The translations under genes were made by a program, and so were the position numbers. From positions 1,024,001 to 1,088,000 of the forward strand of contig JBMNIF010000002.1 of the NCBI GenBank assembly GCA_050950765.1: a stretch of 64,000 nucleotides of DNA. Direction: 5' to 3'. Position 1 is the first letter of the stretch. Every line of letters begins with the position of its first letter. The stretch is from Bdellovibrionota bacterium. GTDB lineage: Bacteria > Bdellovibrionota_C > UBA2361 > JAAYZI01. The notes beneath the pieces are model-generated. The model saw only the letters and a list, made by a program, of their open reading frames with translations. It was not told the origin of the DNA and ran no database searches. This document shows positions 1 to 64,000 of this stretch, piece after piece.

Positions 1-2
1 AT

Positions 3-1016
3 GGAGATAGTGGAGAGGTTTATGAAGATGCTTTGAAGGCGGACCTAACACTTTGCATTCAACTTTTAAAGCGAGGAATGTTGCAATATCCAGCACGAGA
101 GTATTGCGGAGAGGTTGTAGTTGTACCCATAGGAATTGCGGCTGATGAGAGCGAGGTGGAGTATAGGTTGCTCACCACTAATAACTTATCTCATCTGCCA
201 AAACGGGTGGCGTGGGGGCATAAAAAAAACTACGGACATATCTTTGTTGTAGCTGGTTCTCGTAATATGAGTGGTGCAGGTGTGCTTGCTGCAACGGCAG
301 CTTTACGGAGTGGTGCAGGGCTTGTTACTAAAGCGCAATTAATTTCAGTCACAACTGCCGATCCGCCGGAGATAATGTTTTATTACCTTGATGATCAGAA
401 GGGTGGGATTTTCACTTCTGAGATGGCTAAGGAGATTATAGAGCAGACACAGAGGAGTGATGTTTTACTAATTGGTCCAGGTTTAGGTGAGGTTGACTCA
501 ACTAAGAGTTGTGTTCTGGAGGTGCTTAGTAAAGTGCACTCACCTGTTGTGATAGATGCTTCAGCTCTGAACTCTCTTGCGACTGCGGGGGATCTCGTTC
601 TACCGCAAGAAGCAGTTTTAACACCTCATACTGGTGAGGCAGCCCGTTTACTTGGAGTTTCTGTTGAGGATGTGCAACGTGATCGTTATGCTGCTGCAAG
701 TGAGATTAGTGAAAAGTATAAAGCGGTAACGGTCTTAAAGGGAGCGGGTACCGTTATCTATTTTGCCGGTCGTGGTTTTGTTAGTGATATTGCCAATCCG
801 TATCTAGCGACAGCGGGGAGTGGCGATGTTTTAGCGGGGGTGATAGCAGCATTTATGGGGCAGGGGGTGAGTGCGTTTGAAGCTGCTAAGCTTGCAGTAA
901 TGGTGCACGGTGTAGCGGGTGAGCGGGCGCATCTAAAAACGAGAGGCTTTATAACTGCTTCTGATATTATAGCGGCGTTATCTTTTGAAAATATAGGCTC
1001 TGAAAGTGATTGTTAA
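3..1016 (+). CDS. nnr: NAD(P)H-hydrate dehydratase/epimerase (YjeF/Nnr), 5'-truncated by window edge
   Basis: Motifs HKKNYG, GAGVLA, GPGLG, VIDASAL, LTPHTGE, LKGAGT and ATAGSGDVLAG. The frame is open back to position 3. Adjacent to tsaE. Confidence 0.92.
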   Translation, partial: GDSGEVYEDALKADLTLCIQLLKRGMLQYPAREYCGEVVVVPIGIAADESEVEYRLLTTNNLSHLPKRVAWGHKKNYGHIFVVAGSRNMSGAGVLAATAALRSGAGLVTKAQLISVTTADPPEIMFYYLDDQKGGIFTSEMAKEIIEQTQRSDVLLIGPGLGEVDSTKSCVLEVLSKVHSPVVIDASALNSLATAGDLVLPQEAVLTPHTGEAARLLGVSVEDVQRDRYAAASEISEKYKAVTVLKGAGTVIYFAGRGFVSDIANPYLATAGSGDVLAGVIAAFMGQGVSAFEAAKLAVMVHGVAGERAHLKTRGFITASDIIAALSFENIGSESDC

Positions 1017-1446
1017 TAGTGAAAAGGAGACTGCTGCCTTTGCGCAGAAAGTTTTCAGTATCTTAAAAGGTGGAGAGGCTATCGGACTGATCGGTGCTTT
1101 AGGGGCGGGGAAGACGGCATTTGTGCGTTATTTTGCACAAGCAGCTGGTGTGGCAGTTGGAGAGGTTTCGTCGCCCTCTTTTGTTTTAGGTCATGAATAT
1201 CTCGCCACGCATCTTACTATTGATCATTGGGATATTTATAGATTAATGGAAGAGCCTGATGAGTTGTGGGAACCTCCTGCCTGTAGCACCATTAGGATTA
1301 TAGAGTGGGCTGATCGTTCTCAAGATCTTTTAGAGCGTTTGGATTTAACGATCACTTTTGATTTTGTTGATCTTAAAAGTAAACCGCAAGCGAGGCAGAT
1401 CTCATTGGGGGGTAGGTTAGCGGAAAAGGTAGAATCGATTTTATAA
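1006..1446 (+). CDS. tsaE: tRNA threonylcarbamoyladenosine biosynthesis ATPase TsaE (YjeE)
   Basis: Walker A GALGAGKT, VSSPSF, HWDIYRL and IIEWAD motifs; follows nnr. Confidence 0.93.
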   Translation: MIVNSEKETAAFAQKVFSILKGGEAIGLIGALGAGKTAFVRYFAQAAGVAVGEVSSPSFVLGHEYLATHLTIDHWDIYRLMEEPDELWEPPACSTIRIIEWADRSQDLLERLDLTITFDFVDLKSKPQARQISLGGRLAEKVESIL

Positions 1447-1490
1447 GGATGATATCTTTTTTTAGCTGATACAAGATACCTTGTTAAACA

Positions 1491-1630
1491 TCTTGTTAGA
1501 TGTTGTTAAAAGAATGAGTGGCGATGGTATCGCAGTAAAACCATCCTAGGATAAACCTATTTTGGGTAGTTTTCACTCACTCATTCTTAAGAGGCTACTC
1601 GGGCAGATTCGTAGAATCATGCGGAGGGGT
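1491..1630. repeat. 3'-flank module A of cassette-like ORF, homologous to 4783-4943
   Basis: Shares TCTTGTTA-AT--TGTTAAA-G--TGAGTGG, AAAACCAT, GTAGTTT-CACTCACTCA and CTACTCGGGCAGATTCGTAG with 4783-4943. Closing stem 1510-1520/1578-1588. Confidence 0.85.
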
Positions 1631-2115
1631 TACTCGGGCTTGCCCAGATCCCTAAAATCGCCAAAAGCGCGATTCCCGTTACCGGTAGAGGCGAAGAGCT
1701 TTTCGATAGAGGCGAGGAGCGCCTCGAGCTCTTTCGCAGGAATTCTAAGGGTCTTTACCCTTCTGATACACAACTCCTTGAAATTTGACGCGCCGTTAAG
1801 AATGGCTTTAGCCAAATATTCAAGTGACACACAATCAAGTGAGACGACGCGAGCAGGGCTATCTTGAGAATTAGAATCACTGATGGTAATCATGTTCTCA
1901 GTAGCATCAAGTTGCACCACGGCTAAGAGAATGAACCTCCCTCCATGGCGGAAATAGACTCGGATAATATCCTCGCCATCCTTACCACCCTTGTCGCAAA
2001 AGACTATGTGGGAACAGTCAGTAGGAAGCCCCATGTAATCTATTGTGTCTTGGAGTAACTCTTTCACAAACTCGGCAAACGAACCAGATGAGTTTGCCTG
2101 TCCTTCTTGTTGCAT
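1630..2115 (-). CDS. hypothetical protein (cassette-like ORF1, 161 aa)
   Basis: ATG preceded by AGGAGGAG SD; flanked by the repeated modules; no family recognised. Confidence 0.75.
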   Translation of the reverse strand: MQQEGQANSSGSFAEFVKELLQDTIDYMGLPTDCSHIVFCDKGGKDGEDIIRVYFRHGGRFILLAVVQLDATENMITISDSNSQDSPARVVSLDCVSLEYLAKAILNGASNFKELCIRRVKTLRIPAKELEALLASIEKLFASTGNGNRAFGDFRDLGKPE

Positions 2116-2368
2116 TTCTAACTCCTCCTTTATAAGGGGCTAGGATGTTGAAAGCTACCTACTTAAGTTAAGTAGCTTTTTGATATGAAAGACGCTTAAC
2201 CTGACAAGGAATCATCAGGTTATTCGTACAACGCTTGGAGCGATAAGTTGCGATAGGTCTCGCAGCAATTATCGCACCATTGTGAGGAACTGCTGGCTAG
2301 CTACTGCCACCCAGCGGCAAAACTCCTCACTTATTCATAGGAACTTACTCGGGCAGATTCGTAGAATC
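2113..2368. repeat. ~255 bp structured intergenic direct repeat, copy 1
   Basis: Near-identical to 2872-3125 (about a dozen differences). Contains several hairpins and the SD/ATG of the downstream ORF. Confidence 0.95.
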
Positions 2369-2874
2369 TACGGAGTTAGATAGACAGGAGCATGATATTT
2401 TTTGGGAATATCGTTCTTAACTCTGCGGAGAAGTCCATTAAACATTTTTAGATTGTCTTTTTCGTTTCGTTCTCCGTTGGGCAACCGAGCCAAAGCAAGG
2501 CATCCTGCCAAGAGATCCACCAAATTTCTAGTAAATTCCGCATCTCCATTGCTGGAAAAGATCAATTCCTCCTCCAGTGCTACCAAGCGATTCAGATTTT
2601 CCTCAGACACGCCGAAGTTCGGATCAGATTCGCGCAAGCGCTCCAAGACATTTAGAATGTCTTTTTTAGACAGGGAGAGAAACTCTTGGGTATTCAGATT
2701 TGCTTTGAACGCAGCGATCGGCTTCCCGAATTTGTGATAATAAATGATACACCCGAAGATATTTCCTCCCAGTTTCACAACCTTGATAGTGTAATTTTTC
2801 TGCGCAGGAAAGCGCGTTCTAAGCACGTTGTACAAGCTTTCGGCAAGTTTTTTAGTGTTTTCCTGATTTTCCAT
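2368..2874 (-). CDS. hypothetical protein (cassette-like ORF2, 168 aa), paralog of 4909-5430
   Basis: AGGAG SD. Aligns with ORF4: LRTRFP/LRERFP, GKPIAAFK/GVPIAPFK, VSEENLNRL/VSESSLERL, LARL/LARW. Confidence 0.8.
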   Translation of the reverse strand: MENQENTKKLAESLYNVLRTRFPAQKNYTIKVVKLGGNIFGCIIYYHKFGKPIAAFKANLNTQEFLSLSKKDILNVLERLRESDPNFGVSEENLNRLVALEEELIFSSNGDAEFTRNLVDLLAGCLALARLPNGERNEKDNLKMFNGLLRRVKNDIPKKYHAPVYLTP

Positions 2875-3125
2875 TTCTAACTCCTTTATAAGGGGCTAGG
2901 ATGTTGAAAGCTACCTATTTAAGTACAAGTAGCTTTTTGATATGAAAGACGCTTAACCAGACAAGGAATAGTCAGGTTATTCGTACAACGCTTGGAGCGA
3001 TAAGTTGCGATAGAACTCGCAACAATTATCGCACCATTGTGAGGAACCGCTGGCTAGCTACTGCCACCCAGCGGCAAAACTCCTCACTTATTCTTAGGAA
3101 CTTACTCGGGCAGATTCGTAGAATC
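2872..3125. repeat. ~255 bp structured intergenic direct repeat, copy 2
   Basis: Near-identical to 2113-2368. Confidence 0.95.
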
Positions 3126-3582
3126 ATGCGGAGAGACGAGGATCGTCGGAAGGAGATTTTGCACCTGCAACAAATCGTTCCAGCGCTTCCTCCATGAACG
3201 GTCTTAGAATACCTTCTAATATGCGCCGAATTTCTTCTTCTTCTTCTTCTTTCGGCTTAGTTCCGTTCAGCTCGAAAGAGACTCCCTTCCCTTCTTCGGC
3301 AGAATTGGGGTAGATCAGCTTTTTTACCCGATCCACATCAAGGGTGCCAATGGGGTAAAGCTCGCCAATAGGGTATTGCTTTTCGCCAGTGTGTTTGTTT
3401 CGGGTGGCTTCATCACCGTAGGCCCAGTAGATACAAATCCTCCAGATCCCGTTTCCTTTTTTTTCCACATAGATATAAAAGTTAAAAGAACCATCGAGAT
3501 TAAGCCTACTAGCGATGGTTTTAATAACGATTTTAATGTGGTTAATAAGGAAAAAGTGGGAACCTTGTTTGAAGATATACAT
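3124..3582 (-). CDS. hypothetical protein (cassette-like ORF3, ~152 aa)
   Basis: Open frame. ATG at 3582 lies 11 nt after AGGAG and is preferred over the TTG at 3624. Weak similarity to ORF2 (YIYVEKKGNGIWRICIY vs YTIKVVKLGGNIFGCIIY). Confidence 0.7.
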   Translation of the reverse strand: MYIFKQGSHFFLINHIKIVIKTIASRLNLDGSFNFYIYVEKKGNGIWRICIYWAYGDEATRNKHTGEKQYPIGELYPIGTLDVDRVKKLIYPNSAEEGKGVSFELNGTKPKEEEEEEIRRILEGILRPFMEEALERFVAGAKSPSDDPRLSA

Positions 3583-3796
3583 TTTCTTCAAAGCTCCTGC
3601 TAAAGGAATAAAACTACTACCCAAACCGTTCTAAAAATGCTTGACGCAAAAGAGCGCAACAAGTTGCGCAAATTGCGTATTCATAACCCCGTAGGGGTTA
3701 GAATAGTGAAAACTACTCAAACCGTTTTTTCAAAGAACGCTTAGGAGATAAATCTCGACGAATCGAGATACACATCGCACACTCGTGCGACATCTT

Positions 3797-3824
3797 ATCA
3801 TAAAATAGATTCTTTTTGATCCAG
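3797..3824 (-). promoter_or_regulatory. putative sigma70 promoter for ORF3-ORF2-ORF1
   Basis: -10 TATGAT with a weak -35; the context aligns with the promoter at 5554-5581. Confidence 0.45.
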
Positions 3825-4193
3825 ATAGAGAAAGTTTTAGTTAAAGTGGTGCCACCCACCTGCAACGCTCCCTTTTTTATAAAGGTTAAGGGGGGAAATA
3901 ATAGCCTGCCGTGTTAGGTGGTGAAGGGTAAAAATTATATAGATTCAGCTATATTTAACTAGAAACAGCTATAAAAGAGGTTGAAAATAATGAGAAATTT
4001 TAAAAGGGTGACACCAGATTTATTTAAGAAAGTTCTTTCTTCTGTCGATGAAGATCTAAGGTAGAGAGGGAGGAGGCTTTAGGGTAATTTAAAAAATCTT
4101 TCTTCCGTATCTCCTTAAATATCGTGTGAGCGATCAAGGCTCACAGTTTTTGGCTTGGTTTTATTAGGTCATGAACCGTCGGAGTAAAATATA

Positions 4194-4574
4194 ATGAAAA
4201 TTGAATACCGTTTAGAGGCGCTGTCGGAGTGTCCGAGTCTTAGAATCTATGATTTTGATAACACGGAAGCACGACAATTACGGGAGCTTTTTATTCAGCT
4301 TGCCGAGGGGGAGAACGATTGGACCTCCCTGCATGAGATAGATAACATAGAGGCAGTTGATGGCTGCGTTGTTAATATGCGAGTTGGCGCTTGGGATAGG
4401 GGCGTTAAAAAATTTGATGAATCACATAAATTTGAATGGATCTTAACTGAAGAGTCGTGGAAAGATCTGGCAAAAATTGCAGAAGCCTTCTGCGAAGAAG
4501 ATTCTGAAGTAAATCAAGAATGGCTCGACAAAAGAGGTGAGGTCGCAGTCTTAATTGAAAGACATGAAAGATAG
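4194..4574 (+). CDS. acidic hypothetical protein (126 aa)
   Basis: ATG with GGAG upstream; protein-like composition (CPSLRIYDF, WDRG, EWL); function not recognised. Confidence 0.75.
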   Translation: MKIEYRLEALSECPSLRIYDFDNTEARQLRELFIQLAEGENDWTSLHEIDNIEAVDGCVVNMRVGAWDRGVKKFDESHKFEWILTEESWKDLAKIAEAFCEEDSEVNQEWLDKRGEVAVLIERHER

Positions 4575-4782
4575 ATCGTTGACAATTTAATCGTTGACAA
4601 TTTAAAAGTTTAATACGCAGTGCAAAGAGGTACAGGGGTGGTGCGCTATCCACACTGCTACGAAATCCACCCGCCACCTAGCGGTAACCCTCCTCTTAGC
4701 TAGGAGGATTGATAGAGAGGTTGGCAGAAATAATAGAGCTGATTTTTTAAAGGTGGTTTGTTCTCCCTGATCGAGATTAGGC

Positions 4783-4943
4783 TCTTGTTAAATACTGTTA
4801 AAGGCGTGAGTGGGCGTTAGAGTTGCCGTGAAAATTATCACGGTTATCGCCGGAAAACCATAAAGGAATTAACCTATCAGTAGTTTCCACTCACTCACTT
4901 CAAAGAAGCTACTCGGGCAGATTCGTAGGATCTGCGGAGGGGT
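4783..4943. repeat. 3'-flank module A' of cassette-like ORF4
   Basis: Homologous to 1491-1630. Closing stem GTGAGTGG 4806-4813 / CCACTCAC 4887-4894. Confidence 0.85.
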
Positions 4944-5430
4944 CAATTTCTTTTGGGAAAGTTACGGCATGATGTGATACCGAAGGAGGTAGTAAACCTT
5001 CTGGGGCAAACCATCTTGCCAATCTCGCCGTGGACGTTGCCAAAACGTTCCAGAGATCCAGAAGTTCTTTGTATCCATTCCAATTTTCGGGTAAGTTAAT
5101 ACATCCGTTTTGGAAAAAGAACGCTTCATTTCCCAAATCTATCAGGCGTTCCAGAGATGACTCAGAAACGTTACAATCTGGGGCATATTCAGGTAAGCGA
5201 CGCAGGAGAATTGAGATGTCTTCCCCAGTTAGAGGGAAGAGCTTTCCTTCGGGCGCTATTACCTTGAACGGAGCGATCGGCACTCCGTCCTTACGATAAA
5301 TAACAAAGGCGAACTCACCCTTCCTCAGTTTCACAATGGCGATAGCGAAAAAACTATCTGCATTGTTAGGGAAGCGTTCTCTAAGCCCTTGCTGCAAGTT
5401 ATAGTAAAGACTTGCAAGATAGGCTGCCAT
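4909..5430 (-). CDS. hypothetical protein (cassette-like ORF4, 173 aa), paralog of 2368-2874
   Basis: AAGGAG SD; aligns with ORF2; its C-terminus is encoded by the shared 19 bp motif. Confidence 0.8.
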   Translation of the reverse strand: MAAYLASLYYNLQQGLRERFPNNADSFFAIAIVKLRKGEFAFVIYRKDGVPIAPFKVIAPEGKLFPLTGEDISILLRRLPEYAPDCNVSESSLERLIDLGNEAFFFQNGCINLPENWNGYKELLDLWNVLATSTARLARWFAPEGLLPPSVSHHAVTFPKEIDPSADPTNLPE

Positions 5431-5553
5431 TTTTAACTCCTTCTACCCCGTGTAGGGGGCTAGGGTGGCGAAAACTAAAACTACATTTTTAAAGATCGGT
5501 CGGCTAATAAGCCACGATAACGCGGTAACAATTGCCGCCCACTCGCGTAGTCT

Positions 5554-5581
5554 ATCGTAAAATAAATCCATTTTGAGTCAA
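5554..5581 (-). promoter_or_regulatory. putative sigma70 promoter for ORF4
   Basis: TTGACT-N16-TACGAT on the minus strand. Confidence 0.55.
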
Positions 5582-5621
5582 GCAAATCCATCCGCCACCC
5601 CTTTTTAATAAAAAAAAGAGC

Positions 5622-5781
5622 GTTTATTCCTCCGTCTTGTGAAAAGTGTAAGAGAGCACTACTAGGTCTGCAAAACGGTGTATATTCCGAAGTTTTAGGG
5701 GGTTTATTCCTCCGTCTTGAGAAAAGTGTAAGAGAGCACTACTAGGTCTGCAAAACGGTGTATATTCCGAAGTTTTAGGGG
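5622..5781. repeat. 80 bp tandem duplication of the 3' end of the RibD-C gene
   Basis: 5622-5701 equals 5702-5781 with one mismatch. Confidence 0.95.
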
Positions 5782-6423
5782 GTTACCTTTATGGCAGCAG
5801 ATCTCGTGAGTGTTAATTAGGCGCGGTGCTGATAGATCTCCGACCATAAACGGCGCAATAGCGAGACGTAGTTCATCTACAAGGTCGTTTTTTAAAAAAA
5901 GAGAGTTGATCTGCGTGCCACCTTCAATAAGTAGCCTTGAAACGCCGAGACTTTTTAAGTCAAGAGAGATCCATAAAGGCGCAGCCGCCTCTCCTGGATA
6001 ACCTCTAATAAGAGCGCAACTACCGAAAGTTCTTTCTATATCTGATACCTTCTTAGCTGGACAGTAAAGGAGGTTGTGCTCTCGTTCACCTTCAAAGAAA
6101 TGAAGTTTTGTCGAGAGCTCCCCCGAGGTTGTAATCGTTACTCGTAAAGGATGGGCAGGCTGTTTTTTTGAGAGTCTGTCTTCTATTAGAGTAGTTGATC
6201 TGATCCTTAAAAATGGGTTATCGGCGCGTAATGTGCCTGCACCGACAAGGATAGCGTCGGAGGCGGCACGTAAGGCATCAACTTCTGCCATGTCTGCCTC
6301 GTTTGAGAGGATTAAACGTTTGTCTGAAGTGTCATCAATACAACCATCAAGTGAAGTTGCAGTGCTAATAACGGTGTAAGGACGGTTTGTATCTTGTTGC
6401 ACAGTGTTATATCCAGTCTCCAT
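5704..6423 (-). CDS. RibD C-terminal domain (pyrimidine reductase/DHFR-like) protein
   Basis: ATSLDG, DAILVGAGTLRADNP, LLIEGG and LVDELRLAIAP motifs. Confidence 0.85.
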   Translation of the reverse strand: METGYNTVQQDTNRPYTVISTATSLDGCIDDTSDKRLILSNEADMAEVDALRAASDAILVGAGTLRADNPFLRIRSTTLIEDRLSKKQPAHPLRVTITTSGELSTKLHFFEGEREHNLLYCPAKKVSDIERTFGSCALIRGYPGEAAAPLWISLDLKSLGVSRLLIEGGTQINSLFLKNDLVDELRLAIAPFMVGDLSAPRLINTHEICCHKGNPLKLRNIHRFADLVVLSYTFLKTEE

Positions 6424-6624
6424 AAATCAATCATCTCTTATGTAATAACAACAAAGGGATTGTCAAACCGTAAATGTATTAAAATATCACCCTAGCTGTT
6501 AATATAATTTATCAACACGCTCTATCGTGTTGCTCAGTTAAAGAGGTGTTGTGTGCGAACTCAAGAAAAAGAGTATAACACCTCTTACGTGCAAGATATA
6601 TTTATGATCGATAAAAAATACTAA

Positions 6625-7086
6625 ATGAAAGATGACTCTGATTTTCTCAAATTAGCTTTACAGGAGGCTCAAAAATCCCCTCAAGGTGTTTATTATGCGG
6701 TAGGTTGTCTGATCGTTTCAGCAGATGGGAAACTTATCTCAACAGGATATACAGGAGAGAGGTTTTATTCAGATACAGCGTGGCACGCTGAAGAAACCGC
6801 TATCAAAAAAGCGCAAGAGCAGGAGATCGCCCTTAAGGGATCAACCCTATATTCAACAATGGAGCCGTGCTCTGAGAGAAGGTCGGGGCATACCCCGTGC
6901 ACAGAGTTGATAATCAAAGCTGGTATAAAAAAGGTCGTTTTCGCTCTCTATGAGCCGTTTGATGACTCTTTGGGGATACGGTGTTGCGGAGAAAAAGTGC
7001 TGCAATCTGCAGGGGTTGAGGTGGTTTTCTTAGAGAAATTAAGCGATTTATGCCTTCATTCTATTAAGCGGTGTCGGAGAAATTAA
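6625..7086 (+). CDS. zinc-dependent deaminase (cytidine/dCMP/RibD-deaminase superfamily)
   Basis: AVGCLIV, HAE and TMEPCSERRSGHTPC zinc-binding motifs. Confidence 0.85.
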   Translation: MKDDSDFLKLALQEAQKSPQGVYYAVGCLIVSADGKLISTGYTGERFYSDTAWHAEETAIKKAQEQEIALKGSTLYSTMEPCSERRSGHTPCTELIIKAGIKKVVFALYEPFDDSLGIRCCGEKVLQSAGVEVVFLEKLSDLCLHSIKRCRRN

Positions 7087-7252
7087 GTGGCTACCCCCCC
7101 CCACCTAGAACACCATTTTTAATATAAACGGTGCTAAAGTGAGATTTTAGCTCCAAAATATAAAAAAAATCACATTATGGTCGACATTATCTGTGTTAGG
7201 ACATCAGGTGTTAGTGTTTTTGTGTGTGGTAATACTTGAGGTAGGTAGTAAC

Positions 7253-7591
7253 ATGGATAGTGATGTATATGCAGGTAATGCGCTAATAGATTCCGTTAAG
7301 ATATCAGATGAAGATGCTGCTCGTTATCAAAGTCTATTGGCATCATACGATGAGTGCCTCGAAAGGGAAGCTCAGGAACGCGCCAGAATGGCAAAATTAC
7401 GAGAAGATAATGTAAAACACCTTACAAAAGAGTACGGCTTGCTCTTAAGTATCGATCTTAATACCGCCTATGGCAGGAAATGGTTTGAAAAAACAGTTAA
7501 GTTTTATAGCGCAAGTGATATTCTAAGTGAACGTTTTGAAGCGATAGTTGCACGCTCACGGGTGATAATGGAGTCTGAAGATCACCCCTAA
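7253..7591 (+). CDS. hypothetical protein (~112 aa, helical)
   Basis: ATG at 7253 after GAGGTAGG; no family recognised. Confidence 0.6.
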   Translation: MDSDVYAGNALIDSVKISDEDAARYQSLLASYDECLEREAQERARMAKLREDNVKHLTKEYGLLLSIDLNTAYGRKWFEKTVKFYSASDILSERFEAIVARSRVIMESEDHP

Positions 7592-7885
7592 ATTTTTGAC
7601 CTCCGTATAAACCTAACCGATTCGCTCTGTTGTTGCACCCCGTCCGATCTTTCCTAAAGGGTGAGAATTTTGACCTCCGTATAAACCTAACCGATTCGCT
7701 TTTTAGTCACACCCCATCCGATCGTCCCTGAAGGGTAGAATTTTTAACCTCCGTATAAACCTAACCGATTCGCTTTTCAGTCACACCCCGTTCAATCGTC
7801 CCTGAGGGTAGAATTTTTAACCTCCGTCCAGATCTAACCGATCCGCTCTGTTGTTGCAGCCCGTCCAATCGTCCCTGAAAGGTAA
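7591..7885 (+). repeat. tandem array of four ~74 bp units
   Basis: Core AATTTTTRACCTCCGTATAAACCTAACCGATTCGCT; CTCCGT at 7601, 7675, 7749 and 7822. Confidence 0.95.
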
Positions 7886-7985
7886 AGGGTAGAAGGGGGA
7901 GTTTAAGAAAATCCACGATTAAAATTTAAAAACTTCAAAATTAACAGATAAAGAATAATTGAAGGTGGAATAGAGAAAAATAGAG

Positions 7986-8068
7986 TGGTGAGGGACGGAT
8001 TCGAACCGCCGTACGCAAGAGCGAGCAGATTTACAGTCTGCCTCCTTTAGCCACTCGGACACCTCACC
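7986..8068 (-). tRNA. tRNA-Tyr(GTA)
   Basis: Cloverleaf with long variable arm; anticodon loop CTGTAAA; CCA not encoded. Confidence 0.95.
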
Positions 8069-8168
8069 GCAAAAAAAGAACCGCAAAAAAGAAACGCCTT
8101 AAAGTCCGTTTTTTAAAAATTTTAAATTTAAAAAACAGACATTTAGATCAAAATATTGCAAATAATTA

Positions 8169-8244
8169 TGGAGCGGGAGACGAGGCTCGAACTCGCCACC
8201 CTCAGCTTGGAAGGCTGATGCTCTACCAAATGAGCTACTCCCGC
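8169..8244 (-). tRNA. tRNA-Gly(TCC)
   Basis: GCGGGAG acceptor stem, loop CTTCCAA, 3' TCCA. Confidence 0.96.
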
Positions 8245-8426
8245 ATATTTCGTTTCACGGAGGGGTATTAATATTGAATTTAAATAAAATTACAACCCCT
8301 AAAGGGTAAATATGAAAAAAATGTTAAAATGTTTCAATATTGTTAGATATTTGTCAGATAGATCTTGCTAAAAAATGAAATTCTTATATCTTCTACCCCC
8401 GTAAACAGTGACGAGTTTTCAGATTA

Positions 8427-8502
<76 letters not shown>

Positions 8503-8522
8503 TCACTTATATGTCTGCATAA

Positions 8523-8598
8523 ACGCCTGTAGCTCAATTGGTAGAGCAACGGATTCCAAATCCGTAGGTTAGGGGTTCGATGCCTCTCAGGCGTGCCA
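8523..8598 (+). tRNA. tRNA-Trp(CCA)
   Basis: ACGCCTG/CAGGCGT acceptor stem, loop TTCCAAA; upstream of secE. Confidence 0.95.
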
Positions 8599-8875
8599 CC
8601 TTGCGGATGATTTATGCCGTTTTGGACAGATATGGCACTAGAAAGTAAATTTTTCTCTTTTTACTGTAAAAAACCCTTCTAAAAGTTTGCGATTATTTTT
8701 GAAGTTTGTTAGTGTCCACCCACTTTAACTCCGGCTGGCGTCTGGTTATCAATGTAATGAGGTGCCGAAAGGGGAGTTTTGCATCTTTTTGGAAGGGCTT
8801 ATTTAAGGAAAAGCTTAATAATTATTGAGTGCAGGTGAGGTAACGGGAGCGCTCCAGATTTTCTTAGGGTGAAGC

Positions 8876-9109
8876 ATGAGGAGAGAGAAAGGTGGTAATG
8901 CTACAACTTCGGCAAAAGCACCTAGTTTTTTAAGTAGCTGTGTAGCTGAGCTTCAGAAGGTTGTGAGACCAACGAAGGATGAGACCATTCAAGCCACTAC
9001 CGTTACGATCTTTATCTTGATCTTTGTAGCGTTGGTTCTTTGGTTTTTCGATTTTGTTTTAAGCGCAGGAGCGCGCGGAGTGTTCAAATTATTGGATGTG
9101 TTTTTATAG
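8876..9109 (+). CDS. secE: preprotein translocase subunit SecE
   Basis: ELQKVVRPT motif plus one TM helix; lies between tRNA-Trp and nusG. Confidence 0.9.
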   Translation: MRREKGGNATTSAKAPSFLSSCVAELQKVVRPTKDETIQATTVTIFILIFVALVLWFFDFVLSAGARGVFKLLDVFL

Positions 9110-9203
9110 AGAATAATTAAAGAATAGTGTAAACTTGAGTTTTTGCTTTTTTGTGATAATTAGTATTGGTTCGGCTTGTAGATAGCTTGTAGATAGTTTG
9201 GAA

Positions 9204-9953
9204 ATGGTAAAAATGACTGACGACGGTCTGATAGAAAAAATTGAAGAAGGCTCTACTGGTGAGTTGGTCACTGAGTCGACTGCTGCTGAGGTAACCAGTG
9301 AGTCGGAGAAGGGGGTTGAGGAAACTTCTTCTACTACTGATGTTGCCGCTGAAGACGCAAGTGCCGTTGAAGATAGTGGTGACGGTGAAGATGAGAACGC
9401 CGCAGCTGCTAAGCCGAAAAATCCAAACATGAAGTGGTACGTTGTTAATGCTTATTCCGGATTCGAGATGCGGGTGCTTAAGACGTTACAAGAACGTATC
9501 AATCAGTTTGGGATGCAAGATTTTTTTGGTGAAATACGTGTGCCGCAAGAAACTGTGGTGGAGCTTGTTAAAGGACAAAAAAAGACTTCAACCAGAAAGT
9601 TCTTTCCTGGATATGTGCTTGTCCAGATGGTTATGAATGAGGATACGTGGCACCTTGTAAAGGAAACATCAAAAGTTAGCGGATTTGTCGGAGATAAGAC
9701 TGACCCTGTCCCCATGCAGGAGGAAGAGGTCAATAGAATTCTTGGGCAGATTGAGGAAGGTACTTCAGCGGTGCATAGCCGTATGAAGTTTGAGGAGGGT
9801 GAGGTTATTAAGGTAATTGATGGACCTTTCGCTGAGTTTAACGGAACGGTTGAAGAAGTTAAGCCGGAGAAGGGGAAGTTAAAAGTCTTAATAAGTATCT
9901 TTGGGCGTGCCACTCCTGTTGAACTTGATTTTGTACAAGTTGAAAAGTGTTAA
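9204..9953 (+). CDS. nusG: transcription termination/antitermination factor NusG with acidic N-terminal extension (start uncertain)
   Basis: [16 protein letters not shown] domain [18 protein letters not shown]. Confidence 0.97.
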
Positions 9954-9970
9954 GTTAGTTGAGGATAAAG

Positions 9971-10393
9971 ATGGCGAAAGAAGCAGTCGCACAGATAAAA
10001 TTACAGATACCTGGTGGTCAAGCTAATCCGGCTCCGCCGATTGGGCCAGCATTAGGACAACACGGTTTGAATATCATGGATTTTTGCAAGCAGTTTAATG
10101 CAAAAACTCAAAAGCAAGCGGGGGAGATCGTTCCTGTTATTATTACGGTTTATAAAGATCGTACCTTTACTTTTGAGATGAAGACAGCTCCGGTGTCTTA
10201 CTTAATTAAGAAGGCGCTCAATGCTGCTAAAGGATCGAGTGAACCAAATAGGACCAAGATCGGTAAATTGACGCATGAGCAAGTTTTAGAGATCGCTCGA
10301 AGAAAGATGGAAGATCTGAACTGTATTGATGAAGATGCGGCGTGTAAAGTTGTTGCTGGCACTGCACGTAGTATGGGTGTTGATATACAGTAA
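9971..10393 (+). CDS. rplK: 50S ribosomal protein L11
   Basis: [22 protein letters not shown]. Confidence 0.98.
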
Positions 10394-10419
10394 TCCTAAA
10401 AATGCGGGAGTAATTAAAA

Positions 10420-11109
10420 ATGGCTAAGAAGGGAAAAAGGTTTCGTTCGTTGTGTGAGAAGGTGCAACGGGGAGATATCTATAAGTTTGAAGAAGCGTGT
10501 CAGATCGTTGCATCGTTAGCGTCTGCTAAATTTGATGAAACCGTAGATGTGGCTGTTCGTCTTGGTGTTGATCCTCGTAAGGCTGATCAGAATATCCGTG
10601 GAAGCATCGGACTTCCTCACGGTTTGGGTAAAACGATTAGAGTGGCAGTCTTCGCTAAAGGGGAGAAAGCTCAAGAAGCTAAAGATGCCGGTGCGGATAT
10701 CGTTGGCTCCGATGATCTGGTTGAGATGGTTCAGAACGGTAATATGGATTTCGATACCGTTATCGCTACGCCCGATATGATGGCTCAAGTTGGTAAGGTT
10801 GGTAGGATCTTGGGACCACGCGGGTTGATGCCCTCACCTAAGGTTGGAACCGTCACGTTTGATGTTGCTAACTGTGTCAAAGAGGCTAAGGCTGGACGTG
10901 TCGAGTACCGTGTTGATAAAGCTGGTATTGTGCATGTTCCCGTAGGAAAGGCTTCTTTCGGTGCAGAAAAGATACAGGAGAATGTGCAGGCACTGATTCA
11001 AGCGCTTGTACGTGCCAAGCCATCAACAAGTAAAGGGGTATATCTTAAGAGTGCTGCCTTATCTTTAACGATGAGTCCGAGTGTGCGCTTTGATGCCGCT
11101 ACTATTTAA
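10420..11109 (+). CDS. rplA: 50S ribosomal protein L1
   Basis: [15 protein letters not shown]. Confidence 0.98.
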
Positions 11110-11203
11110 TCGGAGAGTGAATTCGACAATTGGAGGGGTGCTTGCAGCCTCTCTAACGTTTTAATTTTTATGTTGCAGGAAAAAGAGACAGAGGGAACAC
11201 AAG

Positions 11204-11743
11204 ATGGATCGTGCTCAGAAACAACAGGAAATACAGTTTTTTAATGAACATTTGAACGGCGCTGAGATAGCGTTGTGTGCTGATTACCGTGGTTTGACGG
11301 TATCTCAATTAACAAATATCAGACGTGAGTTGGGTAAAAGTGGGGTTGTTTGTAAGGTAGTTCGTAATACCCTTGCCAAAATCGCTACTAAGGATGTTTT
11401 AAAAGATGCCGAGCAAAGTGAAGTAGAGAAGTTTGTCGAGCTCTTTAAGGGACCAAGTTTTGTAATGTTTGTTCCTGAAGATGGTGTCGCTTCTGCTAAG
11501 ATAACTGAAAAGTTCGCTAAAGATCTTAAAAAATTTGAATTGAAGGGTGCTTGGTTTGATGGAAAGTTCCTTGATGTTGCTGGAATTTCTCAATTAGCTA
11601 AGATGGCGAGTAAGGAAGAGACCCTCGGTATGTTGTTGAACTTAATCAATACTCCAGCTACTCACCTTGTCAGATTGTTGAATACCCCTGCTCAGCAGAT
11701 GGTTCAGGTTGTTAATGCCTATAAGGATAAATTAGCTGCGTAG
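11204..11743 (+). CDS. rplJ: 50S ribosomal protein L10
   Basis: DYRGLTV, VVRNTL; gene order. Confidence 0.97.
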   Translation: MDRAQKQQEIQFFNEHLNGAEIALCADYRGLTVSQLTNIRRELGKSGVVCKVVRNTLAKIATKDVLKDAEQSEVEKFVELFKGPSFVMFVPEDGVASAKITEKFAKDLKKFELKGAWFDGKFLDVAGISQLAKMASKEETLGMLLNLINTPATHLVRLLNTPAQQMVQVVNAYKDKLAA

Positions 11744-11826
11744 GGTTCTTGTTTAAAGCTGACATCTGTCAGCAGATCAATTTTTTTGTTTAATACTTAA
11801 TTGTTAATAATTAGGAGAGTGCCAAA

Positions 11827-12213
11827 ATGAGTGAAGTAACAGAGCAACAAGTTGTTGATTATATTAAGGGAATGTCCTTAATGGATGCTGCTAACTTGGT
11901 GAAGAAATTAGAAGAAGAGCTTGGCGTTAGCGCTGCAGCTCCCGTAGCTATGGTGGCTGGTGCTGCACCTGCCGCAGGTGGTGCTGCCGCTGCTGAAGAG
12001 CAAACTGAGTTTACAGTAGTTCTTGATGACCCTGGCGCAGAGCGTGTTAAGGTTATTAAGGTTGTCCGTGAACTTACAGGGCTTGGATTAAAAGAAGCCA
12101 AAGATGCAGTTGATTCAGCTCCAAAAGCATTGAAAGAAGGTATCTCTAAGGAAGATGCTGCTGATGCTAAGAAAAAGCTGGAAGAGGTCGGAGCAAAGGT
12201 TACTATCAAGTAG
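11827..12213 (+). CDS. rplL: 50S ribosomal protein L7/L12
   Basis: Ala-rich hinge; GLGLKEAK. Confidence 0.98.
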
Positions 12214-12858
12214 TAAGAGAATTTTGTTCCGTACTGTGGTGGTTTTGCCACGTTTTTGGGTGGAGGCACGCCCCTGAATGTGGTCTCTTGCGTCTAGTGC
12301 TCAATAGATGTTTAAATCACAACGGTTTGGAACTTGGCACTTCTAATGGTTTAAGGTATAAATCTTGGTAGTTATTGATTATAGCAGCTTTGGTAGAGAT
12401 CTTTAACCTACTGGAAGTAGAGATTAAGGGAAAGACCTTTAATCGTATCTAATTTTCTTATTGCGCGGGTTTTAAAACGATTTTCACCTTATATTTATGT
12501 CGGTGTTAGGTCGTTTTGGTCGCGCTACTTGTATTTTTTGTTGCTTTGATGATACGTGATCACGATTTTTGTAAGATTCATTACGATTCAAGTTGGATTA
12601 ATCCCTGTTTAACACTTTCTCGGCAACGCTCTTTTGATGTTGCTAGGATATAGTGCGGCGTATTGATCTATGCTTTGATGTTGTAACAGAGCTATCTAAA
12701 ATTGTGATGTAGAGTATTTCGTTACGGACTATGGATATTATTTTAAATCGAATTGCTTTGATTCGGTGCATAATTTTCCGTGTTCTTAACTAAAACTCGA
12801 TGTTGTCGAGTTCTTTTACACTCGACATTAAATGACTAAAGACAATGGCATTGAAACG

Positions 12859-15800
12859 ATGGCATCTAAATTAAAAACCAATTTTCGCATTCGACGTGAT
12901 TTTTCAAAATTAAATGAGGTTGCAGAAATTCCCAACCTCGTAGCTATTCAGACGCGCTCTTATGAAAGATTTTTACAGATGGATGTAGATCCTGAGAAGC
13001 GTGCTGATGTTGGTTTACAAAGGGTTTTTAAATCAGTTTTTCCTATAAAAGATTACAACAACACCACATCGTTGGAGTTCGTCTCGTACTCATTGGGCGA
13101 ACCTAAGTATGATGTTGATGAGTGTCGCGATCGGGGTATGACTTGGGCGGCACCTCTACGTGTTACGATTCAACTTGTCTTGTGGGATGTTGATCCGGAG
13201 ACGGGAGCTAGAAATTTAAGCGCATTAAAGGAAGATGTTGTTTATTTCGGCGAGATCCCGTTAATGACCGAGCGTGGTACCTTTATGATTAACGGCACCG
13301 AGCGTGTGATCGTTAGTCAGCTGCATAGATCTCCAGGGGTGTTCTTCGCGCACGATAAAGGGAAGAGTCATGTCTCTGGAAAACTTTTATATTCTGCGAG
13401 AGTTATCCCTTATCGCGGATCTTGGATCGATCTTGAATTTGATATCAAAGATGTTCTGCATGTTAGGATTGACAGACGGCGTAAACTTAATGCGACGGTG
13501 CTTCTGCGTGCTATGGGGATGTCGGCCGATGAGATCTTAGATTATTACTATGAGTCCGATGTCGTTCGTTTTGGAAAGCGTGGCACAGTTACGAAAGATT
13601 TTGTATCGCCACACTTTGAAGGACAAAAAGCTTATCGTGAAGTAAAGGCAGGCAATAAAGTTCTTGCAAAAGCGGGAGCTAAGTTTAATCGTGCTGTTCT
13701 CCGTCGTATGAAAGAGGCGGGGATCGAGTCTGTTGAGATCAACCCTGATGATCTGGTTGGATCGGTATCAGCGGATACGATCGTTGAGATAGTAGAAGAT
13801 ATCGTTGATTCGAAGAGCGGCGAGATCCTCTTGGAAGCCGGTGAGGTGATCATCGGTTGGGAAGTTATCAATGATCGTTTATCGATTATCTTTGATACCT
13901 TTGATAAAAATGATGCCTTAGAGGCGTGCTCTAAGATCGGTGTTATCGTTTATGCTGGAGATGAATTAACTGGTGATAAGGTTAATGCTAAAGGTGAGAT
14001 CGTCGAGCAAGGAACTGTTTCAATCTTACGTGATTTAGGGGTTGGAAACTTACGTATCTTATACCTTGATGATCGTCACATCGGAGAGTCTTTGTTAAAG
14101 ACTTTGCAGACCGATAAGATGGCACCAGAGCATGATGGTCTCTATTATCGTTTAATAGGTCAGCCAACTACGGAAAGTTTGATTGAGATCTACCGTAGAT
14201 TAAGGCCTGGTGATCCACCTCGTCCTGAAACAGCGGCAGCAACGTTTAAGAATCTATTCTTTAATCCTGAGCGGTATGATCTCTCTGATATAGGGCGATA
14301 TAAGATTAATTATAAGCTCTATGTCTCTCAAGGTAAGGAAGCTCCGCCGTTAGATCAAACAGTGCTTACTGAAGATGATATCAGAGAGTCTATTAGGTAT
14401 CTTTTACAGTTAAGGACCTCTAACGACCCTGTTAAGTTCTCTATTGATGATATCGATCACTTAGGCAATAGACGTGTACGTGCTGTTGGAGAGTTGATTG
14501 AGAATCAATATCGGATCGGCTTGGTCAGAATGGAGCGCGCCGTTAAAGAGCGTCTAGGGATGCAGGATATCGACACCCTTGTCCCGCAAGATCTGATTAA
14601 TTACAAACCTGTTGCGGCTGTTGTAAAGGAGTTTTTTGGCTCTTCTCAATTGTCACAATTTATGGATCAGACCAACCCTCTTTCTGAGATTACCCACAAA
14701 CGGAGACTCTCTGCTTTAGGACCAGGGGGATTGACGAGAGATCGTGCTGGATTTGAAGTGCGTGACGTTAATCCGACGCACTACGGGCGTATCTGTCCGA
14801 TTGAAACTCCTGAAGGGCCGAATATCGGATTGATATCTTCTCTGGCTATCTATGCACGTGTTAATGAGTTCGGTTTCTTGGAGACTCCTTATCGAGTTAT
14901 CGATAACAATCATAAGGTCACGAATGATGTTGTGTACCTTTCTGCGTTGGAAGAGGAGCGTGAGATTATCGCTCCGGCAACGGCACCGATTGATAATAAA
15001 GGAGCTTTCTCTGAAGCGTCTGTCCCAGCTAGAAAAAATGCTGAGTACGTTCAGATCAACTCTGAAGAGGTTTCAAAAGTTGATGTTAGCCCCAAGCAGT
15101 TGGTTAGTGTTGCAGCAGCATTGATCCCTTTCTTGGATAATGATGATGCTAACCGTGCTTTGATGGGATCTAACATGCAGCGTCAGGCGGTTCCGTGTCT
15201 CTGTTCTGAGGCCCCGATCGTTGGAACTGGTATGGAGCGCATCGTGGCGCGCGATTCCGGTACGACAGTTGTCGCCAAGCGATCTGGTAAGGTGGTCTCT
15301 GTTGATGCAGAGCGTGTTGTGATCAAGGCTGATAAGACTTCAGATCAAGATCTTGATACCGGTGTTGATATCTACAATCTGATTAAGTATCGCCGTTCTA
15401 ATCAAGATACCTGCATCAATCAACGTCCTATCGTGCGTGAAGGCGAGAAGATCTCTAAAGATGAGACCGTAGCTGATGGGCCTAGCACTGATATGGCTGA
15501 ATTGGCGTTAGGTCAAAATGTCGTTGTCGCATTTATGCCGTGGCATGGGTATAACTATGAAGACTCTATCTTAATTAACGAGGGTCTTGTGAAGAGGGAT
15601 ATCTTTACCTCTATTCATATCAATAGTTATGAGTGTGTGGCACGAGATACAAAGCTCGGTAAGGAAGAGATTACCCGTGATATTCCTAATGTTGGTGAGG
15701 AATCTCTTAGTAATTTGGATGAGTCGGGTATCGTTAGGATCGGTGCTGAAGTTCATCCAGGTGATATCCTCGTTGGTAAGATCACTCCTAAGAGCGAAAC

Positions 15801-17334
15801 ACAACTTAGCCCTGAGGAGAAGTTGTTACGCGCTATCTTCGGTGAAAAGGCAGGCGAAGTTAGGGATACCAGCCTTAAGTTGCCACCTGGTACAGAGGGA
15901 ACTGTTATCTCGACTCAGGTCTTCTCACGTAAAGGAACTGATAAAGATGAGCGTAGTCTAGCTATTGAGAAGCGTGAAATCGAAAGGCTAGAGCAAGATC
16001 AGAGAGATGAGATAAATATTATCAGGGATGCTGCTCTGAAAGAGATTAAAGAGCTGCTCCTTGGTAAGGTTACGATCTCAAGATTAGTTGATGAGAAGCG
16101 AGTTCAACTGATTGCAAAAGGCGCAGAGATTACAGCCGAAATTTTAAAGGCTACTCCGTTTGAGTATCTGAGAGATATTCAGATCGGTGATGAGAAGATT
16201 CAAGAGAAATTGAATCAGATCGTGGTGCGCACTGGACAACTTATCAATAATAAGCGTGCTTTATTGCAGGATAAGATCCGCAAGTTAAAAGAGGGAGATG
16301 AATTAGCTCCTGGTGTTATTAAACTTGTGAAGATCTTTATCGCGCAAAAACGTAAGGTACAGGTTGGTGATAAGTTAGCAGGGCGACACGGTAACAAAGG
16401 TGTGCTTTCTAAAGTAGTTCCTGAAGAGGATATGCCGTACTTACCTGATGGTACCCCTGTTGATATCGTTTTGAATCCACTCGGTGTGCCTTCCCGTATG
16501 AATATTGGGCAGGTGCTTGAGGTGCACTTAGGCATGGCTGCTTGGGGCTTGGGGCGACTTCTTGAGACAGAGGTTGACAAACTATACGATCTGGATAGAG
16601 GTGAAGCGCGTCAAGTTACTTCTGAAGAGAAATCAAAGGTCACTGCTGCTATTCGAGAGATCTTTAAGCACGGCTATGGCGAGGAGCTTTATGATGCTGA
16701 AATCGCCAAGTTGAGTGACGACGATCTGATCCGTCTTGCTATTAGACAGCGGCGTGGTTTCCAAGTAGCAACCCCTGTTTTCGACGGAGCAAAAGAGGAA
16801 GAGATCCAGAAGATGTTAGAGTTCGCTGGGTGCGATCCTTCAGGACAGGTAACGCTTTATGATGGAAGGTCGGGTGATAAATTTTCTGAAAAGGTGACGG
16901 TTGGAGTTATGTATATGCTCAAACTGGATCACTTAGTTGATGATAAGATTCACGCCAGATCGATCGGGCCATACTCTCTTGTGACGCAGCAACCGTTAGG
17001 CGGTAAAGCACAGTTCGGAGGACAACGTTTAGGAGAGATGGAGGTTTGGGCTCTTGAGGCTTACGGTGCCGCATACTCTCTACAAGAGTTCTTAACGGTG
17101 AAGTCTGATGATGTCGCCGGTAGAACTAGGATGTATGAATCGATCGTGAAGGGAGATCACGTTTTGGAGCCTGGCTTGCCTGAATCATTTAATGTGATGA
17201 TGAAGGAGTTACAATCCTTAGCTCTGGATGTTGAACTTGTTGAACACGATGCGGCGGAGGCTCAACTTGCCCCTGATCAAAGTGCTGGTGAAGAGCAACA
17301 ATCGATGCCTGATAGCAATGTATTTGGTGGATAA
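12859..17334 (+). CDS. rpoB: RNA polymerase beta subunit (alternative start 12832)
   Basis: [34 protein letters not shown]. Confidence 0.99.
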
Positions 17335-17353
17335 TTAAGGTTTGGGTGCCAAT

Positions 17354-20300
17354 ATGGATGATATTTTTAGTTTATTTGAGAAGCCTAAAAATCCGGTAAG
17401 GTTTGACGCTTTGAAGATCTCTTTGGCGAGTCCGGAAAAGATTCGCAGCTGGTCTTTTGGAGAGGTGACAAAACCGGAGACTATAAACTATCGCACACTC
17501 AAACCGGAGCGTGATGGTTTGTTCTGTGCGAAGATCTTCGGACCGGTCAAGGATTACGAGTGTATCTGCGGAAAGTATAAACGGCTTAGACACCGTGGTG
17601 TTGTTTGTGAAAAATGCGGTGTTGAAGTTATTCAATCAAAAGTTAGACGTGAAAGGATGGGGCATATCGATTTAGCTTGTCCTGTGGCGCATATCTGGTT
17701 TTTGAAGAGTTTGCCGAGTCGCATCGGAACGGTGCTTGATATTACATTGCGAGATCTGGAGAAGGTTCTCTATTTTGAATCTTATATAGTTAGCGATCCA
17801 GGTAAGACGGACTTAGAGTTCTGTCAACTTCTGAATGAAAGAGAGTATCGTGCCGCTAGAGATGAATTTGGTGATAACTTCCGTGCTGGTGTGGGTGCAG
17901 AGATCGTCTTGGAGCTTCTGCAAAAAATCGATGTTGATAAACTTTGCATTGAGCTTAGAGAAGAATTAAAAAATGTTACATCTGAAGCTAAGAAGAAGAA
18001 GCTCGCTAAACGGCTAAAAGTTCTTACTTCCTTTCAACAGAGTGGGAATAAACCTGAGTGGATGATCTTGACTGCCGTGCCGGTTATTCCGCCGGATCTC
18101 CGTCCCCTTGTGCCGCTAGATGGCGGACGTTTTGCAACCAGTGATCTTAATGATCTCTATCGACGTGTTATCAACCGTAACAACCGTTTGAAAAGGTTAA
18201 TAGAGTTACAGGCTCCTGACATCATTATCCGTAATGAGAAGCGGATGTTGCAGGAATCTGTTGATGCACTTTTCGATAATGGACGACGTGGAAGGACTAT
18301 TACAGGTCCAAACAAGAGACCACTTAAGTCATTGAGTGATATGTTAAAAGGAAAGGGGGGACGCTTTAGGCAGAACCTCTTAGGTAAACGTGTTGACTAT
18401 TCTGGACGTTCCGTAATTGTGTGCGGACCTGAACTAAGGCTGCATCAGTGTGGTCTACCTAAACGGATGGCGTTAGAGCTTTTTAAACCGTTTATCTACA
18501 ACAAGCTTGAAGAGCGTGGTTATGTGACTACGATTAAGAGTGCTAAGAAGATGGTTGAAAAGGAGAAACCAGTTGTTTGGGATATCCTTGATGAAGTCAT
18601 TAAAGAGCACCCTGTTCTGTTGAACCGTGCGCCGACCCTACATAGACTCGGTATTCAAGCTTTTGAACCTATCTTGATCGAAGGTAAAGCTATTCAGTTA
18701 CATCCGTTGGTGTGTTTTGCATTTAATGCAGACTTTGATGGTGACCAGATGGCTGTACACGTTCCGCTCTCTATTGAGGCGCAGGTCGAAGCACGTGTCT
18801 TGATGATGTCAACAAACAATATCCTTAGCCCACAAAATGGTAAGCCCGTTGTTTTACCGTCTCAAGATATCGTTCTCGGTTTATATTATATGACGCGCGA
18901 GAGACCGTTTGCTAAAGGAACAGGAATGGTATTTTCTGAACCTGAAGAGGTTTGGATGGCGTGGGAAGCCGATGAGGTACATATTCAAGCTGCTATTAAG
19001 TGTAGAATTGAGGGCGAGATCGTTGAGACTACGGTTGGTAGAGTGTTGTTGCTTCAACTATTACCGAAGGATGTTTTGCCGTTTAAGTACCTTAATAAAG
19101 TTCTCAAGAAGAAAGAGCTCTCTGAGATCTTAAATGAGTCTTATCGACAGGCGGGGAATAAAGCCACCGTGCTTGTAGCAGATAGTTTGAAAAATGTTGG
19201 ATACCATTTTGCGACTATCGCCGGTATTTCAATCGGCATTAGAGATCTTATGATCCCTGCTTCAAAGTCCAAGATCCTTTCAAACGCTGATGCTAAAGTG
19301 GCGGAGATCGATCAACAGTATCAGGAAGGTTTGATCACCGTTGGTGAGCGTTATAATAAAGTTATCGATATCTGGTCAGATGTGGGTGATAGGATCGCTG
19401 AAGATATGATGTTGGGGATCTCTTCAACTGAGTTCAAAAATGAGGAAACGGGAGAGGTTAAGCGAGGAGCTTCTTTCAATCCTGTTTACGTTATGGCGGA
19501 CTCTGGAGCACGTGGATCTAACCAACAGATCCGTCAGTTGGCAGGTATGAGAGGTTTGATGGCTAAGCCTGATGGATCCATTATTGAGCAACCCATTAAA
19601 GCGAACTTGCGTGAGGGCTTAACGGTTCTACAATATTTCGTATCAACTCACGGTGCTCGTAAAGGTTTGGCTGATACGGCACTTAAGACCGCTAACTCAG
19701 GTTACTTAACCCGTCGTTTAGTTGATGTGGCGCAAGACAGTATCGTTACGATGATGGATTGTGGCACGACTGAGGGTGTTGAGATGGCTGCCTTAGTTGA
19801 AGGTGGAGAGGAGATCGAATCCCTCGGGAATAGAATTCTCGGTCGTGTTGCGGCTGAAGATATTAGAGATCCGATTACTAATGAGGTTCTTGTTCCAAGA
19901 AATACCGGTATTGACGAGAAAGCTGTTGAAGCGATTTCAGCTGCTGGTCTTGATACCGTTTTAATCAGATCTGTATTGACGTGTGAAGCCCGTCAAGGTG
20001 TTTGTGCACGTTGTTACGGACGCGATCTCGGTCGTGGACATCTGGTTAATCTCGGAGAGGCTATCGGAGTTATCGCAGCGCAGTCTATCGGAGAACCAGG
20101 AACGCAGTTAACGATGAGAACGTTCCATATCGGTGGTGCGGCATCAGGTCGTGCTGAGCAGACCTCTATCGAAGCCCGTTATGCCGGTATGATTAAGATG
20201 GAGAACGCCAAGTTAGCATTTAAGCACGATGGATCTTCTGTTGTGATGAATCGCAAATCTCAGATCCTCGTTGTTGATCCGCAGGATGGACGTGAAAGAC

Positions 20301-21484
20301 AACGTCACGCCTTAGTTTATGGCGCTCGTTTGAGGGTAAAAGAGGGCGATCTCGTTGAAGCTGGTCAATTACTGACTGAATGGGATCCGTTTACTGTGCC
20401 GATCTTGAGTGAAGTTGCTGGTCGTGTTGAGTGGGTCGATATCAATGAACAAACTATGGAAGAGAGAACTGATGAAAGAACAGGTTTCTCAGAACGTGAA
20501 ATAGTTCAGAGTAAAGATCGCAGCACTGATTGGCGGCCACGAGTTGTTATTTACGGAGAGAATGGTGAAGTTAAGGTGTATAACTTACCGGTTGGTATAC
20601 GTGTTGTTGTTGAACACAATTCGGATATCGATGCTGGTGATGTTGTCGCTAAACGTGAACGTGCTACGACGAAGACAAAAGATATTACAGGTGGTTTGCC
20701 ACGTGTAGTAGAGCTTTTCGAAGCTAGAAAGCCGAAAGATCCAGCGCATGTGGCTGATGTAGATGGTGTGGTAAGTTTTGGTGAAGACTCTCGTGGTAAA
20801 CGAAGATTGATTATTACACCTGAATACGGTGATCCTGTTGAGATCCTAATCGCCAAGAATAAGCATATCGCTGTTCAGGAAGGGGATGTTATTAAAGCAG
20901 GTGAAGCGTTAACTGATGGTGCTGAAAATCCGCATGATATCTTGCGCATCAAAGGTATAAAGACCTTAGCGGCTTATCTGGTGAATGAAGTTCAGCAGAT
21001 TTATAGACTGCAAGGTGTGCGTATTGATGATAAGCATATCGAAGTTATCGTTCGACAGATGCTTAAACGTGTCAAGATCACTGATATGGGAGATACCAAG
21101 TTCTTAATCGGTGAAAATGCGGAGCGTTTTGCAGTGCTGGAAGAAAATGAAAGGGTGATTGCGCAAGGTGGTACTCCTGCGAAATATGAGTATCTATTAC
21201 TTGGTATTACTAAGGCATCTTTGGCAACGTATTCCTTTATTTCAGCGGCAAGTTTCCAAGAGACGACAAAAGTTCTTACAGAGGCTGCGGTTTCTGGTAA
21301 GGTCGATAATCTTATTGGACTTAAGGAAAATGTCATTATGGGACGTTTAATTCCTGCCGGTTCAGGTATGCATGAGTATACTGATAGAGAGATCTTAGTT
21401 GAAGGACAGGAAGAAGAGGTCGATGAACAAAAAGAGTTCCGAGTTAGTCAAACATCGTTGGAGTCTTTAGCAGGAATGCTCTAG
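17354..21484 (+). CDS. rpoC: RNA polymerase beta' subunit
   Basis: NADFDGD catalytic motif and zinc fingers. Confidence 0.99.
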
Positions 21485-21517
21485 GGCTTTAATTGACTAT
21501 TGATGTTCAGGTAGAGT

Positions 21518-21567
21518 AAAACCAGCTGGGAGGTGAAGAGAAGGCATCACCTTTTAGCTGGTTTTTT
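21518..21567 (+). terminator. intrinsic terminator after rpoC
   Basis: Stem AAAACCAGCTGGGAGGTGA/TCACCTTTTAGCTGGTTTT followed by a T-run. Confidence 0.8.
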
Positions 21568-21630
21568 GTATTTATTCGATTCACCTTGAGGCTTAATATT
21601 TGAATTTATATTTTAAAAAGTAATTATTTT

Positions 21631-22302
21631 ATGAAACGCACGCCATTAAAAGATCGCGTATTGCCTGGTTATACCAAAGAGGAAGAGATCTTTAATATGA
21701 CTTCGCATATTGTAGGAGGGGCGTTTGCGATTATCGCTTTAATTATGTGTATTGCGGTTGCTTCGTGGAAGCACAATGTTTGGGGGATCGTTAGTGGTGC
21801 TATTTATGGTTCCACGTTGGTTATTTTATACACGATGTCCAGTATTTATCACGGCTTAAAGAGTTCAACCGCTAAAAAAGTTTTTCAAGTAATTGATCAT
21901 TGCGCCATATTTCTTCTGATAGCAGGAACATATACCCCGATCTTACTTAATTCTTTTCGAGAAGCGCATCCAGGATTTGCATGGAGTTTATTCGGTGTTA
22001 ATTGGGGCATGGTTCTTATCGGTGTTACCCTTAACGCCATTGATATCAGTAAATATCGTAAATTATCTTTAGCGTGTTACATCGGGATGGGGTGGTGTAT
22101 AGTTGTGGCAGCTGGTCCGATGGTAAAGGTCTTTCCACCAGCAGCACTTATTTTGCTACTCTTAGGCGGAATCGTCTACACTATTGGTGCTGGATTTTAT
22201 GCTGTTGGTAGAAGAAGAAAATATATGCACTCTATCTTTCATATCTTTGTTTTAGCAGGAAGTGTTTTGCACTTTTGTTGTATTCTTCTATACGTGCTTT
22301 AA
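21631..22302 (+). CDS. hemolysin III / PAQR family membrane protein
   Basis: EEIFNMTSH, SSIYH, DHCAIFLLIAGTYTP and HSIFHIFVL; about 7 TM segments. Confidence 0.92.
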   Translation: MKRTPLKDRVLPGYTKEEEIFNMTSHIVGGAFAIIALIMCIAVASWKHNVWGIVSGAIYGSTLVILYTMSSIYHGLKSSTAKKVFQVIDHCAIFLLIAGTYTPILLNSFREAHPGFAWSLFGVNWGMVLIGVTLNAIDISKYRKLSLACYIGMGWCIVVAAGPMVKVFPPAALILLLLGGIVYTIGAGFYAVGRRRKYMHSIFHIFVLAGSVLHFCCILLYVL

Positions 22303-22443
22303 CGAAGATAGTTAATATGCTTTGCTAGGTATGATTCTTTTACTAATGGTGGCGCTGGCGCAAAGTTTTTCTTGCTGTGTAGATACTTGTTTTTTGCCGA
22401 TGTCTTACCGTTACATTGATGTCTGTGTGTTTATTGGAGGAAT

Positions 22444-24012
22444 ATGAAAAAAGCAGCCCTGATTAGTGTTTCTGATAGAAGTGGTTTGGAGAAATTTGCA
22501 AAGACCTTGTTAGAGTGTGGCTATGAACTTTTAACGACTTCGGGGAGTGGTAAGTTTTTAAAAGAGTGTGGTATCTCCAGCACTGCAATTGAGGAATATA
22601 CAGGGCAGAAAGAGATCCTTGGTGGACGTGTTAAAACGTTGCATCCTAAAATTCATGGGGGGCTTTTGGCGAAGCGTTCAGATCCTGAGCATCTGCAACA
22701 GTTGGAGGAAGGTGGTATTCCGCAGATAGAGGTTGCAGTTGTTAATCTATATCCGTTCGCAGGGGGGTTAACGGGAGAAAAGGCTGCGGATCCTGATAAG
22801 ATGGTAGAGCTGATAGATATCGGTGGCCCGACCATGATTCGAGCAGCAGCTAAAAACCATCAAAGCGTTTGGGCTGTGATAGATCCTAAAGATTATGAGG
22901 CGGTAGGGGAGTTCTTAAAAAAGAGAGAGCAAGATTCTGCGGCAGCTCTGCAATTCAGAAGAAGTTTAGCGGTCAAGGTTTTTACGCAACTGGCGCAATA
23001 TAACTTAGAGATTGCACGTTACTTTGCGCAGATTAAAAACGAACCTTATACACCTGAATGGTCTGTTGGGCAGGATGTGACGGGAATGGTGCTAACAAAA
23101 ACACAAGACCTCCGTTATGGAGAAAATCCGCATCAGAAGGGAGCGTTTTATTCTGTACTTGGTGCTGCCGATAGTGGCTGGAAACAGTTTCAAGGGAAGG
23201 AGCTCTCTTATAATAATTTAATAGATTTTGATGCAGCGTATCGTATCGTTCGGTCGCTGCCTTCAGATCAGCCAGCAGTTACTATTGTAAAGCACTTAAA
23301 TCCTTGTGGTGCAGCGTGTGGTAAAAATTTGATTGATGCTTTAACTCGGGCACGTGCTGGAGATCCGAGGAGTCATTTCGGTGGGATTATCGCTTTTAAT
23401 CGAACGGTTGATAAAGTTACGGCGGAAGCTGTGATTGATGATTTTACGGAGATAGTAGTAGCGCCGCACTTTGAAGTGGAAGCGTTGGAAGCTTTTACGA
23501 AACGGAAAAACTTGCGGGTGTTGCAGATCGATTTTGATAAGGTCAGTCGTACTGAATTTAGGAGTGTGCAAGGTGGCGTATTAGTGCAAGAGGTTGATTA
23601 TGGGGTGCATGCTATTAGTGCGGAAGATATAGTTTGTGGTGAAAAACTTTCTGAAAAGGTTATGGCAGACCTCCGTTTTGCTTGGAGTTTATGCGCTTAT
23701 ATTAAGTCTAATGCGATCTCAATTGTAAAAGATCTGATGTTGATCGGTACTGGTGGCGGGCAGATGAGTCGTATCGATGCTGCAGAGGTGGCGCTTTGGA
23801 AGGCGCGTACACATGGGCATGATTTAAAAGGTGCTGTGGCAGCTTCTGATGCTTTCTTCCCATTCACGGATTGTGTTGATGTCTTAGCTGAGGCGGGGAT
23901 CTGTGCGATTGTTGTTCCTGCTGGTGCTAAACGTGATGCAGAAGTTTTAGAAAAAGCTAAAGAACGTGGGATATCGTTAATTTTTGCGCATGAGCGTCAT
24001 TTTAGACATTAG
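22444..24012 (+). CDS. purH: bifunctional AICAR formyltransferase/IMP cyclohydrolase
   Basis: GRVKTLHP, IDIGGP, LRYGENPHQ, ASDAFFPF. Confidence 0.98.
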   Translation: MKKAALISVSDRSGLEKFAKTLLECGYELLTTSGSGKFLKECGISSTAIEEYTGQKEILGGRVKTLHPKIHGGLLAKRSDPEHLQQLEEGGIPQIEVAVVNLYPFAGGLTGEKAADPDKMVELIDIGGPTMIRAAAKNHQSVWAVIDPKDYEAVGEFLKKREQDSAAALQFRRSLAVKVFTQLAQYNLEIARYFAQIKNEPYTPEWSVGQDVTGMVLTKTQDLRYGENPHQKGAFYSVLGAADSGWKQFQGKELSYNNLIDFDAAYRIVRSLPSDQPAVTIVKHLNPCGAACGKNLIDALTRARAGDPRSHFGGIIAFNRTVDKVTAEAVIDDFTEIVVAPHFEVEALEAFTKRKNLRVLQIDFDKVSRTEFRSVQGGVLVQEVDYGVHAISAEDIVCGEKLSEKVMADLRFAWSLCAYIKSNAISIVKDLMLIGTGGGQMSRIDAAEVALWKARTHGHDLKGAVAASDAFFPFTDCVDVLAEAGICAIVVPAGAKRDAEVLEKAKERGISLIFAHERHFRH

Positions 24013-24035
24013 GATAATTATTAAATGGAGTTATA

Positions 24036-25280
24036 ATGAAAGTTTTAGTTATCGGAAAGGGTGGTAGAGAGAATGCGATCTGTTGGAAATTAAAACAATC
24101 TCCCCTTTTAACGGATCTCTTTATTGCTCCAGGGAATCCTGGCACTGCTAAACTCGGAGTGAATGTTGCGATCGAACCTTCTGATATTACGGCTTTAAAA
24201 GATTTTGCACTTAAAAATAAGATCGATCTAACCGTAGTAGGACCAGAAGATCCGTTGGTGGCGGGGATTGTTGATCACTTTCAAAGCGCTGGCTTGAAAA
24301 TTTTTGGACCGAGTAAAGTTGCTGCACAATTAGAGGGCTCTAAGGAGTTTGCTAAAGAGGTGATGTTGGCGGCAGGTGTGCCGACAGCGGAGTATGCTGT
24401 TTTTAGTGATAAGGACACTGCTCTGAAATATGCAAGAGATAAGAAAGCTCCGTTAGTTGTGAAGGCTGATGGCCTAGCTGCAGGTAAAGGGGTTTTCGTT
24501 TGTATGAAGCAGGATGAGTTGGAGGGTGCTATACCGCAAGCTTTTGATCGTTTTCATAGTTCAAAGGTTGTGATTGAGGAGTATCTGAACGGTTGTGAAG
24601 CCTCTTTTATCGTAGCTACTGATGGAAAACGGATCGTACCGCTAGCTGCTTCGCACGACTATAAACGGGTTTTTGATAATAACCGAGGGGCGAACACGGG
24701 CGGCATGGGAACGGTCTCACCGACACCGCACCTTTCAAAAGATCAAGAAGAGTGGGTGATGCAGAAGGTGATGCGCCCTATGATAGATGAGATGGCGAGA
24801 AGGGGTACGCCGTTTAGTGGTTTTCTGTATGCTGGATTGATGATTACAGATGATGGGATAAAAGTTTTAGAGTTCAATACGCGCTTAGGAGATCCGGAAA
24901 CGCAGGTTATTTTGCGTAGAATGGATGGAGATCTTTTAGCGTTGTTGAAAGCTTTTGTTGATGGTGAGGAGACACCAAAGATATCGTGTCGATCTGAAGC
25001 AGCGGTGTGTCTTGTTTTAGCAGCGCAAGGTTATCCTGAAGCGGTAAAGGTAGGTGATGAAATTAAGGGTGTAGATAAGTTTGATGGTGATGAACGTATA
25101 GTTGTTTTTCACGCCGGTACAAAAGATCAAGATGGGAAGCTTTATACTGCGGGGGGCAGGGTTTTGTGTATTACCGCAAATGGGGAAGATGTTAAAGGTG
25201 CGCGGGAAGTAGTTTATCAAGGTGTTAAGGAGATAACCTTTGAGGGGATGCATTATCGACGCGATATCGGAGGAAATTAG
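24036..25280 (+). CDS. purD: phosphoribosylamine-glycine ligase
   Basis: KADGLAAGKGV, NTGGMG, EFNTRLGDPE. Confidence 0.98.
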   Translation: MKVLVIGKGGRENAICWKLKQSPLLTDLFIAPGNPGTAKLGVNVAIEPSDITALKDFALKNKIDLTVVGPEDPLVAGIVDHFQSAGLKIFGPSKVAAQLEGSKEFAKEVMLAAGVPTAEYAVFSDKDTALKYARDKKAPLVVKADGLAAGKGVFVCMKQDELEGAIPQAFDRFHSSKVVIEEYLNGCEASFIVATDGKRIVPLAASHDYKRVFDNNRGANTGGMGTVSPTPHLSKDQEEWVMQKVMRPMIDEMARRGTPFSGFLYAGLMITDDGIKVLEFNTRLGDPETQVILRRMDGDLLALLKAFVDGEETPKISCRSEAAVCLVLAAQGYPEAVKVGDEIKGVDKFDGDERIVVFHAGTKDQDGKLYTAGGRVLCITANGEDVKGAREVVYQGVKEITFEGMHYRRDIGGN

Positions 25281-25362
25281 TTTTTTTCAGAGAAAAAGAT
25301 AAGATTTTTTCATTTGAAGCATTGGAGATAACGTCGACTCGTGTTAAAAGTACACTCTATCG

Positions 25363-25439
25363 GCACCCGTAGCTCAGCTGGATAGAGCATCCGCCTTCTA
25401 AGCGGAGGGTCAGAGGTTCGAATCCTCTCGGGTGTGCCA
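25363..25439 (+). tRNA. tRNA-Arg(TCT)
   Basis: Cloverleaf, loop CTTCTAA, 3' GCCA. Confidence 0.96.
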
Positions 25440-25440
25440 A

Positions 25441-25618
25441 GTCGGATGTGCGAAGCACCATCCGAGGTGTGTGCAAGTAGTTGACAATGGCGCCCGAGAG
25501 GGTTCGAATGTTTGCGGAGCGAGCCAGCGGGGTGAAAAAACTTAAAATTGCGAATCCTCGTCGGATGTGCGAAGCATCATCCGAGGTGTGTGCAAGTAGT
25601 TGACAATGGCGCCCGAGA
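25441..25618. repeat. 59 bp direct repeat pair downstream of tRNA-Arg
   Basis: 25441-25499 equals 25560-25618 with one mismatch. Confidence 0.92.
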
Positions 25619-25625
25619 TTAGAAA

Positions 25626-25994
25626 ATGATTAATCCGTATCTATCTCTATTATATTTTATATTAATAGTTGCTGCTTTTTTGGCAGTAATGCTTTTTCTC
25701 TGTGCTGTACTTGGTCCGAAGTATAAAACCAGAGTGAAGCACCATGTGCCGTTTGAGTGTGGCTCTATCCCCGTAGGGGATGCTTGTAATACTCGATTTG
25801 GCGTTAAGTTCTATCTTTTAGCCATGCTTTTTATCATTTTTGATGTTGGGATAGTTTTTATCTATCCGTGGGCTCTCTCTTTTAGAGAGTTGGGGGGGGC
25901 ACCGTTTATTGCGATGTTGGTTTTTATCGGTATTCTAACGGTCGGATTTATCTACATCTGGCGTAAAGGCGTGTTTGATTGGAATAAAAGATAG
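25626..25994 (+). CDS. nuoA: NADH-quinone oxidoreductase subunit A
   Basis: PFECG, KFYLLAMLFIIFDV, YPWA and YIWRKG; 3 TM segments. Confidence 0.92.
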   Translation: MINPYLSLLYFILIVAAFLAVMLFLCAVLGPKYKTRVKHHVPFECGSIPVGDACNTRFGVKFYLLAMLFIIFDVGIVFIYPWALSFRELGGAPFIAMLVFIGILTVGFIYIWRKGVFDWNKR

Positions 25995-26050
25995 CGCTAC
26001 AAGACGCTAAAATCACAATAGTTAATAGTATCAAAATATTAGCAAAAGAC

Positions 26051-26225
26051 TAGGTCTTTACGGAGGTCAAAAATTACACCCTTCAGTGGCATCAGAACGG
26101 GCTGATACTACAAAACGGGATCAGCTAGATCTGTACGGAGGTTAAAAATTACACCCTTCAGTGACATCAGAACGGGCTGCAACTGTAGAACGAATCGGTT
26201 AGGTTTTTACGGAGGTTAAGAATTT
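26051..26225 (-). repeat. ~2.3 units of the ~74 bp repeat family (inverted relative to 7591-7885)
   Basis: CGGAGGT at 26061, 26136 and 26210; the reverse complement matches the 7.6 kb unit. Confidence 0.92.
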
Positions 26226-26896
26226 TCAAGATTTTGAAAGTTTTCTGTAAATTCGTTACACGCTTCTTGCAGAAGCTCTTCTGGATTGTATCCACTTCTG
26301 TTGCAAAAAATCGCCATTTCGAAGAGGGCTTTTTTAAATATTTCTCGTGTTAAGGAGTTTTTCTCGTCAGATAATAGTGTTTTTGCAAAGTTTTTAAGGT
26401 TATCACGATCTGAAGTATCGATCTTTAGGTGTGATTTAGCAGCACGTTCTGTTATCCTGATGGTGCGGAGCAGGGCAGGTAAAGCACGAGGGATGCCATC
26501 CAACGCTCCTCGCTCTTTACGTTTAATTTCCTGCCAGTTTTTTTCAACATCTTCTGGAGTGTCTGCTAATTCATTACCGAAAACGTGTGGATGCCTACGG
26601 ATAAGTTTTTCTTTTAGATTAGTTATCACGTTAAAGATATCGAAAGCGTTAGATTCTGCTGCAATTTCACTGTGTAGAAGAACTTGCAGTAAAACATCCC
26701 CTAGCTCTTCGCAGATCTCTTCAGGAGCAGAGTCGATAGCATCAACTAATTCATACGCTTCTTCTATAACGTATTGTTTTAAAGTTTGGTGAGTTTGTAC
26801 TTTATCCCAAGGACAACCATCTTTAGGGTCTCGTAGTTTTGAGATTACATCTAATAATTCTTGGAAGGTGTTTTGATTATCGGTGTGTTTTGTCAT
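26216..26896 (-). CDS. mazG: MazG family nucleoside triphosphate pyrophosphohydrolase
   Basis: GCPWD, EEAYE, EELGDVLLQ and RRHPHVF; second domain degenerate. Confidence 0.93.
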   Translation of the reverse strand: MTKHTDNQNTFQELLDVISKLRDPKDGCPWDKVQTHQTLKQYVIEEAYELVDAIDSAPEEICEELGDVLLQVLLHSEIAAESNAFDIFNVITNLKEKLIRRHPHVFGNELADTPEDVEKNWQEIKRKERGALDGIPRALPALLRTIRITERAAKSHLKIDTSDRDNLKNFAKTLLSDEKNSLTREIFKKALFEMAIFCNRSGYNPEELLQEACNEFTENFQNLENS

Positions 26897-27980
26897 TTTT
26901 TTCTTCAGTTAAACGTTGAAAGAGATCTGTATACGCCGCGAGCGCTTTATCCGCGTTAAAACGTTCCTCGATCCATTTGATTGAATTAACGGTAAAAGTT
27001 TGTAACTTTTGTCTATCATTGTAAAGATCACTGATAGCTTCCGCTAAGGCTGTTGGGTCTTTAGGCGGGACGACTAAGCCGTTTTTCTGATGTTGTACCA
27101 ACTCCGGTAGTCCGCCGATATCTGTTACCACAGCTGGGATGCCTTGCGACATTGATTCTACAATAGATCTCGGCACCCCTTCACGACGTGTTGATGCCAT
27201 AACACTTAAGTTAAATAGCCGTGTGACTTCGACAGCATCGGGGCGAAATCCGATAAAGTGTATTTTAGAAGCGATGCCTAACTTCTGCGCCAGATCTGGA
27301 TACCGTTGGTCGTTGTTTTTTCCAACGATTATCAGATGAATCGGCAGATGTGAAAGTTTGGCAAAAGCTTTAATGATAATATCTATCCCTTTTAATTCTC
27401 GTACATTTGCTACGCATCCTACAATAAAGGCATCATTCGGGATCTTGAGATCTCCGAGTGTCGGTTTGGTGGTGCCTTGATACCACTCTGTTTTGTGCCC
27501 TTTATAAATAGTGACTAATTTATTTTGCGGCAGTCCGAAATTAAGTAGATAGTTCTTAACACCTTCGCAGTTACAAACGATCATGCGTAAGCGGGGGTGT
27601 AAGTGCGTTATCCAACAAGCAGGATCTAGGCGGCTTAGGTTCCCCATAGTGCCACGATAAACTACAACTTTTGTATTAAGCCCGTGTGTGGCAAGCATAG
27701 CTGCTGCTAAACCTTTATTGTAAGTAGTAAAAATAACATCGTAATTGTTACTGATAATCTGTTTGCGAAGTTGAAGAACTCTAGCGATGTCAAAACGGTG
27801 TAAGATGTGCATTTCACGAAGGTCGTGCGTAGCAGAGCGGAGATCTTCTTTATTCGGCTCTGCTGGATCAACTAGTAGATCAACTTTAAAGCCCGATTTT
27901 TGAGATAGCCCTTTAAAAAGACAGCGCTCTGTTCTATCAGCGATAGCGCTAATTATTAGTAGGTGTGGCGTTTTCTGCAT
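26877..27980 (-). CDS. glycosyltransferase family 4 (GT-B)
   Basis: KGID, EGVPRSIVE (EX7E), TDIGGLPE. Confidence 0.9.
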   Translation of the reverse strand: MQKTPHLLIISAIADRTERCLFKGLSQKSGFKVDLLVDPAEPNKEDLRSATHDLREMHILHRFDIARVLQLRKQIISNNYDVIFTTYNKGLAAAMLATHGLNTKVVVYRGTMGNLSRLDPACWITHLHPRLRMIVCNCEGVKNYLLNFGLPQNKLVTIYKGHKTEWYQGTTKPTLGDLKIPNDAFIVGCVANVRELKGIDIIIKAFAKLSHLPIHLIIVGKNNDQRYPDLAQKLGIASKIHFIGFRPDAVEVTRLFNLSVMASTRREGVPRSIVESMSQGIPAVVTDIGGLPELVQHQKNGLVVPPKDPTALAEAISDLYNDRQKLQTFTVNSIKWIEERFNADKALAAYTDLFQRLTEEKNDKTHR

Positions 27981-28159
27981 ATGGTGTGTTCCCTTTATTT
28001 AAAACGGAGCGTTATGCCGTAAGAAAGCGTATGTTGTCTTAGGCTGAATGTCGATACTATAAAAAGTAGAGTATTAGTATAAAAGAGGTCTGTCTACAAA
28101 ATACAGATCGGCGATATATAATTAAAAAATAGTGTAAGACTTTTAGTAAGAGGAAAAAA

Positions 28160-29560
28160 GTGAATAATGTGCCGTTACATCAGATATATTCAAATGTTAA
28201 TGCTAAAAAGCTTTTTCCTAAAAGATCGGAGATCCTTGAGGATTTAAAGCTGCATAGAAATTGCGATATCCTTATTGTTGGTGGAGGGGTGCACGGCGCA
28301 GTAATGGCGCACTTAGCAGCTTTTAATGGTTTTAGGACTGTTCTCTTAGAGATGAATGATTACGCTTCGGGAGGTTCTGCCGTTACGGATGGGTTGTTAT
28401 TTGGAGATCTAAAAACTCAAAATCCATACATAATTAGAAGAAAGATAAGATCAGCTAAGGATCTTCTTAATACAACTAAACACCTCTTACACCCTGTTAA
28501 TCTCACTCTAAAGGGGAGTCCACCCTACTTGTTTTCATTGGCTAATAAGATAGGCGGAAGGACGTTACAACAGGAGCACTTATTTGATGCTAATTTTTGC
28601 AGTACACGTTACGTTCTGGATCGTATCTTTGCAGCAAGACAGGAGGGGGCAAGGTCTCTTAATTACGCTAAGGTAACTGCTTATCACGCTAAAGCAGGAG
28701 GTGGAGTAGATGTCTCTTGGGTAGATCAATTAAGTGGGGATAAATTCAACACCTCTTGCGGAGTAATGATCAATTGTTGCGGTGTTTGGCAATCTCAACT
28801 TGGACGCATCACTCCGCAACACTCCAATAAGTTTCAGACGCTCCGTAGAGAGGTTTATACCTTTCAGAAAAAATTAGATCTCTCGCCAACCTTACTTTAT
28901 GACACGGCAGGAAGGTCTTTTACGATTAATCCGTTTGGAGAGAAAACGGTTATAAGCGCCTTTGAGAGAGAGATCTCTGATGTAACAAAAGATGTAAAAA
29001 GAGATGAGGAGGATATTAAGAGGTGGCTTGCTGATAATGTACCGCAATTGGTGGAGATCCCTTTTTCAGTTAAGAGTGTTGATTATTTAAGACCGCGGGG
29101 ACGTGCTGCAGCACGGGGGTATTATTGGAATATAAATGGTGGTGTTTTTTCGTTAATCGGTGGAAGCTTTGTTGATGGTGTAGATATCGCTGAGGATTGT
29201 TTGCGTAAGGTCGTAACCTTGAGTGGAGTAGATAGTAAGTGCACCTCATTAAGGGGAAGGGTATTAGCAGGTGCTGCTGATTATGATGGTGCTGCTAAGG
29301 AGTTTTTAAGTGCAACAAAAGCAGCTAACATTCCGAGTATCGTTTCAAAAGCGTGTTTGGAACGGTGGGGAAGGCGCGCCTTAATGGTTTTAGATAAACC
29401 GGAGGGGTTACACCTTGTGGCAGGCAAAGTTTTAAAAGGAGAGATCGATTTGGCGGTAGAACTTGAACAAGGTGTCTATCCTGATGATGTTGTTAAAAGA
29501 CGGTTCGGATTGGATGATAATGAGATCACCTCGGAGGTTGGAAAGGTGCTTGCTAGTTGA
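28160..29560 (+). CDS. FAD-dependent oxidoreductase, divergent glycerol-3-phosphate dehydrogenase (GlpD)-like
   Basis: DILIVGGGVHG, LLEMNDYASG, INCCGVW and a GlpD-like C-terminus (DVVKRR). Confidence 0.72.
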   Translation: MNNVPLHQIYSNVNAKKLFPKRSEILEDLKLHRNCDILIVGGGVHGAVMAHLAAFNGFRTVLLEMNDYASGGSAVTDGLLFGDLKTQNPYIIRRKIRSAKDLLNTTKHLLHPVNLTLKGSPPYLFSLANKIGGRTLQQEHLFDANFCSTRYVLDRIFAARQEGARSLNYAKVTAYHAKAGGGVDVSWVDQLSGDKFNTSCGVMINCCGVWQSQLGRITPQHSNKFQTLRREVYTFQKKLDLSPTLLYDTAGRSFTINPFGEKTVISAFEREISDVTKDVKRDEEDIKRWLADNVPQLVEIPFSVKSVDYLRPRGRAAARGYYWNINGGVFSLIGGSFVDGVDIAEDCLRKVVTLSGVDSKCTSLRGRVLAGAADYDGAAKEFLSATKAANIPSIVSKACLERWGRRALMVLDKPEGLHLVAGKVLKGEIDLAVELEQGVYPDDVVKRRFGLDDNEITSEVGKVLAS

Positions 29561-29840
29561 TTAAATAAGGTGAGCGTTGCTGTTATCCTACACCTTTTTA
29601 AGCTTTAAATATTATTTCAAAAAAGAATCTTTTAGTGTTTTTATGCAGTTAGCTAGAGCAGTTACCCTTCTCCCCCTGCACTTTTTCTAAGTAGTTTTCA
29701 ACTTTTTAGGAGAGGTAGCACCGATAAATTTCGCAACTCTTAATGCAGCAGGGGAGCTTGGAGCCTTACTCTGTTTTATGTTAGGCTCTTCCGTGTTTTA
29801 ACCTCCATAATAATAGATAAATTTTTTTTGAGATATTTCT

Positions 29841-32800
29841 GTGAAAACAACATTTTTCAAAAACTCCCACGTAGTAGTAGCAGTTGTTAGTGAAGATACA
29901 CTTTCTGCTAAGGATGTCGAAAAGCTTGAGTGGTTATGCGAAGCAAAAGTTTTAAAACAATCTGAACTAGGAGGGCGTTACGTTGGACCTAGAAAGGAGA
30001 TGATCTCACCGTGGTCAACTAATGCAACTTCAATTGCTACTAATGTTGGGATCTCGGGTATTGCGCGCATGGAGTGTTTTACAGATGCGGATACTGAAAT
30101 AGATCCGATGTTGCAGGCTTATTATGATGGCTTAAATCAGGAGTCTTTACGGATCACAGCCCAACCAGCTCCCGTACAATACATAGATGATATCGCTGAA
30201 TACAACGAAAAAGAGGGGCTGGCACTTTCACGACATGAGATATCATACCTTAAAAAAGTTGCTGAGGATCTCGGAAGAAAACTCACAGATTGTGAATTGT
30301 ACGGATTTGCACAGATTAATTCAGAGCATTGTCGGCATAAAATTTTTAATGGTTGTTTTATTATTGATAATGAAGAGAAAGGCAAAAGCCTTTTTGCTCT
30401 TATAAAAGATACCAGTAAAGCTGCCGGAAAATACCTTGTTTCGGCGTATAAAGATAATGTGGCGTTTATTAGTGGTCCTCAGATTGAGCAGTTTCATCCT
30501 GATAAGAATAATGTCTTTATATTGACCCCCCTTGAGAGTGTTTTGGCACTAAAAGCGGAAACTCATAATTTCCCAACAACGGTTGAGCCCTTTTATGGTG
30601 CTTCTACGGGGAGTGGAGGTGAGATCAGAGACCGTATGGCAGGTGGTCGAGGCAGCTTGCCGTTAATAGGGTCGGCGATTTATATGACAGCGTATCCGCG
30701 ACTAGAGGGATCTGAAGCAGGTGCCTATGAAAGTTACACCACACCACGAAAGTGGAAGTATCAAACACCGCAACAGATCTTAACAAAAGCTTCTAACGGT
30801 GCTTCCGATTTCGGAAATAAATTCGGGCAGCCCCTTATCGTGGGATCTCTTTTAACTTTTGAAAGTGATACAGAGGTCGGTTTTTACGGTTTTGATCGAA
30901 CAGTAATGTTAGCTGGTGGGGTGGGGTATTCAAAAGCTGAATATGCCTTAAAAGATCAGCCGCAGGTGGGTGATATCGTTATTGTGCTGGGTGGTGATAA
31001 TTATAGGATCGGGATGGCAGGTGGTTCTGTCAGCTCTGTTGATACGGGCGCTTATTCAAGGGAGCTTGAATTAAGTGCTGTACAAAGAGCAAATCCTGAG
31101 ATGCAAAAACGGGTTTATAATGTAATTCGCTCCCTTGTTGAATCAACAGATAATCCGATTAGGATGGTGCACGATCATGGAGCGGGTGGACACATTAATT
31201 GTCTCGGTGAGTTAATAGATCCAGAAGGGGGAGAGATCGCATTAAAGGCTTTGCCGATTGGGGATCCTACTCTGTCCGTTAAAGAGATAGTTTGTAATGA
31301 GTCTCAAGAAAGGATGGGGCTTTTGGCAGCGCCTAAAGATATTCAACGGATAAAAGATCTTTCAGAGAGAGAGCGTGCTCCGTTTTATGCTGTTGGAAAG
31401 ATAACTGGCAAAAAAACTTTTGTCTTTAAAGATGAAAAAGATGAAACCCCCGTTAATCTGCCGTTGAGTGCGCTTTTTGATGAGTCACCTAAAGTTATTA
31501 TGCGTGACAAGACGGTGCCACGCACCTTTTCTGCGCTTGATATTACCATAAAAAACGGTGTTGATTTTAGAAAAGCTCTTGATTTAGTGCTTTCATTAGA
31601 AGGTGTGGCTTGTAAAGATTGGCTTACCAATAAAGTAGACCGTAGCGTAACAGGTCTGATCGCACAGCAACAGTGCGTCGGGGCGTTGCAATTACCGTTA
31701 GCGGACTTCGGAATGGTTGCGCTCGATTATACTGCAAAAAGTGGGATAGCGTTGGCATTGGGGCACGCTCCTGTAGCTGGAATTATTGATGCTAAAGCTG
31801 GATCTGTTTTAAGTGTGGCAGAGGCGTTAACGAACTTGGTGTGGGCACCGTTGGCACACGGCTTAGAAGGTGTGGTTTTAAGTGCTAATTGGATGTGGCC
31901 AGCTAAACAAGTGGGAGAAGATGCTCGCTTATATGAAGCTGTGCAAGCTTTAAGTGAGTTTTGTATCGAATTAGGTATCCCTGTCCCGACTGGAAAAGAT
32001 TCACTCTCGATGACGATGAAATATGAGGATGGCTTGGTGGTTAAAGCACCTGGTACTGTGGCGATCTCAGCTATGGCAGAGTGCGAAGATCTTAGAAAAG
32101 GTGTTACTCCAGATTTAAAAGGGGTCGAAGGATCTGTTTTAATCTATGTTGACCTCTCTGGAATCGATGATGCTCCTTTAGGTGGAAGTAGCTTTGCACA
32201 AACACTCGGCAAGATCGGTGATAAGGCTCCAACGGTTGTTAGTGTCGAAAAATTTAAAGCGGGATTCTCTTACATTCAAGAGCTTATAAAAAATGAGAAG
32301 GTTTTAGCAGGACACGATGTCTCTGCCGGTGGTTTACTTGTGGCTGCTTGTGAGATGGCGTTTACGGGCGATCTCGGATTTAAACTTGTACTTAACGGTT
32401 CTGCTGAAGAGATCGTCAAAGAGGCTTTCTCTGAAAAGCCTGCTGTAATTATGCAAATTGGAAAAGAGAGCGCTGCTGAGGTCTTGGCACGTTTTAGTGC
32501 TCTCGGTATTGCAGCTAAATCGCTAGCTATTGTGGGTGGTGATGAGATCTCTGTTGAGGCTGATAAACTTAGCTTTGATGTATCAGTTGATTCTTTACGG
32601 CGAGTTTGGTTTGCACCCTCTGCACTACTTGAGCAATATCAAACTAGGAAAGATAAAGCAGAAGAACGGTATAAGACGTGTGGCACAACGCCGTTACACT
32701 ATGAATTCCCCAATAAATTTAGTGGCAAGGCGGCTGATTACGGTGTGGATCTATCGCGAATGAGCACAGGACAACTTAAGGCTGCCATCATTCGAGAAGA

Positions 32801-33515
32801 GGGGACTAACGGTGATAGAGAGATGGCATTTTCAATGCACGCTGCTGGATTTTGTGTGAAAGATATTATGATGACGGATCTCCTTAGTGGTCGAGAAGAT
32901 CTATCAGATCTTTCGTTTATCGTATTCCCTGGAGGTTTTACAAATAGCGATGTGCTAGGTGCGGGAAGGGGTTGGGCAGGTGCTTTTAAATTTAATGATA
33001 GAGCTGCTGAAGCGTTACAACGGTTCTATCAAAGAGAGAATACGTTATCTCTCGGTGTTTGTAATGGTTGTCAATTGATGGTTGCACTAGGGGTCTTGTA
33101 TCCCGAACACAAAAAACAGCCGGAGATGAAGCATAATGATTCGCAGAAGTTTGAAACAGGCTTTGTTAATGTTGTTGTTGAAGAATCAAACTCAGTGCTG
33201 CTGGCGGGTTTGCAAGGGGCTAGGTTAGGAGTTTGGGTAGCGCACGGAGAGGGGAAATTCTATCTTCCGGAAGAGGAGTCTGCTTATAATATCCCGTTAA
33301 AATACGCTTATAGTGAGTATCCTGCTAATCCGAACGGTGCTGGTTTTAGAGCGGCTGGTATCTGTTCCTTAGATGGTCGCCATTTAGCGATGATGCCACA
33401 TCTGGAGCGGAGTATTTTGCCGTGGCAGTGGCCGTACCTTACGAAAAATGATTGGGAAATTACACCTTGGATGTTAGCTTTTGTTAATGCCAGAAATTGG
33501 TTGCAGACACGTTAA
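29841..33515 (+). CDS. purL: phosphoribosylformylglycinamidine synthase (large fused type)
   Basis: NSEHCRHKIFN, KAETHNFPT, LGVCNGCQ, MMPHLER. Confidence 0.97.
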   Translation: MKTTFFKNSHVVVAVVSEDTLSAKDVEKLEWLCEAKVLKQSELGGRYVGPRKEMISPWSTNATSIATNVGISGIARMECFTDADTEIDPMLQAYYDGLNQESLRITAQPAPVQYIDDIAEYNEKEGLALSRHEISYLKKVAEDLGRKLTDCELYGFAQINSEHCRHKIFNGCFIIDNEEKGKSLFALIKDTSKAAGKYLVSAYKDNVAFISGPQIEQFHPDKNNVFILTPLESVLALKAETHNFPTTVEPFYGASTGSGGEIRDRMAGGRGSLPLIGSAIYMTAYPRLEGSEAGAYESYTTPRKWKYQTPQQILTKASNGASDFGNKFGQPLIVGSLLTFESDTEVGFYGFDRTVMLAGGVGYSKAEYALKDQPQVGDIVIVLGGDNYRIGMAGGSVSSVDTGAYSRELELSAVQRANPEMQKRVYNVIRSLVESTDNPIRMVHDHGAGGHINCLGELIDPEGGEIALKALPIGDPTLSVKEIVCNESQERMGLLAAPKDIQRIKDLSERERAPFYAVGKITGKKTFVFKDEKDETPVNLPLSALFDESPKVIMRDKTVPRTFSALDITIKNGVDFRKALDLVLSLEGVACKDWLTNKVDRSVTGLIAQQQCVGALQLPLADFGMVALDYTAKSGIALALGHAPVAGIIDAKAGSVLSVAEALTNLVWAPLAHGLEGVVLSANWMWPAKQVGEDARLYEAVQALSEFCIELGIPVPTGKDSLSMTMKYEDGLVVKAPGTVAISAMAECEDLRKGVTPDLKGVEGSVLIYVDLSGIDDAPLGGSSFAQTLGKIGDKAPTVVSVEKFKAGFSYIQELIKNEKVLAGHDVSAGGLLVAACEMAFTGDLGFKLVLNGSAEEIVKEAFSEKPAVIMQIGKESAAEVLARFSALGIAAKSLAIVGGDEISVEADKLSFDVSVDSLRRVWFAPSALLEQYQTRKDKAEERYKTCGTTPLHYEFPNKFSGKAADYGVDLSRMSTGQLKAAIIREEGTNGDREMAFSMHAAGFCVKDIMMTDLLSGREDLSDLSFIVFPGGFTNSDVLGAGRGWAGAFKFNDRAAEALQRFYQRENTLSLGVCNGCQLMVALGVLYPEHKKQPEMKHNDSQKFETGFVNVVVEESNSVLLAGLQGARLGVWVAHGEGKFYLPEEESAYNIPLKYAYSEYPANPNGAGFRAAGICSLDGRHLAMMPHLERSILPWQWPYLTKNDWEITPWMLAFVNARNWLQTR

Positions 33516-33586
33516 AGAGATCTCCGTTTCGTGTTTGTTGTCTTTAAATTATATGTACTTTCTTTTTACTCCTTTGTGGTGGTCTT

Positions 33587-35974
33587 ATGAAAAGATTACA
33601 ACTTCTTTTTTGTTTTGTTTTTCTCTTTCCGTCTCTACTTTTAGCGCAAGGTTTGGAAGAGGGCGTTGTAGCTACGCCAACAGTAGAGCCTCAAGTTGTC
33701 TCTAATGCTTCAGAGCTGGCACCGAAATTAAGTGAGTTGACTGATGAGTTCAACGCTTTAACGACGGAGCTCCTGACCTACAAAACTTTTTTAACTGAAT
33801 CGCAAGATAAATTTTTAAAACATAAAGAACATTTTAAAGCCTTAGTCGATCTATATCAGGAAACCTCTAATTTAAAATACATCAACATAGATCGGATTAG
33901 TGAAATAAATGCTAAATTGAAAGATCTTTCGGTGCGATCTGAACAGCAGATAGAGGAATTTACGACTATCATTACTAAATTAGCCACAACTCGAGATAAA
34001 TGGCAGGAAAACGGGGAGAATTGGCAACGTTGGAAGATGGAATTTAAAGCCGATTATAGTGTGGTTAAACAGACTTTTGATACCGTAGATAAACAGGTTA
34101 CGGAAGCGATTTCTGAAATAACAAAGATTGAAAAACCGCTCCTGCAAAAACAATCTGAATTGGTGGCTTTTCAATCAAAGATTAAAGACCTCTTAAAAAA
34201 GATCGCTGTTTTTTTATCAACATATAAAAAAGATATTCTTACTAAAACAGGCGCGTCTTTTTTTAGTTTTGATTTCTGGAAAAACTTTAATTCTGAACTT
34301 TGGCAGGAGAGTACCGATGCTTTTGTCTTGTTAGTGCCGCTAAAAGATAGCATAACGTCAAAACATACTTTAATGTTTGTCTTGCACCTCTTTTTAATAC
34401 TACTCATCTTTTTAACGTTAAAGTACTTACAAAATAAGAGATTAAAGACGGAGAGAGCTAACTTAGGAAAGCTTTTTTCGGTACCCATCTCTACCTCTGT
34501 TTTTGTTAGCACTATCCTAGTTGGTCCTTATTACGGCTTAGACTTACCACCGTTGTTTAAGATCGTATTACTGATTGCTGCTTCAATTTGTGGAGCGCGC
34601 TTAGTTACCGCCTTTATGCAGGTTAAAGAACGCAAAGTTTTTATCGATATTCTGGTAGTAACGTTCGTAATCTCTCAGCTCTGTGTAATTATCAACATCC
34701 CTGAGCCGCTGGTGCGAGTATATATTGCGCTAATTTCACTCTTTATTTTAACCGTTCTAGTGGCTCGCTTACGAGTTCTTGCTAAAGAAGGGGGCGCTTT
34801 CTGGGGGATGGCTTTCATCTCTCTGATGATAGTGCTGATGATAGCAACTCTTACCTCTGAAGCTTTCGGTTATACGCAACTCGCTTCAAAAATTTTCGAT
34901 TCCTCCGTGCGCAGTATCTTTAGTTGCGTTTTAGCTTGGCTACTGGGGGTGCTTATCAAAGAGGGGCTCTTCGTTTTTCTCTCTTATTCGATCTTTGCGC
35001 ACGTTATGATCTGTCGGAAATATTCCAAACATATCTTAAGTAAATTTAATTTATGGATAGATGTTTTCATCTCTTTTATGGCGATTGCTGTCATTCTATT
35101 GGGGTGGAAACTTTTCGATTCGTTAGAAGAAACCGTCTCATATCTATTAAATCTTGCCGTTACGATTAGTGGAGTTCAATTCTCCGTCGGACGAGTGCTC
35201 TTTGCGGTATTCTTATTTGATATGATTATCTTCGGTTCGTGGTTTTTGAGGAAGACCTTAAACGAAGAGGTCTATCCGAAAAAAAACGTACAGATCGGGG
35301 TGCGTGTTTCTATCAATAGAATTATTCAGTACTCCTGCATCTGTCTAGGTGTTGTACTAGGTCTCTCAATTCTCGGTTTTAATTTAAAAAACTTGGCTGT
35401 GGCTTTCGGTGTGCTCGGTGTTGGAATCGGATTCGGATTGCAGAACATAGTTAATAATTTTGCCAGCGGAGTGATCCTTCTTTTTGAGCGTCCTATTAAG
35501 GTTGGTGATGTAGTTGAGGTGGGTGGTTATAAAGGTGAGGTAAAAAAGATAGGCTTAAGAGCTACTATTGTAGAGACGTATGAAAAAGCTGAAGTGATAG
35601 TGCCTAATAGTGATATCGCCTCTTCTAAAGTTGTAAATTGGACGTTGTCCACTCGCAAGGTGCGAACCGTGATTAATGTTGGAGTCTCTTATGATTCTGA
35701 TGTGGAGGAGGTTTCACGCTTATTGTGTGAGATCGCACAAAAGCAACCTGCAGTTGCCACAGATCCGGAGCCTGCCGCTTTCTTCATCTCCTTTGGAGAG
35801 GGCTCCTTAAATTTTGAGCTCCGTTTTTGGTCAAGTATTGATGATGCCTTCGGTTTGCGTAATATAATTAACCGCGAGATCACTAAAACATTTAAGGAAG
35901 CTAAGATTGAGATACCTTTTCCGAAACGTGATGTTAATATTGCGGGGCTACAAGAGTTTTTAAATAAAAAGTAG
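33587..35974 (+). CDS. MscS/MscK-like mechanosensitive channel
   Basis: Signal peptide, coiled coil, many TM segments, GVGIGFGLQNIVNNFASG. Confidence 0.92.
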   Translation: MKRLQLLFCFVFLFPSLLLAQGLEEGVVATPTVEPQVVSNASELAPKLSELTDEFNALTTELLTYKTFLTESQDKFLKHKEHFKALVDLYQETSNLKYINIDRISEINAKLKDLSVRSEQQIEEFTTIITKLATTRDKWQENGENWQRWKMEFKADYSVVKQTFDTVDKQVTEAISEITKIEKPLLQKQSELVAFQSKIKDLLKKIAVFLSTYKKDILTKTGASFFSFDFWKNFNSELWQESTDAFVLLVPLKDSITSKHTLMFVLHLFLILLIFLTLKYLQNKRLKTERANLGKLFSVPISTSVFVSTILVGPYYGLDLPPLFKIVLLIAASICGARLVTAFMQVKERKVFIDILVVTFVISQLCVIINIPEPLVRVYIALISLFILTVLVARLRVLAKEGGAFWGMAFISLMIVLMIATLTSEAFGYTQLASKIFDSSVRSIFSCVLAWLLGVLIKEGLFVFLSYSIFAHVMICRKYSKHILSKFNLWIDVFISFMAIAVILLGWKLFDSLEETVSYLLNLAVTISGVQFSVGRVLFAVFLFDMIIFGSWFLRKTLNEEVYPKKNVQIGVRVSINRIIQYSCICLGVVLGLSILGFNLKNLAVAFGVLGVGIGFGLQNIVNNFASGVILLFERPIKVGDVVEVGGYKGEVKKIGLRATIVETYEKAEVIVPNSDIASSKVVNWTLSTRKVRTVINVGVSYDSDVEEVSRLLCEIAQKQPAVATDPEPAAFFISFGEGSLNFELRFWSSIDDAFGLRNIINREITKTFKEAKIEIPFPKRDVNIAGLQEFLNKK

Positions 35975-36089
35975 CAGGTACAGATGGTAAACTTAAAAAA
36001 ATATTGTGATCTATAAATGGTTGGATTACTGTCTTTCTGATAAATGCGTTGCTAGTAGATCGTTTTTAACGGTGCTTTAGCAGATATAA

Positions 36090-37442
<1,353 letters not shown>

Positions 37443-37457
37443 TTTCTTACATTAAAT

Positions 37458-37499
37458 AAAGCGGGTTCGTGTAAAATAAAAGATACGGATCCGCTTTTT
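37458..37499 (+). terminator. intrinsic terminator after gdhA
   Basis: Stem AAAGCGGGTTCGTGT/ATACGGATCCGCTTT followed by a T-run. Confidence 0.75.
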
Positions 37500-37599
37500 A
37501 TATATTGTTGCCGTGTTATTGCCGAATAAAATCAAAAACCAGTTGCATAAAATTACTTTTTCCTTCGTAACAAAAGTGTAGATCCACTTCTAAACATTA

Positions 37600-38163
37600 C
37601 TACCGAATAAAATCAAAAACCAGTTGCATTAGGTTAACTTTTCTTTTCTGCTTCCGTTTTGTGTTGTGTTGTTTAAGTAGAAAAACTTGATCTGAATATA
37701 CTCCTTCTCGTTTTAGGCGGAGACGTGCTTGAACCTGTCTAGATCTGTCGCTACGCACAGCGCTTCTCCACCCCCCTTTTTTTATCCACTCTTTTAAGTA
37801 CGGTGTTTGCGGATGTCTCTCTTCCAACTCTTTAAATTCACGACCGTGATATCTGGAAACAGATCTACCTAAGTAGGCGTGACACATCTCATGATAAAGG
37901 AGTGGAGGAAGTAGGTGTTGCAGAGCGGGAGTATTCAGCTCTTTTGCAACCCTGACCTTATTTCGATTAAGGCTACATGAAGCTAGTGTTCGCTTTTGGT
38001 CTCTAGTGCTCCAAACGATCTGATATCCATCAATATCGCTTCTTTCGGGGAAATATTCTTTACGGAGTGTAAGCCAAAGATCGTATAGTAAAGGATCACT
38101 ATTTTTTGCTGCAGTAGATTGAGAGCCGTATGAGTTTGAGGAATTTTTAATTGTATTGACCAT
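37600..38163 (-). CDS. SprT-like zinc metalloprotease domain protein
   Basis: LYHEMCH (HExxH) followed by HGREFK. Confidence 0.8.
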   Translation of the reverse strand: MVNTIKNSSNSYGSQSTAAKNSDPLLYDLWLTLRKEYFPERSDIDGYQIVWSTRDQKRTLASCSLNRNKVRVAKELNTPALQHLLPPLLYHEMCHAYLGRSVSRYHGREFKELEERHPQTPYLKEWIKKGGWRSAVRSDRSRQVQARLRLKREGVYSDQVFLLKQHNTKRKQKRKVNLMQLVFDFIR

Positions 38164-38302
38164 ATTCTTAAGGAGAATAACTGATCTCTTGCAAAGTCGC
38201 TATCTGAAAGTATGTAGTTAACGGTGAGAAAAAATTATTTTTTTGAATTGATTGACTTTTTTATCGGCTTTTATTAGATAGTGCCAATGGTTAAACCGCT
38301 CT

Positions 38303-38378
38303 GCGGGTGTAGCTCAGTTGGTAGAGCGCTTGCTTGCCAAGCAAGAGGTCACGGGTTCGAATCCCGTTACCCGCTCCA
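38303..38378 (+). tRNA. tRNA-Gly(GCC)
   Basis: Cloverleaf, loop TTGCCAA, 3' TCCA. Confidence 0.96.
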
Positions 38379-38427
38379 TTTTTTTGGGTGTGGTGTTTTA
38401 ACTTCTTCTTCGTATCCGTCAAAACGT

Positions 38428-38503
38428 GCGGGTGTAGCTCAGTTGGTAGAGCACTTGCTTCCCAAGCAAGGGGTCTCGGGTTCGAATCCCGTTACCCGCT
38501 CCA
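38428..38503 (+). tRNA. tRNA-Gly(CCC)
   Basis: Cloverleaf, loop TTCCCAA, 3' TCCA. Confidence 0.94.
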
Positions 38504-38553
38504 AGTTTTCCTTTTATCTATTTTAATATTCAAACTCGTTGTAGTGCGTGGGG

Positions 38554-39714
38554 CTACTTGTAATTTAAATTCTTGGCTGGACTCTGTTCGATGGTGTAAC
38601 GACGTTTATCGTATATTTCTACCATCTGAATGCTGGAGTGGCGTGAAAACTCCTGAACTTCACGGTGACCAATTCCATCTGATAAAAGTTTGGTTATAGC
38701 TGTGGCACGGGCGGAGTGTGGTGTAATAAACATACCCGCTCCTGCTTTGATGCAGTATTTTTTAAAAACTTTATAAAGCCCGTTAGGTGTAAGTTGATTT
38801 TTATCTCCACGTTTTGTGGTACGACCGCGATAACTGATAAATAACGGGTCTGCTGCTTCAGCACCCTCTGCTAGCCGTTGTTCAAGTAGGGCAAAGAGCG
38901 CCTCTGCTGCCCAGTCAGGGATAGTTTGGTCAGCGTCTTTTCTATTTTTTGTTGCTCTGAGACGTAGATAAGTAGTGCCACTCGGTGACTTGCAGATGTC
39001 ACAAAGCTTAAGTGCTGTAACTTCACTTCTACGTAATCCGCCACCAAATAAAAGAGATAAGGCAGCTTTATCTCTAATGCCCTTAGGGGTGTTTAGATCG
39101 GGTTGGTCTAACACGGTCTCCACTAATGAAAAATCTAACATCTCAGTAGGTCGCTTTTGCCCAGATTTAGCAGATGGTGCAGGAACTCTATCTGAATCAA
39201 AAGGATTTATTCTTATCCCTAGTTCTGCTGCAATTAACATCCTGTAAAGGCGGCGTAGAACAGTAAACTTTTTGGCGATAGTGGCGTTTGCTTGTGTTGA
39301 TTGTAGACCATCACGACGTTGCTTAACCTCTTTTATAAGTTGAAGTGCTTTATCTTTGCTTTGAGAGGCGTGATGGCGTGGGCTCTGTCCAGGTTGACGC
39401 TCTAGCCATTTTCTATAAGCCATAGCGTGTAGATCTGAAGCGTTTAAAAAGGCTGTGGCGGCGGCGTTACTCCCAGCAGGTGCGCCAAGAAACTCACACC
39501 ACTCCTTAATGATTCCGATATAAGTGCGTTGAGTGTTTTTTGATTTTAGATCTAAAAAAGCATTGATGCGGATCCAGACAGGGCTAATATCAGAATCGTT
39601 ACTTGAAAGGTGCTCTATGGGGAGTAAGAGAGCTCTATCCGAGTCCTTCTCTTTTGATGAAGACTTGGTGAAGTTGCTTAATGCTTCAGTGTGTAATGAA
39701 TCCCGCATTTTCAT
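38554..39714 (-). CDS. tyrosine recombinase/integrase (XerC/D-like)
   Basis: Catalytic set R (GLRRSE), K (ATKN), HSAR, H (SRHSS) and Y (EIYD). ATG at 39714 avoids an overlap with coaE. Confidence 0.9.
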   Translation of the reverse strand: MKMRDSLHTEALSNFTKSSSKEKDSDRALLLPIEHLSSNDSDISPVWIRINAFLDLKSKNTQRTYIGIIKEWCEFLGAPAGSNAAATAFLNASDLHAMAYRKWLERQPGQSPRHHASQSKDKALQLIKEVKQRRDGLQSTQANATIAKKFTVLRRLYRMLIAAELGIRINPFDSDRVPAPSAKSGQKRPTEMLDFSLVETVLDQPDLNTPKGIRDKAALSLLFGGGLRRSEVTALKLCDICKSPSGTTYLRLRATKNRKDADQTIPDWAAEALFALLEQRLAEGAEAADPLFISYRGRTTKRGDKNQLTPNGLYKVFKKYCIKAGAGMFITPHSARATAITKLLSDGIGHREVQEFSRHSSIQMVEIYDKRRYTIEQSPAKNLNYK

Positions 39715-39754
39715 GGAGATAATTGTAAGAGTGTTGTCGCTCTTGAACAAGTAA

Positions 39755-40357
39755 CTAATTTTTAATCTCAAAAAACACTTCAGACACCCTTTTGCGTAGA
39801 TCCTCAAGCGAGCCGTTATTTTCAATAACGATATCGGCTAGAGCTTCTTTTTCAGAAGAGGGTAGTTGTGAATTAAAACGTGCTAACGCCTCTTCTTGTG
39901 TAGATTTATCACGTTCCTGTATCCGTTTAAGGCAAACTTCTTTTGTTGCTGTAACTACAATAATCTTATCAAAATCTTTTTTTGAATAGCCGACTTCAAA
40001 TAAGAGCGGTGCTACGTAAATTATCGGAACTTTTTTGGAATGAGCTTGAGGAAACGTTGCTAATAATTTTTCCTGATAAAGTCGAGATATTTCAGGGTGA
40101 ATGATGCTCTCAAACCGTTTTAAAAGTAGAGGATCGTTAAAAACTTTTTGAGCAACCGCTTTTCTGTTTAATAATCCTTCAGCATCAAAGACCTCATTAC
40201 CCAGTAAAGCTTTAAGGTCTGGTAAGATTGGGGAGGCGGGGGCTACTGCATCTCTGGCAAGTAGGTCTGCATCTATAATTATACACCCTAAGCTCTCCAA
40301 AATACGAGCGACTACTGATTTTCCCGAACCGATGGTTCCTGTTAGTCCGATTAACAT
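39755..40357 (-). CDS. coaE: dephospho-CoA kinase
   Basis: IGLTGTIGSGKS, IDAD, IIHP, PLLFE, ADIVIENNG. Confidence 0.96.
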   Translation of the reverse strand: MLIGLTGTIGSGKSVVARILESLGCIIIDADLLARDAVAPASPILPDLKALLGNEVFDAEGLLNRKAVAQKVFNDPLLLKRFESIIHPEISRLYQEKLLATFPQAHSKKVPIIYVAPLLFEVGYSKKDFDKIIVVTATKEVCLKRIQERDKSTQEEALARFNSQLPSSEKEALADIVIENNGSLEDLRKRVSEVFFEIKN

Positions 40358-40491
40358 TTTTTTTCTCCAGCTATAAGTGTATACTTAGTAGATAGTTTTT
40401 TATAGATATCTGTTACATATAAAAATATTTCATTATTATCTAATTTTGTTTAAAGTGCTAAAGATATCGTAATACATTATGGAGTCTAATC

Positions 40492-41082
40492 ATGGAAGAA
40501 GATCCTAAAAAAAACGGAGATAAGGTTGAAAAGGCAACAGCCGTGCAGGTAGAGAGTGCAGCACCGGCTAAATCAGTACAACAAAAGGTCACGACGAATG
40601 ATAGTAAGCCGCAAAAAGAAGATAGTGAGCCGCTTGTAGATAAAAAAGAGACACCCCCTGTTGCTGATAGTGCAAAGAGTGAGGCTAGTGCCGCTGCGAA
40701 TTCCTCTCAAAAGCGGGCAAAAACGGTGAGTCAGCCCAAAGAGGTTGCAAAAAAGGGTACTAATAGTGTTACTCGTCTTTTACAGGATGCCGTTTCAAAA
40801 AACGGAACGCGAGATAATCTTAGGTTAAAAACTCATTTAACGGGGCGTATTCAGTTGATTGTTTCAGGTGTCGGGAGTTATCTCTTTGATTGGAGAGGAG
40901 ATGATATGGTGCTAACTGAAGCTCAAGATAGTAGTGCGGATTGCACTATTGAGATGAGTGAAGCGGATCTCTTGGCTGCCGCTAACGGAGACTTGAATAT
41001 CCAAATTGCGATGTTGTCGGATAAGGTTAAGCTCTCTGGACAAACAGGAATGGCATTATATCTATTTAATATATTTAGTTAA
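40492..41082 (+). CDS. SCP2 sterol/lipid-binding domain protein with disordered N-terminus
   Basis: C-terminal ADCTIEMSEADLLAAANGDLNIQIAMLSDKVKLSG fits the SCP2 fold pattern. Confidence 0.75.
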   Translation: MEEDPKKNGDKVEKATAVQVESAAPAKSVQQKVTTNDSKPQKEDSEPLVDKKETPPVADSAKSEASAAANSSQKRAKTVSQPKEVAKKGTNSVTRLLQDAVSKNGTRDNLRLKTHLTGRIQLIVSGVGSYLFDWRGDDMVLTEAQDSSADCTIEMSEADLLAAANGDLNIQIAMLSDKVKLSGQTGMALYLFNIFS

Positions 41083-41243
41083 TTTTAGCAGAAATGGTTT
41101 TGAGTGAGCTTCCTGCATAATATTTTTTAAAAACGCACAAAAAAGGGTGGCTTTTAAGTAAAATCAGCAAGTTATTTTACGTTTTTGCTAAAGATAAAAT
41201 ATAGAGAAGTAGCTAAAGGCGACCATTCTTTAGTATCTTGCTA

Positions 41244-41272
41244 TTGAAGAAAATAAGTCTAAATGCTAAAGT
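41244..41272 (+). promoter_or_regulatory. putative sigma70 promoter of the rimP operon
   Basis: TTGAAG-N17-TAAAGT with extended -10 TG. Confidence 0.5.
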
Positions 41273-41548
41273 CCAGAGCTGTTCTGGGCGGTGTTCGTGG
41301 CATCGCTATGGTCTTCGCGCCTGAAGACAGAGTGCATCTATTCTGTTGGATTCCCATTACATCAGGCTGGTTTTTGGTTGTTTGTTCGTGTTGTCAAAGC
41401 AACAAGGACGACGTGATGGTGTGTGCGCTGATTGAGCATTAGTCGGTAAAAGAAGGGGCGGTTGTAAGAGATTTTTTACAATCTTTTTTATTTAAAACTT
41501 TTCTTCTACTGCCTTTGGAATAAAGATAAGCTGGATATAGAGATAAAG

Positions 41549-42016
41549 ATGTTAAACGCTAACGAGCTGTGGAAAGAATTGAGTCCTATCGTGGGATCAA
41601 TGGGGATGATGTTGTTTGATATCGATATGCCGTCCCCACGTGCTGGGGTGTTGCGTATCTACATCGCGCAAGCAGACGGCTCCGGATCTGGTGTTACTGT
41701 TGATATGTGTGAGGCTGTCAGTAGGAAGATTACATCAGATCGAAAGTTTTCTTGGATTACGGATCAATTTGCGTTCGAAGTCTCTAGCCCCGGTATCAAT
41801 AGGCGATTGCATAGACCGGAACACTTTGAACACGCGGTTGGCGAACGTGTTAAGTTGACCGTAAGTGAGTTTGGAAGATCTGATCAGACCATCACCGGTA
41901 AGATTGTAAAGTGTTGTGATGGTGTATTGGATTTAGTTGTTGAAGGGAGTACGGACGTTAGGTCTATTGCGCTAGACGATGTTCGTAAAGCACATGTTGA
42001 TTTTATATTTGGGTGA
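41549..42016 (+). CDS. rimP: ribosome maturation factor RimP
   Basis: LRIYI, GVTVDMC, EVSSPGINR; upstream of nusA. Confidence 0.95.
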   Translation: MLNANELWKELSPIVGSMGMMLFDIDMPSPRAGVLRIYIAQADGSGSGVTVDMCEAVSRKITSDRKFSWITDQFAFEVSSPGINRRLHRPEHFEHAVGERVKLTVSEFGRSDQTITGKIVKCCDGVLDLVVEGSTDVRSIALDDVRKAHVDFIFG

Positions 42017-42027
42017 GGTTCTCAGAT

Positions 42028-43521
42028 ATGGCGATTGATTTAAACGCATTACTGGGTCAGATCGGAAGGGATAAAGGTATCGATAAACGTTTGTTGATTG
42101 AAGCCGTTGAGTCCGCAATGCTTTCTGCAGCTAGAAAACATTATGGGCACAACCTCAATCTGGAGGCGCAGTACGATGAGGAGTCTGGAACTATTGAGGT
42201 TCTGCAATTTAAGACAGTCGTTGATCGGGTGGAAGATCCAGGTTTGGAGATCTTGATAGATGATGCGCGTGAGAAATACGATCCCGAGGCGATGATCGGT
42301 GATGAATTCGGAGAGAAGCTTGATACTAATGTGCTTGGCAGGATCGCTGCACAAACAGCCAAACAGGTTATTATTCAAAAAGTTAGAGATGCAGAGCGTG
42401 GAGTGATCTTTGAAGAGTTTAAGAATTCAAAGGGCGAACTGATTAACGGTATCGTTCAACGTTACGATCGTGGCAATGTCTTGGTTAATCTGGGAAGGAC
42501 TGAAGCTATCTTACCGAAGCGGGAGCAGATCCTGAAGGAGCGTTACCGTCAAGGAGATAGGGTGCGTGCCATCATTATTGATATAGATCGTTCTGCAAGG
42601 GGACCGCAGATAGTTTTGTCGCGTAGCCATCCAGATCTTTTAAGGAGGCTTTTTGAGTTAGAAGTTCCGGAGATATCGGAAGGTGTTATTGAATTAAAAG
42701 GTGTTGCTAGAGAGCCTGGAGAGCGTGCCAAGATCGCAGTTTATTCCAGTGATTCAAATATTGATCCTGTCGGAGCTTGTGTTGGTGTAAAGGGTTCTCG
42801 TGTGCATGCGGTTGTGCAGGAATTACGTGGAGAAAAGATAGATATTATTCCGTGGACACCTGATGAACCTTCTTTTGTAGCCAGAGCGCTTTCTCCTGCA
42901 GAGGTGGCGCGCGTGGTTTTGGATGAAGATGAACACTCGATGGAAGTGATCGTTGCTGACGATCAACTCTCTTATGCTATCGGACGTAACGGACAAAATG
43001 TGAAGTTGGCGAGTCGTTTGACCGGCTGGAAGATCGATGTTCGGAGTGTCTCCGTTGCTGAAGAAGAGGCTAAACGGGTTCGTGCCGCTTTGGAAGCTAT
43101 CCCAGGGATTCAGTTTACTCATGCAGAACAACTTTATCAGGAGGGGTATGGTAGTGCTGCTGAAGTTGCGGAAACCAGTGTTGAGGATCTGATGGAGATA
43201 GAGGGCATCTCTCAAACAGTAGCTGAAGATATTATTGAAAAAGCTAAGCAACACGTGGCTGCCATTAGAGAAAGTGGTGGGTCTACTGATCTTGAAGAAA
43301 CGGTTGTTACGGATTTAGATAAGTTGTTTATCAGTTCAGATCTAAAAGCTAAATTATTAGCAGGAGGCTATTCGACTATACAATCGGTGGCTATTGCGAG
43401 TGATGACGATCTGTTCTGTATTGATAGTTTTGATGTTGACGATCTTGAGATGGTAAAGAGTGCAATTGCGACGTTCTTTAATACTCAGGCACCGTTAGGA
43501 GATAAAGACGCAGGAGAGTAG
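42028..43521 (+). CDS. nusA: transcription factor NusA
   Basis: GRIAAQTAKQ, AREPGERAK, AIGRNGQNV. Confidence 0.98.
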   Translation: MAIDLNALLGQIGRDKGIDKRLLIEAVESAMLSAARKHYGHNLNLEAQYDEESGTIEVLQFKTVVDRVEDPGLEILIDDAREKYDPEAMIGDEFGEKLDTNVLGRIAAQTAKQVIIQKVRDAERGVIFEEFKNSKGELINGIVQRYDRGNVLVNLGRTEAILPKREQILKERYRQGDRVRAIIIDIDRSARGPQIVLSRSHPDLLRRLFELEVPEISEGVIELKGVAREPGERAKIAVYSSDSNIDPVGACVGVKGSRVHAVVQELRGEKIDIIPWTPDEPSFVARALSPAEVARVVLDEDEHSMEVIVADDQLSYAIGRNGQNVKLASRLTGWKIDVRSVSVAEEEAKRVRAALEAIPGIQFTHAEQLYQEGYGSAAEVAETSVEDLMEIEGISQTVAEDIIEKAKQHVAAIRESGGSTDLEETVVTDLDKLFISSDLKAKLLAGGYSTIQSVAIASDDDLFCIDSFDVDDLEMVKSAIATFFNTQAPLGDKDAGE

Positions 43522-43541
43522 TTTTTTATACGCAACGTGTT

Positions 43542-43856
43542 ATGCAGGAAGTGACGACTACTAAAGTTGTTAAAAAACCGAAGCGAAGGTGTATCGGTTG
43601 TTTGCAACGCGATTTAAAGTCAAATCTTGCTCGTGTTGTATGGAGTGGTGAGGAGTTGCTTTTTGATGAAAAGCAGACCTTTCAGGCGCGTGCTGCTTAC
43701 ATTCATCGGAGTGAAAGTTGTTTGCAAAAAGCTAAAAGCTGTGCCTGTTGGGAAAAGGCTTTAAAGCTGTCATCAGGTACATTAAAGGCGTTGCTTTTGC
43801 CGCAAGAGTTACAGAGAGAAAAGTCGGCGGCTTTGTTGAAACGGGTTAGGTTGTAA
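43542..43856 (+). CDS. ylxR: YlxR/DUF448 family RNA-binding protein
   Basis: PKRRCIGC and RAAYIH; lies between nusA and infB. Confidence 0.85.
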   Translation: MQEVTTTKVVKKPKRRCIGCLQRDLKSNLARVVWSGEELLFDEKQTFQARAAYIHRSESCLQKAKSCACWEKALKLSSGTLKALLLPQELQREKSAALLKRVRL

Positions 43857-43933
43857 GGTTGGCGAAACGTTCATCTATACTGGATGATACGAGATCGGTT
43901 TCCGGATTTGTGTAAAATAAAGAGAAGTTGAGA

Positions 43934-46690
43934 ATGGCGAAAATCAGGATATATGAACTTGCTAGAGAGCTAGGCGTCGACAATAAAGCCGTTATCCTTA
44001 AAGCTCAAGAACTTGGGATGCCGGGTAAATTATCGCATTCCAATTCTCTTGAAGAGAGTGAAGCTGAACAGTTACGTCGAGCATTTATACGAGCGGCGGT
44101 TAGTCCTGCTCCGCAAAGCACCACTAGAGTTGTCAAAAAACAGGTTGATGTTTCAACCGGAGAGACGAGAACTATTATCGAGAGTAGGAAAGGGAACGTT
44201 GTTAGACGTAGGCGGCAAAGTGAACCGGAAGTGCAGGTTAAGCAAGAAGTAGAGCAACGTGAAGAAGAGGAGATAAAAGAGTCAACCGTCGAAGTCGCAC
44301 TTGAATCTCGTGAAGATACGACAGAAAAGGATCAGGTCTTATCAAGTGGTGTGGTACCTACTGAAGTCGTGGTGGGGGAAGAAGTTTCTGAATCTATTGC
44401 GCAAGATGAAGAAGGTTCATCTGAAGCTCTTCTTGAAGAAGAGGTGGCTTCTGCAGCAGAGAAAGTTATTTCAGAATCTGAAGTGGTAGAAGATCTTCAG
44501 GAAGAGGACTCCTCTGCAGAAGATGAGGCTGCGGAAGAAGAACAAGAGGTAAGTAAAGTTGAAGATGTTATAAAGAGAGGGGTCAAGAAAGTAATTGTAG
44601 GGCCGAAAATTTTAGGAAAGATAGAGCTACCGCAGAAAAAGAAAAAAGGTGAAAAGAGTGAAAGGGGTGAGCGTACCTTTGAAAAAGGAGGTCCCGTCGC
44701 TTCTCAATACGATGAAAGTATTGAGGATGATGAGGATGAAGAGGGCGGTCGTCGTCAAGGTGGAGGTAAAAAACGTTCTCGCAAGCGAGAGTTCACACGT
44801 GGGCAGTTAGTCGATTACGATGGCAGACCAGGGAGACGACGGGGGCCTAAAGATGCTAAAGGCAAAGGCGAGCAAGTTGAAAAAGAGGAAGCCGTTGTGG
44901 AGACGCAACCCCAAAGAGCTTCGAAACGGGTAGTCAAGATGGCTACTGATGTGATTACGGTTGGTGAACTTGCCAGACAGATGAGTTTAAAAGTTGCAGA
45001 GGTTATTTCAAAGTTAATGCAGCTCGGTGTAATGGCAACGATAAATCAAGCGGTGGACTCTGATACTGCTGCGATAGTTGCTGATGAGTTCGGCTTTACC
45101 ATTGAGTTTACCGGTTTTGATGAAGAAGAGATCTTGATGATTGAGCCGGATACTGCTGATGTCCGTATGGAGTTAAGATCTCCTGTTGTGACAGTGATGG
45201 GGCACGTTGATCACGGTAAAACTTCATTACTTGATGCAATTAGAAAAACTTCCGTAGCGGCGCGTGAACACGGAGGAATTACACAACACGTTGGAGCGTA
45301 CAAGGTAAAGCTACCAAGTAATCGTAGCGTTGTGTTTATTGATACACCTGGCCACGCTGCTTTCACTCAGATGCGTGCACGTGGTGCTGAGGTAACTGAT
45401 ATTGTGATTATCGTTGTTGCGGCAGATGACGGTGTGATGCCTCAAACAATAGAGGCTATTAACCATGCTAAAGCTGCAAATGTTAGTATCTGTGTTGCAA
45501 TTAACAAGATGGATAAGCCTGAAGCGAATCCTGATAAAGTTAAACAACAGTTAGCAGAGCGAGGGCTGCAACCGGAAGATTGGGGTGGTGATGTGATGAT
45601 GTTCCCCGTTTCTGCAGCAACTCGTGAGGGAATACCAGAGTTGTTAGAAGGCCTTTTATTGCTGGCTGAAATTAAAGAATTAAAGGCTAATGTAACGGGG
45701 CGTGCTAAGGGAACTATTATTGAATCAAGGCAGGAGCGTGGACGTGGTACCGTCGTAACATTACTGGTTCAGTCCGGATGCTTAAAGATCGGTGATATCT
45801 ATGTTTGTGGAGCTGAATACGGAAGAGTCAGGGCTCTTTACGATGATAGACAAAATAGAATTGAGGAAGCAGGCCCGTCAGATCCTGTTGAGCTCTCCGG
45901 TCTATACGGCGTACCTATGGCTGGTGATGATTTCATCGTGGTTGAAAATGAGCAGCAAGCAAAACAGGTAGCGACCAATCGTAAACAACGTAAGATGGCA
46001 AAAGATCAACTCTCCTTAGCTGGTGGTCCGATCAGCTTAGAGGAGTTTGCACGACGAGCCGGTCAGGAACAGGCTTTAGAGTTAAATATTATCATTAAAA
46101 CGGATGTGCACGGAACGTTGGAAGCGATTACGGAGTCCGTAGAGAAGCTTTCAACTCAGAAGGTCAAGGTGCGAGTCTTACACGGTGGTGTTGGTGCCAT
46201 CACTGAATCTGATGTGCAGTTGGCGTTAGCATCAAAAGCCATTATCGTTGGCTTCGGGGTGCGCGCTGAGCCTAGGACGATTAACGAAGCTGAAAGTGTT
46301 GGTGTAGAATTACGCTTTTATAGGGTAATTTACGAGTTATTGGATGATGTAAAGTTGGCGATGGCGGGGTTACTTGATCCGATTAAGAAAGAGGTTTCTT
46401 TAGCCAGAGCTGAAGTGCGAGATACCTTTGTGGTGCCTAAAACAGGTACTGTCGCAGGGTGTTATGTTTTGAACGGAACTGTTAAACGTGGTGCGCGCTT
46501 ACGATTGTTGCGGGATAATAATGTTATTCATGAAGGAAAGATGCTTTCATTGCGTCGTTTTAAGGATGATGTAAAGGAAGTGGCTGCTGGATATGAATGC
46601 GGTATCTCATTTGTCGGTTATAATGATATTAAAGTTTCCGACATTATCGAAGTTTATGAAATTGAAGAAGTTGCAGCAACGTTGGAGTAA
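43934..46690 (+). CDS. infB: translation initiation factor IF-2
   Basis: [23 protein letters not shown]. Confidence 0.98.
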   Translation: MAKIRIYELARELGVDNKAVILKAQELGMPGKLSHSNSLEESEAEQLRRAFIRAAVSPAPQSTTRVVKKQVDVSTGETRTIIESRKGNVVRRRRQSEPEVQVKQEVEQREEEEIKESTVEVALESREDTTEKDQVLSSGVVPTEVVVGEEVSESIAQDEEGSSEALLEEEVASAAEKVISESEVVEDLQEEDSSAEDEAAEEEQEVSKVEDVIKRGVKKVIVGPKILGKIELPQKKKKGEKSERGERTFEKGGPVASQYDESIEDDEDEEGGRRQGGGKKRSRKREFTRGQLVDYDGRPGRRRGPKDAKGKGEQVEKEEAVVETQPQRASKRVVKMATDVITVGELARQMSLKVAEVISKLMQLGVMATINQAVDSDTAAIVADEFGFTIEFTGFDEEEILMIEPDTADVRMELRSPVVTVMGHVDHGKTSLLDAIRKTSVAAREHGGITQHVGAYKVKLPSNRSVVFIDTPGHAAFTQMRARGAEVTDIVIIVVAADDGVMPQTIEAINHAKAANVSICVAINKMDKPEANPDKVKQQLAERGLQPEDWGGDVMMFPVSAATREGIPELLEGLLLLAEIKELKANVTGRAKGTIIESRQERGRGTVVTLLVQSGCLKIGDIYVCGAEYGRVRALYDDRQNRIEEAGPSDPVELSGLYGVPMAGDDFIVVENEQQAKQVATNRKQRKMAKDQLSLAGGPISLEEFARRAGQEQALELNIIIKTDVHGTLEAITESVEKLSTQKVKVRVLHGGVGAITESDVQLALASKAIIVGFGVRAEPRTINEAESVGVELRFYRVIYELLDDVKLAMAGLLDPIKKEVSLARAEVRDTFVVPKTGTVAGCYVLNGTVKRGARLRLLRDNNVIHEGKMLSLRRFKDDVKEVAAGYECGISFVGYNDIKVSDIIEVYEIEEVAATLE

Positions 46691-46696
46691 TTTCTT

Positions 46697-47104
46697 GTGG
46701 CAGAAAGACGGCGTGTTTTTAAGGTTTCTGAGAGGATTCGTGAAATAGTAGCGGGAGTGTTGCCACGCGCTGCGGATCCGAGATTTTCTATGGTCACTAT
46801 AACAGGGGTGGTGGTTAGTCCTGATTTAAGAGAGGCTAAGCTTTATTGGTCTGCTCCAGATGCAAAAGATAATCTGCTTGAGATGGAAAAAGCTTTTCGT
46901 AATGCGACAGGTTTTTTTAGACGTGCCGTTGGAGATAACTTAGATCTGCGCTTTGTTCCGAATTTACGTTTTATTTATGATGATACGTTGGATGTATATG
47001 CGCAGGTGCAGGAATTGATTGCAAAGATTCCACCTGAAGATCTTGCTCCGAAGGATGCCGTTACACACTCTGAAGAACAGGATGCAGAAGATGGCGATGA
47101 CTGA
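46697..47104 (+). CDS. rbfA: ribosome-binding factor A
   Basis: DPR, VSPDL, LRFVPNLRF. Confidence 0.95.
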   Translation: MAERRRVFKVSERIREIVAGVLPRAADPRFSMVTITGVVVSPDLREAKLYWSAPDAKDNLLEMEKAFRNATGFFRRAVGDNLDLRFVPNLRFIYDDTLDVYAQVQELIAKIPPEDLAPKDAVTHSEEQDAEDGDD

Positions 47105-48146
47105 AGATCGTTCAAAAGGTGTTGAGCAAAACAGAGAGCACCACTCTGACGACTCTTTTAAAGAGAGTAAGAGAGAGGTTTGGGCTAAAATAATTGAACA
47201 GATCAGATCCGCCGAAAATATCTTGGTTGTTGCACATCAAAGTCCAGATCCGGATGCTTTCGGTTCTAGTTGTGGCATGACTTTAGCTTTAAAGTATTTT
47301 GGGAAAAATGCACTCTGCCTTAATCAAGATGGGGCTGCACCACACCTGCAATACATCCCTGACGCTTTTGCTGTTACGGATACCGTCCCTGCAGGAGAGT
47401 GGGATCTGATAATCGTTTGCGATTGTGGTGAGAAGGAAAGGATTGGATCTGAACTCCTTAATCAACTTCCGCAAGGTGTTCCGATCGTGAACCTCGATCA
47501 CCATTATTCAAATGATAATTTTGGAGATTTAAATCTCGTTCTTCCAAATGCTAGCTCCGCTTCTGAAATCGTTTTTGAAGTGGTTAGTGATCTCCTCGGA
47601 ACGTTAACTCCAGAGATTGCAGAGTGTTTATTAACTGGAATAATTGCAGACACAGGCGGGTTTCGTTATTCATCAGCTACGGCATATACCTTTATTGTAG
47701 CTGAAAAATTAATTAAAGCCGGTGCTAATCTTGAACGTGTAAATCGTAATCTATTTAGTAATCGCTCTCTAGCAGCAGTACGTTTAGCGGCGGCGGCGAT
47801 CTCTGCAATGAAGATTCACGCTGCGGGAAAGGTCGTAGAGATCTTAGTAACGGAAGAGATGATGCAGCGTTTCTCGGCGCAACCGACAGATTGCGAAGGT
47901 TTGGTTGATGCAGGACGTGATATTGAGGGGGTTTGTGTTTCAATTTTAATTCGTAAAGATGGAGATCTTTGGAAGGTTAGTTTAAGGTCTAAATATTCAG
48001 AGTGTAATGTTTCAGAGGTGGCAGCCACTTTTAATGGTGGTGGGCATGTGCAAGCAGCTGCCTGTCGTTGGAGCGGAGAGTTAGAAGATCTTAGAAGTTC
48101 ATTATTGGCTAAAGTAATTCAAGTTGTTAATGATTCAGGAAAATGA
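47097..48146 (+). CDS. nrnA: DHH/DHHA1 phosphoesterase (NrnA-like)
   Basis: HQSPDPDA, DHH, DTGGF, SLRS, GGGH. Confidence 0.88.
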   Translation: MTEDRSKGVEQNREHHSDDSFKESKREVWAKIIEQIRSAENILVVAHQSPDPDAFGSSCGMTLALKYFGKNALCLNQDGAAPHLQYIPDAFAVTDTVPAGEWDLIIVCDCGEKERIGSELLNQLPQGVPIVNLDHHYSNDNFGDLNLVLPNASSASEIVFEVVSDLLGTLTPEIAECLLTGIIADTGGFRYSSATAYTFIVAEKLIKAGANLERVNRNLFSNRSLAAVRLAAAAISAMKIHAAGKVVEILVTEEMMQRFSAQPTDCEGLVDAGRDIEGVCVSILIRKDGDLWKVSLRSKYSECNVSEVAATFNGGGHVQAAACRWSGELEDLRSSLLAKVIQVVNDSGK

Positions 48147-49014
48147 ACACCGATCAGGGATCGTTTTATTAGATAAGCCTGCCGGAATTACTTCGGCGAA
48201 GGCGATCGCTATCTTAAAACGGAGATTACGGTGTAAAAAGATAGGGCATGCTGGAACCTTAGATCCTATGGCAACAGGGTTGCTTGTTTGCTTAATCAAT
48301 GGTGCTACTAAATTAGCGGCGTTGGCGGTAGCAGGTGATAAAGTTTATTCAGGAACCTTTCTATTTGGTGTTGTTACCGATACGGATGACATTGAAGGAA
48401 AAGTCATCTCGCACTCTCTTGATTTGCCGACATTTGATCAGGTGCAAGAGCACCTTAAGAGCTTTCTTGGAACAATAGAGCAGGTGCCTCCGCAAGTCAG
48501 TGCAATAAAGGTCGATGGAGAGCCTCTTTATAAACGTGTCAGGCGGGGCGAGGAGGTAGTTATAACGCCACGTTCTGTAACGATTCACTCCTTTGAGATC
48601 TTTCCGACGGAGGTGCCTGAAAAGTTTGATTTTAGAATACACTGCTCTAAGGGGACGTATATCAGATCTATTGCAAGAGATTTAGGCGTTGCTGTGGGGT
48701 GTGGAGCTTGCTTGGCGAAGCTACGTCGTGAGAAGTCTTATCCTTTTGACACTATCAACGGAAAAAAAATTGAAGAAATTGATGCTTCTGACATCTTGGA
48801 TTGGTGGACTTTGCTCCCTGATGTTGGGATGATAGAGCTGGAAGATGGTGCTGCGCAACGTCTTAAAAATGGGGATCAATCTCTACTAACGAAGATATCC
48901 GAGTCTTTCCCTGATGTTAACAGTGTGATTTATGGGGATAGTCGTTACCGTTACGGGGTCTTGGTTAGGGAAACGCTTGACGGTGCTTGGAAGATAGCCG
49001 TTAATGTGGTGTAG
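48130..49014 (+). CDS. truB: tRNA pseudouridine(55) synthase
   Basis: GHAGTLDPMATG, CSKGTYIRS. Confidence 0.97.
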   Translation: MIQENEHRSGIVLLDKPAGITSAKAIAILKRRLRCKKIGHAGTLDPMATGLLVCLINGATKLAALAVAGDKVYSGTFLFGVVTDTDDIEGKVISHSLDLPTFDQVQEHLKSFLGTIEQVPPQVSAIKVDGEPLYKRVRRGEEVVITPRSVTIHSFEIFPTEVPEKFDFRIHCSKGTYIRSIARDLGVAVGCGACLAKLRREKSYPFDTINGKKIEEIDASDILDWWTLLPDVGMIELEDGAAQRLKNGDQSLLTKISESFPDVNSVIYGDSRYRYGVLVRETLDGAWKIAVNVV

Positions 49015-49054
49015 TGAGATGTTATATGTTTTTTAATCTTACAGGAGAAGATAG

Positions 49055-50362
49055 ATGCCATCTTTAGTATTAGTCGGTGCCCAATGGGGTGACGAAGGCA
49101 AGGGGAAACTCGTTGATTATTTAGCGCCGAAGGCGAATTGGGTTGTCCGTTTTCAAGGCGGAAATAATGCGGGTCACACCGTTATTGTCGGAGAAAAAAC
49201 ATATAAATTAAGCCTTATACCATCAGGAATTTTACATACCGAAACGTGTTGTGCATTAGGAGCGGGGGTCGTGATTGATCCGGAAGTGCTATTAAGTGAG
49301 ATGGCAAAGCTTAATGAAGATGGTGTTAGTACTTCGCCAGAGCGTTTGATTGTAGATAGAGATGCTCATCTGATCCTTGAATATCATAAATTGATTGATG
49401 TCGCACGTGAGCACTCTATGGGTGCTGCTAAGATCGGCACAACGGGGCGAGGTATTGGGCCAGCCTACGAAGATAGAGCAGCTAGAATGGGTGTGCGGAT
49501 GGCTGATCTCTTTGATCTGGGGGCGTTAAAGAAGAGGTTACGAGAGATTACAGATCAGAAGAATCTTTATTTATCAGGTGTTTTGGGGAGTGCAACGGTG
49601 GCTGATTTTGATCAAATTTGGCAGGTCGTAGAGCGAGCTGCTGAAAAGTTGTGTCCTCATGTGCGTAACGTCAGTTTGTTGATCGATCAAGCGCTGCAAA
49701 ACGGTAAGAAGGTGCTTTTTGAAGGTGCACAAGGAACGTTGCTGGATCAGATGCACGGAACAGTTCCGTTTGTAACTTCTTCAAATACAGTGGCGGGTGC
49801 TGCTGCTACCGGTACGGGGATCGGACCTAATAAGATAGATTACGTTTTAGGTATTGTAAAAGCTTATACGACCCGTGTGGGGAGTGGGCCATTCCCAACT
49901 GAATTGAATGATAAGGATGGCGATCACCTTTGCGAGAAAGGGCGGGAGTTCGGCACCGTCACGGGTAGAAAAAGACGGTGCGGTTGGTTTGATGGTGTGG
50001 CGATGCGACGGGCTGTCAGATTAAACGGTATAAATTCTTTTGCCATCACTAAATTGGATGTTCTTTCAGGTTTAGATACTTTAAAAATTTGCACTAAATA
50101 TAAACTTGATGGGGAGTATATTGATGATGTGCCACCTCTCGCTAGTGAGAGTGCTAGGGTGCAGCCTGAGTATATTGAATTAGCTGGCTGGAAAGAAGAT
50201 ATCTCAACGGTAAAGTCGTGGCAGGAGTTGCCAGAGGCTGCTAAAAGATATCTTTCGACTATTTCGGACGTTACAGGTTGTCAGATCTCTGTTTTGAGTA
50301 TAGGACCAGATCGAGATTCAACGATCTTTTCAGATTGTTCACAGTTTATCCGTAACTTTTAA
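49055..50362 (+). CDS. purA: adenylosuccinate synthase
   Basis: QWGDEGKGK, GGNNAGHT, TVTGRKRRCGW. Confidence 0.98.
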   Translation: MPSLVLVGAQWGDEGKGKLVDYLAPKANWVVRFQGGNNAGHTVIVGEKTYKLSLIPSGILHTETCCALGAGVVIDPEVLLSEMAKLNEDGVSTSPERLIVDRDAHLILEYHKLIDVAREHSMGAAKIGTTGRGIGPAYEDRAARMGVRMADLFDLGALKKRLREITDQKNLYLSGVLGSATVADFDQIWQVVERAAEKLCPHVRNVSLLIDQALQNGKKVLFEGAQGTLLDQMHGTVPFVTSSNTVAGAAATGTGIGPNKIDYVLGIVKAYTTRVGSGPFPTELNDKDGDHLCEKGREFGTVTGRKRRCGWFDGVAMRRAVRLNGINSFAITKLDVLSGLDTLKICTKYKLDGEYIDDVPPLASESARVQPEYIELAGWKEDISTVKSWQELPEAAKRYLSTISDVTGCQISVLSIGPDRDSTIFSDCSQFIRNF

Positions 50363-50384
50363 AGGTGATGAGGAGTTGAAAGTC

Positions 50385-51716
50385 ATGCAGAATGAGGTGC
50401 CGCAAAAAATTCTTATAATTGATGATGAAGAGAGTATCTGCCGTACATTAACTGCTATCTTTAAGGATGAAGGCTTTGCGCCGATCTCTGCACAAGATGG
50501 AGAAACGGGGTTGCAACTTATTCGAGAATCATCACCAGCTCTAGTGTTGCTGGATATCTGGATGCCGAGTATGGATGGGATTGAGGTCTTACAAAAGATT
50601 AAAGAGATAGATCACGATATCCCTGTTGTGATGATTAGTGGGCACGCTACTATTTCGACTGCGTTGCAGGCGACTCGGATGGGTGCTGCGGATTTTATTG
50701 AAAAGCCTCTGGAATTGGAAGCTACTATGCGCGTTGTTAGGCGTGTGCTCGGGATAACAGATCTTGAAAACGAAGTTGAAGCAGGGCAGGTCTCAGAAGA
50801 AAAAGCGACAGCGGAGTGGGTTATCAATGGTGGGAGCGAAGGGGTAGCCATTAACAGAGTTGTTTTTGAAGATCAGAAATGGCGCGGGCGTAAAGTAACA
50901 CAAAAGACCTTAAAACACAGCGCAATCTTATACGGGCACGGTGTGCATAGTGGAAAGAAATCAGGTTTGCTACTTGAGCCGTTAGGTGCAAATTGTGGGA
51001 TCCATTTTACAGCTGTTGCTTCAACACAAGCTGTACCAGCACATCTGAATTACGTTCATTCAACAGGGTATGCCACAACGATTAGAGAGGGTGAAAATAG
51101 CGTTGCTACTGTGGAGCATTTAATGTCTGCTTTACATGCCTATGGCATAACTAATCTACTGATAAAGTGTAACGGTGAAGTGCCTGTTATGGATGGTTCG
51201 GCGCTAGAGTTTTGTAACCTCTTTGATCAAGTTGGTCTTGAGGAACAGGTAGGAGATTTTTATGAAATCGAAGTAAAGCACGCCGTTCGGATCGGAAATG
51301 AGAAGGAGTATATCTTACTTGAGCCTGCCGATGAATTTTCAATTGAATATACCTTGCAATATCCAGAACCGATTGGGCGACAGTATATGCAGTTTACTTT
51401 AGAGAGCCCTGCGACATTTGTAGATTTTGTGGCACCAGCTAGAACTTTCGGATTTGTAAGGGATATCGGTGCACTGCAGAAGCAAGGTTTAGCGCAAGGC
51501 GGACGCTTTGATAATTTTGTGCTTGTTGGAGAAGATGGGATTATTAACGCAGATTTGCGTTATCCTGATGAGCCCGTGCGGCATAAAATTCTAGATATGA
51601 TTGGAGACCTTTACCTTTTAGGACGACCGATCCGTGGAAAGATTACTGCTTGTATGACGGGTCATTCTGATAATATTGCGTTATTGAGGGCGTTGCAAAA
51701 GGAGATGAATAAATAA
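50385..51716 (+). CDS. lpxC: receiver (REC) domain fused to UDP-3-O-acyl-GlcNAc deacetylase LpxC
   Basis: N-terminal IIDDE, LLDIWMP and FIEKP; C-terminal VEHLMSAL, PVMDGSA, ARTFGF, HKILDMIGDL and GH. Confidence 0.93.
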   Translation: MQNEVPQKILIIDDEESICRTLTAIFKDEGFAPISAQDGETGLQLIRESSPALVLLDIWMPSMDGIEVLQKIKEIDHDIPVVMISGHATISTALQATRMGAADFIEKPLELEATMRVVRRVLGITDLENEVEAGQVSEEKATAEWVINGGSEGVAINRVVFEDQKWRGRKVTQKTLKHSAILYGHGVHSGKKSGLLLEPLGANCGIHFTAVASTQAVPAHLNYVHSTGYATTIREGENSVATVEHLMSALHAYGITNLLIKCNGEVPVMDGSALEFCNLFDQVGLEEQVGDFYEIEVKHAVRIGNEKEYILLEPADEFSIEYTLQYPEPIGRQYMQFTLESPATFVDFVAPARTFGFVRDIGALQKQGLAQGGRFDNFVLVGEDGIINADLRYPDEPVRHKILDMIGDLYLLGRPIRGKITACMTGHSDNIALLRALQKEMNK

Positions 51717-51815
51717 AGGTAGATTATTTAGCCTCCAATCTGAGATAATCTTTTATTTTTAAGTTTTTTCTCGGTACTATACTGTATTGTTGCGGCTTTG
51801 ATTTGAGGGGTATTT

Positions 51816-52814
51816 ATGTTTTGTATTTCAGGACGTGATCTAGCGGTAGATTTGGGAACCTCCAATACACTGGTGTATATAAAAGGTAAGGGGGTCGTGC
51901 TTAATGAGCCTAGTGTTGTAGCTTTAAAGCAGCGTGGTAAGCGTCGAACTCCGATCGCGTTTGGAGCTGAAGCTAAAAATATCTTGGGGAAAGCTCCAGA
52001 AGGAGTGGTGGTGGTGCGCCCTGTTAGAGCAGGCGTTATCTCTGATTTTGAATCAGCTGGGATAATGCTAAATCAATTTTTAAGAACAGCTTTAAAGGCG
52101 CGTAGCTTTATAAAACCGCAAGTTGTAGTTACGGTTCCAAATACGATCTCAGAAGTTGAGAAGAGAGCTATTCGAGATTCTATTGAAGGAAGTGCTTCGA
52201 TTAAATTAATAGATCAAGCTATGGCTGCTGCTATCGGATCTGATCTGCCTGTGAAAGAACCTTCTGCTAGTATGATCGTTGATATCGGGGGTGGTACAAC
52301 GGACGTTGCTGTAATCAGTATGGGACAACTTGTTTGTTGTCAATCGGCGAGACAGGGAGGGGAGGCGGTTGATGATGCTATTATAAATTACCTTAGACGC
52401 CATCATCAGTTTATTATTGGAGAGACGACGGCCGAAAATATCAAAAAAACGTTAGGCTCTGCGCAGGCAGAGTACGATGATGAAGAGATGGAGGTGCGGG
52501 GGCGCAGTGTGACTAAAGGCACCCCTGCTACTACGGTCGTAACAAGTGGAGAGATAAGAGCTGCTATTGCAGAGCCTCTTAGTGGGATAATTTCAACGAT
52601 ACGTCACACCTTAGAGGTGACTCCGCCTGAGTTGGCAGGGGATATTATGTCAATCGGGTTAGTGCTGGTTGGAGGTGGTGCGCTCTTGCGTGGTTTAGAT
52701 CGCTTGATCTCTGATGAATTGCAAGTCGCTGTAAGAATTGCCGAAGATCCGCTAGGGGCGATCGTGGCAGGGGCTGGGAAGTGTTTGGAAAAAAATATCT
52801 CTGATGAGATTTAA
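51816..52814 (+). CDS. mreB: MreB/Mbl family actin-like protein (divergent)
   Basis: DLGTSNT, EPSVVA, VDIGGGTTD, GGGALL. Confidence 0.9.
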   Translation: MFCISGRDLAVDLGTSNTLVYIKGKGVVLNEPSVVALKQRGKRRTPIAFGAEAKNILGKAPEGVVVVRPVRAGVISDFESAGIMLNQFLRTALKARSFIKPQVVVTVPNTISEVEKRAIRDSIEGSASIKLIDQAMAAAIGSDLPVKEPSASMIVDIGGGTTDVAVISMGQLVCCQSARQGGEAVDDAIINYLRRHHQFIIGETTAENIKKTLGSAQAEYDDEEMEVRGRSVTKGTPATTVVTSGEIRAAIAEPLSGIISTIRHTLEVTPPELAGDIMSIGLVLVGGGALLRGLDRLISDELQVAVRIAEDPLGAIVAGAGKCLEKNISDEI

Positions 52815-53438
52815 GGGTCAAATAGTGGCTCTGTAAGCCTTAAAACCGTTAGGTAAAACTCTAAAATCGGTTACAACTTTTTAAAAAGTGCGCTTCTTCT
52901 CTTATGGCGCAGATCGTTGCCACGCATCTACCGAGTATGCTCGGTAGATGTTAATTGAAAGGTTTGCTGTTGTAAAAAGTTTGTAAAATTTAAAAAATCT
53001 TATATAATCCCCGTGTAAAATTCTTCTTGACAGGAAGAACTTAATCGAGGGAGCGTGGCACTGATTAAGGGTCATAAAAACGAGAAAAATACAATTTTTT
53101 TTATTTATTTTATCTTTTTTATCTGATTTCATTGACATAATCGCTCCATAGATGATAACAAAGCGCGTCGTTTCAAGACTGCAAGCTTTTAGTTCGCTGT
53201 TTTGAGGAGATGCAAGGCTTCCACCTCGGGGAAGTAACCATCTCATGACGTTTTGCTGCCAGATTCAACCTCTACGGTTGCCAATCTTAACCGAGGATAA
53301 GCAGCGAAATAGTATAAACGTGTTGAGATAGAGAAGTTGTCTTTTGTTCCCTTCTCTCTCTGATCTGATGCGTGTTGCGTCGTGCGATGTGTGTCGGATT
53401 TTGTAAGTTCGAATAATTGGATCGATGGAGCGGCTGGT

Positions 53439-53810
53439 ATGCCAACTATTAATCAGTTAGTACGTAATCGTAGGCAGGATAAGAGATACAAGAGTAAAAG
53501 TCCTGCCCTTAAAGAGTGTCCACAAAGACGTGGAGTTTGCACCCGTGTTTACACGCAAACTCCGAAGAAGCCTAACTCAGCTTTGCGTAAGGTAGCAAAG
53601 GTTAGACTTACGACAGGGGTGGAGGTTGCTTCTTATATCCCTGGAATTGGGCATAATCTGCAGGAGCACTCAGTTGTGTTAATTCGTGGTGGTCGTGTTA
53701 GAGACCTCCCAGGTGTTAGGTACCATATTATCCGTGGTAAGCTTGAAGCGCAGGGAGTACAGGGACGTCAGCAGAGTCGTTCTAAGTACGGTGCTAAGAG
53801 ACCTAAGTAA
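53439..53810 (+). CDS. rpsL: 30S ribosomal protein S12
   Basis: [17 protein letters not shown]. Confidence 0.99.
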
Positions 53811-53852
53811 CGTTTGTGTGTTGATTTTTAATCGTCCCGTTTGGGGGGTGTT

Positions 53853-54323
53853 ATGACAAGAAAGAAAAGAGATTTTTCCCGTCCGATTCTTCCGGATCCT
53901 AAGTATGGCGACACTGTTTTAGCTAAGGCTATGAATGTTATTATGCGTGATGGCAAGAAAAGTGTTGCTGAGAAAGCGCTCTATAATGCGTTAGAGATTA
54001 TGCAGAGTAAGTTAAAAGCGGATCCGTTGGAGAGTTTTAGAAAGGCGCTCTCTAATATTGAGCCTGTGGTTGAGGTGCGCTCTCGTCGTGTTGGTGGTGC
54101 TACTTATCAGGTGCCGACGGAGGTTAGCGCAAAACGTGGGCAGGCTTTAGCTTTGAGGTGGCTTGTTAAATATGCCAATGCTCGTAGTGAGCGTACCCTC
54201 GCAGAGAGACTTTCTGGAGAGTTAATGGACGCTTTGCAAGGACGTGGTGCTTGTGTGAAGAAGAGGGAGGATACCCATAGAATGGCAGAAGCCAACAAGG
54301 CGTTTGCACATTTCCGTTGGTAA
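53853..54323 (+). CDS. rpsG: 30S ribosomal protein S7
   Basis: [23 protein letters not shown]. Confidence 0.99.
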
Positions 54324-54470
54324 TTTTTTTACTCAGCTCGATTTCCTTTTTTTGTTGATAACGTTGCAAAGTGTGGAAATGTGATTGCTGTGATGTTTTG
54401 AATGGCAGATCTTAATGGTGGAGATCTGTAAAATGACACTGAATTATATCTTTCAGTGGGTGAGGTAAAA

Positions 54471-56570
54471 GTGGCGAAAGTAAACCTTGAAAGGGTACGA
54501 AATATCGGAATTATGGCGCATATTGATGCGGGTAAGACAACTACGACCGAGCGTATCCTTTTTTATACCGGTGTTAATTACAAAGTTGGCGAAACCCATG
54601 AGGGTGCGGCTACTATGGATTTCATGGAGTTGGAGCAGGAGAGGGGGATTACTATCGCTTCTGCTGCTACTACGTGTGAGTGGAGAGGCTCTTATGCTGA
54701 CCGTCCTGCGCATAAGATTAATATTATTGATACACCAGGTCACGTTGATTTTACGATTGAAGTTGAAAGAAGCCTTAGAGTCCTAGATGGTGCTGTGGCT
54801 GTCTTTGATGCTGTTTCTGGAGTTGAGCCCCAGTCTGAAACGGTCTGGAGGCAAGCTAATAAGTTTAATGTTCCTAGGATCTGTTTTATCAATAAGATGG
54901 ATCGTGTCGGGGCTGATTTTGATAAGTGTTATGAGTCGATCTGTTCAAGGCTACATGCAGAGGCTCTACCAATTCAAATTCCGATCGGTGCTGAAGCCAA
55001 CTTCCAAGGGGTTATCGATCTAGTTCAGATGAAGGCCATCGTTTTTGTTGAAGGGACGATGGGATCGAAGTTTAATGTGGAAGATATTCCAGCTGATTTA
55101 AAAGAGAAGGCTGAAAAGGCTAGAGAGCATATGCTGGAGGGCTTGGCTGATACTGATGAAGGTATCATGGAGAAGTATCTGCAAGGTGATGAACTTTCCA
55201 GTGCCGAGATAATTGCTGCTATTCGTAAAGCCACTGTGGAGATGAAGATCTTCCCGATGCTTTGTGGAACTGCTTTTAAGAACAAGGGTGTGCAACCTTT
55301 GTTGGATGCTATTATAGATTTTCTTCCATCCCCGTTAGATGTTCCAGCGGTGAAGGGTTATCCGATGGATAGCAAGGAGGGTGAAGAGCCTTCTATTGAG
55401 AGAAAAGCCAGTGATAGTGAGCCGTTTTCTGCCTTAGCGTTTAAGATAGTTACAGATCCGTACGTCGGTGTTCTGACCTTCTTCCGTGTTTATTCTGGAA
55501 AAATTGCAGCTGGTGCCACTGTTTTGAACTCTACTAGAGATAGTAAAGAGCGTTTCGGTCGTATCCTTAGGATACATGCGGATAAACGTGAAGAGATTAA
55601 AGAGCTCTCTACCGGTGATATCGGTGCGGCAGTGGGCTTAAAGGAAGTTGTGACAGGTGATACCTTGTGTGATCCTGCGAATCCTGTTGTCTTTGAAAGT
55701 ATATTTGCTCCGGAGCCTGTTATTAGTGTGGCGATGGAAGCTAAAACGAAATCTGACGCAGATAAACTTACAACTGCCCTGTTAAAGTTAACTAAGGAAG
55801 ATCCGTCATTAAAATTTAAGTCCGATGAAGAGACAGGGCAACTCGTGGTTTCTGGCATGGGTGAGCTGCATCTCGATATTATTAGACAACGTCTACTACG
55901 TGAGTTTGGTGTTGATTGTACCGTAGGCAAGCCGCAGGTAGCTTACAGAGAAACTGTTAAAACTAAGATTGAACATCAACTTAAATACGCCAAACAATCT
56001 GGTGGTCGTGGACAATATGCTGAGGTTTATTTACGTGTTGAGCCGCTGGGACGTGGTGGTGGATTCGAGTTTGTTGATGAGATTAAAGGTGGGGTGGTTC
56101 CTAAAGAGTATATCGGACCTACGAAGGCCGGTGTTGAGGACGCTTTGAAGAGCGGTGCTCTTGCAGGATTCCCCGTAATTGATGTAAAAGTGACGCTTTA
56201 TTTCGGTAGTTTTCATGAAGTTGACTCTAGCGAGATGGCGTTTAGGATTTGTGGTTCTATGTGCTTCAAGGAAGCGTGTCGTAAGGCTGGTATGGAGCTA
56301 CTTGAACCGATTATGTCGTTGGAAGTTGTTTCTCCTGATGAATTCGTTAGTAACGTTGTCGGAGATCTCAATAGAAGGCGTGCAAGAATTTTAGGCATGT
56401 CAGCACGTGGAGGTGCACAGGCTATCAAGGCAAGTGTTCCACTGTCTGAGATGTTCGGTTATGCCACGGACTTGCGCTCGAGCTCTCAAGGTCGAGCAAT
56501 GTTTACCATGGAGTATGACCATTACGATGTGGTGCCTGCGCAGATTGCTGAAGGGATTACTACTAAGTAG
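54471..56570 (+). CDS. fusA: elongation factor G
   Basis: [29 protein letters not shown] start after GAGG. Confidence 0.99.
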
Positions 56571-56663
56571 TAACCTTCCATTCCTGTGTTGGCTATCAGT
56601 TGAAAGGAGTTAATTTTACTATCTCGGATTTTTTTGTCCGAGTTACACAAAACGGAGCGTATT

Positions 56664-57860
56664 ATGGGTAAGCAAAAGTTTGAGCGTACAAAAGCTCATG
56701 TAAACGTCGGTACTATTGGCCACGTCGATCATGGTAAAACCACATTGACGGCAGCTATTCTTCAAGTGCAAGCAAAGAAAGGGCTTGCTACCGTGAAGAG
56801 CTATGCAGATATTGCAAAAGGCGGAACAGTACGTGACGATTCTAAAACAGTAACAATTCACAGTGCACACGTTGAGTATGAGACTCAAGCTCGTCACTAT
56901 GCACACGTTGACTGCCCAGGTCATGCTGACTACGTCAAAAACATGATTACCGGTGCAGCACAGATGGATGGTGCTATTCTTGTTGTTAGTGCAGCTGATG
57001 GTCCTATGCCACAGACTCGTGAGCACATCCTTCTCGCCAGACAGGTTAATGTACCTAAGATCGTAGTCTTCCTTAATAAGGTTGATATCGTTGACGATCC
57101 TGAATTACTTGATCTCGTTGAAATGGAAGTCATTGAGCTCCTTAATGAGTATGACTATCCAGGTGATGAGACTCCTATTATTCGTGGTAGTGCCTTGAAG
57201 GCATTGCAAGGAGAGGATAGTGAGGTTGGCGTTCAATCTATCGGAAAATTGATGGATGCTATTGATACCTATATTCCAGAGCCGACTCGCGATATCGATA
57301 AACCTTTCCTTTGCCCGATTGAAGATGTGTTCTCAATCGAAGGTCGTGGTACCGTTGCAACAGGTCGTATCGAGCGCGGTATTGTGAAGGTTGGTGATGA
57401 GATCGAGATCGTTGGTATTAAAGATACCACCAAGACGGTTGTAACGGGTGTAGAGATGTTTAATAAGACCCTTGATCAAGGTCAAGCTGGTGATAACGTT
57501 GGTCTTCTTCTCCGTGGTGTTAAGAGACAAGAGGTCGAGCGTGGTCAAGTTATTGCTAAGAAGGGTTCTATTATGCCTCATAAGAAATTCAAAGGTGAGG
57601 CTTACGTCTTGAAGAAAGAAGAGGGTGGTCGTCACAAACCTTTCTTCCCAGGATACCGTCCGCAGTTCTATTTCAGAACAACTGACGTAACCGGTTCTAT
57701 TAAGCTTCCAGAGGGTGTGGAGATGGCTATGCCAGGTGATCACGTTAATTTGGAAGTTGAACTTCATCAGCCGATCGCTCTTGAGCAAGGTGTGAGGTTC
57801 GCTGTTCGTGAAGGTGGCAAAACAGTAGGTTCTGGTATTGTTACCGAGATAATTGAATAG
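56664..57860 (+). CDS. tuf: elongation factor Tu
   Basis: [32 protein letters not shown]. Confidence 0.99.
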
Positions 57861-57869
57861 TTCGAGTAA

Positions 57870-57901
57870 ATGGGGGCGTGTTCTTGGGGATACGCCCCCA
57901 T
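57870..57901 (+). other. strong hairpin between tuf and rpsJ (no U-tract)
   Basis: ATGGGGGCGTGT/ATACGCCCCCAT inverted repeat. Confidence 0.6.
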
Positions 57902-57923
57902 ATTGAGATAAGGAAAAATATCG

Positions 57924-58241
57924 ATGATAGGCGGCGGGCAGTTAATTCGTATTCGGTTAAGGGGTTATGATCATAAGCTGCTGGACTCTGCGGTGGCAGA
58001 GATAATTTTGGCAGTGCGTCGTACTGGTGGTAAGGTGGCAGGACCTATTCCGCTACCCACTAGAACCGAAAGGTATACAGTAAATCGTTCAACCTTTGTT
58101 GATAAAAAATCGCGCGAGCAGTTTGAGATGAGGACGCATAAACGTCTTTTGGATATTCTCGAGCCAACGCAGCAAACCATCGATGAACTTGGTAAGCTTG
58201 AGCTTTCCACCGGCGTTGATGTTGAGATTAAGCTGGAATAG
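57924..58241 (+). CDS. rpsJ: 30S ribosomal protein S10
   Basis: GPIPLPT, SREQFE. Confidence 0.98.
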
Positions 58242-58291
58242 TATCGATTTCTTGACAATGAGAAATTGATGTTCATGGAGCATTTTGAGGC

Positions 58292-58969
58292 ATGAGTTCA
58301 AAAAGACTATATCCCGAGGGTCTCTTAGGGAAAAAATTAGGAATGACGCACGTCACTGACGATGAAGGTAAGTGCATCCCTGTCACAGTAGTGGAGGTCG
58401 GTCCATGTTACGTTCTCGCTGTGCGTAGTCAAGAGAGCAATGGATATTCTGCTGTTCAATTAGGTTTTGGCAGCAAGAAACAGCAACGTGTAAATAAAGC
58501 TGCAATGGGGCATTTTGCGAAAGCAGGAAGGGGTGCCTTCTACCACGTTAATGAGATCCGTTGTGATGTTGAGAAGCTTGGCTGGAAGGATCTTGGGCAA
58601 GAGATTCGCGTTGCTGAGGTGTTTAACGAAGGTGAGTTAGTTGATATCACAGGTACCAGTATCGGACGAGGCTTCGCTGGTGTTGTGAAGAGACACGGTA
58701 TGAAAGGACAACCTGCCACTAGAGGTACCCATGAGTATCGTAGACATTCGGGTGCTGTTGGTTGTAGAAAAGATCCAGGTCGTGTGATTCCAGGGCATCC
58801 TATGGCTGGACAGAAAGGTAATGAGACCGTGACAGTTCAAAACCTTAAGGTCATTGCAGTTAGACCTGAAGAGAACCTTATATTGGTTCGTGGAGGAATT
58901 CCAGGATCCAAAGGTGGTCTTGTGACGGTTCGTAAGGCCGTTAAAGGTTATGGAGTTAAGGCGGCGTAG
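58292..58969 (+). CDS. rplC: 50S ribosomal protein L3
   Basis: [18 protein letters not shown]. Confidence 0.98.
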
Positions 58970-59000
58970 TTGGTTGCCATATAGGAAGGAGATTTAAGAC

Positions 59001-59642
59001 GTGAGTGAGTTAAATTATCAGATACTGGATGCTAAAGGACAGGATGTCGGCTCCCTTGAGCTTAATCCTGATGTGTTCGGAGCTCCTATCCATCAAGATT
59101 CTGTGCATTTTGTTGTGCGTCAACAGTTGGCAGCACGGAGAGCGGGGACACACTCTGCTCTGGCGCGTTCTGATATGAAGGGAGGCGGAAAAAAACCTTT
59201 TAAACAGAAAGGAACAGGGCATGCTAGACAAGGCTCTAGGATATCTCCATTGAATCCAGGTGGCGCTATATTGTTTGGACCTTCTCCCCGTGATTATACC
59301 TTTAAGGTTCCTAGAAATGTCAGAAGAAAGGCTTTAGCGGCTGCGCTTTCTGATAAAGTTTTACAAGGGAACTTGAGGATAGTATCAGAGCTTCAGATCG
59401 AGTCTGGTAAGACTAAGGATATGAAAGCTTTTCTTGAAACAATAGGTGTGCAGGGGAAGGTCTTGGTTGTGCTTTCTAAAGAAGAGGCTGGAGCTGAGAA
59501 AGTTCGTCGGGCGGCTAATAATCTGCCGAACGTTGTAACATTACCGCCGGAGGGAGTTAATGTTTATGATCTTCTGAAAGCTAAGTTCTTGGTTGGAACG
59601 AAGACAGCTATTGAGGCTATTGAAGCTAGATTCCAAGCTTAG
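59001..59642 (+). CDS. rplD: 50S ribosomal protein L4
   Basis: KPFKQKGTGHARQGS. Confidence 0.98.
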   Translation: MSELNYQILDAKGQDVGSLELNPDVFGAPIHQDSVHFVVRQQLAARRAGTHSALARSDMKGGGKKPFKQKGTGHARQGSRISPLNPGGAILFGPSPRDYTFKVPRNVRRKALAAALSDKVLQGNLRIVSELQIESGKTKDMKAFLETIGVQGKVLVVLSKEEAGAEKVRRAANNLPNVVTLPPEGVNVYDLLKAKFLVGTKTAIEAIEARFQA

Positions 59643-59726
59643 TTATTCACCTGTTATTTTTGTTAGCTGGTGATGATTGTTTATTGTAAGGTGTGGTAAT
59701 TTTTGCGGCATCTAGGGATAAAAGTT

Positions 59727-60092
59727 ATGAGACAGAGAAGATTTTTTAAGAGAAAGAAATTGCAGGGGCAGCAGGAGGCGGTCAGCAGAAAGGTTTCGCT
59801 TTCGGATTATGCGTGCATTCTTTCTCCTGTTGTTACAGAGAAGAGCTCTATACTTCAGGGGGCTGAGGGTGGATCCGTAGTGACGTTTTTTGTGGATCGT
59901 CGGGCGGATAAGTTCAAAATAAAAGGTGCCATTGAGCGCATTTTTGAAGTTGAAGTCGCAGCGGTACGAACCTGTAACAGAATGGGTAAGTTAAAACGTA
60001 CTACACGCGCGGTTGGGCGTACAAAGCAGTATAAGAAAGCTTATGTGACGTTAAAACCAGGGTTCTCTATTGGAATAATTGAGGGAGTTTGA
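59727..60092 (+). CDS. rplW: 50S ribosomal protein L23
   Basis: PVVTEK, KKAYVTL; basic N-terminal extension. Confidence 0.95.
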
Positions 60093-60094
60093 TC

Positions 60095-60922
60095 ATGAGT
60101 CTTAGAAAGTATAAGCCGACGACTTCCAGTCGTAGATTTTATTCTGTTTCTGATTTTAAAGAGATTACCACTGATCGCCCTTGTAAGGCTTTAGTGATCG
60201 GAAGGGGTAAGGCCGGTGGGCGTAATAATCAGGGACGGGAGACGAATATAAATGTTGGTGGTGGGCATAAAAAACGGTATCGTGTTATCGATTTCCGACG
60301 TAATAAATTAAATATCCCAGGAGTTGTGGCGACGATTGAATATGATCCTAATAGGACGGCTCGTATCGCTTTGATTAACTATGCCGATGGAGAGAAGAGA
60401 TATATCGTTGCGCCGCAAGGTCTTGAGGTCGGTCAGACAATTATGGCCGGTGAGTCTGCTGAGATTAAGCCAGGTAACTGTTTGCCATTAAGAGCGATCC
60501 CCTTAGGTGAAGATGTGCACAATATCGAGTTAAAGCTTGGTAAAGGTGGACAACTGGTTCGTTCTGCTGGTGGATCTGCTCGTGTCGCTGCTAAGGAAGG
60601 TCGTTATGTTTTAGTGAGATTACCTTCCGGTGAGATGAGAAAGGTTTTGGCAGAGTGTAGTGCAACCATAGGTGTTGTCGGTAATGCAGAACACTCCAAT
60701 CTTGATTTAGGAAAGGCGGGACGTAGTCGTTGGAAAAATCGTCGTCCTCATGTTAGGGGTGTGGCGAAGAATCCTGTTGACCATCCGATGGGTGGTGGAG
60801 AAGGAAAAACTTCTGGTGGTGGACATCCGATGTCTCCTACTGGGATTAAGGCTAAAGGGTTTAAAACTAGACACAATAAACGTACAGATCGTTTTATTGT
60901 GAGAAGAAGAGGTAAAAAATAA
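60095..60922 (+). CDS. rplB: 50S ribosomal protein L2
   Basis: [20 protein letters not shown]. Confidence 0.99.
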
Positions 60923-60940
60923 TTGATAGGAGATTAGGCT

Positions 60941-61216
60941 ATGCCTAGGTCAGTTAAAAAAGGTCCTTTCGTTGATGATCACCTACTTAAGTGGGTTGAG
61001 AGAGCAAGGAGTGGAAAACATAAAGGTGTTATAAAGACTTGGTCGCGTAGATCAATGGTGATACCTGAGATGGTGGGGCTTACGTTTGCAGTTCATAACG
61101 GCAAGAAATTTAATGCTGTTTTTGTAACTGATAATATGGTTGGGCATAAGTTAGGGGAGTTTTCTCCAACTCGTACTTACTACGGTCACACCTCGAAGGG
61201 TTCTAAGAAGAAATAG
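60941..61216 (+). CDS. rpsS: 30S ribosomal protein S19
   Basis: KKGPF, GHKLGEF. Confidence 0.99.
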
Positions 61217-61228
61217 GTAGGGGATGTA

Positions 61229-61594
61229 ATGGCAAGGCAAAGAGTAAATGATCAAGAGATAGTTGCACGCGCCGTTGCACGGAAGGCTCGTGTTTCAACA
61301 CAGAAGGTGCGTTTGATACTGGATTTGGTTCGTGGAAAGTTAGTCAGTGATGCGTTTAATATCCTTAAGGGTAATCCTCGAAAGGGAGCAGAGATCGTAG
61401 TTAAATTACTGGAATCTGCTGTTGCTAATGCAAAGGAGAGCTCTTCTTTGGTGGATATTGATAATCTTTGGATTGCGGAAGCGAAGGCTGATATGGGGAA
61501 AACGATGCGTCGTTGGTTACCTAGGGCTCACGGTAGGGCTACTCCGCTTAAAAAAAGAACGTCACATATTACAGTATCTTTATCAGAACGTTAG
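61229..61594 (+). CDS. rplV: 50S ribosomal protein L22
   Basis: SAVANA, PRAHGRA, TSHITV. Confidence 0.98.
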   Translation: MARQRVNDQEIVARAVARKARVSTQKVRLILDLVRGKLVSDAFNILKGNPRKGAEIVVKLLESAVANAKESSSLVDIDNLWIAEAKADMGKTMRRWLPRAHGRATPLKKRTSHITVSLSER

Positions 61595-61727
61595 GGCTGG
61601 GATTGATTTGTTTATGCTTTTTATGTAGTATCGCCGCCGTTTTTGAGAAGGGCGTTAGTTGTTCTTAAAAATAGGTGATAGATAAAGTTGCGGTGAATAA
61701 TTACAATGAATTGGGATAGATAGGTTT

Positions 61728-62390
61728 ATGGGACAGAAAGTAAATCCGCGAGGGTTGCGGATAGGAATAACTGAGACTTGGAGATCTAAATGGTTCTTTC
61801 GTCATGATATGGCGAAGTTTATCGGAGAGGATCTGAAGATTCGTGAGTTCGTTAAGAAGAAATTGCATACCGTTGGGGTGTCCCAGATAGAGATTGAGAG
61901 AGCTCCTGCTAGGGTGAAGATAAATATCTATTCTGCCAAGCCAGGTTTGATTATTGGTAAGAAGGGAAAGGATATTGAAGAGTTGCGTGCTAGTTTACGC
62001 AAACTTGTTTCGGCTGATGTTAGCTTGAACATTATAGAGGCTCGTAAGGCTGATACTAACGCTCAACTTATCGCTGAGAATATCGCGTTTCAACTTGAAA
62101 AACGTGTTAATTACAGAAGAGCTGCTAAAGAGGCTGTTACTAGAGCGATGAGGATGGGGGCTGAAGGGATTAAGGTGGTAGTTGGCGGTCGTCTGAATGG
62201 GGCTGAAATTGCTCGTACTGAGCAATACAAGGATGGACGTATTCCACTGCACACCTTGAGAGCTGATATTGATTACGGTTTCGCCGAAGCAAATACAACG
62301 TACGGAATTATTGGTATTAAAACGTGGGTCTTTAAAGGTGAGCGTTTTGGAGCTGATGAGCCTGTTTCACTTGAATCGGTACAGCTTTAA
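61728..62390 (+). CDS. rpsC: 30S ribosomal protein S3
   Basis: MGQKVNP, GRIPLHTLRADID. Confidence 0.99.
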   Translation: MGQKVNPRGLRIGITETWRSKWFFRHDMAKFIGEDLKIREFVKKKLHTVGVSQIEIERAPARVKINIYSAKPGLIIGKKGKDIEELRASLRKLVSADVSLNIIEARKADTNAQLIAENIAFQLEKRVNYRRAAKEAVTRAMRMGAEGIKVVVGGRLNGAEIARTEQYKDGRIPLHTLRADIDYGFAEANTTYGIIGIKTWVFKGERFGADEPVSLESVQL

Positions 62391-62415
62391 GATTTGGTTT
62401 TAGGAGAGTATTGCA

Positions 62416-62841
62416 ATGTTGCAACCAAAGAGGACGAAATATAGAAGACAGATGAAGCGCGCTGCTCATACTAAGGGCACGGAGACGCGTGGGGTTGATT
62501 TACATTTTGGTGATTACGCTTTGCGTGCTTTAGAGCCGGAGTGGGTTACAGATCGTCATATCGAAGCTGGTAGGGTTGCTATCTCTCGTAAGGCTAGAAG
62601 AGGCGCTTTGATCTATATTAGAATTTTTCCAGACAAACCCCTTACTTCAAAACCTGCTGAGGTTCGTATGGGAAAAGGAAAAGGCGCTCCTGAAAAGTGG
62701 GTTGCTGAGGTTAAAGCTGGGCGTATCTTGTATGAGATCTCCGGTGTTAGTGGTGATGTGGCAAAGGAAGCATTAAGGCTTGCTATGTCTAAAATGCCGA
62801 TGCGGTGTGAAATTGTCTCTCGCAGTAAGTGTCTTTTGTAG
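62416..62841 (+). CDS. rplP: 50S ribosomal protein L16
   Basis: RMGKGKG. Confidence 0.99.
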
Positions 62842-62858
62842 TCGAGTGGAGGAGAAGG

Positions 62859-63086
62859 ATGAAGGATCGCGAGTTTATCAATGAATTACGAAATAAAAGT
62901 GATTCTGAATTAAAGGAAGAGGCTCGGCGTATTGCAGATGAGCTGATGAAGTTGGGTTTTAGAAGAGCTGTCGGAAGAGAGGAGAACGTCCATCAGGTAA
63001 AGGCTTTGCGCAGAAATTTAGCTAGGGTTCACACCATTCGTTCAGAAAAATGTTTAGAAAAAAAGAGGAATGCTGGTAGTAACTAA
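62859..63086 (+). CDS. rpmC: 50S ribosomal protein L29
   Basis: ELR...EL...RRNLARVHT; gene order. Confidence 0.93.
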
Positions 63087-63122
63087 TTGTTTTGGTGAAA
63101 AGTTTATTTAGGAAATAGTGGT

Positions 63123-63392
63123 ATGGATCAAGAGAATAAGACACGTGGGGCTGCTAAGGTTCGTGAAGGTGTTGTGGTTTCGAATAGTATGCAGAAGACG
63201 GTAGTTGTTGAAACTAAACGTCTTATGAAGCACAAAGTTTATGGAAAGTTTATCCGTAAGTCGAAGAAGTTTTATGCTCATGATGAGTTAGGCGCTTGTG
63301 CGGTTGGTGATACGGTTAGAATTGTTGAGACTCGTCCATTAAGCAAAATGAAGAGATGGAAGGTCAAAGAGATATTGGTGAAAGCCCAGTAA
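63123..63392 (+). CDS. rpsQ: 30S ribosomal protein S17
   Basis: [16 protein letters not shown]. Confidence 0.98.
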
Positions 63393-63434
63393 GTTCTCCC
63401 GTAAGTTTTAGAGTGATGATTTCGAGGTGATGTT

Positions 63435-63803
63435 ATGATTCAGGTGAACACGGTTCTTGGTGTGGCTGATAACTCAGGGGCTAAGAAACTTATTTGTGTT
63501 AAGGTGATCGGTGGTTCAAGGAGACGTTTTGCTACTGTTGGCGACATTATTGTTGTGGCTGTGAGAGAGACTGCTCCTAACTCTAAGATCGCTAAGGGAA
63601 CAGTACGTAAGGCAGTTATCGTTCGTACCGCTAAAGAGATTAAAAGAGTCGATGGCTCATATATTAAGTTTGATGATAACAGCGCTGTTTTAATTGATGC
63701 GAATAAAGAACCGATCGGAACTCGTATATTTGGACCTGTTGCGCGTGAGCTGCGTGCCAAGAGGTTTATGAAGATAATTTCACTTGCGTCAGAGGTGCTT
63801 TAA
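63435..63803 (+). CDS. rplN: 50S ribosomal protein L14
   Basis: [19 protein letters not shown]. Confidence 0.99.
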
Positions 63804-63849
63804 TTTATTAAGCTCTGATTTTTAGTTGATATTTATGGAGGGCTAAAAG

Positions 63850-64000
63850 ATGCCGTCTAAACGATTAGCCAAGAGGGCTGTGGTAAAGAAGGTTAATGTT
63901 GCCAGAAGATCTGCTTTAAAAAAGGGAGATCTTGTGATGGTGATCGCTGGTGGTAACAAAGATACTCGTCCTATTAAGGGGCAGGTTGGGAGGATTCTCG
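63850..64000 (+). CDS. rplX: 50S ribosomal protein L24, 3'-truncated by window edge
   Basis: Translates as MPSKRLAK...LKKGDLVMVIAGG...KGQVG (KOW motif); follows rplN. Confidence 0.9.
   Translation, partial: MPSKRLAKRAVVKKVNVARRSALKKGDLVMVIAGGNKDTRPIKGQVGRIL

Follow-up and report, generated by a model that had tools for sequence, protein, structure and literature searches.

Organization of the array

The window analysed here is a 64,000-nt stretch from a Bdellovibrionota bacterium (GCA_050950765.1, contig JBMNIF010000002.1, positions 1,024,001-1,088,000 of the forward strand; genome completeness 94%), and coordinates are those of the window. At a chromosomal site with tsaE on one side and a gene with a RibD_C domain (Pfam) on the other, we saw four minus-strand ORFs of 152-173 aa, each placed between related modules, just as a preliminary description of this DNA had listed them (Table 1). 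GC content of the array is 0.429 vs 0.431 in the window, which gives no hint that the array is foreign DNA. Pfam searches found no transposase, RT or integrase domains in the locus, in agreement with that description; genome-wide there was no IntI match over the cut-off and no RVT_1.

Table 1. Features of the array and of its upstream edge, ordered 5' to 3' on the minus strand
Feature	Coordinates	Strand	Details
RibD_C-domain gene	5704-6423	minus	Pfam RibD_C
Upstream boundary	5617..5776	.	Two tandem 80-nt copies, 96% identical, taking in the final codons of the RibD_C-domain gene and its stop
Unit 4 5' module	5431..5616	-	REP-like core (GCCACC, + strand, 5594), leader, small hairpin, GGAG before ATG; nhmmer E 7e-34
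Unit 4 promoter-like TTGACT-16-TACGAT	5581 to 5554	-	Promoter scan and alignment
ORF4, 173 aa	4909..5430	-	Tail in frame, ...DPTNLPE*
Unit 4 3' module	4795..4932	-	23-nt motif 4909-4932 overlaps ORF4 end; Y-shaped stem-loop, then U-rich (predicted, z -2.8)
u4b, truncated extra 5' module	4575..4700	-	REP-like core 4673; no family ORF behind; faces end of + strand gene
Opposite-strand segment inside array	3981..4574	+	Two ORFs and a terminator-like hairpin
24-27-aa ORF	3981/3990-4064	+	In opposite-strand segment
Terminator-like hairpin	4125-4145	+ (segment)	Prediction
Acidic 126-aa orphan ORF	4194-4574	+	Open reading frame
Unit 3 5' module	3583..3880	-	REP-like core 3851; leader with ~100 nt extra stretch; nhmmer E 6.6e-46
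ORF3, 152 aa	3124..3582	-	Alternative TTG start at 3624 gives 166 aa
ORF3-ORF2 spacer	2875..3123	-	3' module in shortened form, with motif at 3102-3125, joined to a 5' module whose REP-like core is at 3063
ORF2, 168 aa	2368..2874	-	ORF4 paralog; contigs of other strains diverge at both edges
ORF2-ORF1 spacer	2116..2367	-	Motif 2345-2368; REP-like core 2306
ORF1, 161 aa	1630..2115	-	Own tail-like end ...DLGKPE*, then second, out-of-frame tail remnant
Unit 1 3' module	1505..1629	-	Motif 1595-1618; Y-shaped stem-loop, then UUUU; folding z -5.0 and -5.5

The units follow a common order: the REP-like core GGGTGGCA comes first, followed by a promoter of sigma-70-like type, a structured leader (~130 nt) with a Shine-Dalgarno site and a hairpin beside it, an ORF of 126-173 codons, the 23-nt motif and, last, a terminator-like stem-loop with a Y shape. 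A search for the scaffold elsewhere in the genome, the check proposed with the preliminary description, revealed a second locus, a solo unit (G000:C2:194830-195640) 830 kb off, bringing the number of units to five. With nhmmer, both the 5' module profile and the 3' module profile recovered these same five places and no others below E 1e-3; the 17-nt core of the 3' motif has five genomic occurrences (<=1 mismatch), all on one strand, with none for the reversed control. Such recurrence is far beyond chance. Further copies of the scaffold were absent from the genome, from 40 relatives and from the phage, plasmid and metagenome collections searched. For the opposite-strand segment inside the array, no family match was found in Pfam, PADLOC, PHROG or NCBIfam.

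All five ORFs have GGAG 7-12 nt 5' of the ATG. A -35/-10-like block aligns across units 3, 4 and 5 (TATGAT of unit 3 is aligned with TACGAT of units 4 and 5), while a simple promoter scan passed one of the five modules, that of unit 4. A three-way stem-loop followed by U-rich sequence is predicted in all three full 3' modules (z -5.0, -2.8 and -2.0), with double changes in 3 of 33 predicted pairs, only three to five copies being available for comparison. The spacer between ORF3 and ORF2 is predicted to form several strong hairpins, the last of which takes in the Shine-Dalgarno site (z -8.05 vs shuffles); stability of the unit 4 leader is unremarkable (z -1.1). Most simply, the scaffold would combine a putative promoter, leader and terminator rather than being a separate RNA gene.

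The 23-nt motif represents the end of the coding sequence for an ancestral tail (...TNLPE*). Among the five units it is in frame in ORF4 only; in the other four it persists out of frame or past the stop. In a protein from another sample, P0005, the tail motif is the true C-terminus, as in ORF4.

Conserved flanks and divergent gene bodies

Each of the 10 unit pairs shows similar 3' modules (z between 7.5 and 38.5), with 80-89% identity of the 3' flanks, and modules other than two near-identical spacers are 70-89% alike. The two spacers, located on either side of ORF2 (2116-2367 and 2875-3123), show 14 differences in 253 columns (94.4% identity), close to the dozen counted at first sight; these differences include uncompensated breaks of predicted pairs, as judged by eye. 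In DNA of the ORF bodies, clear similarity was seen for ORF2/ORF4 only (z 14.5), with weak signals for ORF3/ORF4 (z 6.5) and ORF1/ORF2 (z 4.0).

At protein level, ORF2 and ORF4 are indeed distant paralogs (40.6% identity over 106 aa, E 1.7e-15; Smith-Waterman z 23 with 300 shuffles); the remaining pairs among ORF1-ORF5, including ORF1 and ORF3, previously called barely alignable, had Smith-Waterman scores no better than unrelated control pairs. Probabilities given by hhalign between bodies were <4%, and no sequence method linked bodies besides ORF2/ORF4. The early observation of variable ORFs in conserved frames, with non-coding DNA more conserved than the proteins, is confirmed: 3' modules are alike in every pair and bodies mostly are not.

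No protein family was matched by the ORFs in Pfam, PADLOC, NCBIfam or PHROG. The ORF4 model (pLDDT 73.6) has a helix, four strands, three helices and a disordered tail from residue 133; the ORF3 model (pLDDT 65.6) has the same order of helix, strands and helices. The structure-search lists for ORF4 and ORF3, drawn from 48,161 chains, have 16 of 50 entries in common, their best Z values of 6.2 and 5.1 being in the noise range, with no clear family. A shared fold is suggested by two medium-confidence models and noise-range lists. Since lengths are similar, the order of secondary structure is equal in the two models and a remnant of the C-terminal tail is present in all five units, the payload genes of the initial proposal are probably not unrelated genes, but strongly diverged paralogs that go back to one alpha/beta protein.

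Variation among strains

Strain variation was assessed with short Logan contigs, which break at the repeated spacers; they show other bodies joined to the scaffold, in the ORF2 slot or as an extra unit. In other samples of the same species, contigs depart from the scaffold precisely where the start codon of ORF2 or the 3' motif lies, running into sequence that the genome lacks: at 2368 in one contig each of runs X8 and X9, at 2872 in one contig each of X11 and X8. The X11 contig has ~98% identity over 2872-3162, with 5 substituted letters and 1 gap among 290 nt, and then continues for 413 nt of unlike sequence. The unlike 30-mers of departing contigs had no match in the genome at <=3 mismatches. 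The new body is open from the identical ATG, and a third body is fused in frame to the last 12 codons of ORF3. As the departures fall exactly on the ORF2 start codon and the 3' motif, different bodies do occupy the same frame.

An ORF3 allele present in X11 and X9 (P0009) has 21 listed differences over 232 nt, affecting 15 codons, 14 of them non-synonymously and none with a stop; the 14 residue changes are all in residues 8-85. Flanking housekeeping genes in the X11 and X9 contigs have 0-2 differences per 316-652 nt. The best reading of these sequence comparisons is that the bodies may change fast under positive selection. Among other alleles, those of ORF4 are 84% (P0002) and 62% (P0003) identical to it, an ORF1 variant (P0007) has a 37-aa in-frame deletion, and a one-codon deletion was also found. 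The 15-nt tandem at 4571-4607 is one copy short in X9.

Contigs of an RNA library cover ORF1, ORF3 and ORF4 as well as the spacer together with the other body; since contigs are silent on where transcripts start and stop, on their strand and on their abundance, the roles of promoter and terminator are putative. With in-frame indel alleles, model confidence and RNA-library contigs together, the genes are real.

Possible origin and relation to known systems

We favor, with a probability of about 0.55, a lineage-specific, positively selected paralog family whose conserved regulatory flanks undergo concerted evolution and provide the homology arms through which ordinary recombination exchanges gene bodies. 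Each unit would be a complete, portable expression unit, with flanks staying alike for two reasons, their function as regulatory DNA and their homogenisation by gene conversion. Conversion tracts would end at the limit of homology, i.e. at the ATG and the tail motif, so that the conserved flanks could act as homology arms; RecA-type recombination between units, or with DNA of other strains, would then replace, add or delete whole bodies, leaving expression signals undisturbed. The early suggestion of a cassette exchange or diversification system stands as far as the second scaffold locus, different bodies in one frame and ORF3 variation are concerned; for a dedicated machine no sign was seen, with no IntI or RT found in the genome, no attC-like cores in the array and no adenine bias in the substitutions. 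One could speculate that the proteins bind specific partners in some antagonistic interaction, in an immunity-like or anti-effector-like role, an exposed beta-sheet serving as the variable surface; no link to a toxin, secretion system or defence family was found in Pfam, PADLOC, PHROG or NCBIfam.

It seems unlikely that ordinary tandem duplication suffices, with an old family drifting and one recent gene conversion or duplication making the spacers of ORF2 alike. The flanks would then have no role in exchange, and strain differences would be gains and losses of paralogs. Such a history fits the native GC content, the presence of only five copies, the locus being free of mobility genes, the confinement of near-identity (94.4%) to two spacers, with other modules at 70-89%, and the uncompensated breaking of predicted pairs. 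However, neutral drift fails to explain 3' flanks 80-89% identical around bodies without detectable similarity, a 14:1 non-synonymous excess in half of ORF3 between strains near-identical elsewhere, and junctions to new sequence exactly at the ATG and the motif.

Still less probable is a new site-specific cassette system, in which the core and the 23-nt motif would be cis sites for an enzyme encoded elsewhere, e.g. a six-copy Y1 (HUH) transposase, that would excise, copy or insert units. The core does head every 5' module, the truncated one too (five of five GCCACC sites, 2306 to 5594), and the 23-nt motif is retained even where non-coding; GGGTGGCAC occurs 1,025 times in the genome vs 6.4 expected; a 1.49-kb element in six copies has a Y1_Tnp ORF flanked by inverted cores; and the solo unit is set between arrays of a 74-nt repeat, both its ends adjoining the same 15-nt repeat start. 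On the other hand, the units match the ends of the transposase element over 9-14 nt only, have no inverted core at their 3' ends, and number five vs ~500 repeat copies; thus they have not spread in the manner of the repeats. The core is also very common in intergenic DNA (160 arrays), where adjacency may be incidental, and neither attC-like sites nor an IntI was found.

That structured RNAs (leader, sRNA or 3'-UTR element) are the functional part and the ORFs secondary, e.g. short-lived or decaying passengers, is very improbable: spacer folding does exceed that of shuffled controls by a wide margin (z -8.05 and -5.5) and the tail motif is kept as DNA or RNA rather than protein, its frame lost in four of five units, but there is no Rfam match, the ORFs have kept their Shine-Dalgarno sites, their foldable cores and frames that stay open over a long stretch, the alleles have in-frame indels and many substitutions without a stop, the two spacers differ in ways that do not compensate each other, and the unit 4 leader (z -1.1) is not unusually stable. 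In place of the structured RNA of the preliminary description, the simpler reading is a putative promoter, leader and terminator.

A diversity-generating retroelement was rejected: the genome gave no RVT_1 match, and the 21 ORF3 substitutions, which start from G in 6 cases, T in 6, A in 5 and C in 4, are not adenine-biased.

A CALIN is a cluster of attC sites without an integrase; each cassette carries such a site at its 3' end, with inverted core sites, RYYYAAC ... GTTRRRY, that are separated by 40-130 nt. Like integrons and CALINs, the array has co-oriented, promoter-poor ORFs and repeats more alike than the genes, and an adjacent integrase is not required of a CALIN; however, the repeats here span stop to start codon, with promoter-like and Shine-Dalgarno sites, and what varies coincides exactly with the coding body rather than with an ORF plus attC. 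We rejected membership in this class: the best genome-wide match to IntI (TIGR02249) had 49.8 bits vs a cut-off of 265, sub-threshold matches also occurring in 14 of 14 control genomes, and attC-like core pairs in 1400-5800, both strands, numbered 0 vs a shuffle mean of 0.8, in a simple pattern test rather than with the IntegronFinder covariance model.

The genome does have a vastly over-represented short intergenic core, also found as inverted copies to either side of a Y1 (HUH) transposase gene, as in REP/REPIN-RAYT systems (PMC3337134, PMC5581495), and here every unit starts with the core. The repeats, however, are ~74-nt tandem direct repeats, not inverted doublets. Six near-identical copies of the transposase gene exist, while RAYTs, as the cited text describes them, are typically single-copy (PMC5581495). 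REPINs are not known to carry genes, as the units do.

[quoted passage not shown] According to the same accounts a XerD-family recombinase heads rAID arrays; none is adjacent here, as window positions 1-9000 have no recombinase domain and the nearest tyrosine-recombinase-like frame (38608-38817) is ~33 kb off. In comparison with rAID arrays as portrayed there, the locus also has no low GC or GC skew (0.429 vs 0.431), has only four genes, in another phylum and without a known toxin partner, and its proteins resemble no known immunity family (Pfam, PADLOC, NCBIfam).

The PeSL (promoter-early stem-loop) of T4-type phages, as outlined in the cited passages, is a conserved regulatory composite of terminator stem-loop, promoter and Shine-Dalgarno site that reaches from stop to start between small orphan ORFs, which are inserted, deleted or replaced among close relatives, with homologous recombination between the motifs, each bringing its own expression signals, proposed as the route (Arbiol et al. 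2010, PMC2839356; Comeau et al. 2014, PMC4122927). Judged by that outline, the locus may have a similar stop-to-start composite with putative expression signals, and it has orphan ORFs differing among relatives: stem-loops and Shine-Dalgarno sites are present, a -10-like block was seen in three modules (one of five in the promoter scan), and near-identical strains carry bodies absent from the genome, joined at the ATG, the motif and the ORF3 tail. By the same outline, PeSLs lie in phage hyperplastic regions, whereas this array lies in a cellular chromosome between housekeeping genes, with no PHROG match and no phage DNA match; its modules have ~110-300 nt vs ~100 bp, its copies number five vs ~50, and its ORFs, probably one diverged family, come with a REP-like core and a fossil coding tail. 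In our best reading, the locus may work like PeSL cassettes and resemble rAID arrays without the recombinase; it would be a cellular analogue of the exchangeable gene cassettes that some phages have.

Anatomy and copy number of the repeated units

The four ORFs of the preliminary description (ORF1 to ORF4; 161, 168, 152 and 173 aa) were found as placed, on the minus strand between 1630 and 5430, in a host genome of 2.64 Mb assembled in five contigs. The array lies between two housekeeping genes, tsaE and a gene for a RibD_C-domain protein. Each ORF, the 'body' of a unit, stands between a 5′ and a 3′ non-coding module, and the elements of these modules are collected in the table. The block conserved in units 3, 4 and 5 reads as a sigma-70-type promoter, judging by its letters.

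Features of the units, their surroundings and related elements (window positions unless marked; G000, genome analysed; C1 to C5, its contigs)
Feature	Position	Strand	Description
REP-like core	head of each 5′ module	−	GGGTGGCA or near variant
GCCACC	2306, 3063, 3851, 4673, 5594	+	one per 5′ module head, truncated module included
Promoter-like block, unit 4		−	TTGACT-16-TACGAT
−10-like sequences	units 3 and 5	−	TATGAT (unit 3), TACGAT (unit 5)
Leader		−	∼130 nt; ends with small hairpin, GGAG 7–12 nt 5′ of ATG
3′ motif, 23 nt	at or behind end of ORF	−	GATTCTACGAATCTGCCCGAGTA
Three-way stem-loop, then U-rich sequence	units 1, 4, 5	−	z −5.0, −2.8, −2.0
Opposite-strand segment inside array	3981–4574	+	24–27-aa ORF, terminator-like hairpin (4125–4145), acidic 126-aa orphan ORF
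Truncated 5′ module	4575–4700		between units 4 and 3; points into 3′ end of opposite-strand segment
80-nt tandem duplication	5617–5776		96% identical; repeats last codons and stop of RibD_C-domain gene
74-nt repeat within window	7594–7888
Solo unit	C2:194830–195640		carries ORF5, 126 aa
1.49-kb element, six copies (L037-L039)	G000:C2:7795, 892855, 1186722; C3:211452; C5:8074; C1:184936		97.5–99% identical
ORF4 model	residues 2–19; 28–36, 39–46, 51–58, 63–65; from 133		helix; strands; three helices; disordered tail
ORF3 model	residues 9–26; 33–41, 47–55, 76–82		helix; strands; then helices

The paralogy of ORF2 and ORF4 was borne out (40.6% identity over 106 aa, E 1.7e-15), and the remaining pairs proved as hard to align as first described: none scored above unrelated control pairs (Smith–Waterman, 300 shuffles, the ORFs of the family), and profile–profile probabilities in the ORF comparisons were below 4%. 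The flanks are indeed more alike than the bodies. When the units were compared part by part, similarity of the 3′ modules held for 10/10 unit pairs (z 7.5–38.5); among the bodies ORF2/ORF4 alone were similar (z 14.5), ORF3/ORF4 and ORF1/ORF2 giving weak signals. The spacers on either side of ORF2 are near-identical, as had been noticed (94.4% over 253 columns). In the run ORF3-ORF2-ORF1 the 3′ module stops after ∼50 nt and is fused to the next 5′ module, which accounts for two near-identical spacers; these are predicted to fold very strongly (z −8.05).

Several smaller repeats were seen around the array. A 15-nt tandem at the border of the truncated module and the plus-strand segment has one copy fewer in X9, one of the public sequencing runs. 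Some 50 nt of 3932–3981 recur at G000:C2:830004–830052 (88% identical), and contigs of other runs match just this piece. The unit of the 80-nt duplication starts with a T-run followed by CCTCCGT, resembling a 74-nt repeat described below.

The question of whether the scaffold occurs elsewhere has a two-sided answer: one further full unit was found 830 kb away, but BLASTN and nhmmer with module profiles recovered no other copy in the genome, and the array DNA was not found among 40 relatives belonging to the same order. Five occurrences of the 17-nt core of the 3′ motif were counted in the genome, all on one strand; in the relatives it had just two-mismatch matches (∼16, versus ∼10 in reversed controls). 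A looser gapped motif gave 14 matches in species genomes, scattered over unrelated phyla, which we take to be chance. JGI metagenome contigs did not contain a 19-nt motif, metagenome contigs did not match the protein profile, viral contigs matched neither motif nor profile, and nothing was matched in collections of phages and plasmids. In the nearest relative (G001) yjeF-tsaE is kept with different genes downstream, and the query used did not detect the RibD_C gene in it.

Variation among strains

Parts of the stretch are contained in 24 public runs, the majority labelled as bioreactor or anaerobic-digester metagenomes, and at least half of its words are present in eight of them. We compared Logan contigs of four runs, X11 (an RNA library) and X7, X8 and X9 (DNA), with window positions 800–6600. 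On the flanking housekeeping genes the X8 and X9 contigs show 0–2 differences per 316–652 nt; the strain contigs are from the same species.

Against this background ORF3 has 21 listed differences within 3330–3561 in the contigs of X11 and X9 (in part also X8), with X7 carrying the reference letters wherever covered. The differences alter 15 codons, 14 of them non-synonymously and with no stop, and equal the database allele P0009. They are concentrated on strands one and two and the turn linking these (residues 36–54), the second half of the gene being identical, and their spectrum is not adenine-specific. We see here a clear signature of positive selection.

At the edges of ORF2 the strains provide direct evidence of replaced bodies. 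The scaffold is left for unlike sequence at 2368 (one contig each of X8 and X9) and at 2872 (one contig each of X11 and X8). An X11 contig, ∼98% identical over 2872–3162, then runs through 413 nt of unlike sequence. The new sequence has an open frame beginning at that same ATG, and its other end stops just short of the motif; its visible 30-mers do not occur in this genome at up to three mismatches. Another X11 contig carries a further unlike body, the third, which is fused in frame with the final 12 codons of ORF3. The contigs, short and interrupted in the repeated spacers, show other bodies attached to the scaffold at the frame edges but do not fix the slot. In X9, position 3162 is joined backwards to 2888 (side of 35 nt at a likeness threshold of 80).

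Smaller allelic changes were found in other units. X8 carries an ORF4 allele of the type of database protein P0002, with one extra codon after the ATG. ORF1 variant P0007, on a 1-kb contig, has a clean in-frame deletion of 37 residues (64–100), which reflects a genuine allele or else a collapse during assembly. Contig cover was lacking for ORF2 (∼2400–2870) in X8, X9 and X11, for ORF4 in X9, and for tsaE, the RibD_C gene and the plus-strand ORF in RNA run X11; these gaps are not evidence. Although X11 is an RNA library, its contigs prove neither transcription nor strand nor transcript ends.

Origin of the bodies

As read from its frames, the 3′ motif is fossil coding sequence. It is translated in frame as the C-terminus of ORF4, ...DPTNLPE*, and the same C-terminus is found in P0005, an ORF2-like protein of another sample. 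In ORF1, ORF2, ORF3 and ORF5 the motif DNA is out of frame or 3′ of the stop; the tail-like end of ORF1 itself, ...DLGKPE*, precedes a second, untranslated copy of the tail. Alleles P0003 and P0002 stop shortly before the tail. Since tail DNA is present in all units, all five would derive from a tail-bearing gene. The tail is dispensable as protein although its DNA persists, and we read this DNA as part of the conserved 3′ flank, maintained by function, by conversion or by both. At ORF5 (L003:1671-2051) an open stretch of 47 codons in the tail frame overlaps the end of the ORF; hence ORF5 may be a frameshifted form of a longer tail-bearing protein.

AlphaFold models of ORF4 (pLDDT 73.6, pTM 0.70) and ORF3 (pLDDT 65.6, pTM 0.63) were built from shallow alignments. 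Foldseek against PDB gave nothing at E ≤ 0.001, the best VIA-align Z scores (6.2, to phage chimallin, and 5.1) were within noise, and ESM Atlas yielded no usable match. The two top-50 structure lists, drawn from 48 161 chains, have 16 entries in common, so the models appear to have the same general architecture. One could suppose instead that the bodies are unrelated captured genes; the like lengths, the common tail and the like models make hyper-diverged paralogs more likely, which is not proof.

The family itself is very narrow. An exhaustive profile search of 1.84 billion representative proteins returned three: ORF2 itself, P0003 and P0005. For each ORF, word-based protein searches yielded just one or two close alleles. 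Pfam, PADLOC, PHROGs and NCBIfam offered no credible family for the array proteins, nor was a family match obtained for the acidic ORF of the plus-strand segment; Rfam matched tRNAs and nothing else on window 1–10000. A type III toxin-antitoxin system (structured RNA before a ∼170-aa toxin) was considered and rejected, since neither short RNA repeats in tandem nor a match resembling ToxN were present.

The simplest account would be a lineage-specific family of paralogous, complete expression units. Positive selection would drive the coding bodies apart, while function and gene conversion would keep the regulatory flanks alike, conversion tracts stopping where homology stops. The flanks could then serve as homology arms through which recombination replaces, adds or removes bodies, both inside one strain and from strain to strain. 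By analogy, we propose that the array proteins may be specific intracellular binders in an antagonistic interaction. The preliminary description is confirmed as an observation, and its interpretation as a cassette exchange or diversification system is supported in part.

REP-like repeats and known systems

Machinery of the familiar kinds was not found. The best match to an integron integrase in the genome reached 49.8 bits (cut-off 265), no RVT_1 domain was found in the genome, and the array contains no attC-like core pairs; its GC content does not deviate (0.429 versus 0.431). At 38608–38817 (minus strand), ∼33 kb from the array, a 427-aa open frame has a weak match of tyrosine-recombinase type; against the integron-integrase model it scores 20.4 bits, well short of the cut-off.

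The core at the head of the units is also the core of a genome-wide tandem repeat of ∼74 nt (503 profile hits in 160 arrays, ∼57 kb in total); GGGTGGCAC, the repeat core, occurs 1,025 times versus 6.4 expected by composition. Two arrays of this repeat flank the solo unit. Inverted copies of the repeat core also bound the 1.49-kb element, which encodes a Y1_Tnp-domain protein of 332–350 aa and whose last ∼420 nt are sometimes tandemly duplicated. The association of the units with the REP-like core and the Y1 element is, at the level of sequence, real; as the common sequence is short (9–14 nt) and the repeats are everywhere, a mechanistic link between the units and the Y1 transposase remains speculative.

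One could go further and imagine integrase-free, cell-encoded cassette shuffling tied to the REP-like repeats, a scenario we regard as unlikely. The GGGTGGCA core and the 23-nt motif would be cis sites for a Y1 (HUH) transposase or another nicking enzyme, which would there begin to copy, replace or move entire expression units; the population as a whole would in this way come to possess a pool of interchangeable bodies of an immunity-like family.

If the paralog account is true, conserved regulatory flanks alone would suffice to make an ordinary paralog family an exchangeable cassette pool, and the proteins would then point to an antagonistic interaction within the communities of digesters. 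A possible new mobilisation mechanism becomes testable through the link with REP-like repeats and with a Y1 transposase present in several copies.

No account of a cellular array of this kind emerged from narrow word searches of the literature, which cannot establish that there is none. We consider the locus a variant within a known type of system rather than categorically new; its main interest lies in the unusually clean strain-level evidence and in the REP/Y1-transposase association. RAYTs are typically single-copy, whereas the Y1_Tnp element here is multi-copy. The rAID arrays of gut Bacteroidales are described as orphan immunity genes that evolve fast, with conserved motifs between the genes, a recombinase and non-synonymous change at the binding interface (10.1101/471110, PMC12247911); the gene content here resembles these arrays, but the locus is without a recombinase. 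In PeSL cassettes of T4-type phages, orphan genes are shuffled between conserved promoter/terminator motifs, and a route like that of the paralog account, with the flanks as homology arms, has been proposed for them (PMC2839356, PMC4122927); here a similar logic is met not in a phage but in the chromosome of an uncultured bacterium.

Follow-up and report, generated by a model that had tools for sequence, protein, structure and literature searches.

The window analysed here, the whole 64-kb stretch of DNA (contig C2 1024001-1088000) from a Bdellovibrionota genome, carries a gene whose product joins a receiver (REC) domain to a complete LpxC deacetylase. Judging from its sequence and those of its relatives, this protein derives from a widespread NtrX::LpxC fusion and is its pared-down form, the AAA+ and DNA-binding parts of the regulator having been lost. 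The sequence evidence supports two-component control of LpxC, with phosphorylation as the presumed means, because the set of receiver residues is intact, the receiver is conserved about as well as the deacetylase, the fusion is the sole LpxC of the genome and a link can be drawn to the kinase NtrY. An NtrY-type sensor kinase, whose gene lies in another part of the genome, would probably act as the direct switch of outer-membrane lipid synthesis. Taken as a whole, the explanation that we prefer, and consider reasonably probable, is that an NtrX-derived receiver phosphorylated by NtrY alters the output of the only LpxC post-translationally.

LpxC catalyses the committed step in the production of lipid A, is controlled in E. 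coli through proteolysis by LapB (YciM) and FtsH, and is an antibiotic target. The regulation of LpxC outside the Enterobacteria, and what NtrYX systems sense and control, are the questions on which the fusion bears. A natural union of an NtrX receiver with LpxC would be a Rosetta-stone link between the control of this enzyme and the role of NtrYX, and a novel mode of LpxC control follows from it as a prediction (phosphorylation via a built-in receiver), one for which a candidate kinase can be named, in a family spread over several poorly studied phyla.

The gene occupies positions 50385..51716 of the plus strand and encodes 443 amino acids plus the stop (ORF list, Pfam and NCBIfam). It is a single open frame that ends at 51716 and has two possible starts in the ORF list, TTG at 50376 and ATG at 50385; since GAGGAG at 50370-50375 lies 9 nt 5' of the ATG, the 443-aa product from that codon is likelier than the TTG form. 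By its domain matches the protein belongs to both the receiver (PF00072) and the LpxC families. The receiver domain, residues 9–116 (50409..50732, plus strand), scores 99.3 bits with Response_reg (PF00072), whose cut-off is 30.2 (E 1.9e-28), and the residues of its acidic pocket and switch are all present (D13 and D14, the acceptor D57 in LLDIWMP, S85, F104 and K107-P108). It is followed by a linker of 56 residues (117–172; 50733..50900, plus strand), predicted to be disordered at residues 132–150, the last 20 or so residues of which (INRVVFEDQKWRGRKV) are semi-conserved in near relatives and predicted to be ordered. The deacetylase domain, residues 173–438 (50901..51698, plus strand), matches PF03331 over nearly its full length (model positions 1–267 of 268, 280.5 bits, E 1.9e-83), passes the cut-off of the NCBIfam lpxC equivalog TIGR00325 (243.6 against 187.25 bits) and ends only five residues before the C-terminus of the protein.

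The active site of LpxC is made up of the zinc ligands His, His and Asp and of catalytic Glu, His, Thr and Lys residues. In the alignment with the solved P. aeruginosa LpxC (E about 3e-50) the window protein matches TVEHL, which we take to hold the catalytic Glu and the first zinc His, ARTFGF (presumably the Thr/Phe pair), HKILDxIGD (presumably the His-Lys-Asp-Asp cluster) and GH, the last His of which we take to be the second catalytic one; the residues concerned are E244-H245, T354 and F355, H400-K401-x-x-D404, D408 and H427, and they align with their P. aeruginosa counterparts. An AlphaFold2 model of the monomer, built on a 63-sequence alignment, has a mean pLDDT of 89.6 and a pTM of 0.76, with disorder limited to residues 132–150 (pLDDT below 50) and values of 81–94 at residues 151–170. 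According to this model the LpxC part adopts the LpxC fold: in Foldseek comparisons with LpxC chains of the PDB the TM scores were 0.82–0.95 on target length, with an rmsd of 1.5–2.5 for most chains. No solved chain found by Foldseek spans both REC and LpxC (TM on query length at most 0.60). The preliminary description, which had read one ORF with an intact receiver, a linker and a complete LpxC with its motifs, is borne out by Pfam, by NCBIfam and by the alignment to P. aeruginosa LpxC.

That the fusion is an artefact, whether from chimeric assembly, from a frameshift by which two genes were run together or from an ORF wrongly called, is next to inconceivable. Within the phylum-level group to which the window genome belongs, 96 genomes with a completeness of 85% or more were surveyed, and the same unbroken frame was found in 87, with an uninterrupted end-to-end match from about residues 2–9 to 434–443, and this recurrence in related genomes excludes a chimera of the assembly. 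In four of the others (G004, G014, G028 and G073) both domains are joined and either a contig end cuts the match or the linker is divergent, two (G034 and G058) have the REC and LpxC matches on separate contigs, two (G049 and G041) have an LpxC match only, in G041 at the start of a contig, and one (G033) has no match to the fusion. Among independent, named public assemblies both domains were matched in 23 of 25 loci, attributed by record title to Bdellovibrionota or Bdellovibrionales (11), Candidatus Binatia (5), 'delta proteobacterium' (4), Proteobacteria or Pseudomonadota (2) and Chloroflexota (1). The best 120 matches in a collection of 5.8 billion proteins all carry both Pfam domains, and the GC content is even across the gene, without a break. 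The architecture, whose distribution the preliminary description had proposed as a check, is thus a recurrent one, and the record labels across the family include Bdellovibrionota, Binatia, Nitrospinota and Entotheonellia.

Among the NCBIfam models the receiver part is matched best by NtrX (NF051870; 123 bits, model positions 3–135), the next family being AtoC with 102.5 bits, and its top two matches among solved receivers are 4d6x and 5m7n, which we take to be Brucella NtrX. The match covers the REC part only and does not reach the whole-protein cut-off of NtrX, which is 600 bits. The sigma-54-type AAA+ and HTH_8 domains, present in longer relatives, are absent from the window protein in the Pfam scan, and neither in the window genome nor in its phylum-level group does REC-LpxC stand directly 3' of ntrY. 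Judged in this way, the window protein is an NtrX derivative and not an NtrX.

The longer relatives were found by searching 1.84 billion cluster representatives, and 41 of them were scanned with Pfam. Their layouts were REC-LpxC (19), REC-Sigma54-type AAA+-AAA_lid-LpxC (6, of 650–736 aa), AAA+-LpxC without REC (6), LpxC-FabA fusions (5), multi-REC proteins (2), and one each of REC-HTH_8-LpxC, LpxC alone and an odd REC with partial LpxC and MoCF; the six AAA+-LpxC proteins that have no REC are, from their lengths, probably N-terminal fragments. Under a looser scan 5 of 15 long forms have an HTH_8 above its cut-off that immediately precedes LpxC, which leads us to read the long forms as whole NtrX-type regulators with a C-terminal LpxC. 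All of 17 long forms lack the GAFTGA motif, whose absence is a trait of NtrX, and 12 of them keep Walker A; the Walker B pattern used matched none of their AAA+ domains, either through being too strict or through real loss of the motif, and had its lone match inside the LpxC part of one protein. By source name the long and middle forms come from Nitrospinota, 'Deltaproteobacteria' and Candidatus Entotheonellia MAGs.

For a tree, computed with a quick IQ-TREE search, 120 LpxC domains were taken, namely that of the window protein and those of the representatives, out of 150, that had at least 250 aligned LpxC residues. The tree is unrooted, and its rows were picked for their similarity to the query; within it, a branch with an SH-aLRT of 100 has every fused form on the same side. 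The fused side holds 49 rows (22 REC-LpxC, 15 REC-AAA+-LpxC, 2 middle forms, 5 AAA+-LpxC fragments and 5 'LpxC only'), and the opposite side 71 rows of unfused LpxC or LpxC-FabZ. Two of the 'LpxC only' rows, P0128 and P0151, are fragments, since they start within the linker or the HTH; P0169, P0187 and P0201 start right at LpxC, have no REC and look truly unfused, and their place within the fused clade indicates that the REC can be lost. Short and long forms are interleaved inside this clade, a pattern that fits a single fusion event after which AAA+ and HTH were lost repeatedly.

The window genome (2.64 Mb in 5 contigs, 94% complete) contains a single PF03331 match, that of the REC-LpxC gene, so that to the question raised beforehand, whether this is the only lpxC, the answer at that completeness is yes. 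Since LpxB is present, a lipid A pathway exists here. Upstream of REC-LpxC, at a distance of 22 nt, lies purA (adenylosuccinate synthetase; 49055..50362, plus strand, Pfam E 1.8e-176); no promoter- or terminator-like site was found in the gap, and the two genes are probably co-transcribed. The order DHH-truB-purA-REC-LpxC of the window recurs in two other loci, L018 and L022, which carry other genes 3' of REC-LpxC; the downstream neighbour in the window, mreB (51816..52814, plus strand, Pfam MreB_Mbl E 4.7e-118), which begins 99 nt after the fusion, does not have a conserved position in relatives.

The preliminary description had also noted that no kinase gene is adjacent. This holds for the window, where no HisKA or HATPase_c match was found within the 64 kb (the closest one lies some 87 kb away from REC-LpxC), but it is an incomplete picture, since ntrY precedes the fusion in two other phyla and the window genome has an ntrY of its own. 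Directly upstream of the fusion in all four Binatia-type loci scanned (L024, L027, L031 and L033) there is an NtrY-type kinase gene, on the same strand and 24–58 nt away, encoding 739–748 aa with NtrY_N, HAMP, PAS, HisKA and HATPase_c domains and preceded by yebC-ruvC-ruvA-ruvB; in two further loci, L025 and L028, the kinase position is taken by ORFs, known by their length, of 743 and 746 aa. Both Nitrospinota-type loci show the order DUF4390, NtrY (776–780 aa), REC-AAA+-LpxC, purN, lolA and rseP. None of the three Bdellovibrionota-labelled loci scanned (L010, L018 and L022) has ntrY adjoining the fusion, and what adjoins the fusion in L010 is an HDOD gene together with a PAS kinase distinct from NtrY, both in divergent orientation.

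In the window genome the ntrY orthologue (739 aa) is found on contig C3 at 223395-225611, minus strand. Its product is 37% identical to Binatia NtrY (E 7.5e-139, the next-best kinase of the genome having E 3.7e-24), and its context, yebC-ruvA-ruvB-DUF4390-ntrY, matches that in Binatia. No response regulator gene adjoins it on C3; 3' of ntrY come 1.6 kb without an ORF of at least 90 aa and then an aminotransferase gene. When these 1.6 kb were searched by tblastn for a decayed ntrX or lpxC copy, the queries being the window protein plus four long or middle forms, nothing appeared below E 0.09, and Rfam gave no match at E ≤ 0.01. An NtrY orthologue occurs in 95 of the 96 genomes of the phylum-level group; in those with both genes on a single contig, ntrY is separated from the fusion by 35, 86, 95 or 280 kb, and the two are never adjacent, so that within this group the pairing rests on orthology with other phyla.

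From these arrangements we infer that NtrY is the best available kinase for REC-LpxC, each being without a partner gene alongside. Against the pairing stand the other HisKA kinases over cut-off in the genome, about 13 in number, and the different PAS kinase beside the fusion of L010. Helix alpha-1 of the window REC is 14–50% identical to that of nine other fused forms, six of them beside ntrY, and given this divergence partner specificity could have drifted. The fused RECs share the patterns E..[IV]R..[LV]..[IV]L.D and F[IL]EKP, in helix alpha-1 and beta5-alpha5, which are absent from the other RECs of the genome; as evidence for pairing with NtrY they were discounted, for orthology alone would give them.

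In the mechanism that we propose NtrY, as both kinase and phosphatase, would set the phosphorylation state of D57, and a DUF4390 (PlrP-like) periplasmic partner would probably modulate NtrY. The change that phosphorylation drives in the REC would alter LpxC output after translation, and an envelope signal would thereby be coupled to lipid A flux. One route could be intramolecular docking, with the unphosphorylated REC occluding the active site as in CheB, where the unphosphorylated REC blocks the active site; another could be REC-driven dimerisation. As to direction, there is a weak lean, which amounts to a guess, towards phosphorylation lowering LpxC output, because NtrYX represses lpxC in R. 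sphaeroides and Caulobacter. That NtrY, the DUF4390 periplasmic partner and REC::LpxC make up a dedicated three-part phosphorelay is a tentative idea that we lean slightly against; if it were true, NtrYX-family systems would have had LPS/envelope homeostasis as a central function since ancient times, and what is seen in alphaproteobacteria, where NtrX represses lpxC transcription, would be the same circuit in a derived form.

Whether the receiver signals at all bears on every such mechanism, and one rival reading makes it a structural or dimerisation module, or a leftover of operon fusion, attached to a constitutive LpxC. A receiver of this sort should lose its acidic pocket, and yet in 63 short-form relatives, 31–72% identical to the window protein, D13 is kept in 60 (E in the other three), D14 in 62, the acceptor D57 in 62 (N in one), and S85 and K107 in all 63, with F or Y at position 104, the aromatic switch, in 61; the LpxC catalytic positions are kept in all 63 save T354, which is kept in 62. 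Mean identity to the window protein is 55% for the REC and 61% for LpxC, while the linker has drifted to 19%. In favour of a passive receiver, the loss of a stop codon between adjacent ntrX and lpxC genes could make the fusion, as the forms with HTH_8 before LpxC suggest, the kinase is not adjacent in this lineage, and the three clade members mentioned above have no REC. It may indeed be that the ancestral fusion came about just because the genes were neighbours, with no allostery involved, since some long forms keep the HTH. On the other side, the REC alone outlived the loss of AAA+ and HTH, in a fusion that is near-universal in the phylum-level group, and so high a degree of conservation, in a domain whose NtrX companions are gone, speaks for continued signalling, with LpxC as its present target. 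A constitutive LpxC with an idle receiver is in our judgement decidedly unlikely.

The main rival to control of catalysis is control of stability, in which phosphorylation of the REC would govern the amount of LpxC through its exposure to FtsH, Lon or ClpXP and so replace the LapB/FtsH route of E. coli. Proteolysis is an established theme for LpxC in E. coli, and a 2025 review reports that Lon has been proposed to act on LpxC in alphaproteobacteria (PMC12444477). The window genome differs from E. coli in that no LapB reaches the curated cut-off (NF008757, best 41.9 against 363 bits) and in that its LpxC is without the C-terminal tail of the E. coli enzyme. There is likewise no genome match to the LapB zinc ribbon PF18073, although that model is unspecific, since in the control it rings in 10 of 14 genomes, Gram-positives included. 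The absence of LapB would, however, suit any alternative control equally well, and the sequence gives no pointer to a degron or an adaptor, and we consider control by stability unlikely. Highly improbable, in our estimate, is a reversed or shared flow in which the occupancy of LpxC by substrate or product is reported to the REC, the latter serving as a phosphate sink that tunes NtrY signalling. Single-domain and enzyme-linked receivers do act as phosphate sinks in other systems, and the genome has about 25 REC-bearing ORFs and several NtrC-family regulators among its proteins, but a second target of NtrY is not evident: ntrY has no adjacent regulator, and no protein of the genome reaches the NtrX cut-off (best 357.8 bits against 600).

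For NtrY-dependent control of LpxC through the built-in receiver, the closest functional precedents are transcriptional, namely NtrYX acting on lpxC in alphaproteobacteria and DVU2934 in D. vulgaris. In Rhodobacter sphaeroides NtrYX is reported to repress lpxC transcription, its deletion giving 8.8-fold more lpxC mRNA and more LPS (PMC7240162), and the 2025 review describes the inhibition of lpxC transcription by NtrYX in R. sphaeroides and Caulobacter (PMC12444477). The resemblance to NtrY/NtrX of R. sphaeroides, Caulobacter and Brucella lies in the window REC, which is most NtrX-like, in the long relatives, in which REC and AAA+ without GAFTGA are followed by HTH_8, in the position of the fusion elsewhere, in the NtrX slot behind ntrY, and in the tie of NtrYX to lpxC and LPS levels that these two sources report. 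NtrX there is described as a DNA-binding protein with dozens of genes under its influence, and its repression of lpxC transcription as indirect; REC-LpxC, unlike NtrX, has neither AAA+ nor HTH, its output would be the enzyme itself, and its gene is unlinked from ntrY. In Desulfovibrio vulgaris the two-component system DVU2931-DVU2934 is reported to have lpxC as the one target mapped for its regulator (PMC3333781). Unlike in the fusion, control by DVU2934, with lpxC as its mapped target, is transcriptional and involves separate proteins. According to the same authors, lpxC adjoins the orthologous regulator operon in S. fumaroxidans (PMC3333781), and by analogy an adjacency of this type is the kind from which a fusion could arise.

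By its domains REC-LpxC falls among the response regulators that have an enzyme as their output, and like CheB, PleD, WspR and RpfG it has an N-terminal REC, a flexible linker and a C-terminal enzyme; its output differs from that of the CheB class, being no signalling enzyme but a zinc deacetylase from a biosynthetic pathway that is essential. Unlike both the LapB (YciM)/FtsH system of E. coli and the activation of LpxC by MurA in P. aeruginosa, the control element would be built into the enzyme, in the form of a phospho-receiver. A parallel for the periplasmic side is offered by PlrP-PlrS-PlrR of Bordetella, where the DUF4390 protein PlrP is reported to be the third component of an NtrYX-family system, genetic evidence is given that it restrains the phosphatase activity of the kinase, and DUF4390 genes are said to co-localise with ntrY homologues (PMC13001219). 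In the window genome and in the Nitrospinota-type loci DUF4390 is likewise directly upstream of ntrY; PlrR, unlike REC-LpxC, is a transcription factor, and LpxC and lipid A are never mentioned in that paper (PMC13001219).

A search of the full-text literature, in which subscription journals are thinly covered, found no description of a REC-LpxC or NtrX-LpxC fusion, and the terms 'response regulator', 'receiver', 'fusion' and 'fused' do not occur in the 2025 review of lipid A regulation (PMC12444477). Domain-architecture databases surely list the combination of REC and LpxC; what the present comparison of sequences would add is the NtrX origin of the receiver, the candidate kinase NtrY and the conservation of the intact sites. 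Members of the family are annotated in the databases as plain LpxC or as NtrX, the latter being the name that JGI gives to one of the long or middle forms.

In the window, the gene that joins a receiver domain to LpxC (REC-lpxC, 50385–51716, plus strand) lies among other plus-strand ORFs. GC skew was positive in all 500-nt windows across positions 44000–58000 (0.06–0.41), and the plus strand carries all ORFs of at least 142 aa between 47019 and 54323, namely DHH, truB, purA, REC-lpxC and mreB, followed downstream by a pair of ORFs whose sequences resemble those of ribosomal protein genes.

Outside the window, on contig C3 of the same genome, the kinase gene ntrY has no regulator gene adjoining it. 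The 1.6 kb directly behind it (L038:5768–7392 in the extracted locus, about 221767–223391 of the contig) contains no ORF of at least 90 aa and is crowded with direct repeats of seven families, including units of 127 nt (three copies), 114 nt (three copies) and 41 nt (seven copies). Those families whose sequences were listed have the core GGGTGGCACCA in common. An Rfam search of this stretch gave no match at E ≤ 0.01, and a remnant of ntrX or lpxC was sought there and not found. The repeat stretch occupies the position held in other phyla by the gene for the NtrX::LpxC fusion.

Among loci of REC-LpxC relatives, one from a Bdellovibrionota-labelled MAG (L010) has two divergent genes just upstream of the REC-LpxC gene (3497–5691), one for a 427-aa kinase with the domains PAS-HisKA-HATPase_c and the other for an HDOD/HD protein; this kinase is a possible alternative partner in that lineage. 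Directly after REC-LpxC, on the same strand, the Binatia-type loci L027 and L033, both scanned, have a DUF2203 gene, at 7306–7743 in each, and in L028 a 146-aa ORF takes up this position. One unusual cluster representative, P0262 (417 aa), combines REC, a partial LpxC (model positions 41–119) and a MoCF_biosynth domain; a chimeric sequence, a frameshift or decay of a fusion may account for it.
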